A stretch of 64,000 nt of DNA, taken from positions 1-64,000 of the forward strand of contig JASANG010001414.1 in assembly GCA_030248215.1 (NCBI GenBank), given 5' to 3'. A model generated the notes under the pieces. It made no database searches. It worked only from the letters and a program-made list of their open reading frames with translations, and was not told where the DNA came from. Both the position numbers and the translations under genes were made by a program. Of the stretch, positions 1-64,000 are shown in pieces. Numbering within the stretch: position 1 is the stretch's first letter; every line of letters starts with the position of its first letter. This DNA comes from Enoplolaimus lenunculus. Its lineage: Eukaryota.

Positions 1-13477: not shown

Positions 13478-13775
13478 ACTGCTAAAATATTTGTGCATTG
13501 GTTTACTCACTAAAAATATGCTTAAAATTAAGTAAAACTGTTGCCGAATTAAGCGCCGGTTTTACTTATTATGGTGCTTGGCAAAGTTTTACTTAATTTT
13601 AAGCAAATACAAAATTCTTAGTTTTACATTTACTTAATTAATCAGCAAATATGACAGCAGTAGTTTTACTTATTTACATTATTTCTGGAAAGATTTACTC
13701 AATATATATTTAGCACACTTTTACTTAAAAAAGTGAAATATAACTAAAGTATTTTAAGTAGAGTGTTTTTACATG
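13478..13775. repeat. AT-rich dispersed repeat with TTTACTTA motifs; second copy at ~21498-21770
   Basis: Shared tactcactaaaaatat...atggtgcttggcaaagttttacttaatt...gtgtttttac. Confidence 0.7.
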
Positions 13776-13881
13776 GTAACAAATTTTGCTTTCAAATATT
13801 AACACCAAAATTTAGTATGCTAATTTGTTTTTCTTTGGTTTTATAAACACCCAACTGTCCTGGTTCGTAAAATATTAATTT

Positions 13882-14079
13882 GGCCAATGTAAAGGACAGG
13901 GGCGGAACCGTATTATAAGCATATTCCTAAGCCTAAGCCTAATCGTAAGAATGAGCACAATTCCTAAGCCCAAGCCTAGGCCTAAGTTTAAGCCAAGCAA
14001 AAAAAATTAGTCTAAAGCTTAAGCTTACTCTATTGCTGTCGCACCGAAAAACGTTCCGCTCCTGATCTTTACATGAGGT
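13882..14079 (-). mobile_element. TTAGGC-bearing Merlin-like MITE (A1)
   Basis: TSD attaattt/aataattt; internal CCTAAG array. Confidence 0.8.
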
Positions 14080-14244
14080 AATAATTTAGGTAAGGTATTT
14101 CGACTGTTGCCGTTTTTTTCAAATGGCGTGTCTTTTATATTATTATCGCTTGGGAAAATAGGAACAAAGCAAACAGTTGTTTGAATACTGGCTAACAAAC
14201 TTTCATCATTTGTTGCAACTCATATGCGTTTTGTGCTTCTGTCG

Positions 14245-14752
14245 CGCACGTAGCCAGATTGGTGCAGGGGGTTGAGAAGTAAGCCTCTCTCGACGATTTG
14301 TTGGTCTGCCTAGAAAATTGTCAACCTTGCTTGTAAGTCGTCGAAATACCTTGTATGCCCATCCTGAACCGTTTTTAGCCCCCTCCCAGCAAGGTTAACT
14401 GGCTACGGACCTAGCTGCTGTTGATATCCATGATATAAAAAATGATTGTAATACCGAACGTAATAAAATACAATTACCGCGCAAATCCGAACCAGCAGCT
14501 ATCTCAGATCATTAGGGCCTAATGCCATTTTAGCATGAGCATGTGGTTAAGCGGTTTTAACTTCACAAGACTTAATAGTATGCCCGTAGCCAGCTCACCT
14601 TGCTAGGGGCGTTAAAAAATTTTCAGAAGGGACATTCAAGATTTGTTCAATGAGTTACAAGAGTTACAAGCAAGGTTAAAAATTCTCTAGGGGGGGGGCA
14701 AAATTTTGCAGGGGACTCCGCCCCCTGGCTCCCACCCCTCTGGCTACGGGTC
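14245..14752. mobile_element. Two inverted copies (~14245-14412 and ~14580-14752) of a hAT-like MITE with CGTAGCCAG termini
   Basis: cgtagccag ... ctggctacgg termini; shared aaccttgcttgtaa / ttacaagcaaggtt. Confidence 0.6.
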
Positions 14753-15192
14753 CGCTCACAAGTAACATTTTTCTAAGGGATGCCAAGATATTTTGTCGCC
14801 TGAAACCAACTTAAAAAGTTATGTTTATTAAAAACCCAACCCGCAACAATCATAACTGGAGCCAGCTGCATATGTATTCCACATACCGTTTATTGACAGA
14901 CACATTTTGTAAACATGTGCGCGAACTAGCAAGATGGAACAACTAACAACGCTAACGACGCTACTAAGAGACACAGGAACGCAACTGGGGGTGGCTGACC
15001 GGGGCGCCCCTGCGTACATCTCTACCCTCCCTGGCTGAATGTTTTCTCGATAGTAATAAAAGAATTTTGTGTTAAAATAATTTCCATGGTCATCTGGAAA
15101 TGTTCTTGCTCCGTCTGTTAGAATAAAATCGTTTATGCAGTACTTTATTTATTATGAGACTTTAGTCTGACCAGTAACACATTGAAGTAAAC

Positions 15193-15399
15193 GGCCCATG
15201 TAAAGATCAGGGGCGGAATGTTTTTCTGTGGGACTAGAATAGAGTATGCTTAAGGTTCAAACTAATTATTTTGTCTGGCTTATGCTTAGACTTAGGCTTA
15301 GGCTTAGGAATCTGCTCATTCGTACGCTTACGTTTAGGCTATGGCTTAGGCTTAGGAATATGTTTATAATACTGTTCCGCCCTGTTCTTTACATTGGCC
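15193..15399 (+). mobile_element. TTAGGC-bearing Merlin-like MITE (A1)
   Basis: TIR ggcccatgtaaagatcaggggcggaa / ttccgccctgttctttacattggcc; perfect TSD aagtaaac (15185-15192, 15400-15407). Confidence 0.92.
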
Positions 15400-15732
15400 A
15401 AGTAAACCAAAGCTTCATTTTGGATCTATATATACGATTATTCATATATCGAGCTTACCCTGGTTTTAATTAAAAGGAACAATAAAATTATCTGTTTTTA
15501 GATCCCCTCTAAGCAATTCCAGGGTTAAATACCTTTGATACAGTGCAAAAATCCAACTAAGCGTCCATGCACGCACTTAATACCGCTAAATATACGCATT
15601 TTAGACATTTTATTGGACTCAATTTGACAGAAATATAACTGATTAAACCCGTCGAAAGCTGTCAAAGGCTCGAAATACGATATTTTAAGAGTAAAATCGT
15701 GAACGAACTGTTCTGTCTTTGTTAAAAAGTAG

Positions 15733-15938
15733 GGCCAATGTAAAGAACAGGGGCGAAACTGTATACGCATATTCCTAGGCCTAAGCCTAAGCGTAAGCCT
15801 AAACCTAAGCGTAAGGATGAGCATATTCCTAAGCATAAGCCTAAGCCTAAGCCAAGTAAAAAAATTCAGTCTAAAGCTTAAGCTTACACTTTTCTAGTCC
15901 CACAAAAAAACGTTCCGCCGCTGATCTGTACATGGGCC
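15733..15938 (-). mobile_element. TTAGGC-bearing Merlin-like MITE (A1)
   Basis: TSD aaaagtag/aaaattag; both TIRs intact. Confidence 0.9.
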
Positions 15939-18273
15939 AAAATTAGGTATTGGAATTATTAAACAGAAGATGTCGCAATATCATGTTATAGTTACCACTT
16001 GTCACTGTCATATATTCAAATCTACCTTGAGAGTCCACATGTGGAAAAAAGCTTTCAAACTGCAGACGTTTTAGTTTGGATTTTAGAGCAATTAATTATA
16101 TGAAATTAGATTACTTTCTCAACCCAGCTGATCGGTTAACATTACTAATTCAGAAAATTTTGAATTTATTGCTAATTTAAGAATGAAAGTGCTAAAACAT
16201 CATGGTATTTGGTTACATAATATGTTGGTTAGGGATGAAGTTTGGATCTTAGACGTAGGTGTTTGTTAACGATTTGGCATAAGAAATTGTATTAATTTTA
16301 GATTACAGTAATTGCTAGAGAAGCAAAAATGTTGGTATATCCGCATATTTTAATGCGGGTAATTTTTAAATTTAAATTTATGTTAATTTGCTTAAACTTC
16401 AGATAAATCTAGAGCAATAAATATCAAATGTTATAGTAGTCAAGGTTGCATATAACGGGGCATGAGATCACATGTTACCTCCCGAAACTTCTGCAGACGT
16501 GATGAAAAATGTTCATTTTTAGGACTTATATTAATAACCTGCTAGATTCTAGGGAACAACAATTATATATTTTGCTCGCTGTAATGCATAGAAGATTTTA
16601 GCCTTGCGATTTAAGCTCCTAGAAATGCCAGTCCTAATAGCCGTACATAAACGTGGAGCCATTTCCATTTTAGTCTATTAATGAAATGCTTTTGTGTAGA
16701 GCCCAACGGGGTGCGTTTATCCCGTGTAATATATGCTGTACTATCATCAATCAACGTAAATCTCGTGACAATTGAAAAAATTAAAACCAAAACGAAGTAA
16801 GAGCTGAAATCAACAAAATGTGCGTAGGTCACCGTTTGTTAACCGAAAAATTGTTTGCAATTTACTACTAAAAGTAATCGGATTTTAAAATTGTTTGAAA
16901 TGATTAGGTAGTCATTTCGTATAAATAGATTTGACACAGATTTCGTTTTAGCTATGTGCCCGTATTCACAAATGTAGGTATATTGCAACTATCATCAGTT
17001 AATAATAGGGTTTCAAATTCAATAACTATTGCACGTTGTTGAAGTTTAAATTTACTACAGGAGTCGAGCAAAATATGTGCGAAAAATGTGCTGATTTTTG
17101 AACTTCAGAATTCAGTGGTTATAAGGCCGATAACCAACTGGCGATAGGTACTACACACATTTGAGAATACGGGTCTTGGTTAAAGTTAATCGTTTTCCCG
17201 AACAAATATTTTTCATTTCAATTGTAAGCCATTTGAATCTAGGACTCAAACCCCTTTCGGATGGACACCCTTGTGACGTAGACATTGAGTGTATGCTGCC
17301 TAGCAATAAATTTAGGGTTTCCGGATTTGTCTGAAACGTTTGTTTCTAAAGTCTCGTAAAGTGACTCCAAGAGCAAGTCTACAGTTTAATGATATTGCAA
17401 ATACGATATTAAACTAATTATCAAACTTTTATATAAAACAAGCCTTTTTCCTGCTGTCTAAAATAACTAAATCCGTTAAAAAATATAACTCGCGCTGTGT
17501 ATATCATTTTACACCACGAAATATTTTTAATACAAGTGATTCTTTCAGTAGATCGCAAAATCAACCGGTTGCACGGGCAAAATTAAATTATATACAGTGT
17601 ATCCTGGCCTGTAAATGGTTTAGGGATTTAAAAAAAGAGCCCCGAACAAACGTAATGATATGTGCAGCTGGGTCTCAAAACGAAGGAAAATCTGTTGCGC
17701 GCTATGCTAATGAGCGCAATTCTATAACTGCATTTATTTCGCATGGAATGTTAAATTTTACAAATTAGTGAAAATTATATTTTGGAACCTGGAAAGCTTT
17801 AAATTGAAATCAGATGTTCTTTTGGTAAATTTCAAAAAATAAGCCTAAACACAAGCCTCACCCTAAGCGTAAGGATGAGCCTATTCCTAAGCCTAAAAGC
17901 GTAAGGATGAGCCTATTGCTAAGCCTCAGCTTAAGCCTACGCCTAAGCATAAGCATAAGCAAAAACGTTAGCGTAAGCTTAGCTGATTATTACAGCCCGG
18001 CAGAGAAACGTTCCGGCCCTGTTCTTTATATGGGCCGAAGAGTGCAAGATAACTGTTGAAGACGCTGAAATAGTATTAATCACTTTAATAGTAAATGATA
18101 TAAAAAATTATTTAACGACACTTTAGTGGGTGGGACACACCTTCATGCGCACGAACTGGGTAATAAACTTAGACATGAACAAACTATATTTTGCCTGAAA
18201 ATCATAATATAGCCACCGCTAGCTATGCAATTAATGACTTTTCATCTGTACAATTTTGAAATTCAAATTTTAA

Positions 18274-18531
18274 CACTTTCTCACATGAATATTTGCAATT
18301 TCACATGAAATGCAATTTCAAGGGAGATTCGAACCCCAGTCTCACGAGTGAGAGGCGTTTACGATGCCAACTGAGCTATAGGAGCTTGACACTCGAGCCC
18401 GAGGGGGCTCTCACGTCTTGTGGAGATTTTACACTGCACATATAGGTTATAACTGAAACACTGCTCACAGTGTGTATTGCTCGTACTTTATTGTATTTAG
18501 TTGCTCATAGTATACTCTATGAGTGAAACTG
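18274..18531 (-). mobile_element. piggyBac-like MITE containing a tRNA-derived segment (18321-18385, minus strand)
   Basis: TTAA on both sides; degenerate TIRs cactttctca / tgagtgaaactg; A box TAGCTCAGTTGG and B box GGTTCGAATCTC on the minus strand. Confidence 0.75.
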
Positions 18532-19452
18532 TTAAACCGAATTTTCATTCGAACTCTTTTTACCTCCGGGTTAAAATTTAGCAATCCATACCACCACCAC
18601 CAAGAGCTATTCTAAAATATTGATTATTAAAAGTGCCACTACGATGCCGCCATGACTACTCTTTGTACAGCTGTATGTATTTCAAGGGCTAATCTTTGTG
18701 CAATAAAACGCTGAGTTTAGCTGGCGTTGTGCGTTCTATCACAAGAATTTACGAATTTTAATTTAAATAGCTTTGGACTGTGTCTTCTCCTTTTTCCAAA
18801 ATACCTATGGTTTTGCTTGTTATATTGTTAGTACATTGTTCACAGCAAATGTACTGGTCGTATAGTCGCCTATTAATGCTTGAATCACTGCGACTTTGAG
18901 AAAGCATTTAATCAGTGTTGTTACTTACAAAAACAGCCGTTTCGGCCCAACTTGTGTGCTACGTTAACAATAAATCTTCTATCATTACTGGTCAGATAAC
19001 AGACCATTGATACGGCCTTTAGTGAGCGAAACTACGAGTAATGCTTCATCGGGCGGCCGAAACTGCAGTCGTACTCTAGGCGCAGAGGGTAGCGAGGTGC
19101 CGTTGGCCAAAGTTGCTGGAATGGAGCTTACTAATTGGCTGCACAAATGTGCTATAAGAGCACAGAGCTAATTTTGACGTTATTTGACTTAGCACACAAG
19201 CTCGAATGGTAAAATTGTTAAAATGGTTACAAACAAAAAATATGCCATCAAATTGCGTCAAGTTAGCCGCTAAAGGTGGAGTATCGCGTATTGTATATCT
19301 TCGGTATTTATATGCATCTGAGTCTATAGTTTAAAAATTCTAACCTAGAATATGCAAAAACTTTAATGAAAAATATTTTTCCATATTCAACACACATATT
19401 TCTTTGATAAGGACCGCGAGCGAAAACAGGAGCCAACGCCCGAGGGCGGTGA

Positions 19453-19701
19453 GGCCAATGTAAAGAACAGGAGCGAAACAATATTATAAGCATATTCCTA
19501 AGCCTAAGCCTAAGCCTAAGCCTAAGCGTAAGAATGAGCATATTCCTAAGCCTAAGCCTAAGCCTAAGCCTAAGCGTAAGAATGAGCATATTCCTAAGCC
19601 TAAGCCTAAGCCTAAGCCAAGCCAAAAAATTAGTCTAAAGCTTAAGCTTACTCTTTTCTAGTCCCACAGAAAAACGTTCCGCCCTTGATTTTTAATGGGC
19701 C
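19453..19701 (-). mobile_element. TTAGGC-bearing Merlin-like MITE (A1), young copy
   Basis: Perfect TSD ggcggtga; internal 48-bp unit CATATT(CCTAAG)5CGTAAGAATGAG repeated twice. Confidence 0.93.
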
Positions 19702-20002
19702 GGCGGTGACAAAAACTTTCATCAGAAATGGTAGAAATCAGCTCAGCATAATTAACCATTTTTTCTACGATAAATAGCTGAACAACAGCGAAGATGGCAA
19801 ATAAAACATTAATTAATTGCAGCAATTTTTAGTATAAGCACCAATTGGCAGCAAATAACATTTAATTTACTCCTGTCATCATCGCAAAAAATATCACTGA
19901 AATTTATAGCATGGTAATGCTTGTCCCGTGTCGTTTAGTTTTTGCTCCAAAGACTAAAGCTCTGATGATTTGCTTAATATTCAGTTGGTTAATGGTTCGG
20001 AT

Positions 20003-20158
20003 CAGGGGTTTAGCCAGGAGGTGTCGAAGATCAAACCTATTCGCTTTGCGACTTTAGTCCTGGAGTTGTTAGGAGTTTTTTCAGCTGATAAAACAAGCAA
20101 CCGGCTTTTGTAATTTTTATAGGACGTGACCCGATCCAAAATTCTGCTTATGTCCATG
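20003..20158. mobile_element. hAT-like MITE
   Basis: caggggtttagccagga ... ttctgcttatgtccatg; perfect 8-bp TSD gttcggat. Confidence 0.75.
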
Positions 20159-22740
20159 GTTCGGATTACTTTTCTGCGAACGAAAATGATGAAACTTCAG
20201 GAAATAACAAGTATTAATGATCTAGCTTATATTGTTAAACCTTATCCCACGCCTAAATCACTGCGCAAAGCCTGATCAACACTAGATACGTAGTCAAGGA
20301 AAATGTTTCAGTCTGGGTATTACCGGATATCCGATTCCATTTCCGGTAAAACCTAGTGTCCGTTTCCGTTTTCGTGACACCCTAGATCTCCGATCCGTAG
20401 AGCGATAAGTTTTTTGTTTCAGCGCAGCCGGAATATAACAGATACCTATAACAGAAGTGGACTATTGCACGCCATCTACTCTAAACCAATGTTAGTTTTA
20501 AATACTGGCAGAATCTCTGTTCGCTTTAACGTTACCTTGAGCGATTAACCAATCGATACAGCGCAGATTAACTAAACCGAATTTAAAAATAGTTTAATTG
20601 TCACTCGTTCCGACGTTCAGGCAATATTCGCAGTAAAAGCCTTCAAAATTACCGGTCGCAACAAATATCGATTATTAGTTGCATCCAAAATGCACTCAAG
20701 AACGGTAATACGAAAGTGAAAACTTGCTCTAGCGTTTTAGGCAAATTTGCTAACACTTAAACCGTTCCAGATTTCAGAGATCAAACGATACTTCGGTTGT
20801 TAATATTTCTCACTGTTTGAGACGGCCTGGAGGCCGTCTCTATTAAAAGCAGTTGATGTTTCGGGGTGTAAATTTTACCAAATTTGCAAAACGAAAAGAC
20901 AATAATTCCAGCTTACTTAATGAAATTTTGGTTTTCTAAGGTAAATGAAAGTTGCCAAAATTCTGCTTTCAACAACATGGAAAACAACTGAAAATTTTCG
21001 AGGGTTCATTCATAAGTGACCCCGTTAAATAAGCCCTATTTGTCCCCCCTGATTTTGAAAAACCTATTTTTGATCTTGCTGTGTTTACCATCAAGGTGAT
21101 TTGCATATTTTGAAGTAAATATGCACAATGCACGTTTGTACTTTGTTTATATGGAAAACACAAATCCACAGTACATTGTACACAAAATTTTGTCCTGGTC
21201 GGATGGCCGAAGCCGAATGGACAAGACAGTTGACTTAGGTGCTAGAGGCTATTAGTTAGGCATTTTCCGTGAAGTCTCACCGTCTTAATTATTGAGGGAA
21301 ACTTATATGGATTCCTAATTATAAGAACTACAAAAACTGTCATTTCTCGCCATTTGGCGTTTTTTGTCACTATCCATTTCGGTACTTTACTTAATGACTA
21401 TTTGTCAACAATTTATGTCTTATTCTTGATGTATATTATTTTTGCATATCTTATTTTTAAATTAAAAAATTTATAGCCATATGCAAAAACGTAACAAGTA
21501 CTCACTAAAAATATACTTAAAATTCAGTAAAACTTGCTCATTTAACTGACGGTTTTACTTACTATGGTGCTTGGCAAAGTTTTACTTAATTGTAAGCAAA
21601 TACAAAATTGTTAGCTTTATATACATTTACTTAATTAATTAGGAAATGACATCAATAGTTTTACTTATTTACATTATTTAAGCAAAGATTTCCTTAATAT
21701 TTAGTACACTTATACTTAAAAAAGTTAATAAAATATAAAACAAAGTGTTTTAAGTAAAATGTTTTTACAGAGATCGGACGCACGAAAAATGATTTGCATT
21801 ATAAACAGGAGCCCCAGTATGTGGTTATATTCAAATTCTGAATAGAAAATGTGTAGCACCCAAAGTTTGAGCCAATAACTAATTACAGAACTTTAGTGAT
21901 AATATCTGTAGGAAACATTAATTAATTCTAATTCTACTCTGGTAACTTTTTGCAGTCACATGTTACTAAAATTTGTAGGTTGCACAATTTCAGGTTATAC
22001 TGTCTCCATAAATTTTAGCGAATTGTTGCGGAAGGGTTACGCGATAAATTTAACATTTTAAGCGGTTTGGAACAACTTAGGTTCTGTAAGAATTTTTGAA
22101 AAAGCGGGCAGTTAAACGTTACTACAACACGATAAACAGATTTCTGATTAGCTATCGAAGCTGCATTTTGGCAGCGGACAGGCTAACGAGAAATGTTTAA
22201 ATAATTTGACGACAACCTACTCATAACACTCTGTTTACATATATATACTTCGTGGAAATTTCTGACGTATATTGCGAGACTCGATGGGCCGGCCACATTA
22301 ATTGTCTATTGTGGCTATAAACTCAATAGATTAAGGAAAGAAGAATGTAGTATTTTCTGGACGTTGATCTTACCCCGTCTCCATTGCCGCTTTTAGAGGC
22401 TGCTTGTTATTCGTCAAGTTTGTTGCAAAGATTTTCACAACGTTAACATATACTGTTATGCAAATTTTATTTCAGCCAACATCATTTAGTTGATTTTGAG
22501 TCTTCGAGCTACTTTGTATATATGTATGTATTTATCTATGGATGCAACTTCCACAATAACACGTAATCATTCAAAGTTCAATACCCACACTGCCTAAAAG
22601 TTGTCTAGAACGCATGCTATTGTTGCAGAAGCACAACATCGTATTTGGACAGTAAACTGAACTCTTTCGGTAAACTTTTTCGCCATTTATATTTTCTATT
22701 TCACCTGACATCGCATGTCAAGCTTTTGATTCCCCTAATA

Positions 22741-23188
22741 CTGTAGTGACCCGATTAAGAGGAACGACTGATATTTATTTGGCCTCTCAAGAGGGTGCGC
22801 CTCTGTTATTCGGTTACGGACTGTTACTTATTTTTAACCGCCTTCAGCCGCTCTTCGTTACTGATATATCAGGTATTGCTACTATCCGTCGAATTAAACG
22901 TTTTTTTCTTTTGTGTCAATAGCTTGAGAGATAATGCAAGGTTTATACTTAGGAAGGTACTTTCAAAAGTTAAGTACACTTTAAAGTTTCGAACTCAAGT
23001 TTATTTGGAGCTGCAGTCATTTATGCGCTACAACTACGGATAATTGACATTTATGGACTCTAATTAGGGTTTAGGAACTCTATCCGCTTACGGACTCTTA
23101 TTAGCGATACAGACTCCTATTGATTGGGACTCAAAATGGAAACCCCCATCTTATTACCCAAACCAACCTCTTATTCGGGTCACTACAG
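22741..23188. mobile_element. Tc1/pogo-like MITE (TIR CTGTAGTGACCCGAATAAGAGG, TA flanks)
   Basis: Near-perfect TIRs with TA on both sides; homologous copies at 23834-24285 and 37300-37528, and a degenerate one at ~34850-35200. Confidence 0.85.
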
Positions 23189-23555
23189 TATGTATATATT
23201 AATTATTAAACAATGGTGAAACCCAGGATTGTGGTTAAAAGCTTAAATTCTTATTTTTGAGTGCGCTTAGGCCGGCGCTAAATGCAATCATTTTTTCGCT
23301 CCTGAACCACAAGTTAATGACAAAGCTTTCGATATAAAATACTCAACTACTCAACTGACAAATATTATCAAGTTGCAATTTTAAATTTAATTTAAAACAC
23401 TTGAACTTCATTAGAAATTAAAATCACGTATCATCACTAATAAAATCACAAAACTGGTCGATCAAAACAACTTCAACTTTATAGCGTTGAGTAAAGATAA
23501 TTGAAAAATGGCATCGACTGCCAAGCCGTTCAAATCACAAATTCACGTTTATAAT

Positions 23556-26402
23556 TTAGCTTGGAGTTCGTTTTCCAAACCGCACTGGCACACGTGCACG
23601 TTTTTCAGAGTCGTCTAAAATAGGCAAAAAAACGCAACAACAACAACAACAATAAACGTGTGTTGCAAATTAATGAAGTGAAGACTTGCGTAAAATAGCA
23701 ATAAAATGAACGTTGCAGACCGAATTAGGATGTTGGGTGGGTCCGATGATCGCTGGCAGATGCAAATTGGTGCCATACACGCCATCGCTTTTATCACAAA
23801 AGGTATTAAAATCAAACTTTATATTAATTAGTACTGTAGTGACCCGATAATAGGAGGGACTGATATTTATTTAGTTTCTCCAGAGGGTAACCCTCTTTGT
23901 TATTCGGTTACAGACTGTTGTTTATTTTTTACCCACGCTCCGCCGCCCTTCGTTACTGATATATATCCGGTACTGCAATTTTCCGTAGAATTAAACGTTT
24001 GTCTTGTGTCAATAGCTTGAGCGATAATACTAGGTTATACTTAGGAATGTACTTTCAAAATTTAAGTACGCGTTAAAGTTTCGAACTCAAGTTATTTGGT
24101 CCTGGAGTCATTTATGCGCTACAGTTAGGGTTATTTGACATTTATGGACTCTCACTATGCTTTAGGGACTCTATCCGCTTACGGATTTTTATTAGGGATA
24201 CGGACTCCAATTGATTTGGACTCAAAACGGAGGCCTTCACCCCCTGTTATTACCCCTCCTCCACCTATTATTCAGGTCAATACAGTACTGAAACTGTGTT
24301 TTGCACAAGCTCCTCGCTTGCTTTGTTCGCATGTCTCTTTTTATATACCGCCCATCGTTAGAAAGTGCTAGATCCGCTAAGCCGGTATTTTTTGATCCAC
24401 CAGCTGAGAGCACAGATTGTAAGACCCAAAAGTCGATAATGTCGCTTTGTACAAGAGTGTGCAACTGGATACATTCTGTGTAGAAAAAAGTACCAAGCGC
24501 AAGTTGCGTTTTTGGCGTGCACCCCCCTTTTTATAGGGAGTAACAACTATTGCGAACCGTGACACTGTATGTATACGACGGAATCAAAAAAACTGCTACG
24601 CTTATAGTTTAATTTAGCAATAGCGACCTCCATCTCTAAATAACGAGGGTCGGCCAAAAACGCTTCGCTCGGTGGTACATTTTGTACCATGCGGAACCCC
24701 AAGAGTTGCATACTTTTATATCATGCACTCTTGGTAAAACCAAGAGTGCATGATACCCTTTAACAAGAGTATGCAACTGGGTACGTTTTATGTAGAAAAA
24801 ATGTATTCAGCGCGCGTTGCATTTTTGGCTTACCCACCCCCGTATTTGGGGGGTCAAAATCTCCTTCGATGTGAAATTCATGTGCTATTGTATATACTAA
24901 AATGTGGTCCGATTATATTTTCGGTGTTGGCTGGCGGATACACGTGTAAAATGACCGTATAATTGACCCCCCAAAAATGAGGGGGGTAGGCCAAAAACGC
25001 ATCGCGTGCCGGTACATTCTTTAATACACAGAATGTACCCAGTTGCACACTCTTGTTGGAGTGATCATCCACTCTTGGTAAAACTGAAAGCAAGGAATGT
25101 ACACAAGTGATGGGAATAGAGCTTGAAACTTTATTTCTTTTACGAAAGCTGTATAATGTCTTCAGATCACAAGGTAATTCCACACTGATTCGAAAAATGA
25201 TCGGGGCCTTGTTACACTGCAAAAAATGGTAAGTCAAATTGACTCTGTACGAAATAGGCTCAACGTGACTACACGATCTGAGTCAAATTTGACTCCGCCA
25301 GAGTCAAACGTGCGACTCAGTGAGTCTAATTTGACTGTAACGGAGTTGAATTTGACCAAGATTGTGTAGCCTGGTAGAGCATATTTTGGAAAGAGTCAAT
25401 GTGACTCACCATTTTTTGCAGTGTACATATTTGCATACCTTAATCTTTTGTGAGTGTAAACGGATTTGGAAGAAACAAGTTGAGTTGAAAGATAACCCGA
25501 GCAGGCGGTAATAGGTTTCAAAAACTCATACCAGATCCAAAATTAGCTTCTGTAATTTGGCAGTCATTGAATGATACTAAAACTGGTGCAAAACACATTT
25601 GAGAATGTTTACTGGCAAAGTAAATACGCTGTGTACCGTCAACTTCGTCTCTTTTGCCAAAACGAAACGCCATTCTTCCTTGTCCACGTTTATCGTATTC
25701 TGAAATATTAAAAGTGAAAAATTATTAGCTGGGGGTAACCGGAAATTGGCTGGTTTACTCGATAACTGAAATCACTTGTTTGAGACTTTAAGCCAGAAAA
25801 TTCAATTATTTGTTTCATGTCGTTGGTTGTTATTGGCATCCTCAACCGATGATTTAGCCCAATTATACCTGTAATAAGAGAATTTTATTCTGTGCTGTTA
25901 GCTGCACATACTTAACAACGCAATGATGGTCTTTAAAAATTTTAACCAGAATCACAGGTTTGCAGCCCACAATTAGGTCGATTTCCACAATTTTATTAAA
26001 AACGGTTTGTTTGCTTATCGTACCGTTTATTACAGTTCTTTGCATGGTTTTCTATCAAGCGCAGCCCTCAGCGTGTCAGGCACGTCCGCCCGCAGCCAGC
26101 TCATTTTACTTTATGGGCTAAAAGTTTTTCAAGGGGCACGCCATGGTTTCCTGATGCCTCACCAACAAGGTGAAATTGCTACAGGAAGGCCTGAACTACC
26201 CCCCCCTCGACTAACGCTGGCAACGGGTCTTGAGAGTACACCTATAGACGGTTAGATGAACCAGATTACCTGAAGTTTCCAAGTTGTATTCGTCGCGTTT
26301 GCCGTAACGAAACGGTAAGCGTCTAGCGTTCACTTCTGCCGTAATTACACACAACACGCAGACCAGAACCAGCACGAGCGACGATTTAGACATATTGTAC
26401 AT
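23556..26402 (-). CDS. FMRFamide-related (RF/RYamide) neuropeptide precursor
   Basis: Exon 26402-26270: signal peptide, RRLPFRY-GKR, DEYNLETS. Exon 25699-25637: EYD-KR-GQGRMAFRF-GKR-DEVD. Possible micro-exon 25549-25532: EANFGS. Exon 23614-23556: DDSE-KR-ARVPVRF-GKR-TPS*. All introns are GT-AG and phase 1, with amidation/cleavage sites (GKR) and acidic spacers. Further small exons may be missed. Confidence 0.88.
23834..24285. mobile_element. Tc1/pogo-like MITE in the neuropeptide-gene intron
   Basis: Homologous along its length to 22741-23188; TA flanks. Confidence 0.85.
24445..25085. mobile_element. Cluster of copies of a foldback repeat (CAAGAGTGTGCAACTGGGTACATTCTG family); others at ~10160-10412, ~39533-39760 and ~40150-40260
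   Basis: Recurrent motif caagagtgtgcaactgg(g/a)tacattctgtgtagaaaa...gttgcgtttttggcctacc in both orientations; ends at ctcttggtaaaac. Confidence 0.7.
25215..25423. mobile_element. CACTG-ended foldback MITE (intronic)
   Basis: ta|cactgcaaaaaatgg ... ccattttttgcagtg|ta. Confidence 0.88.
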
Positions 26403-27246
26403 GTTTAGTATGCAATTTTCACAATATTTTTAAATACACAAAACCTTCAATACCCAATAGTGTTGGCATGGTTTTTGATAATGTAACTTAGGCAAACGAT
26501 AACAACGCAAAGACCGTTGTATAATTTTCGCCCGCCGGTTTAAATTTAATCTTAGGTTTAGGCTTAGGCTCAAGTTTAGGCTTGTTTTATACAGCCGGTA
26601 TGTATAACAACGCAAAGACCGTTGTATAATTTTCCCCACAGGTTTGCATTTAATTTTAGGTTTAGGCTTAGGCTCAAGTTTAGGCTTGTTTTATACAGCC
26701 GTATGTAACGCTAAACTAAGTCCAAGCGTTTGTTTAGCTGTTTAGCTAAACCTTAGCCTGAGTCTAAGCATATACATAAACCTTAACCATAAATGTGAGG
26801 GGAAAATGCAAAAGAGCCGAATGAACGCGTTGGCTTGAAACAGAAAGAAATAAATTTCGCCAGTCGTTTTGCTCATGAAAGATAAGTTTTGCAAATGCTC
26901 ATGGAGTGAATATTGCGGTATTTTGCAATATGATATTTTAACCAGATTGCCAGATATAAACTTGAAATTCTTGAAAAACAACTCTATCGATTTCAAGCGA
27001 CAGAAATAAGAGTCTTTTCATGCCATTGCTGTCATGAACGTAAATTATATCTGCTATGGTTAAAACTGAAGTAGATATTGCGAGCGAATTGTCCAAAAAA
27101 CATTGAAAAAATTTCCTCATTTTTGCTGACAAAAATTGAAAACAATTCGTTCAGCTCCTGTTTTGTAATTTTGATGGTTAAATTACATAAACTGTCGAAC
27201 CATCCAACAAACGCTTGATCACAACTCGAATTCAGTTCAAAATTTC

Positions 27247-27389
27247 GACGAATGTTAGTTTAAGGGGCGTAACAATACATTAAGTGTATTCCTAAGCCTA
27301 AGCCTAAGCCTAAAAATGTAATTAGAATCTAAGCCTACTCTTTTATAGACCCACCAGAAACCTGGACGCCCCTAAAAGTAACATGGGCC
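27247..27389 (-). mobile_element. TTAGGC-bearing Merlin-like MITE (A3)
   Basis: Perfect TSD aaaatttc (27239-27246, 27390-27397). Confidence 0.85.
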
Positions 27390-27625
27390 AAAATTTCACT
27401 AAAGATACTTTCAAACGTCGAATTAGTTGCGGCGAGAACTTGCAACTGCAATTTGCAACTGCAAGCTTTATTAACGGGTTTTCAATTCGACCTTGCAAGT
27501 TATATTCTATAAAAAACTTCCATGTATAAGTTACAGCTGCAAGTGATCTCTGTCAAAAATTCACTCATACAAAGTACCGCTACGAGTTGCTGCTGCAAAA
27601 ACTTGCACGTCTGATCCGGCTTTTA

Positions 27626-27889
27626 CCCCTTCTCACAATGAGTTGCCTGTAGGCAACTCAGCGCAGTGTATATACGTTAAATAGTATAATATCGCACCGT
27701 GTTTAACAATTGCAACACGTATACATAGTACTAAATCACCACAAGACGTGACAGCCCCCTCGGGCTCGAGCGTCAAGCTCCTATAGCTGAGTGGTGATAG
27801 TATACGCCTCCCACTCCAATCACTGGAGTTCGAATCCTAGCATAAAAGTAGGTCTCAGGGGAAATAGAAAATATTCATGTGAGAAGGGG
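27626..27889 (+). mobile_element. piggyBac-like MITE with tRNA-derived segment (~27777-27841)
   Basis: 12-bp TIR ccccttctcaca/tgtgagaagggg; flanks ttta/ttaa; A box TAGCTGAGTGG and B box AGTTCGAATCC. Confidence 0.8.
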
Positions 27890-30117
27890 TTAAACATGAC
27901 ATTATATTCTATATTGAACATTAGCAGAAACTTGCTGTTAGCCTGTTAGGACATTAATTTAAAAAACATGGATCGAAGATTTGGACAAATTATATAAGAA
28001 AGCATTGCGACTCGGCACAAAAATGCCACGCGTAGTTTACTACGGTCAAAAACCATAATTGTCGAGACGAAAAATGCCCAGGTACATATAACTCTACACA
28101 ACCATGGTTAGAATATGTAATAGAAAATAGTCATTTGGTACGTTGGTAGAGTCTTGAAATACTCCAAGAAACAGATAAGGGACCAATTCAAGTTAATTAT
28201 TTTGGTGTCATTGTTGTTTTGGTTGGGATTGTGGCACTGTTTAAACATTTTGTTACCGTCCTGTTTGGAATACGTGGTTTTGAGTTGTTGAATACAGGTT
28301 TTTTGGAAAATACCACTCAAACGGTGTAGCACGACAGCGGTAAGTTGTTTGATTTTGGACGGGTATAGCGCAACCGTAGCGAGCAACAAAAAATTTAAGT
28401 ATTCAAAACGTTATTGTAAAGTCTGTGAAGGTAACTTTATACTTATGTTTTCAGAAAATTCTAAAAGAAATATACAGCCTCGTATCTTTTTTTGTATTCA
28501 TTTTTATCAATAAAATATTAATTCATCATATCTACATCTAGGGAAATGCATATTAGGATTAGACACAGCTGAAAATAATCTCGCTTTATCTTGTTTATGG
28601 CTTAGTCTGCGCACAAAAAAATTAAAATTATGATAAAATTTTAAAAACTCGATTCCGGTCAAATTTAAATTAATTTAAAATATTTAAATTTGTACACTTG
28701 AAATTAAGACAACTTAATTGGGTTGCGCTATACTTATCTGTGCCGAACGCCGCTGTGCAGCGCCGGACGCCGCTGTGCGCCACCGGATACGCTAAAAATA
28801 GGTAAATTTATTTGGCGGCGTGCATCAAATAGTAAAAAGGAATTATATTGTGCCACGTGCCGACGTTCGGGTGCGTGCGGCGAGTATAGCGCAACTCTTA
28901 GACGACTGGCCACAAGCTATGCTATACCAAATCACTATATGTTTAACGAATCCGTGCGGATCATGCCTTTCAAAGGCCATACATTTAGAACCACCCCGTT
29001 TTTTGTGGGACAGCAAAAAGTAGGGTTTAATGTTAGACTATTTTTTTGCTTAGGCTGTTTACGCTTTTTCAACACTAAGGCTTAGACCTAGGAATATATG
29101 CTTTAAATTTACAGTTACTGCTCTTTAACACTCATTTGGTCCGTTGAAAATTTTTATCCAGATACCAAAGTTACTGTGTATGAGGTGGAAAACTTGTAAT
29201 TGATTTTGGGTTTCGAAATTGAAATTTATAGTAATTTAAGAAATTTTTTTGCCGTATCCTATATATGACCAGTTCGCTTATAAACTTTTGAAACGAATTA
29301 TTCCTTGAATATTGAAAGATTGCGATAGTTCAGACAAAATTGGAAACCTTAAACATGAATTTTTGGACTCACAAAGAGTTTTATCACCACTGACTTAATA
29401 CTAAACGGCCCAGCTTAAAGCAAAATTTAATTATAGCTTTGGAAACCATGAAAATTCTAGGTATAAAGCTGTTAATAGTTTAGGCTTAAATTAAACCAGT
29501 CTGGATCCAAATTTTAATACTAAACGAGACACTGGTAAAACCAAATTAACCCGTGTAAAACGTTGTTTAATCGCTGATGCTTATTTAAATGACTTCGGGG
29601 GCTCAGCGCCAACTGTCGGTAAACAAATACCCCGGCCAATTTTTGGTTTAATTTTAAAATAAATTCTGTTAAAATTTGACGCAACCAGCCAAAATCAACA
29701 ATTAACTTCGACCACATATGGTGCGCGATAATTGTAATTAAAACATTTTTCAAGTTTTATTTTTAGCTCTGAACCACAGCCACTTTTTACCGTCTTCTGT
29801 TCTTGTCTATAGTCAATATCTGGAATACAGTAGGCACTAAAAGGCAGTCAAACAGTCCTTCTTCCTATTCGGACTGACTCTGTCAGGTAACAGTGCCTTA
29901 TTTAGGCATCGTAAAGCGATTAACCTATTTTATCATACAACTAATGTTTCGGTCGGTTTCTCGCTACAGACCTCCAATAACCTAAATTCCTTTTTACGCC
30001 ACTGGTTTATAGATGTAATACCAAGAGCGTATACAAGCGAAGAAATACAGGGGATACATTCTTCGTGACACTTCGTCAGAGACAAAAAAGCACGTTTAAC
30101 AGACTTTAACACTTGTA

Positions 30118-30339
30118 CACTGCAAAAATTGGTGAGACAAATTGACTCTCTCCGAAATCGGCTTTTTCTGAGTACACAAACTGAGTCAAAATTCGGCTAC
30201 GCCAGAGTCAAATTTGACTAAATGAATCGCTCAGTGAGTCGAATTTGACTCTGGCGGAGTCGAATTTTGACTCAGTTTGTGTACTCAGGAAAAACCTATT
30301 TCGGAGAGCGTCAATTTGACTCACCATTTTTGTGCAGTG
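30118..30339. mobile_element. CACTG-ended foldback MITE
   Basis: Near-palindromic over its full length; TA flanks. Confidence 0.88.
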
Positions 30340-30699
30340 TACTTTTGAACTTTGATGTCAAACAAATTTTCTTTTACATAAAGTCAGTCCCTCTCGAACT
30401 CGAGTTCCAGCTACACTTCTCTAAACACTTGTACGATTTTTAAATCACTCACTGGGCAAAACAAAATTTTAACTCAATTGCCGTTCAAACTGCAATCAAA
30501 TACCTCGTTGAAAATGCAGTTTGTTGCATCTTTATTCGGTTTCGTTCAATTACTCTTGTGAAATTGATTAAAAATGATTGCTAACAAACGCTGAAGCGCA
30601 AGCAACGTTTTTAAAATTAACAACAAACATTTTTAGATTGTGCTTTTTATAGCCGCTTTTAGTTGATTATTTAGTTTTATAGTTTTTTGTCCGGTTTCA

Positions 30700-30899
30700 G
30701 GCCCATGGATAGAACAGGGCCGGAACAGTAGTATAAGCATATTCCTAAGCCTAAGCCTAAGCGTAAGCCTACTAAGCCTAAGCGTAAGGATGAGCCTATT
30801 CCGAAGCCTAAGATTAAGCAAAAAAATTTAGTTTAAAGCTTAAACTGACTCAAGACAGCGCCTTCGGAAAACGATCTGGCCCTGTTCTATACATGGGTC
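30700..30899 (-). mobile_element. TTAGGC-bearing Merlin-like MITE (A2)
   Basis: TSD cggtttca/aggtttca. Confidence 0.85.
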
Positions 30900-31162
30900 A
30901 GGTTTCAAATAATTTAAAAATGAAGCGAGTACATTTGCCTACCAATTGTAGTTTTTATATGACTACGAAAGTTCCCACGGTCAGAATGCTGTACTTTACA
31001 GTCAAGTTAGGTTTTTGAATTCCAATTAGCGTAAGAAATATATATGTCGCAGGCAAACCCGCTATTTATGCCAATTACTAATTAGCCTAGGACAATGCCA
31101 ATCTGTTATTTATAACAGCGGTTTGTCCTAGGCTAAACTGCTATTGCATTTATAGACCAATC

Positions 31163-31396
31163 GGCCCATGTATGGAACAGGGCCGGAACAGTAGTATGAG
31201 CATATTTCTAAGCCTAAGCCTAAACCTAAGCCTACGCCTAAGCCTAAGCCTAAGCGTATGGATGATCTTATTCCTAAGCCAAGCCTAAGCCTAAGCCTAA
31301 GCAAAAAATTAGTCTAAATCTTAAACTGACTCTATTATAGCCCCTCCGGAAAACGATCCGGCCCTGTTCTATCCGGCCCGTTTCGATACATGGGCT
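31163..31396 (-). mobile_element. TTAGGC-bearing Merlin-like MITE (A2) nested in another MITE
   Basis: Perfect TSD gaccaatc; flanks match the uninterrupted element at 12957-13258. Confidence 0.9.
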
Positions 31397-31778
31397 GACC
31401 AATCAATGTGGTTATTTGGACCGACACAATACCGTTAAGCAATCAGCGTTGGTTTTACATCACTGATGCCTTGTTACATTTCACCCTTGCTATGCGGCCT
31501 AGGTAGGAATGACCTGATTTACACCTTGAGCTACGAAATACATACATTCTAAAAAGTTTGTGGTTCTCGCTTTATAATGCAACATTTAAGAAAAAGCCTT
31601 GTACCGTATATTAGTTGCTGCGTGAAGATAAATATGATATACATACACATGGTTTAGTACATTGCAACAATTTACACAACTTGACATTGCAATTTGTCAA
31701 AAATTAGCGAACACAAATGCAACTATTTTGTATAATAATTCGCCGAAATCTAATAAATTAAATTTTCTTAAATTTAAA

Positions 31779-34639
31779 CTAAGACAAACTATCCAAATAA
31801 CCAAGTACCCATTCGTTAACGTCACTACTTTTAGCAAAGCTATCATCTTCGGCTAAATAAGCGTCATATGCACATTTAGTTGCGCTAAACTGCTCGCGAT
31901 CGCTATCCGCTTGGCCTTCCAGCCTTTCCATAGCAACTTGAATTTGTTTTCTTCGAGTTTCCCACGCGTATTGTTGTTGCTGTTCCAAATTAGCATCTTC
32001 TTGATCATGGTTTGAATCTTTGCTACTTCCACTTTGATCAGATTGACTTATTTTCAAATTAGTCTCCATCAACATTGTCAAGTAATCAGCAGGTGTAATC
32101 GAATTTGGTCTCAGTGTCATTCGTCCATACTCTTGCAGTTTAGCAACCATTTCCACCACTAGTTCAGCTAGTTCCGCTTCCGTTGTGTCGTAACTTTCAC
32201 AAATTCCCACGGTAACATTTTCCGGTTCGCTATCTGTCGCTACAGCTCTGTCAGCGGAATAAAATTCTTCGAGCAGTGTGTCAAAATCAGCTCGTTCTTC
32301 AATTAAATTATCATAATGACGGATGGTAAACGCCAAACTACGATGTACTGTCCAAGCGCATTTTCCCACACACTGACCGCAAACTGCGTTTAGTTCATGT
32401 GACGTCATAGCTATGCAATTGAACTTTTTCGAATCTTTGCCAATTTTGCATTCAGCGTGACATAAATGAGTACAATTGAGACAAACAGTTGTATAGACAC
32501 CACGTTCGTTGTCGAATCGTTCATAATGATTGACGTAAACAAGCCTGTCTGCAGGATTAGAATCAGATTCAAATTGAGCCATAGCGAGTAAAAATTGAAA
32601 TAATCGACACATTTCGTCCAATTTTGCATTGATATCTTCTTGAAGGCGTTCTATAGTTGAAGCGAGCGAGCGGCGAACTTTTACCTCATCAGTTGACATT
32701 AATTCAAGGGATTTTATAGTTTTAATTTGGTCCGTTTCATCACTTGATTCAAGTTCAGCTCCTGCTGCATTGAGAGTTGCTATTTTGAACGTATAAGTTG
32801 CGTTTGATGATAGTTTTTCGACAAGACAGCTCGTTTCGCCAGGGGCTACTCTATGCACGAGGGCCCAGCCAGATTCAGCTTTATGTTGAGATTTCGTTAG
32901 CCGGCGTATCATAACGGCAACTGAAATTTGGTTCGACTTATCTTCACTTTCTATGTCCACGCTGTCCCCGATTTCAAATGAGTCCCACCGAAGGGTAACT
33001 GTACGATCGGTGACATCAGTTACCCGAAGGAATTGTGGAAGACTGGGAAGTGAAAATCGAACCGTTCGGCCGTTACGGACTGCAAACAGTGCTTCACCAT
33101 TGACCGTAGACTGTTCTCCGATCTTGTTTTTGCGAGATTTCTGGCGAATTTTTTGTGCCAAATGACCAGAAGTGACCAGATAGTATTTTGACTGCTGGGA
33201 CGTGCTGGATTTTTTTAGAGTTTTGACGTTGCGGATTTGATGTTCTAAGGTTTCTGATAGCAGCTTTGTTTGTCGTTTGCGATGATAGTTAAGCGATGCT
33301 TTGCTCCAGTCAACTGTAGTTTGACTCTGATGCGAAGAGGACTTCGTCCACTCTTTTAGTGGCAAATACGATTTCAAATCTAGCACCATACGTTCGTTTG
33401 AATAGTCTTCATTTTCGTTCACGGCTACGACACAAATATACGCGTTATGCTTCGTTGATTGCTGGCGAATTTTGTTGTACTCTGCCAGGCTTTTGATGTG
33501 CTCCATGCTCGACAGCGTAGATTTAAATTTTGAAATCGATTTCAATTCTGATTTGAACGAAGCGACCAAATTTTGAATTGCGCTCGGGTTGTAGGGTGAG
33601 CGGTTGATGTAATTCAACAGCTTCGCCAATCTACGATTAGGATCCGAAGACTCCAGTGCTGCGCCAGTTTCTTCGATGAATTCAGTTTGAAAAGTTTCCA
33701 ATGATTTCAGAGTGTTATCGATATTGTTTGCAGTTGACTTCAGCATTTCCATTTTCAATATTTCAACATAGTCAGATTTCAACTCTTCTAGTTCTTTGAT
33801 TGCCGACCTAAATGCCAGTGTCGCGTCAAAATATTCGTTGATCAATTGCTTGTCGATTTCCGTATTTTCCTTACCTTTGACTGATAGCAATTCTACGGTT
33901 ATGAGTTCTTCAGACGAGGAACTTTGTTCCTGAACGTAATCATAAAATTCACAAAACGAACTGTTAGATGTCAATCGGACTCCAGTCCCTAAATTAAAAA
34001 GATGAAAAGATGCTACTATGTTGTTGAGCTCTTCTCGTTGTTTATCAGATATTTCGCCAGAAACAAGCTTGTCCAGAAGTTGCTCCATCTGATCATGACC
34101 ACTGCCGAAGTCTTCAGTTGATTCAATTTCAAAAACATGCCATAGCCCGTATTCGGTGCCCGTAACTAAAATTGTCGAATTCAAGTTTCTTTCGTTACTA
34201 CTACTACGACTACTACGACTAGATTTTGCCGTTTCTAACAAATTTTCATCATCTTGCAGCACATGTCTTGATTTTACTTCGCGCTGTGATATACAATACG
34301 TTCTGTTACGATTACAATTTGCACTTTCGACTAAAAATGCATAACAATGTGGTGAAAATTTTCCAGCCAAGCATTTCATAGTAAGCTGTGAGTCTAGTCC
34401 TAGAACACGCGCTCGATCACAACCATTAATAATCGAACGAATCAAAATCTCGCTTTGAAGCTCGCTGCCGCGTGTTGATTGCTTCTTTTTGATTTTAAAT
34501 TGTTTTAAATTTGATAACTGGCCAATGGAGTTGCTGGCGCCGTCTTCGAATGAATATAATTGGCCAATAGCATAGTCGGTGCCGAACGGTGGACAAATGA
34601 TTCGTCCAGAACGGAACGTAACATCGGAACGCTTTATTC
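31779..34639 (-). CDS. Large terminal exon: stonustoxin/verrucotoxin-like N-terminal region, fibronectin type III domain, Cys/His-rich and helical C-terminus
   Basis: The frame stays open from the acceptor ttttaag|34639 (bounded upstream by an in-frame TAA) to TAG at 31779. ICPPFGTDYAIGQLYS resembles the SNTX-type N-terminal motif ALGRPFxLGMLYD. FN3 signature: LRVTDVTDRTVTLRW...LSSNATYTFKIATLNAAG. YTTVCLNCTHLCHAEC...CGQCVGKCAWTVH and LRPNSITPADYL match the C-terminus of SNTX-FN3-septin-like GTPase proteins. Confidence 0.75.
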
Positions 34640-35267
34640 CTTAAAATTAAGCCGAAAAACTTTGTTTTTGTTTGGCGGTGGATATGTACATAGCATAACG
34701 AAGGAAATCAGTTACAAAACTGATTTCTGCTGCTGAAAACACACACTTACGCTAAACATTGTTTTTTTAGAAATTCCGCAAAGAATATTCATATCAACTC
34801 TCACGTTTTCTGAAACGCAGTTGTTCTATTTTGCGCTAAAAATAATTGACCTGGGATCAAGCCTATTTTTATGCCATAGTAGTTAGACCAGATAGGACAC
34901 CATCATCTTTTAATATTCTTTCTTTTGACCATAACTAAGTTATCCGAAGCGTTTTTGTTCATTGTCATGTCCATTAATCTCGATATAATAAAGTTTATGC
35001 CGTTTGTATGACCGTCTGCTACATATTTGAGCTGCCTAGGCCATTTTTCTCCTTTGCTCTCTTTTATGAACTCTAATTAGGATTTACGAACTCTTTCCAC
35101 AACAGGACTATAATGAGCACCATAGACTCATATTGATTAGACCACAAAATGCGGACTTCCTATTGTTGCACCACTGTTCTTATTCGGATCGCTTTAGTAG
35201 CTAGCAGGATACACTCACAGGTCTGCCTGCGACTTTGGCAAACCATCTACCTCTCGCTCCGGGTAAA

Positions 35268-37918
35268 TTAGCTATTTTCAACCTTCGGCTCCGGTTTTTT
35301 CACCTTCGGTTGCATTGTGATACCTAAGAGTGACTCGGCTCGAGAATGTGCTCACTCAAAATAAAATTTCAGCTAAATTCAATACAATTGTTTGCCAATA
35401 GCTTAATATGTTAACGGCATATCTTAGAAACGATCCTATAACAACGATGCGAAATCAAAAACCAACCTTTTGTTAACCGATTATCGTCAACTGCCGAGCT
35501 GGATCTTCCATTTCTACTGGGTGACGATTTTTCCGTGCCTCCACGACCACGACTACTAGCGCTTCCTGTGCGTTCTACGTCAGAGACACTGCCTACAAGA
35601 AATTTACTTTCTAAAATGATAAAAACCGTGCATAAAAATGTGAAAAAAGACTTAAAAAATAAAAAAATGAAAATGATTTAAACAAGAGCCAGCGCCCGAG
35701 GGCGGTGACAAAAATAAAGAAATCAGCGTAAAGTCCTATTCACACGTGCAGGTTTTTACGACAAGAACTCGCTGCTGCAAATTTGTAAAGGATAAGTGTT
35801 TCCATCTCAAAGTTGGGTTTGCAACTGGTGCGTAAAAGTTTTTGCAGCAAGGATTTGCAGCTGCATCTGGCAGCTACAAGGTTTGTAATGAATGAATTTT
35901 CGAACAAAACTTGCACGCTGTAAACTGCTGCTGCGCGTTCTCACTGTAAAACCTTGCAAACAGCCAACAATTTCCTCGTGAAAATTGCACCTGTGAGTTC
36001 TCGCTGCAAATACTTGCACGTTTGAATGGGGCTTAAAAGGCAAACTTGCAATTTTACTTAACCAGGGTTTAAGTTCGGCCAAATTAATAGGTTCGCGATG
36101 GTTATCCTAATCACGGGCAAATTGTGGTTAGAGAAAAACAAGGTTTTCAAAATCATTGCTTATAACATTTAAAAATGCTTGCAATTTCTACAAAGTATAG
36201 TAATTGAAACATATTATATTTTGTAGAATATGACACAAGTAACTATTACCGTTCCTTTTGGAATATCTGCCACGTCCGTACCGCCTTTTGTACCGTGAAC
36301 CATCCTGATCGTCTTCGTCCTTTAATAAATTTTGTTTTTTAAATTTTAACTTTTTTTAGCGAATTCAATATATATGGCCAAAAATACCTTGTACACTGCA
36401 AAAAATGGTGAATCAATTTGTCTCTCTCCAAAAAGGGTCTACGGGACTACACACACTGAGGCAAATTCGACTCCGCCAGAGTCAAACGTGCGACTCTCAA
36501 ATTTGACTCTGGCGTAGTCGAATTTGGCTCAGTTTGTGTAGAGTCCCGTAGAGCCTATTTCGGAGAGAGTCAATTTGACTCACCATTTTTTGCAGTGTAT
36601 GCTTTTAAACCTAAATTTGTCCTCAGGCAAAGTTTTGAACCAAAGAATACAATTTTTATTCGCACTGGAAACTGCAACATATTTTCTTTAGTGTGATAAA
36701 GGTGGAAGTGACTTGAGCCCATAACCGCAGTCTAGATTAATGAGCAGAATCCTAAGCCTAAGCCTAAGCCTAAGCCTAAGCCTAAGCCTAAGCCTAAGCC
36801 TAAGCCTAAGTTTTCAACATGAAACAATATATACAACAGTTAACTAAAAATTCAATCCGCGTCAAATTAACATCCCGAAATGCATATACTTGATGCAAGG
36901 TAAACAATACATACGTTGTAGCGCATGTTTACGGAATTTTCATTTTCAAATTATAGGGGACCAAGGCCTATCGCGTAACGTTACAGCGAACTTGGCGCCC
37001 CAACAGCTTATGTTACCGTTCAAATTCTATAGTTTGTTCATTTTCGCCTTTTTACCTCATAAGGAACTCCTAACACGTCGTGTTTGTATCGTTGATTTTC
37101 AGGTGGATAAGCACGTCTGCGGTAATTATCAGTACAGAGATATCTAAAAATATATAACTTAATTATTACAAATAGAACCGCCTCTCCTGTATATATATTT
37201 TAATATATTCTGAATCAAATCCTTGTTTTAAGCTATATTTATTTACAATACGCCCTGTACATTGGGCTTAAAACGTTAGATCTGCAAAATATTCATGTAC
37301 TGTAGTGAGCCGAATAAGATGGGGCAATAAGAGGGTGGTCCCATTTTGAGTCCCAATCAATAGCAGTCCGTATCCCTAATAAGAGTCCGTAAGCGTATAG
37401 AGTCGCTAAACCCTAATTAGAGCCCATAAATGTCACTTATCCCTAACTATAGCGCATAAATGACTCTAGGACCAAACAAAGTTGAGTTCGAATAAATATC
37501 AGCCCCCCTCTTATTCGGGTCACTACAGTACGGCTAAAAATTGTTTAAACTACCTTCCATTGTCAACCAAATTATGGATATTATCAATCTTTTGCGTTCC
37601 TTTCGCCGAATACAACGTGCGCGCTCCAAAATTTAACCTAGGAAGTTTGTCCGTTAAATCGTCAAGTAACGCATCAATATGTCTATTATGACGTCTACCA
37701 ACCAACACGTCTACTCCATCAAAATGTTTATCACCAGATCTAAATACTTTAACTCGTTTTGGGACTATTTCGTAAACAAGCCGGTCCCTAAATTCGCTTC
37801 GGTTTCGTCCTTGCGTTCCGCCACCTGTTGTCACGCTTTTGCTACCAAGTGCTGTTGATTTTCGGCTAACATTGGTGCCGCTTAACGCCTTGTTTGATAG
37901 GGCACTGTTTTTAGTCAT
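35268..37918 (-). CDS. Doublecortin (DCX) domain protein; 3' end ambiguous (stop at 35268, or in-frame splice into 34639)
   Basis: Exons 37918-37554, 37143-37056, 36319-36250, 35592-35467 and 35323-(stop at 35268), all GT-AG with consistent phases. DCX domain: KRVKVFRSGDKHFDG...IDALLDDLTDKL...GARTLYSAKG...IHNLVDNGRYLCT. Confidence 0.8.
35732..36033. mobile_element. PIF/Harbinger-like MITE; degenerate relative at ~27400-27621
   Basis: TIR agtcctattcacacgtgca / tgcacgtttgaatggggct; TAA on both sides; internal TTGCAG repeats. Confidence 0.7.
36394..36597. mobile_element. CACTG-ended foldback MITE (intronic)
   Basis: Full TIRs; TA flanks. Confidence 0.88.
36751..36810. repeat. Interstitial (CCTAAG)10, i.e. 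(TTAGGC)10 on the minus strand
   Basis: Ten perfect hexamers inside a DCX-gene intron; probably a remnant of the MITE family. Confidence 0.95.
37300..37528. mobile_element. Internally deleted Tc1/pogo-like MITE
   Basis: ta|ctgtagtgagccgaataag ... cttattcgggtcactacag|ta. Confidence 0.85.
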
Positions 37919-40502
37919 ATTAGTACGTGATAATATTTGCCAGAGTTGATATAAATTAAAAATTGTTTTGGAATACTTTTAGTATTACAGGCCAATAGAT
38001 ATCTGGACACCCCTAAAAGTAACATGGGCCAGCATTACTACCAAATGTTCTTGATACTAATGCATTTTAAACCGAACTAAATGCGGCAATACTTGCTGAA
38101 AGTCACGCATGAGGTTACGCTCAGGGGTGCATACGTGGGAAATAAGAAAATATATCATACCTATTAGACCTATGTAACTACTGGAGACGGCAAAATAGCA
38201 TATTTACAGGGACATGCATAACAAGGCTGATTCTTGGATGGCAAAACTTTTTCTAGCTCGTTACGCTTGCTTGTAAAATAGTTGTACATCATGAGCTCCC
38301 TGCTCAGGTTTCGTGAGAAAATCTATCTCTGATTCGAAAACTGAGACTTCGATAGAATTTTTGCCAAACGTTCCGGAAACAGTTTGGGCGCCGAAATTTT
38401 TGGTATAATTTTCTGAACTTTGCATTGGTTTAAACGATTCTGTTTGTACCTTGTTCTAATTGTTAACGGTTAAATACCAAAGCTTCATCGGAAAGGCTCT
38501 CAAAAACAGTTTTTAACACCACTTCATGAACTGCAGAATATCGTCCCGTCTTCAGTTCTGGTAAAGCCGGGACCGACTTACTGTCCAGCCAAATTTGTTG
38601 ACCATCTGCTCTATAGATTCTATTTCAATAATTTTTTACTTGCAGTTGCAGCGTGTATAGCTGTATTCAAACTTTAGGTAAATTATACGATACAACTCGT
38701 CAAAATTTTCCTGTCAAACCTTCAAATAAAGTTATTAAGGTAAACAATTGAAATTGAAAACTTTCCAATGCTAATCGCGATATCCGAGGACATTTTCAGG
38801 AAACAGCATAAAGCACATTAAAGTGTAGGGGGTCACATTCAACTTGAGCACAGCAAATAGTGCATTGATTCACCTTTAAACTAGGCAAAATACGGTGGCC
38901 TCTCAAGCATTTTAATTGTGAAAGCCGCCCATGTAAAAGATCAGTAGCGAAACGTATTTATGCGGGACTGCAATAAAGTAAGCTTACGTTTTAGACTAAT
39001 TTTTTGCTTTAGGTTTAAAAATATGTATATATTTACTACTATTGCAACCCTAATCTATACATTGGCTGTCAATTGTCGGTGAATACACTGTAGAAGAGAA
39101 CATGATAGCGCATTTACAGTAAACACAGCAACACAAAAGCGATAAAGAACCCATACAAATGTTCCCACAATTTTAGACATAGAATTGCGACTTGTTACCA
39201 AGGCATATGTTTATACCAGGCAGAAAACTGACAGTATACTAAAACACTAACTTTTAATAGAATCGGACCAGTAATACATGCCTTAGTAACCGTGTAAAGA
39301 AAAATACGATAAGCTCAATACCTAAACAATATTTTCTGCTGTTATGGTGAAATAATTTCGAATCGTATTTTTAGCTGATTTTTTTCGACAATAAACCATG
39401 CGTAAACTTCGATTGACGTGAGACAATTGACCATTTTGTAGCAGGCCGCTGTCAGTTTTAGAATAAAAGTAAAAATATTGGCAAAAATCATCTCAGATGT
39501 TTGCAGTATTGCTTTATTTTATTGAATCATATAGGTTTTACCAAAGAGTGGATAATCGCTATTTAACGAGAGTGTACAACTGCGCAGATTCTGTGTAGAA
39601 AACAATATACCTGGTATGCGTTGCGTTTTTGGCCTACCACACTTTATTTAGGAGGGCACAACCGGTGCGAACCATGGCACTTTATGTATGTGGCGTCAAA
39701 CATGGTCCGCTTGTAGTTTAATTTAGAGGTATACGTGTGATAACGACCCACATTTTGTACCATGCGTCAACAGAGCTTGCTGTATTGATATTCTTGTAAA
39801 CCGGAAACAGAAAACAGCAAAATTACTAAAATTACAACAGACTGTAAAACATTTTTAGTCAAACTTGTGAAACATAAGTTCCTGCGAAAATTTAACCGCA
39901 TTGTATTCTTTACCGAAAAATATCGTCTAAAATACTTTAGAAATAGATTTGAAAATAATCAAACACAATCAGTCACTCCAATCAAGTGTCCAAGTGGTAC
40001 AGAATGTACCAGCACGCGTTGCGTATTTGCTCGACCCTTCAACGGAAGGGTAGGCGTTGCTTGCACCGTTGAAAATAAGATAAAACGAGTAACTGAATCT
40101 GCTTGAATTTAATACTTAACAGGCGTGAAAGTTGCAGAAATCTACAATGTTTACTCCCGTAAATAAGGGAGGTAAACCAAAAACACAACGTGCGCTGGGT
40201 ACATTCTTTCCTACGCAGAATGTGTGAAGTTGCACACTCTTGTTACACGTAAGTATCCACTGTTACTCCCATATATAACTATAGCAGCTTTCAGCTGAAT
40301 ATGCATGGTCTAATAATAGCATGTAGCCCGGTCGTGCTATAGCAACCTAACATAAGCAATACGTTTACAGTTGTATTGACATGGCAGATATATAAGCAAT
40401 CTAGTATATACAGTTCGAATATGAAGATAATGTTTTCATGCTTTCATGATTTGGTAATTTTCCAAGTAACGCTACAAAAGTACTCTCAAACTGCTACGTT
40501 AA

Positions 40503-40773
40503 CCCTTTCTCACATGAAAATTTTCAATTTCACTTGACATATAACAGTAAAGATGAAATTCAAATGCCAGTCTTGCAGGTGGGAGGCGTTTACGTTAACC
40601 GCTCAGTCGCATAAGCCTGACGCTTGAGACCAGGAGCTCATAAATTTTGTAGAGATTTTACACTGCTCATATATGTTAGAGAAAACTATTAAAAACCGCT
40701 CACTATGCGTATATATATTGCTCGTATACTATTTGTATTTAGTTGCTCATAGTATACTCTATGAGGGAAAAGG
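40503..40773 (-). mobile_element. piggyBac-like MITE with degenerate tRNA-derived segment
   Basis: ttaa|ccctttctcacat ... atgagggaaaagg|ttaa; homologous to 18274-18531. Confidence 0.8.
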
Positions 40774-41099
40774 TTAACTATTTGCGTGAACATTCGTTAT
40801 CGAGCCTTGGACATTGCAGCTGTACCTGACACTTGTAAAAAATGTCAGTTGTCACTGCAAGCCTTAAGACATATATTTTCACGGCCGGTGTTTGCTCAAA
40901 AAAATAACTCGGCTTTCAAAACTTTAAATATTTGAAATCCTCAGTACCTTTTCTGATCATTTCATACCCATATATACTGTTCGACGTAGCTTGCGCTTTC
41001 GGCAACGGTGTAGCGGACAAATGCAAACTTTGCGAACGTGTGTGGACTTCTGTAATTTTGCGAGAAAATTAAACTGTAAGGGTAAATTTTAGAGGAAAC

Positions 41100-41398
41100 A
41101 CTAATTTTCCGCTAGGAAACCTGGACAGGTTTGTTTCTGGCAATTGAGAAAACAGGACAGCTGCCATTTTTCGCTGGGAAAACGGGACAGTTTTGTTCCG
41201 GGCACATGGAAAAACTTGACAGCTACAAATCCGCTGGAAAAACAGGACAGTGGAGACATGCCTTTTTCGGGCGAATGAGTAAACGGAACAGCAGCTGTTG
41301 TTCGCTGGAAACACGGGAAAACGGGACAGGTTCGGTGCGGGCAAATGGAAAACGGGATAGCTGCTAATTTTCCACAGAAAAACAGGACAAAGGGACAC
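41100..41398. repeat. Degenerate minisatellite (~30-bp unit, core gctggaaaaac(a/g)ggacag)
   Basis: About nine recurrences of the aaaac(a/g)ggaca core. Confidence 0.75.
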
Positions 41399-43937
41399 AA
41401 ATCAAATTCTTTTCAGATTGTACAATATTTGTTAGATCCATGGAGTGACCGAAGATTTTGGCAGCTGATGTTTGCTAGCTGTCACTTCACTCTGTAAACC
41501 TACAGCCTTGCCAACCACAGCTGACTTGCATATCACTGCATTTTACCTGCATTTTACCTTTATGTAGTTTATGACGAATTTTTTTTCGTTAAAAACACAG
41601 GTAGAGTTCAAAATTTCTGAACTAGGGGATGCGGAATGGATCGAAAAATCAATTTTAATCGCAATGTCTGGCCGAGATCAATTATATACTCGTTAGCCAG
41701 ACGTCTGATTGATAAACATTTACCAATATTCGTCTTTAGCTGCAACATGTGTTCAATGGTATATAATTTGCATAATTTCTCAACAAATAAATTTTGAGTC
41801 CAATGGAGGAATTTGGGACCTTAAAATTTGAATTTTTTAAAAATTTAAGTTTTGGCGTGGAATAATCGGAGGTCAACAGAACATCAGAAACTCATGAGTG
41901 GAGCGAGCTAAAAGAAGTCACGCTTGTTTTTTGTAAATATATATTATATCCAAAGACACTTATGGGTTTTTTGACATCAAAGCCTCTCAATTGCTGTAAC
42001 CTCGCGATCAAAGCGAGGTTGAAGCTAGACATATTCTTCCCCATTGTCGACGAAACCTAGTATTACATTCAATCTCATGGCAAAGCTTCAATTCTAAAAT
42101 CCATTTATATATTCAAATGCTGCAATTTTAGCACTTTTCGGACATAATGTGTCCTGCTGAACATATACACACGGTCACTGTTAATGTGTTGCATGAAAAT
42201 TAGTTACATGTCGTCTAAAAACGTAATATATCGTATTTTGTTACAATTTATATTTAAGAACCGTTTAATATTTTTCAATTTTACCACTTTTTTCCACCCC
42301 TCGGAAAAAATGGGAAAAAATGAAAAAAACTATTTATTCCGGTAATTTTTTCTGGCCTAAAACCCTTCCTGAAAGTAACATGGACCGATATGGTGATGAA
42401 CTCCAACATTAGTATTGACTACGTGGAAAATATTCACTGCTTAGGCACGATCTAAAAAGTTCGGTTTAGCTTGTTTTAATGATCAGAGTAATACAATTAA
42501 ACAAAAGCTTCAGATACACAGCAAAGTTGCGAGCACCTGTGAAGTCACCGTCGGGTACAAATTGGCAGAATACACAAATTATAAAATATACACAAGTAGT
42601 TCCCCTGTGCTAAAACAGTATTTCCACCATTAGTGTGCCGAATGCATTACCTTATTTACAACAACTTTTTCACCGCACTATAAACCTGTGGGAGCACATA
42701 TCAACATTTTATGCGAATTAATAGCAAATGGGCAACGTGGACCTGAAAAAGAATAAACGATAAAAACGTAGCTAGTGCAAGGAAAAGGTCGAAGGTGAAC
42801 ACCAACGTGACGCGGAGGGAACGCTTGGACCCCGCGTCCCACCTGACAGTTATTATGTATCAAAACCTTTTTACAATGCATTAGTGTAAAACAGTAGTGT
42901 TAGCTAACTGGAAGCTTTGTTTCTGTTGGCTGTTTGTTCTAGACACAGGTGTGCGAATCTGCTGTTTCAGTTGCGTCGCAAACAAATAGTAGGCTCATGC
43001 TGCAATTTTTGGCTTTTAGGAAACTCACTATATAATAATAAATATCTCTTATAATATATAGATATAGGATAGGTATAATGTTTCCGGCAGTGGAATTGCA
43101 CGCTTGCAACACTTCTGTAATTGTTCCAGTGTTGAAATGGAGATCATTTGCAGAGTTCATGGTATACACAAGTTCATGTCTAACTTCGCTGGGTGTTGGT
43201 GTTAAAAAATATCGGAACAGCATAAAGCTTCTGTGGTTTTAAATCGCTATAAAGCGTGTTATAACTTTACAATGCATATAAAGAAATTGTTTATATCTAA
43301 ATATAATACGTACGTGTCATCGATATGACATGGGGAGAGCATATATGGAGGCCAATAAACCTCATGTTAATGCAACACATCGGCTAAAACGCAGATTCAT
43401 ATGTAGCACTTTCGTCTGCAGAAGTTGTAATACATGAAAGAACCAAGGTACATGTAATATTGAGGTTAGATGTGCGGCATATATACAAATGTAAAAATTC
43501 GGAAGCTGATTGTGAGGCAGCGTGGCTGAGTTTAGCGCTGAATTGACACTGTAGGCCATGGACGATGAGGTCGAAATTTAAAAGGACCCTCATTAATTTA
43601 TCTTATTCGAGAGTTTATTTATCTTCGGGACTGGTTAGCTTGCTTTGTTGCACGAAGTTCGCATTATAATTCTAAACATCAGTCTGCCTCTAATGTAAAC
43701 CGCACTGTTGGTACTATAAACACATTGTTCGGAGAAATTAGCTTAATTGCGTTTGTTCCAGTTACCTAGCAATGTTCGTAAAATGATGAATGAAACTTTT
43801 TACTTTTCAGTTTTTTCAGATATTTCATTTTATAGATTCAAACAACTTTCGTTTCTACAGGGAATGTATGATAAACACATAGTGCTGCATTAATTAATTA
43901 TGTTCGTTTTTAACATTCGTGTTCATTCGAATTTTAG

Positions 43938-46900
43938 GAAGAAATCAATGAAACATGCAGTCTGACTGGTGAAATACCTCTTTTTAACGTGTTCGAGTGT
44001 ATGTTTTCAAATAATATTGGCATCAGTTGGTGTGTTCTATTTCGTATGAATTTTGGGTCTTCGGTTTTGTCATAAAAATCCGGCTATGGCTTCTGGTTAT
44101 TCCAAAGTTTTGAATTTGTGGTTTTTGTTAACGTGACATGGTAAATTTAACTTTTTTCTTCAGTGAATGGCGCATATTTTGTTTCGTTTGCGTTTTATTT
44201 TAGATAAAGACGAAGACGGTGACAAAATTTGTGTAGAATCTGACGATGACTTTCAAGCTATGATTGCTCAAGTGGGTGAGCTGATCTTTCGCAAATGATT
44301 TGTCTTTTCCTTTTCTATAGTTGGCAATAATAATAATAATAATAAGGGTTAATGGTTGAACACATTTCTTTTATTTTTGTCATGGGCTATTTATTATTGT
44401 AAAGAAGCTTTTGCTCATGCCAGTGTATAAATTATAAAATGGCAAATAATATTGTTTGCATTGAGGTTAGTCTAAAGCGCAACCATAAGGCGAAAATTAA
44501 TTATTTAATGGATTAGATATTTTCTTGATGGTTTCAGATTAGCCAATGTGTCGAACTGCTCAGCAACACCGGAGTATTTTCCATATTTCCCAAATATCCG
44601 GAAAATGGTAATGTTTAATTGACTTGCAAATATACGTATTAGTGTTTGATACGTATATACGTGGCTGAAGGTTGCTACGCGACTATAATTTTAAACAACC
44701 GAAACTTTAGTAATGTTATTTTTATTTTTGACACATTTTCACAGCTATAATAATAAATTGGGATAAAATGTTGACCAGACCTAGGGACACGTGGTACTTG
44801 TTTGATCTGTCTGTTTTGTTTGCTATACTTTTCCGCACACTAGTATTCATTTGATAGTATTAAATTATTAATCCAGTCAATATGTGTAGCGGAAAGTTAA
44901 CAAGTACCTATCTCGATCTGTCTAGCATGATTATCGTTTAACATGTTGTTAATTATTATTCAGATGCACAAAGTCTACCTGATGTATCTATAGATTCTGT
45001 AAGTTTATTACTATTACCTACTATACATTTTGGTTACGGAAATGATTGGGCATGTTGAAATACGGTGGTTTGCTGTATAACCAAATAGGATACAGAAACT
45101 TAATGAGATAAATATTATAAATATTATTTGACGACAAGGGATCAACCGGAATTCCTCCAAAAATCAATTCCTGTTCTTGCATTCAGAGATTCAGGGGCCA
45201 GAATTTTTATGGTTTTATGGCAAATAATTATTCATAATCATTTGAATGTTGGAAACTTTGTCTTTAATAAAATTTTATTTCGAAACGAATGTTTTTGCAA
45301 GTATAATTTTAGTAATAAACTGTATCTCATATGTTTTCGCAAAACTTGGTGATGAAATAGCTGATAATTCGTTTAAGTTATTTTTTGGCATGTTTTCTAA
45401 AAAGTCAAATTTTAATTCTCGGTGATGAAGACTGTTAAAGAAATTGAATTCCTGTTCCTGTTCCGGTAAAATTTAGTTCCTGTTGGAACCTTAGACGACA
45501 CCTATTTTTTAATTTATATATATTTTATAGGGGCCGATGACTTCAGAGGAAGAAATATTTCAACAAGCGAGAAGGTTTATTTGTAATGTGTTGTTGCGCT
45601 ATGATTGGAGTTTTAAATTTAGAGCACTCGATGCTAAAGTCAGATAAAATATTAAAGTTGGTTGATCCTTGGCTACCCAAATTCAGCGACGCAAATCCTC
45701 ATTTCAATACTTCTTGATGACGAGAGGGATGTAACCTGGAACTTTTGTCAGTGAGCTTTTAATTATTTGCTGAAAGCATGGCGTATCATTAGTATTTTAA
45801 CCTGCGGTCAACTGGAGGTTTGTTTAAATGTTATATGCCTAGAGCTTAATTATTTATTCTTGTTTTAAGGAACGTGTCCTAGCAAGTATTACCAACGGTT
45901 AGTTGATATTATATTCACTTATTGGCAGTCATATTTTGTACTGTTTATTTTAAGCGTAAAGAAAGAAGGAAGTGTTGAACTGGAGCATATATTGGATACG
46001 GACAGAATACAGCCGGACGGAATAAAATATTTACAAGTGCTTGGCGCAGGAAATTGTGGCACTGTGTACAAGTATGCAAATTAGTAATTAGCTTTTTACT
46101 ATGGTGTAACCAGGGGTGAAGAATACCAGAGCCGGAGGCCAACAAAATTTGCTGAAGCCGTACTTGAATCAAAATTAGGTAGGTAAAATAATGTTTAACA
46201 TATTTAAATTTAGCTAATATCTGTCAAGTCATGCATTGTTCACAATAAAAATTTTTATTTTGTCACCGAAAACATTATATATTAGGGTTAACACATGTCC
46301 AGTTTCAAAATTTATTGCCCTGTCATGCGTTAACCCTAGCCTTACACAAAAATTGCGTTAACCCTACCCTAGCACATTTTACTGCCCTATCCTAATACGT
46401 GTCACAGAGCATTTTGTACGTACCGAAGGAAACAGTTTTGTAAAACAATGCAAAATTTCATTAGCGAAATTGTCCGAGCTTCCGGCAGAAATTGTACTGA
46501 AGCAGTATGTCGATTTTCTGAAAAAGTCGGCGGCAGATCTCAGGTTGTGCCTTGGTTTTTTGGCGTATCCAATTTGTATTGCATAGTAACTCAATCCAAC
46601 TTTGATCATAGCAACTTGTTTGAAATTTTCTTAAAATGACTTTATATTAATACGTGCATCTATTTTTAAAATTAGCGCCTAACTAGTATTCCTCGTTACT
46701 CAAAAGTAGGTTAATGGCAGCCGCCTTGAAATGGATTGCATAGTTGAAGGTTACCCTGCCCGGTTACTACAATTTTTTTCCATTGAAAAAAAGAAACAAA
46801 ATTCATTTTATTATAGGGCAATTGATGTAAAATCTGATGTCTTAATGGCTGTTAAATCAATTTCGCTTGATGTCGCGTACGATGTTCAACAACAAATTTT

Positions 46901-49900
46901 ATCTGAAATGCAAATCCTGTATAAAGTGTGTTAATCGTAACAATTTGAATTAGTTTGTTGTTGCAGGAAGACGCTAGATAGAATGATGTCTACGTTAGCG
47001 TCCTGTAATGCAGAAATGTGCAGTCTTAAAATATTTAAACAGCGTTGAACCGGTATATCGGTATCTCGAAAATCAGGGTATCGGTACAGGCATTTTTAAG
47101 ATTCGGTAAATTCAGTGTATCGGTGTAGGCGTTTTTGGGAGTATACAGATACCGATACGTTTAATTTTACAGTATTCCCAGTAGAATTGAGTCGAACAAA
47201 CATGTTGAAAGAGAATTTGAATCTTGATACAGAACAGAGTGACGGCTATGAAAAACTGTTGAGACAGTGGTTCACTTGTTCACTGCATTTTGTTTCAATG
47301 AGACATTTGTACCGGCTCTTGTCTTTTCAGGCATTGACTTTAAAAAGGCTTCAGAAATTGCCCATTTGTTAAGATAGTTTCATGCAAGCAACATCTTGAA
47401 AGTTGAAAAAAATTATAGTAGACAAAATTCCGGAATACATCCGCTTATTTACTAACTCATCTTAAAGCTTGATTTCGGAGCACTAAATTAAGTACAAGGA
47501 CAATTTTATTTATAATTTCCAGGTTTGACGGTATGGTATACAAGAAAAGCAGGGGTATCACTATATCGGAATTTTGCTGTATATATCGGTTCAACACTAC
47601 ATTAAAGCATTTTACGTTCCTTTATATGCAATGGCTAGAACAAATTATGTGCCATTTGCAGCTTCCACTACTTTGTAGGTCGCTTAACCATTTGGTATTG
47701 GTTATGATATATTTTTAATACGTTTTAAACTGAGTGCCTTGTGGGTTATTTTTAGCAAACAACAATTTTCTACGTTGTTTGAGTTGCTATAGTGTTTTTA
47801 GTTTTATTTTAGTGTAACTGTGATCACATAATTGCGTTCTATGGCGCATTTTTTGCGGATAACAGTATTTTCATTTGCACTGAATTTATGGACGGTAACT
47901 ACTCTAAATGATTATTGTTTTATTCTGTCTGAATTTGTTGCAAATGGTGCAATTCTACACGACCTATGTAAAATTTACTTGTATAAAGTTTGTTGCATAA
48001 ACTTTTGTAACACGATATATTCCATAATACTGAAATTTTTGTGTGTTTATGGAACAGTTATCGACATTTCGCACACAATCGTACGTTTTAGTCTCTTGGG
48101 TTAACTCCCATTTTAGAATCCAAGCAAATCTTTGTGTTCATAACCGAGGTATGATTACATTAGGTCAACAGTATTTTTGGCATTGCATACTTTTATTTTG
48201 AGCACAATGGTCTTGTCAGTGTATATACGTGGTTTTAATTTCAGGGTTTGCGCTAAACAATGTTGGCATGCTGCCCGAAAATATATTGGGTCCAGTGGCG
48301 TCTTCTGTGGCTGAAGGGTTATCATATCTGTGGTCGCTGAAGATAATGCATAGAGGTATGGTAAATGTTTTTGTAACTAGTACCTAGAAATGCAAAATAG
48401 GTACAGCGTCATAGTGTGATCACGTATGTTTCGCTGACACTGCATTTTTGTTTTTTGCGGGATACGGTATGTGTTTTGGTAGGTAGGCGTGGGGTTTTCG
48501 TTATCGTTAAACTGTGGAAAACACTACTTAGTCAAAGCTCTTCCTCCAAACTTGGTTTGCACCGAGGTTCAAAGTCCTACTCAAGGTTTTTCTTCCGGCT
48601 GTTGACCCTCGCAAGGTTGGGCATTGGGACCTTGCGAATGCTCAGAAACGAAGTACGGTGCGCCTTAATACTAGTGAATGCACATTCTCAGATAGATTTA
48701 AGAGTACAATAATTGAATTATAGGAACCGTAATTTGTAGACATAACGCTTTAAGTGTTATGTAATGTTATTTTGTTTAACTATTCTTTGTTTTACGATTC
48801 GCAATGTCGATTTTTTATGTTCATTTCAGACGTGAAACCGTCAAACATTTTGCTCAATTCGTCTGGAGCTATTAAGCTATGTGATTTTGGTGTGTCTGTA
48901 CAGGTATAGTGTTATCGGTTTGTAAATTTGCCTTGTATTGGTTTTTTGATGGATTTCTTGAAAACACAAGTCGATAGCCATAGTTTTGCTATTCACCACA
49001 TTGAAATTTACTGTTTTCAAATTAATATGGCTTATTATTTAATGAACTATACAGAGATTGCATGTTATTTTAAGCTGGCTAATTCTATTGCGAAAACCTA
49101 CGTCGGAACGAACGCATATATGGCGGTAAGTTTTGTTTTATGTTCAAGTAGTTTTAGAATTAATATTTAAAAAATCGCATCAAATCGAACATTATTTTGA
49201 TCAATAGTAATTTGAAAAAACTTCGTTCATATTGCTGTTGTTATTTTTATCAGCAAATAGTTAAAACAAGAGTCTTATTCAGATGTGAACGTAGTATTTT
49301 CATTGCATCAGTGATGTTGTGAAATTAATATTTTCAGCCAGAACGAATCCTTGGAGATGAATATCGAATATACTCGGATATTTGGAGCTATGGATTGTCA
49401 CTTTTTGAGGTACATAAGTTATGATACAATCCTGGCAATGAACTATGACGTTTACCAGTTAGTGAATTGCTATTTTCGTCGGGAGAAACATTCACGTATG
49501 TTTCGGTTGATTACAACTTTACTTCCTTGGTTAATTTGAAAGGTATCCTAGACTTTTTAGATCCTAACAGCTGGATGCCACTTTTTGCCGAAGCTACGTA
49601 ATCTGTTATACTAATATTCACCCGAGAATGCAGAACCATGTTCGAATTGACCCTGATGGTTTTTCATGTCATTCAAGTTGGCCCAGTTGCAGTTATACTG
49701 CTGTCAGTTTGTGACATGTACGATATGGGTTTTGAATTTACTTTAAGAAATCAGGTTGAGTAAAAAAATCTGGTTTGTTTGATTATAGGCACTAGAATAT
49801 TTTAATTTAAAAATTTTCAGAAATAAGGGGCATTTACTAACTAATTTTTTAAAATTTTATGCCATATTTACCATTTGTGCCATATTACATGCTTTGATGT

Positions 49901-52682
49901 TTCCTGATACTTCGTGCATTCTAAACGTTGCAATTAGAGATATTTTCCGAAAGTTGTTTACAGAACATCATTAAGGTAGATTTTGCGTCTGCTAGAAGTG
50001 CAAACCTCAAATACACAAAAAATGAGTAAGAATGTTTTGTACGCAGTATTTCTAATAGTTTCTTTATTGCTTGCCAACTAATTTTGTGGTAACATATTTT
50101 TCGCTTTCCGGTTCCTGTATTTTTGCTTTTCGTTTCCGGTATTTCTTATTTAAGGTTGCACACTGATATACGCAGAAATATCCGTGGGATCTTTTTGCCA
50201 GGGTCATAGGCTTCGGCTGCGGTTCCGTAAAAATAGTTGTCCAGTGACTACGTCACTTTTGTGCGGAGAGTGTTACGATGGTCAATAAAATCAATAAAAT
50301 ATTGATTCGATAGTGAATTTTTTAAGGGATCATTGCTAATAGCAGTTGAAGGTGCTTAGTTATGTTCCAGTGATACTAATCAATATTTTTGTTGAAATTT
50401 TTAGTTTGCGTATATTTTAATATGGGGTTTCCTGTGCCATTTTAGAGTCGCCTGTGGATTTTTACATTCAGTTGCACTGTATAATTTAATGACAATGTCA
50501 TCACAATAATTTAGGTATTTGTTTTCAGCTTGCTGTTGGTTTCTTTCCATACGAATTGATCATCGTAAGTTAAACTTTTAAGTGGAATAATATATAGTAT
50601 TTGATGTATTTTGCTAGTTTTCATCTGGGGCTTTGAAGCGTCCTGAGCTTGAAATTTCTGTTTTAGTTTTGATTGTGCAGTTGTTTTTAAAGTTCATTGT
50701 GAAAAGCAGATGCTGGTGATATTGAAAGTTAAACCGTATCATTTGAATTGTTCGGTGACACGTTTAGTTCAAAACGCATAAGGATGAAATCATTATACAT
50801 TCAGATTAACAAAATATTTTAAACCCACTGCCTACTATCTGGGCTTTGATATTAACAACTTTGGACTGATGGGCTGGTTTTGTTATAGGACGGCAATAGA
50901 TCAGTTAGTGATAAGCGAAAGCTCAAAGTATGTTTGTAACTAAGATATTACAAGTTATCCAGAAACTGGTTTTGATTATTTTTCGATGTAGTTCTGGTTT
51001 GTTTCTGTTAGTCAAGCTATACCTTGCAATCACATTAGAGCTATGCAGTCACAGACAGAAATAAGTGCGCAGTAATAGCGGTTGCGTCTGCGGTCGTGGT
51101 TTTATTATGCGGATGCCTTGTTTTGCGCGCGACCGGTTGCATTTACAGACACGGTTACATTCGTGTTCCAAACCACGGCTGAAACGTCGGTTACAATCGA
51201 TAGAACATTTAATACCCCTCAGACATCGGTTGCCGTCACGGTTATGTTCGTAGCAATCTCGAGTAGTACAGATCGCGTTTGAAAGCCTGGGATTGAACGA
51301 GATCGATGTTGCACTTAAGTCTGTGTTTGACTGTAGTTCAGCTGTATAGCAAAAAATAGCTGACATTTTTTAACACTGTTGATGCATATGCGCTGCAGAA
51401 CAAAGTATGTAGTATATAGCTTGCTGTTTTGTTTATCTGTTGCGCTAAATGTGGTGTGTTTTTGAGAGGCATATTTTATTTAGTTATTTAAAACAGTTGA
51501 ATTCTTATACGTTTGATCTCAATTGCACAATGAATTTTTCAGCCGGTGGAACTTATGCACGCCATTATTGATAAGGTTAGTGATTTTTTCTTGAAGTGTG
51601 TTTATGCAATGATTTATAAGTTTACTGATACAATCGCTTGTGTACGTAGAACATACTGAAGTTTCGCTTTGACATTTACGACATGAGTTATTCTAGCGGA
51701 ATGTCTGCATGGCTACGTACTTCAGTGGTTGGAGCGCCAGACCGCTGAATTTTACATCGCGTATTCTAGCCCCAGTCCAACCGAGGCAAAACTTTGTGCT
51801 GGCCATTAAAGTATGGTTGTGTATTTTGAGGATTTTGTAATTGTTTTTCCTAAGTTTTAGAACGAAACTGCATGCAACAATTTATTTGTATAAGAACATT
51901 CTATGTGTGCTGTTGTTTTTTCAGGAACCGCCCAGTATTGAATCGTTCGAATTTTGTGAAGAGTTCAAAGTGCTTGTTCATGCTTGGTAAGAGTTTTTTT
52001 AGCATTTTTGCGTCCATTAAATGGAGCATGGTTAGGTACCAAAAACCTGATGTGTTTTTCTGAAAAGCATTATTTGTAACAATAGCCACCTCTGACATAA
52101 GGGTCGCATATTCATGGATGATTATTTCTTCGCTCATACAACTGCACATATCGCAACTAGTGAAGCATTATGCTGTTACGTGCTAATTACGTGTATTTTT
52201 CAGCTTAACAAAGAACCCAAGTCTGCGGCCGTCGCCCGAACTTTTAATGGTTAGTTTAATTTTTATTTATATAAATGATGCACGGCAAAAGTAGAGAAGT
52301 CAAGCAGAAAAGTTTAGAAAGTTAGAAATAATTTATTCAAAATTTGTTTCCCGCAGAAACTGTACCATTGACCGACAAATTTTATTTTGCCTTATGGTAA
52401 CTGCTTTTGGGCAAGAACACAAGTCAGAGGTATTTAACATGATTCACACGGCTGATTACGAACAATGTAGAATACGTGAAATTTGTAAAGTTTCAAGAGG
52501 TCATGCGAACTGATTTATTATTAACTCTCAGAAGGCGTGTATATAATGTATTTTAAATTATCTGCAAGCTTGTTAGAATTTATTTATTATTTCAGAAGCA
52601 GCCATTTATACAACAACATCTCAAGTATTCTCTTCAAGAAGTTTCAGAATGGGTGAAAGGCAAGAAACATGAAAGTTTTTGA
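43938..52682 (+). CDS. MAP2K5: Dual-specificity MAP kinase kinase 5 (MEK5), PB1 domain plus kinase domain; first exon(s) not resolved
   Basis: Exons: 43938-43998, 44204-44271 ([25 protein letters not shown]1 OPCA motif), 44538-44607, 44964-44998, 45531-45574, 45955-46071 ([11 protein letters not shown]), 46817-46925 (MAVK), 47813-47894 (IIAFYGAFF...ICTEFMDG), 48245-48355 (LWSLKIMHR), 48830-48903 (DVKPSNIL...LCDFGVS), 49075-49125 ([20 protein letters not shown]5-type activation loop), 49338-49409, 50529-50564, 50889-50927, 51543-51575, 51925-51986, 52204-52249, 52596-52682 (TGA). Linker exons are less certain. Confidence 0.95.
51038..51339. mobile_element. TIR element in a MAP2K5 intron with degenerate hexamer repeats (cggttg/cgtttg-like)
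   Basis: gagctatgcagtcacagacagaaataagtgc versus gcacttaagtctgtgtttgactgtagttc. Confidence 0.55.
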
Positions 52683-55098
52683 ATGCTACCAATTGTGTTA
52701 ATAGCCGAAACTGTTGTCTAATTTTTGTGGACTGTAAACTGGGCCATTATAGCCAGTTGGTTCTAAATTTTTTGTATTATATCCATAATTCTCATTCAAG
52801 TTCTATTAAGTTCTAATTAAACTTTTAAATTGGAATTTTAATAACTGTGGCTACGATATTGGCAATATCTCAAACCATTTGCAAGTATGTACTTTGGACT
52901 GTCGTGCACCAGTCGCCGAAACCAATTCACTATTGGAACTTACCAGTATGGTATTGGTGCAAGTGTCATGTGCCAATCGCCTATAATACCAAACCAACTT
53001 TTACAACACCTAATATGCCAGCCAAAACGCTGATATCTTACGGATCGGCAGCCGTAAAACGATTGATGCTCGAGGCTGGTATTAATAGCCAACTGGTACG
53101 ATATGTGATTGATACATTGTACACTAAATTTTTTTAGTTTAAACGTAAGGGTCGTTCATTTTGCATTAAGTTAAACTTTGCCATCAATGCCATATTGTTT
53201 CTGTGCTTTTGAATCACACGATTGCGCCTTATTTTTTTTGAAAGAATTTATTATGCAATTTAAAGTAAAGCTACCTTGTGATATTTTGAATATTTTGCGT
53301 TCTGCAGTGTATGGGCGAGACCATCGTGTGGCAATGAATTCGCTACCGAGCGTGCTAAATGTTAGAATTACTAGACATGTGTGTGCAACGCGATATATGC
53401 CCAGGAGTTAGTTACAAATGGCAAAATAACATATTTGCATATGTATGCTGCAATCGGCCCTGCAATAGATAGGTTTTGAACTAAAAAATATTCGTTCGAG
53501 ATGGTGCATATTTTGTATGCGTCGTTTAAGAATTTACGGAGCCGGTCAGGTATTTGTTTTCCATAATACGGGAGGGAGCCCCGAGTAAACCGGGAAAAAA
53601 CCGGAACGAAAAAAATAAATCTCTTTTTTTCTTTTTGTTCTCGAAACCCCCCACCCCCGATTTGGGCGGTTCCAATAGCTTTCTTCTTCAATTTTCTTCC
53701 CGAACCCGAGAAAAAAAAAAAAAAAAAAATAAACCCCAAAACTTTTTCCCCACAACCCGCCCCCCCCCCCCGCCCTTCCTCCCCTCCCCCGGCCCCAAAA
53801 AAAAACCCTGTATGCAAGATATTCATAGATATTAGTTTCTTAACGTTGCAAGATTAACGTTTGCGCAACAATATAATAAAAAACTAGAGTAATCTGTTTC
53901 CGGATTTGAACGTCGGGATATCTATATATCCGGATATCAGAAATTAAATTTTCTATTTCGGATATCCGAAACTCGATTTTGCGCTTTTTGGGTTTCCCAA
54001 CCTCAGTTTTCGTTTCTTAAGCACTTGTTTTAACTATTGCTCTAAGAAAAGTACCCTGACCCACATGCTGATTATTAGGAGCGTAACTGCAACAGTGACT
54101 CTATTGAATGTCACCCTTCGAACTAACATGGGTCGTTTTACGTTCTAAGAGAAAATAACCACGTTGCAATATACTTGCGCTAAATCGTGCGAACATCAGC
54201 CCGCCCATATTACTTTTAGTGGTGCCCCGGTTTCATTGGCGGTTTCAGAAAATTCTTACGGTGGACGACCTTGTAAATGTTTTGAAACACAATTTTTCAC
54301 CTAATGTAAGGTAGGGACATTATCATTTTTGACAAATAAATTTTCTGAGGGGGAAAATTGTAAGGTAGGGACCTTACCTTTTTATCACAAAAAATTTATG
54401 ATAAGGATGTACGCCCACCCGCCGCCGTCTGGATCCGCTGGTGCCGGCTTTTTCATTAGACCGCAATAGAGATGGTTTAAGGTTTGAGCCGATTTGGCTC
54501 CTCCAGAACCTCTCCTAATGATTTCAATTAAATTTCAATTTTTTTAATAAATACGGGTAGCGCTATGATAGTCGTGCAGCGACGTCTGACGCCGTACGGC
54601 ACCGCAAGTTAAATAATTTTATTTATGAATTGTTATGCGATACCCTGTAGAAATCATGTGCTTTGCGGTACAGTGCTGTACGGTGACGAACGGCGCCGGA
54701 CGTATCATGAGTATACCTACAGTTTATCTCAAACTCAAACGACGAAGCATTCGAATGCTAAACTACTTTTCATACACATAGTCCGCCGCATGACCGAGCT
54801 TATATGACAGCATCCAACAACTGAAATATAAAAACTTGTATGGCAGTAACTGTGATTGGAAAAAAGACCAAAGTCAAACAGTTCTAAATTATACAAATAA
54901 TGTTCACCGATGAAACCAAATCTACTCACAAAAATCGTCAAGAATTTAGTTCAAATTCTGACTGAAGTTTGAATACAGAATTTCTTTTCGTCAACTCCAG
55001 CTACTTCTTTAGTGGTGATACATATTTCATTTCGGATAAGTATCCGGATATCCGGTGTCCATCTATATTATTAACGTATTATTAATTAAAGTTAAAAT

Positions 55099-57394
55099 AT
55101 GGCAAATCACATGATCAGTGGTGTTGTTTCATTAATAGTTGCACTGTCGTTATTTGCCGGCATGCAAGTAGCACGCAATGTAATCGCTAGTTCAAGAATA
55201 ATGACGATTGTTGGCGGATTTGTTGGTTCTAATATATTCGTCTTTGTATTAACGGTGTGTTGCTGTTCAGACTTTGAAAATTATAAGCGTATGAAAATGT
55301 TTTTGGAAGCCAAAAATTGTTGTTATTTTCGTAGCCGTTGCATATTAACGTTGAAACTAACTGGACATTTGTTATCGAAGCGTCAGAAATAATTAGCGTT
55401 CATTTATAATTGTAATTCGTTAAGCAATCTTTCGTTTGTAAGACTGCCATTTTGCTCAGCAAGCCTAATCTTCAATCTGCAGAAATTTGGGGGCTCAACT
55501 TGAGTTGCATCGAATATTGAGCAAGGTCCAGTACAGTTTTTTAATCATTATCCTCATCATCATTCGTTCGTGTTAAATAATCTTTATCTCAAGTTCGTTG
55601 AATAAAGGTTACTACCGGGTTGCAATCCTTAAGCGAGCTTTTCTCTATTTGTTGTTCGTTTTCAACAATCTTACTTACAACAACATCACTTATCAAATAT
55701 TTTAATCAACTTATTTAACTAAACTGAACAAATGACTGGCATTCGTTTCGAAGGAACAGTTTAGTAACTCCAATTTTTTAATGTTTAAATGATTTGGGCA
55801 CAACACTGCAAAAATTCGGTTCCTTTCGTTCTGTAGTGCCAGAAAACAGGAATAAATTTTCTGGTGGGATTCATGTTCGGAACACGACTTTCGTAGGAAC
55901 TCTGATATATATCGAACTTCAATTGTAACTTACGTATCTAATTGTATATTTTAGGCAGTTAGCAATCTCGAAATGGAGCTGTTCGGTGCCGGATTTCAGT
56001 CTCGGTTGTTTCCAGAAGGTAAGTTGTAATCGCAACCGTGACATATGTTAGAAAGCGGAAAATTTGTTCCAAAAATCTTCTGATGTTGCGAAATTGCTCA
56101 CAACGTATGAGATTGATAAATCGTGTCTCATAGCTTTGCCAGGTTTATTCGTTGAACAAATTTTGTAGGTGGTTGCATATGTTTAATATAGTAAAAAGTT
56201 ATATTTCAAAGGGTCGTTTCTTTTGAGCCTGGGGCCACGCAGAACATAAAATGCTACCGCTGAACTCAGCACGCCGAGATCTGTAGGATAAGCCACTTTT
56301 CATTGAATTCCCAGCGGTCGATATCTTGTACTTTTGAATTATTGTTTAAGTTATAATGTCGCTTTTCGCAGCGACAATCTCGTGTGGCCTTGTTCATCGT
56401 GTATCTGTGACAACATGGTAAGGTGTATTTAATTTAAGCATTGAGCAGTTTGGCTCTTGTACACTTTCCCCACAGTTATGTTTAAGGCTTAGGGCCCATG
56501 TAAAGCTCAGGGGCGGAACGTTTTTCTGTGGCATTAGAACAGAATAAGAGCTTTAGCTTTAGACTCGTATTTTTTTGCTTGGCTTAGGATTAGGCTTCGG
56601 AATATGCCTTAGGCTTAGGAGTAAGATTGCAGTTTCCTTAACATAAGTTTAAGTCTAAGCTGGTGAGGAAAGTGTATGAGTCAGGAATTTAATATATAAC
56701 TATTAGACCTTTGTGGTATTTTTTAATCAAAAGTTTCAAATATCGGTGAAGTCTTCACTGTCAGCGATGACAGTGTGAGTTGTATTCGCTTGCTCACTTG
56801 TTAAACTGAAATTTTGTCAATTTTTCTTACATATTTCTGGTTTTGTCTTTCGTGGATGGTCTTTTAATTTATTTTTAGTTTGGTCCGTTGTTAAACTTTC
56901 CCCAACAGTTGTGCACAAAGCTAACACAGCAAAAAAATTGTGAGTCAAATTGACTCTCTCCCAAATAGGCTGTACGGGACTACACAAACTGAGTCAAATT
57001 TGACTCCGCCAGAGTCAAACGTGTGACTCAGTGAGTCAAATTTGACTCTGGCAGAGTCGAATTTGACTCAATTTGTGTAGTTCCATAGAGCCTATTTCAG
57101 GAGAAGAGTCAAATTTGACTCAATTTGTGTAGTTCCATAGAGCCTATTTCAGGAGAGAGTCAATTTGACTCGCCATTTTTTGCAGTGTACCTATGCTTAA
57201 TTATAAGTCTAAATTTAAGCCTTGATAACTTTAAATGTAAAAGGGAAAGTAGGTATACAAGAACCATATTTTGTTTTTGTAGCATTATATTTTCGCTTCT
57301 GATGCTCTACTTTGTAAACAGCATCAGTAATGCTCGATACGGCATTCCTGTACAAGCACAACCGGCAGCTGCGGCTGGAAAGAAAAAGAAATGA
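55099..57394 (+). CDS. KRTCAP2: Keratinocyte-associated protein 2 (KCP2), oligosaccharyltransferase accessory subunit
   Basis: Exons 55099-55254 (SLFAGMQ...TIVGGFVGS), 55955-56018 (AVSNLEMELFGAGFQSRLFPE), 56351-56417 (GLVHRVSVTTC), 57283-57394 (C-terminal KKKK ER-retrieval tail). AATAAA at 57508-57513. Confidence 0.93.
56925..57187. mobile_element. CACTG-ended foldback MITE with an internal ~51-bp tandem duplication, in KRTCAP2 intron 3; truncated TTAGGC MITE at ~56493-56620 in the same intron
   Basis: cacagcaaaaaaattgtgagtc ... gccattttttgcagtg; atttgactcaatttgtgtagttccatagagcctatttcagg occurs twice. Confidence 0.85.
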
Positions 57395-58180
57395 GCGTTT
57401 GTTGCGGTCATACTGTTGATTTTTGACGAACGGTCCTCTTGTTCTATTTATTGTTATTGTTTTTGTTGTGTTTTTGTCTTTTGTATAGATGTACACTTAA
57501 GAAATTTAATAAATGTATTGTATCTGAATACAAAAAAGGTAATGAATCGAACGCGGAGTCTGAAACGGAGGTGCTAACATTTACAGAAGTATTTGTTTCA
57601 AAATTTCAGTTGAAAGTGTATTTTCTGTGGTACTTATATCTCAAAAGTGAAACCGGACGTAAAAAACACTGATCGGAGGACAACAAATTTCACTGGAACC
57701 TAAGGTAATACAAAGTTGGGCAAAAATATTTGAAATTTAAATTATGATGTGTGAGTGAAGCGATTCAAATAAATTGTTTTAAGCGTATTTTATGAAAAGT
57801 TATGTCAACCAAAGTCAAATATTCATAAGCACAAAAAACAGCCAATAAATAGGTTCAAAAAATGTGGCGGAAGAATTAGAAATATTTGGATTATGGCTTG
57901 ATAAAAATCGTTTTGACAACACCAAAATTGGGAGAAGTGTGAAAACGTGGTAAACTCACTAAGATGTAGAATGCCACCGAGAGGTATATCCCTTCTTGGT
58001 CGTGTACATTTTATTGTTTGTGCTATTTTAATTACATCATAAACATAGCAAATCCACCAAATTCCTTAATCTCAGAATTTTATAGAAACATAACAAGCTA
58101 CTTACGGTTTCCATCTAAATGTCGTAAAGTCAAACGAAAAATTTTATTCTTGGAGCTGAAAATGGAGGGTTAGGACTTCC

Positions 58181-59058
58181 GGCCCATGTTACGCTGAGGG
58201 CCGTCCCACTGTCCCGGGACAGCTGGGATAGCGGGGCAGCTCAGACAGTTGGACTGCCGGGGCAGCCTTTGTTAGTTTCAGGGGCGCCTCGTTTTCCCGC
58301 GGGACAGCAGTAGTGCCGAAGAGCAGCATTTGCTACTCTTGTCTATGCAAACGTGTCATTATTAAAATTTATTGTTGTTAATATTTATTACTTTGGTTTG
58401 GTTATCAAGATCGCTTAGCGCGGGGCGTACAGGGGGGCGACAGCCCCCATGCTAAAATGAGTTGCAACAGAAAATATTGTCCCTTTTTTCCGTATTTCCA
58501 GCGAGTATATATAGCTCCCCCATTTTTCCGTTTCTCAAAGCAAGTATATTGTTGCGAGGGCGTCCACACGGGGGCATTGGAGATTCATTCCGCCAAATTT
58601 GGCTGGTGCTCCACTCCTAAATTGATTCGGGCCATACATCTGAGAATCAAGCCTGGGGTGTAGAAAGCCAATATTTTGAGCGTTTAAAAGACAGTTGCTA
58701 TATATAACGCTCTAAATGTCGCCGTTGCGCGTTTGTTCACAGCTTTATTTTGCGCAATCGACGACGATTCATTTATATATTTTGGTCAAGTTTTACGTTG
58801 TCCCGCCGGCTGTCCCTCTGTTTCGGCTGTTCCACTGTCCCGGCTGTTCCACTGTCCCAGCTGTCCCCGTTGTGCCAGCTGTTTCCAATGCCCCAGCTAT
58901 CCACGCTGTCCCCGTTGTCCCAGCTGTCCCCGTTGTCCCAGCTGTCCCCGTTGTCCTATAGCTGTCCCATTGTCCCGGTTGTCCAACTATATCCGCTGCT
59001 CTCTTGCTAGCCGTTGTCACGGGACTGCGGGACGGCCCTCAGCGTATTAGCATGGGCC
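58181..59058. mobile_element. Merlin-like non-autonomous element with subterminal 9/18-bp minisatellite (gctgtccca / gttgtcccc type)
   Basis: TIR ggcccatgttacgctgagggccgtccc / gggacggccctcagcgtattagcatgggcc; imperfect TSD ggacttcc/gaacttgc. Confidence 0.8.
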
Positions 59059-60360
59059 GAACTTGCAAATGTAGAAATTCGACGACAATTTAATAGGTTT
59101 ATGACGTATACACTTGCATTTACATATAAAGCAGCACTTTTTAACGCTTGATTTTTATTTTTTTAAAACAACGCGGATTATAACGAAAATGGAAAATCTT
59201 GTAAAAAACCAAATACTTACATTGACGGACGTCCATCTGGGCACTGTCATGACCACGTCTCATTTTTGTGTGCAAATTTATTGTCCGAATAGCTGTAGTT
59301 CTTATCGATAGAAAGTATATGTATCCGGGAAGGAACAGAAACCAAAAAATACTCAAAACTAAGTATAATTTTGTGGTCAGATCTCTTGGTACAAATACCA
59401 TATGGTCCACAGTACAACTCTGAAAAATCAAAGTAGCTCATTGTGCATTTAATTGCATACAAATTTTGACGCAGAAATTGTTTCATCATTTTCATTACAC
59501 AAACTGCCTTACCATTCTGATCAAAACACTTTTTTGACTCTAGTATGGCTCGTTGTGCAGTATGTATCATTAAATTGAAAAGTCTCGTTTTTTGTCACAT
59601 CGAAACTTTTTCCCACAATAAAATCAGTCATGCTTTATTGGCTCTAAGATTTTCTATTTTTCTTAGAAGTGGCGTTATCTGAGCATACAGATTGTAGGCC
59701 CGTGGACAATACATAAACCGCTGTAAAATTATTTCATTAATTATCATACGTTCAACAATAAAACAATACGTGCAATAAAAGGAACATCACTGTAAAAATG
59801 TTTCTGCCAATTTATTCATTGCAAAGCTGCAATCTTACTTTATAGGTGGGGATAATTTATTCCACCCATTTGTTTCGGTAAATGACATTTTCGTCTACTC
59901 ATAAGGTTCCTTTTTGAATGAAACCAAATAAACTCATAATATAGTATTCGTGGTTCGGTGACAAAATTGCACATATATACCACAAAACAGATAGAAAGTC
60001 CGTATTTAAACAATGCACGCGACCGTATATGGATACATTCTTAGGTGGTGTTTGATACTGTAGCTTGTTGATTTGGTTTGTCGGTTTTTCAGGCATTATT
60101 CGACCACAAGAAACCACCCTTTGATATATTAACCCGTATATCTTAAGGCTATATACCTCGAATTGTGTTAGTGCCTGCGGACAGACCGAACCAACTTTTG
60201 AAAGATCCTAACGAAAGAATTTGTGTTTTTTCAAGTGATATATAACTACCCGAAGCGTCCCCAAAAATTTTCCTTACAGTTAGCACCTTTGCGACGTGGT
60301 TGAAATTCCGGATAAAGAAATTTGTTGGAGAAAAAGCTGTTGTCATTTCTACGACAAAGC

Positions 60361-60828
60361 AAGTGGCGCGTCAAAACGAACGATTATATATAGACATGAT
60401 TTTGCGACATTTTTAGAAACAGCGTTGTTTTGTCAACTCTAAAACCAATAATATTGTATAAATTACTGATTAAAGAAAAATTTATCAAACCATGCAGCCA
60501 TAAGATTATTTTTGGTCGGAAAAGCTTCTAATCAGCGAACGTTTCATAGGGAATGGTCGGCCCGTCATAAGTGGAGCGTCAAAACGAACGATTAAAACTA
60601 TGTTGCCCTGTATATTACATTGAGGTTAGGCAAACAATTTTAGAAAGTAATTTTTTTAGACAGGTGATTTTGCGACATTTTTTGGAAACCGCGTTGTTTT
60701 GTCAACTCTAAAACCAAGAATATTATATAAATTATGGATTAAAGAAAAATGTATCAAACCATGCAGCCAAAAAATTATGTTTGGTTGGCAAAACATCTAT
60801 TCAACGAAAGTTTCATGGGGAATGGTCA
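60361..60828. repeat. Diverged tandem duplication (~200-250 bp unit)
   Basis: aagtgg(c/a)gcgtcaaaacgaacgatta...tgattttgcgacattttt...gcgttgttttgtcaactctaaaaccaa...gggaatggtc occurs twice. Confidence 0.8.
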
Positions 60829-61264
60829 AAAGCGAAATTTATTGTTGAAGGGAATGTCTGAAACGTAGTTTTCCTGTCGAAACATAAAGCAGTTTTTACA
60901 AATCACCAGCTATGTCTCTTGACGGAAACACATGCCCACTGCACATATTGTAAGCTTAAAGGGAAACACCTAGTATGAAGGTAACGAGCATCTAATTATT
61001 TACTACCTCAGAGCAAAAGATTTTATTATCAAATTAACGCCATTATTGCAAGCGATAAGCGCAATAGTGAAATATTAAAATATCGCTGAAGTATTCCCAG
61101 GGAAAGCAAAAGGATCCAAACCATTCTATTGTGTTCAAATGTTGTACAATATGCGATATATTTAATTTGGACATCCCGAGTTGAGTTAGAAAAGAATGGG
61201 GTCGAAGTTTTGCCCATCACGGTTTTCAAAACCACAATTCTTCGTTATGCCGTATAAGAAATAG

Positions 61265-61423
61265 GGCCCATGTATATAACAGGGCCGGATCGCTTTCTGG
61301 AAGGGCTGTAATAGACTCAGTTTAAGCTTTAGACTAATTTTTTGCTTAGGAACAGGCTCATCCATACGCTAAGCTTAAGAATATGCTTATACTACTGTTG
61401 CGGCCCTGTTCCAGACATGGACC
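61265..61423 (+). mobile_element. Merlin-like MITE (A2), ending 21 bp before the LINE ORF1 ATG
   Basis: Perfect TSD agaaatag (61257-61264, 61424-61431); TIR ggcccatgtatataacagggccg. Confidence 0.88.
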
Positions 61424-61444
61424 AGAAATAGCATATATTAAATA

Positions 61445-63217
61445 ATGCCTACAACCAGTGATCACGATGTCATTGGTATTGCTGGAGGCGGCAGTATTTT
61501 GTCGGAGGAGACTTCCACCTTAACTGATCAACCACAAACCCCAATGGACACGGCAGCAATTGATCACAATCAGGATTACGACGTCGAGGGTAATAATGAT
61601 GCAAATGAATTAAAAGGGGACTATGCGAACTTATTACGGTCTAGAACACTCTATGTAACTAATCTTAAATATCATGGTCTTAATAACTTAACGTGCGTAG
61701 AAGTGCTGAACGCTGTTAATAAGGTTTTCACTGTCCAGGGCGGTGAGAAGTTTAGTAATAGTGTTAAAATTATTTTCCCATCCAAGGACATTGCATCTAT
61801 AGCAGCGGGTAAATCAATTAAAATTGGGGACTCGGAGGTAATTCTAGAAATTCCTCGCGACGCAACAATGCAATCTCCTTTTATTGTTCGAACTTTACAT
61901 CTATATGGCGTCCCCTTTGAAGTTCCGGATAAAGCGCTACAGTCGTTCTTAGCTGCTCAAAATATTCAGTGCTTGCAATCTGGTCGTTTCATCAAGCATC
62001 GAGGAAGTGAATACATCTCAAGTGGTCGAAGTTTCTTAGTCCAGATCCGCCGCGACTATAAAATACCTCCTCGGCTCCAATGGTGCGATCCTCATTTTAG
62101 GCGCGGATATATTATAATTCGGGCATGGTACCCGGGTATGGGTCGGTATTGTAAATCATGTTATAAATTTGGACATGAACAATTAGATTGTGTTGATTTT
62201 CCTGCTTTGAACAACACTGAAGTGGACACGAACTCAGCTAAACAACAACAAGAAGAGCAAGAACCCAAACAACAGTCACAACAACAGCAGCAACAGAAAC
62301 AACAAGTTCAACAACAACAATTACAACAACAACGGCAACAAATGAAAGCCGGGATAGACAAGGATCGCAGCAAGTTAAATACAAACAAGCAGTTTCTTGA
62401 TATCAGTAACTTTATTATGGGGTTAATCAAAAATATTCAGTCCAGCATTAACAATGATATTATTGTGAGAGAACCATTAGCTTTAGTCATCAATGGAAAG
62501 CTGGATTTGACTAAACTGCCAGAATCCGGGAAATCTTTTCTCAATTTTTCTGCTTGGTATAGATATTTGCATTTGAAACGATCGATGTCTCCGCCATTTC
62601 ACCCTGAGGGTGAAGACGTTAAAACATTTTTTGATTCGAAACATCCAAGCAATTATCGTCTCTCGAATTTCCATGTTGACAATCCAGTATCTGTTTGGGG
62701 CGAGTCTTTCTCATCTCCTGAAAAATTTGTCGCAGTGTGGAAGGCGAGATTCAGTGGTCGCAAAGATATCGAAGAGAAGGTTTGGGGAACAGACGATCCT
62801 AAATCAATAAAATTTTTACATAGTCAGATAGTTTGGCCGGGCACAACGTTACATTATTTGTGTATCGTTTTCGAATTAATTTATACGATTTGTTTTGCAC
62901 GAGCACAACAATGTGATGTGATTGGGCGCACACTATTGTCAACAGAGGGTCTATTGGTTGAGACTGTACCTGGGCCGGGGCCTTGGAGCTGCGGCCGTGG
63001 ACACTCCGATAATCGAGCTCAAAATAGAGTTACCTGGCGTCCTGGCAGTTTAAACTTAAATGGTGACTGTCAGACTCTTGTGCGAGAACACATTATGTTA
63101 CGAAAGGTGAGAACAGTAAGCACATCGTCTGATATATCTTCTCGCGTTACAGGTGTTAAGCGGTTGTATGAAGAGTCAGATGTGATTAGTGGCAAAAAGC
63201 CAAACATTGCAATGTGA
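61445..63217 (+). CDS. LINE ORF1p: two RRM-like segments, CCHC zinc knuckle, Gln-rich linker, C-terminal NADAR/YbiA-like domain
   Basis: RRM-like: TLYVTNL and LHLYGVPFEVPDKALQSFL. Knuckle CKSCYKFGHEQLDC (62150-62191). NADAR-like motifs LSNFH, FSSPEK, KARF, DPKSIK, LLSTEGLLVE, W, GSLNLNG...VRE (62621-63100). Confidence 0.85.
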   Translation: MPTTSDHDVIGIAGGGSILSEETSTLTDQPQTPMDTAAIDHNQDYDVEGNNDANELKGDYANLLRSRTLYVTNLKYHGLNNLTCVEVLNAVNKVFTVQGGEKFSNSVKIIFPSKDIASIAAGKSIKIGDSEVILEIPRDATMQSPFIVRTLHLYGVPFEVPDKALQSFLAAQNIQCLQSGRFIKHRGSEYISSGRSFLVQIRRDYKIPPRLQWCDPHFRRGYIIIRAWYPGMGRYCKSCYKFGHEQLDCVDFPALNNTEVDTNSAKQQQEEQEPKQQSQQQQQQKQQVQQQQLQQQRQQMKAGIDKDRSKLNTNKQFLDISNFIMGLIKNIQSSINNDIIVREPLALVINGKLDLTKLPESGKSFLNFSAWYRYLHLKRSMSPPFHPEGEDVKTFFDSKHPSNYRLSNFHVDNPVSVWGESFSSPEKFVAVWKARFSGRKDIEEKVWGTDDPKSIKFLHSQIVWPGTTLHYLCIVFELIYTICFARAQQCDVIGRTLLSTEGLLVETVPGPGPWSCGRGHSDNRAQNRVTWRPGSLNLNGDCQTLVREHIMLRKVRTVSTSSDISSRVTGVKRLYEESDVISGKKPNIAM

Positions 63218-63271
63218 ACGTGCATTTTTTTTTGTTTTACATGCCTTAAATTGATATGAAAGAGAGTCAAT

Positions 63272-64000
63272 ATGGATCTGCCAAATTTCTTTTCTTTTTC
63301 CAGTTTAAATTGCAGATCCATTAAGCATTTTCGAAAAGTGTCGATAGTTTTTGAAAGGATAAAAGATTTGGATTTGATTTGTCTGCAAGAGACACATTTT
63401 AAAAATAATTGGGATGCAGAGATTTTTGATAGAATTTTCTCACGCAATTTTAAAATATTTCACAGTTTCGGAAGCGAGGAGAATAGTAAAACAGGGGTAA
63501 CGGTCCTTATAAATAGGACAGCTCCTGTTGGTCAAATTGAAAACATTTTTAATATTCAGGGTAGGGCGGTCACGATTGCTTTTAGTATTGGTTCTCTTTC
63601 TTTTTTCTTAATTGGTATTTATGCTCCCGCGAACGGCGAGCAGCGAGTAGTTTTTTTCAACCAGCTGATGCAACAAGTGCAAAATTCGTTTTGGTTTGAT
63701 TATAAATGTGTTATTATGTTGGGTGATTTTAACTTAGTTGAGGACCCGGTTTTGGACCGATCACGGCCGTCATATGATCAGCAGCAAGGCCTGAGAGAGC
63801 TTTATTGTTTGAAGGAACTGTTGGTGATATCTGATGTTTTTAGGGAGACACATCCAAATAAAAACGACTTTTTTACTTTTCTTTCAGACATTCATGGAAG
63901 TCAGTCTCGTATAGATCGGATTTATATGCCGGCTTTTTTACAACCGGGCGCTTTGTGTACCGCTCGCGCAGTGAACAAGACAGATCATAGGTTGTTTAGA
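63272..64000 (+). CDS. LINE ORF2p N-terminal apurinic-like (APE) endonuclease domain, truncated by the window end
   Basis: MDLPNFFSFSSLNCRS...ICLQETH...GVTVL...GIYAP...MLGDFN...DVFRETHP...FTF...SRIDRIY...TDH: the expected EEP motifs are present. Confidence 0.93.
   Translation, partial: MDLPNFFSFSSLNCRSIKHFRKVSIVFERIKDLDLICLQETHFKNNWDAEIFDRIFSRNFKIFHSFGSEENSKTGVTVLINRTAPVGQIENIFNIQGRAVTIAFSIGSLSFFLIGIYAPANGEQRVVFFNQLMQQVQNSFWFDYKCVIMLGDFNLVEDPVLDRSRPSYDQQQGLRELYCLKELLVISDVFRETHPNKNDFFTFLSDIHGSQSRIDRIYMPAFLQPGALCTARAVNKTDHRLFR

What the first reader, a model, noticed from the sequence alone, without database searches (positions are those of the whole stretch)
61445..64000. L1/Tx1 retrotransposon whose ORF1p carries a NADAR (ADP-ribosyl hydrolase-type) domain
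Seen: after the RRM-like domains, CCHC knuckle and poly-Gln linker, ORF1 aa ~393-552 show the NADAR/YbiA motif series in order (FF...LSNF; F-S-S-x-E; KA-x-F; DP-x-x-x-K; LLST...LVE; W; N-x-x-G...VRE). They are in frame in an intact ORF1, 54 nt before an intact APE ORF2. Known: NADARs include E. coli YbiA (N-glycosidase), phage T4 gp30.3 and the DarT1 antitoxin that removes ADP-ribose from guanine in DNA. Common ORF1 accessory domains are RRM, CCHC, PHD and SGNH esterase, and host PARPs act at L1 endonuclease nicks. Inference: the element may pack an ADP-ribose eraser or reader into its RNP to counter or exploit host ADP-ribosylation of its RNA, cDNA or target site. That would be a transposon parallel to phage and viral anti-ADP-ribosylation enzymes. 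I cannot tell from here whether this architecture is already catalogued.
Basis: partly seen in the sequence, partly recalled or inferred. Interest (0 to 1): 0.88.

Follow-up and report, generated by a model that had tools for sequence, protein, structure and literature searches.

The report
LINE ORF1 with remodelled NADAR domain
A multicopy jumping gene (LINE retrotransposon) has an RNA-coating protein that ends in a NADAR domain, a fold that elsewhere strips ADP-ribose off DNA and RNA bases; it likely still cuts but has an altered binding pocket, and the pairing was already noted in print for oyster elements, though its function is untested.

Summary
ORF1 (61445-63217, 590 aa) has two RRMs, a CCHC knuckle, poly-Gln and a YbiA-family NADAR at aa 393-550. 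Pfam matches the full profile (E 6e-7, below gathering), and the predicted fold matches NADAR 8BAU (Z 16.6, 2.3 A). An APE ORF2 starts 54 nt later. The RT lies beyond the window, but the closest ORF2 relatives carry APE plus RT.

The domain is not a one-off. It sits in near-identical, high-depth contigs in three runs. 33 of 78 ORF1 relatives have the same N-terminus plus NADAR, and a second LINE locus shows the layout in DNA.

It is not new. PMC12477816 (2025) notes NADAR in ORF1 of oyster Tx1 LINEs, and this scan found it before in other genomes.

Added here: the catalytic Glu/Lys/Glu are kept, but the pyrophosphate Arg is lost in most ORF1 NADARs. This subclade also drops the Asp and fixes a His. 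The likeliest role is removing base-linked ADP-ribose from the element's own RNA or cDNA. Erasing PARP marks at nicks is unlikely, as tested NADARs ignore phosphate-linked ADP-ribose.

The parts
61445..63217 (+). ORF1, 590 aa, type I ORF1p (RRM-RRM-CCHC) extended by poly-Gln, a helical linker and a C-terminal NADAR
61634..61855 (+). RRM 1 (aa ~64-137)
   Evidence: AF2 model; VIA Z 9-10.6 to RRM domains; no Pfam sequence hit
61880..62128 (+). RRM 2 (aa ~146-228)
   Evidence: AF2 secondary structure; tandem-RRM matches such as HuR and nucleolin
62150..62191 (+). CCHC zinc knuckle C236-x2-C-x4-H-x4-C249
   Evidence: its three Cys and His are invariant in the 21-sequence ORF1 alignment A4
62243..62341 (+). 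poly-Gln tract (aa 267-299)
62342..62599 (+). predicted helical linker (aa ~300-385), poorly conserved
   Evidence: 0-11% identity to 20 relatives
62621..63094 (+). NADAR domain (aa 393-550). Kept: E426, K433, K456, E506, W514 and aromatic W464. Replaced: G78->H459, R79->S460, W89->Y471, D130->P511 (8BAU numbering)
63218..63271 (+). 54-nt inter-ORF spacer with a poly-T run
   Evidence: 1-2 nt length differences in other copies
63272..64000 (+). ORF2 start: APE endonuclease, open to the window end; RT not in the window
   Evidence: best relatives P0002 and P0003 (46-49%) carry APE + RT
61264..61424 (.). MITE-like inverted-repeat element directly upstream; not part of the LINE
   Evidence: 17 related places in the window; very high depth
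61425..61444 (+). probable 5' junction; the match to another contig begins at 61434, 11 nt before the ATG, so this copy likely lacks most of the 5' UTR
   Evidence: one loose-end contig in run X1; weak

Best explanation
This is a multicopy L1-clade (Tx1-like) LINE whose ORF1 protein joins two RRMs and a CCHC knuckle to a C-terminal NADAR, which is likely an active N-glycosidase that would remove ADP-ribose from bases (G, perhaps C) on the element's own RNA or single-stranded cDNA. Shown: the architecture, the fold, the multicopy state, conservation across many relatives, and retention of the catalytic Glu/Lys/Glu. From known LINE biology: ORF1p coats its own RNA in cis in many copies, so the domain would be tiled along the RNP. 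Inferred: the activity, the substrate, and that the marks come from a host base-modifying ADP-ribosyltransferase such as a CARP-1/pierisin-type enzyme. The weakened pyrophosphate pocket may be tolerated because the RRMs and knuckle already hold the nucleic acid.
For: Fold: Z 16.6 to ADP-ribose-bound NADAR 8BAU. Catalysis: 8BAU E43, K50 and E125 correspond to the residues tested by mutagenesis in E. coli C7 NADAR (PMC11543638, passages). They map via to E426, K433 and E506, all kept. K75, W133 and the adenine-stacking aromatic (Y84->W464) are also kept. E125 as Glu is the YbiA-family marker (PMC11125620, part 1 of 6). In the 33 fused relatives E43 is 33/33, K50 is K/R in 30/33, E125 is 28/33 and W133 is 31/33. 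Selection: the NADAR is 17-33% identical to 20 relatives, like the RRMs (10-42%), while the linker is 0-11%. All NADARs tested removed G-linked ADP-ribose from RNA (PMC11833690), and YbiA-type ones also removed it from C (PMC12945103, passages). CARP-1 homologues occur in Bivalvia, Cnidaria, Porifera and Bilateria. NADARs of invertebrate RNA viruses are proposed to counter host ADP-ribosylation (PMC9503650, passages).
Against: The pyrophosphate contacts are altered. R79 is R/K in only 6 of 33 fused domains (E/D in 18), against 80 of 80 viral ones. In this copy R79, W89, R93 and D130 are replaced, and D130 is absent in 9 of 9 closest relatives including this one. Phosphate coordination was called critical in PMC11543638. 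Four fused relatives have also lost E125 yet keep the domain, so the domain can persist without canonical catalysis. No host transferase could be looked for, as no genome is held. No paper on ADP-ribosylation of retrotransposon bases turned up in the listings. NADAR removal of CARP-1 marks is itself unconfirmed.
Confidence: 0.4

Rival explanations
1. The domain is an active N-glycosidase with a shifted substrate. The remodelled pocket (His for Gly78, no Arg79, often Lys/Arg for Asp130) would take another ribosyl adduct, such as a modified or damaged base, an RNA-end processing by-product or a small nucleotide signal.
For: The catalytic residues are kept while the pocket changes are fixed. His replaces G78 in 7 of 7 closest relatives that cover the site and in 0 of 80 viral NADARs; D130 becomes K/R in 6 of 9. 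YbiA itself cleaves riboflavin intermediates. PMC12477816 suggests processing of RNA intermediates.
Against: No alternative substrate can be named from the data. K50, K75, W133 and the adenine-stacking aromatic of the ADP-ribose site remain.
Confidence: 0.3
2. The domain is a non-catalytic nucleotide- or RNA-binding or structural module of the RNP, like the CTD of human L1 ORF1p or a reader of ADP-ribose.
For: Several pyrophosphate contacts are lost here. Four of 33 fused relatives lack E125 (T or C) but are conserved. The window domain scores below the Pfam and NCBIfam cut-offs.
Against: E43 is invariant in 33 of 33 and E125 is kept in 9 of 9 of the window's close relatives, at about 35-55% identity. 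That is hard to explain without chemistry, though these Glu residues also bind the distal ribose.
Confidence: 0.2
3. The domain erases or reads PARP-made ADP-ribose on phosphate ends or proteins at the endonuclease nick (one branch of the first reader's idea).
For: PARPs at L1 nicks are recalled knowledge; one search gave only listings. A 2026 preprint reports PARP10/15 modifying RNA bases (10.64898/2026.03.31.715305, start of abstract only).
Against: The NADARs tested were inactive on 5'- and 3'-phosphate ADP-ribosylated RNA and on 5'-phosphate DNA (PMC11833690). Vertebrates have PARPs and L1 but no NADAR.
Confidence: 0.07
4. The domain is a neutral passenger of this copy, or ORF1 is a host gene next to a LINE fragment.
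For: The RT of this copy was not seen; it would lie beyond the window end.
Against: ORF1, including the NADAR, lies in contigs of depth 2485-3526 against 39-52 on flanking DNA in run X2, with 0-4 differences per contig. There are 33 relatives with the fusion. L001 has a NADAR-ending ORF just before an APE ORF. ORF1 is intronless.
Confidence: 0.03

Closest known systems
NADAR-bearing ORF1 of several Tx1 LINE families of Crassostrea gigas (Repbase; noted in PMC12477816, Genome Biol 2025)
   Same: YbiA-family NADAR within ORF1 of an L1/Tx1-clade LINE; function untested
   Different: Different host and family. The paper gives one paragraph and an alignment figure (Fig. S2, a picture I could not see), with no residue analysis in the passages read. 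Whether the oyster domains share the His/no-Arg/no-Asp pocket is unknown.
YbiA-family NADAR in Pol of Ectocarpus Gypsy lineage IV (PMC12477816)
   Same: Retrotransposon-borne NADAR
   Different: LTR element; domain at the Pol N-terminus; described as highly conserved with close bacterial hits, whereas this domain is only 24-34% identical to its phage and plasmid matches
Phytophthora nicotianae NADAR (PDB 8BAU) and E. coli YbiA (2B3W)
   Same: Fold (Z 16.6 and 14.3); E43, K50, K75, E125 and W133 equivalents
   Different: Stand-alone enzymes. R79, W89, R93 and D130 equivalents are replaced here and G78 is His.
DarG1 antitoxin (BC4488 family) and T4 gp30.3
   Same: NADAR fold; G-ADPr hydrolases
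   Different: Those carry Asp or His at the family position where this has Glu. No cognate toxin is linked here.
Type I ORF1p (RRM + CCHC; Khazina and Weichenrieder, as described in PMC4120745)
   Same: RRMs immediately upstream of a CCHC knuckle
   Different: One knuckle only, plus a C-terminal enzyme-fold domain that is not among the five listed types

Membership tests
NADAR superfamily | YbiA fold (helical core with two small sheets) | tested here: met
   Z 16.6 to 8BAU, 14.3 to 2B3W; Foldseek top two. The model's alignment held canonical NADARs; the single-sequence model failed (pLDDT 34).
NADAR superfamily | Pfam PF08719 at gathering score | tested here: not met
   30.3 bits against 35.1, though full-length and E 5.9e-7; 30 of 33 fused relatives pass
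YbiA family of NADAR | Glu in the last strand (E125 of 8BAU) | tested here: met
   E506
NADAR ADP-ribosyl hydrolases | catalytic E43/K50/E125 equivalents | tested here: met
   E426, K433, E506
NADAR ADP-ribosyl hydrolases | pyrophosphate contacts K50, R79, W89, R93, D130, W133 | tested here: not met
   Only K50 and W133 are kept; W89->Y, R79->S, R93->V, D130->P. R93 varies in viral NADARs too (R/K in 33 of 80).
NADAR ADP-ribosyl hydrolases | hydrolysis of base-linked ADP-ribose | not testable with these tools
   needs an enzyme assay
L1-clade LINE | ORF1 followed by ORF2 with an N-terminal APE | tested here: met
L1-clade LINE | RT in ORF2, of L1 type | tested here: inconclusive
   Beyond the window. 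The nearest ORF2 relatives have RT, and P0003 matches human L1 ORF2p at E 5e-59 against R2 at 1.5e-10; only L1 and R2 RTs were among the hits.
L1-clade LINE | dispersed multicopy family with 5'-truncated copies | tested here: inconclusive
   High depth that tends to rise 5' to 3'; contig depth is not a copy number and no insertion sites were seen
Tx1 subgroup | type I ORF1 (RRM + CCHC) | tested here: met
   PMC5203782 links such ORF1s in non-mammalian animals to Tx1
Tx1 subgroup | RT phylogeny with reference Tx1 elements; target-site specificity, TSD and 3' tail | not testable with these tools
   no Repbase references, no 3' end and no genome

The most novel reading that the evidence does not exclude
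ORF1-borne NADARs form one old transposon-specific branch locked in an arms race with an undescribed animal defence that ADP-ribosylates bases of retrotransposon RNA or cDNA. The repeated remodelling of the pocket (Arg79 to Glu across the branch; His78 and loss of Asp130 in this subclade) would track changing host marks, and the domain has also passed to an RT-RNase H element (P0065).
Probability: 0.25. Interest if true: 0.85.

Novelty: new member of a known kind. Interest (0 to 1): 0.42.

Why it matters
If the domain is an eraser, it points to an unrecognised chemical defence against transposons in invertebrates (base ADP-ribosylation), parallel to phage and RNA-virus counter-defence. It would also give CARP-1-type transferases an endogenous target. 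The architecture itself is in print, so the value of this locus is practical. It is a young family with an intact ORF1, and it represents a subclade with a changed pocket, a good partner for a canonical ORF1 NADAR in a side-by-side assay.

Tried and rejected
Single-sequence AlphaFold2 of the domain gave pLDDT 34 and was not used. phmmer of the domain against PDB sequences found no NADAR. A word-indexed search with aa 385-556 found none among 154 candidates. The window proteins are not in the 15-billion collection by exact match. No second copy of the element lies in the window.

The ORF2 alignment found no relative in viral contigs. In metagenome contigs it found 79 distant LINE loci (23-38%), of which only 1 of 79 (L001) has a NADAR; many of these loci lack upstream DNA, and the contig of P0003 was not among them. 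Pfam does not recognise the RRM region.

No whole genome is held, so copy number, TSDs, the RT, target preference and host transferases could not be checked. dN/dS could not be computed: the copies differ at too few sites and relatives were available as protein only. The ESM Atlas gave no answer. No RNA holder was listed. The tree is the quick one; the careful search did not finish, one-clade tests were not run, and five short rows were left out.

E125, D130 and W133 are near-fixed in the 80 viral NADARs by the search motif, so those three columns are no independent control. R79, G78 and Y84 were not in the motif. As a motif-free check, 17 of the 19 library hits on the non-ORF1 side of the tree keep D130 and 15 of 19 have R/K79 (read).

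Rejected: a host gene beside a LINE fragment; a chance motif match; a one-copy fusion.

Full report
Observation. The window ends in two forward frames: ORF1 at 61445-63217 (590 aa) and, 54 nt later, ORF2 from 63272, open for 243 aa to the edge. Pfam NADAR covers aa 395-550 over profile positions 2-162 of 163 (E 5.9e-7; 30.3 bits, gathering 35.1), and TIGR02464 agrees weakly. In tblastn, the 15 phage rows shown are annotated COG3236, DUF1768, NADAR, gp or hypothetical, and 9 of 11 plasmid matches are annotated NADAR, at 24-34% identity. A profile of 80 viral NADARs gives 39.3 bits against a best of 8.7 in 2000 shuffles.

Fold. An AlphaFold2 model of aa 60-556 from 111 sequences has mean pLDDT 87. 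Its top structural matches are 8BAU (Z 16.6, 2.3 A, 160 residues) and YbiA (Z 14.3), followed by RRMs for the N-terminal part. The alignment held canonical NADARs, so the fold result is not independent of the sequence match.

The element. ORF1 is type I: RRMs directly before a CCHC knuckle (PMC4120745, passages). In non-mammalian animals such ORF1s go with Tx1 (PMC5203782, passages). ORF2 begins with an APE. Its best relatives P0002 (46%) and P0003 (49%) are APE+RT proteins of 1186 and 1153 aa, and P0003 is closest to human L1 ORF2p among solved structures. The best ORF1 hit, P0009 (575 aa, NADAR 61 bits), has the same source and contig length (5734) as P0003, so the two probably form one complete element; this is circumstantial. 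The RT of this copy was not seen, and Tx1 membership could not be tested by phylogeny.

Copies. Three DNA-type runs from two samples of one study hold the stretch; one may be the source of the window. Across ORF1, including the NADAR, listed contigs have depth 2485-3526 in X2 against 39-52 on listed flanking contigs, and 268-444 against 13-32 in X1, with 0-4 differences each. Depth is not a copy number, but the contrast, the even cover of the NADAR and a rising trend toward the 3' side fit a young, dispersed LINE family. The window copy differs from all or most contigs at seven listed substitution sites; only one is in the NADAR and it is synonymous. One loose end suggests the match to the family starts at 61434, 11 nt before the ATG, right after a MITE. 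This copy therefore likely lacks most of its 5' UTR.

Spread. phmmer against 1.84 billion representatives gave 78 hits. At 20 bits each, 33 have both the ORF1 N-terminus and a NADAR, 11 have the N-terminus only (166-406 aa, possibly fragments), 33 have a NADAR only and 1 has neither. Thirty of the 33 pass Pfam's cut-off. The query contained the NADAR, so this is no estimate of how often the family carries it. Of 79 distant LINE loci, one (L001) has a NADAR-ending frame (47.6 bits) just before an APE frame that is 35% identical to the window's. Against 20 relatives the NADAR keeps 17-33% identity, the RRMs 10-42% and the linker 0-11%. In a quick tree, the window domain, 32 fused relatives and 11 NADAR-only hits lie on one side of a branch with SH-aLRT 95, apart from 21 viral and 19 other NADARs. 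Five short rows were left out, the root is arbitrary and the outgroup sampling is narrow, so a single origin is suggested, not shown.

Active site. 8BAU residues (PMC11543638, passages) were mapped through a phage NADAR. The window keeps E43, K50, K75, E125 and W133 (E426, K433, K456, E506, W514) and an aromatic at the adenine-stacking Y84 (W464). It replaces G78 with His, R79 with Ser, W89 with Tyr, R93 with Val and D130 with Pro. Among the 33 fused relatives E43 is invariant and E125 is kept in 28, but R79 is R/K in only 6 and acidic in 18, against 80 of 80 basic in viral NADARs. In the window's closest relatives His78 is found in 7 of 7, D130 in 0 of 9 and E125 in 9 of 9. These look like fixed changes under selection rather than decay. 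The viral set was picked by a motif containing E125, D130 and W133, so it is no control for those columns.

Mechanism. By established LINE biology ORF1p coats its own RNA, which would place many NADARs along the RNP. All NADARs tested remove G-linked ADP-ribose from RNA, but none acted on phosphate-end ADP-ribose of the kind PARPs make (PMC11833690, passages). YbiA-type enzymes also remove C-linked ADP-ribose, and guanine-modifying CARP-1 homologues occur in bivalves, cnidarians, sponges and bilaterians (PMC12945103, passages). I therefore favour removal of base-linked ADP-ribose from element RNA or cDNA (0.40), over a shifted substrate (0.30), a non-catalytic module (0.20), PARP marks at nicks (0.07) and a passenger (0.03). 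Activity, substrate and the host antagonist are all inferred.

What is known. PMC12477816 (passages and supplement legend read) reports YbiA-family NADARs in ORF1 of several Crassostrea gigas Tx1 families and in Ectocarpus Gypsy Pol, with role unclear. Its Fig. S2 alignment is a picture I could not see and may already show the pocket changes. Searches for NADAR with retrotransposon, ORF1/LINE and Tx1 terms gave no other relevant paper and no functional test. Repbase, Dfam and subscription journals were not searchable. The scan's own notes hold 19 findings with these words in at least 5 genomes (eight shown, unchecked), and none similar in sequence.

Verdict. The feature is real and well supported, and it is a new member of an architecture already noted in print. 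Its value is an untested but directly testable function and a subclade with a remodelled pocket. Interest 0.42.

Noticed in passing
window 61264-61424 and 16 other places: A MITE-like family with ~23-nt inverted repeats; many copies carry internal TTAGGC arrays. The LINE starts within about 10 nt of one copy's right end, which could be chance or a Tx1-type target preference.
   Followed up: partly
P0065 (ENA, 900 aa): RT + RNase H + NADAR in one protein, and its NADAR groups with the ORF1-borne ones: a possible transfer of the domain to an LTR- or DIRS-type element.
   Followed up: partly
P0017, P0024, P0027, P0039: A subclade of ORF1 NADARs in which the catalytic Glu (E125) is Thr or Cys while the domain stays conserved.
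   Followed up: partly
window 62783 (run X1): One contig has a 17-nt loose end resembling a template-switch cDNA adaptor (recognised from memory). The run is guessed to be DNA and it is a single contig, so this is no evidence of expression.
   Followed up: no
window 31779-34640 (-): An intronless 953-codon open frame with a weak fibronectin type III match and a Cys-rich C-terminal stretch; unexplained.
   Followed up: partly
window 37550-37978 (-) and 55099-55392 (+): Exons that look like a doublecortin-domain gene and KRTCAP2 (recognised from memory, not tested); they suggest an intron-rich animal host.
   Followed up: no
window 60391-60558 and 60657-60827: A direct repeat of about 170 nt, 88% identical, upstream of the element.
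   Followed up: no
window 58180-59060: Another repeated element with inverted ends and an internal short tandem repeat; high depth in all three runs.
   Followed up: no
window 63351-63367: A low-depth contig with six clustered differences in the APE points to a diverged sister family in the same runs.
   Followed up: no
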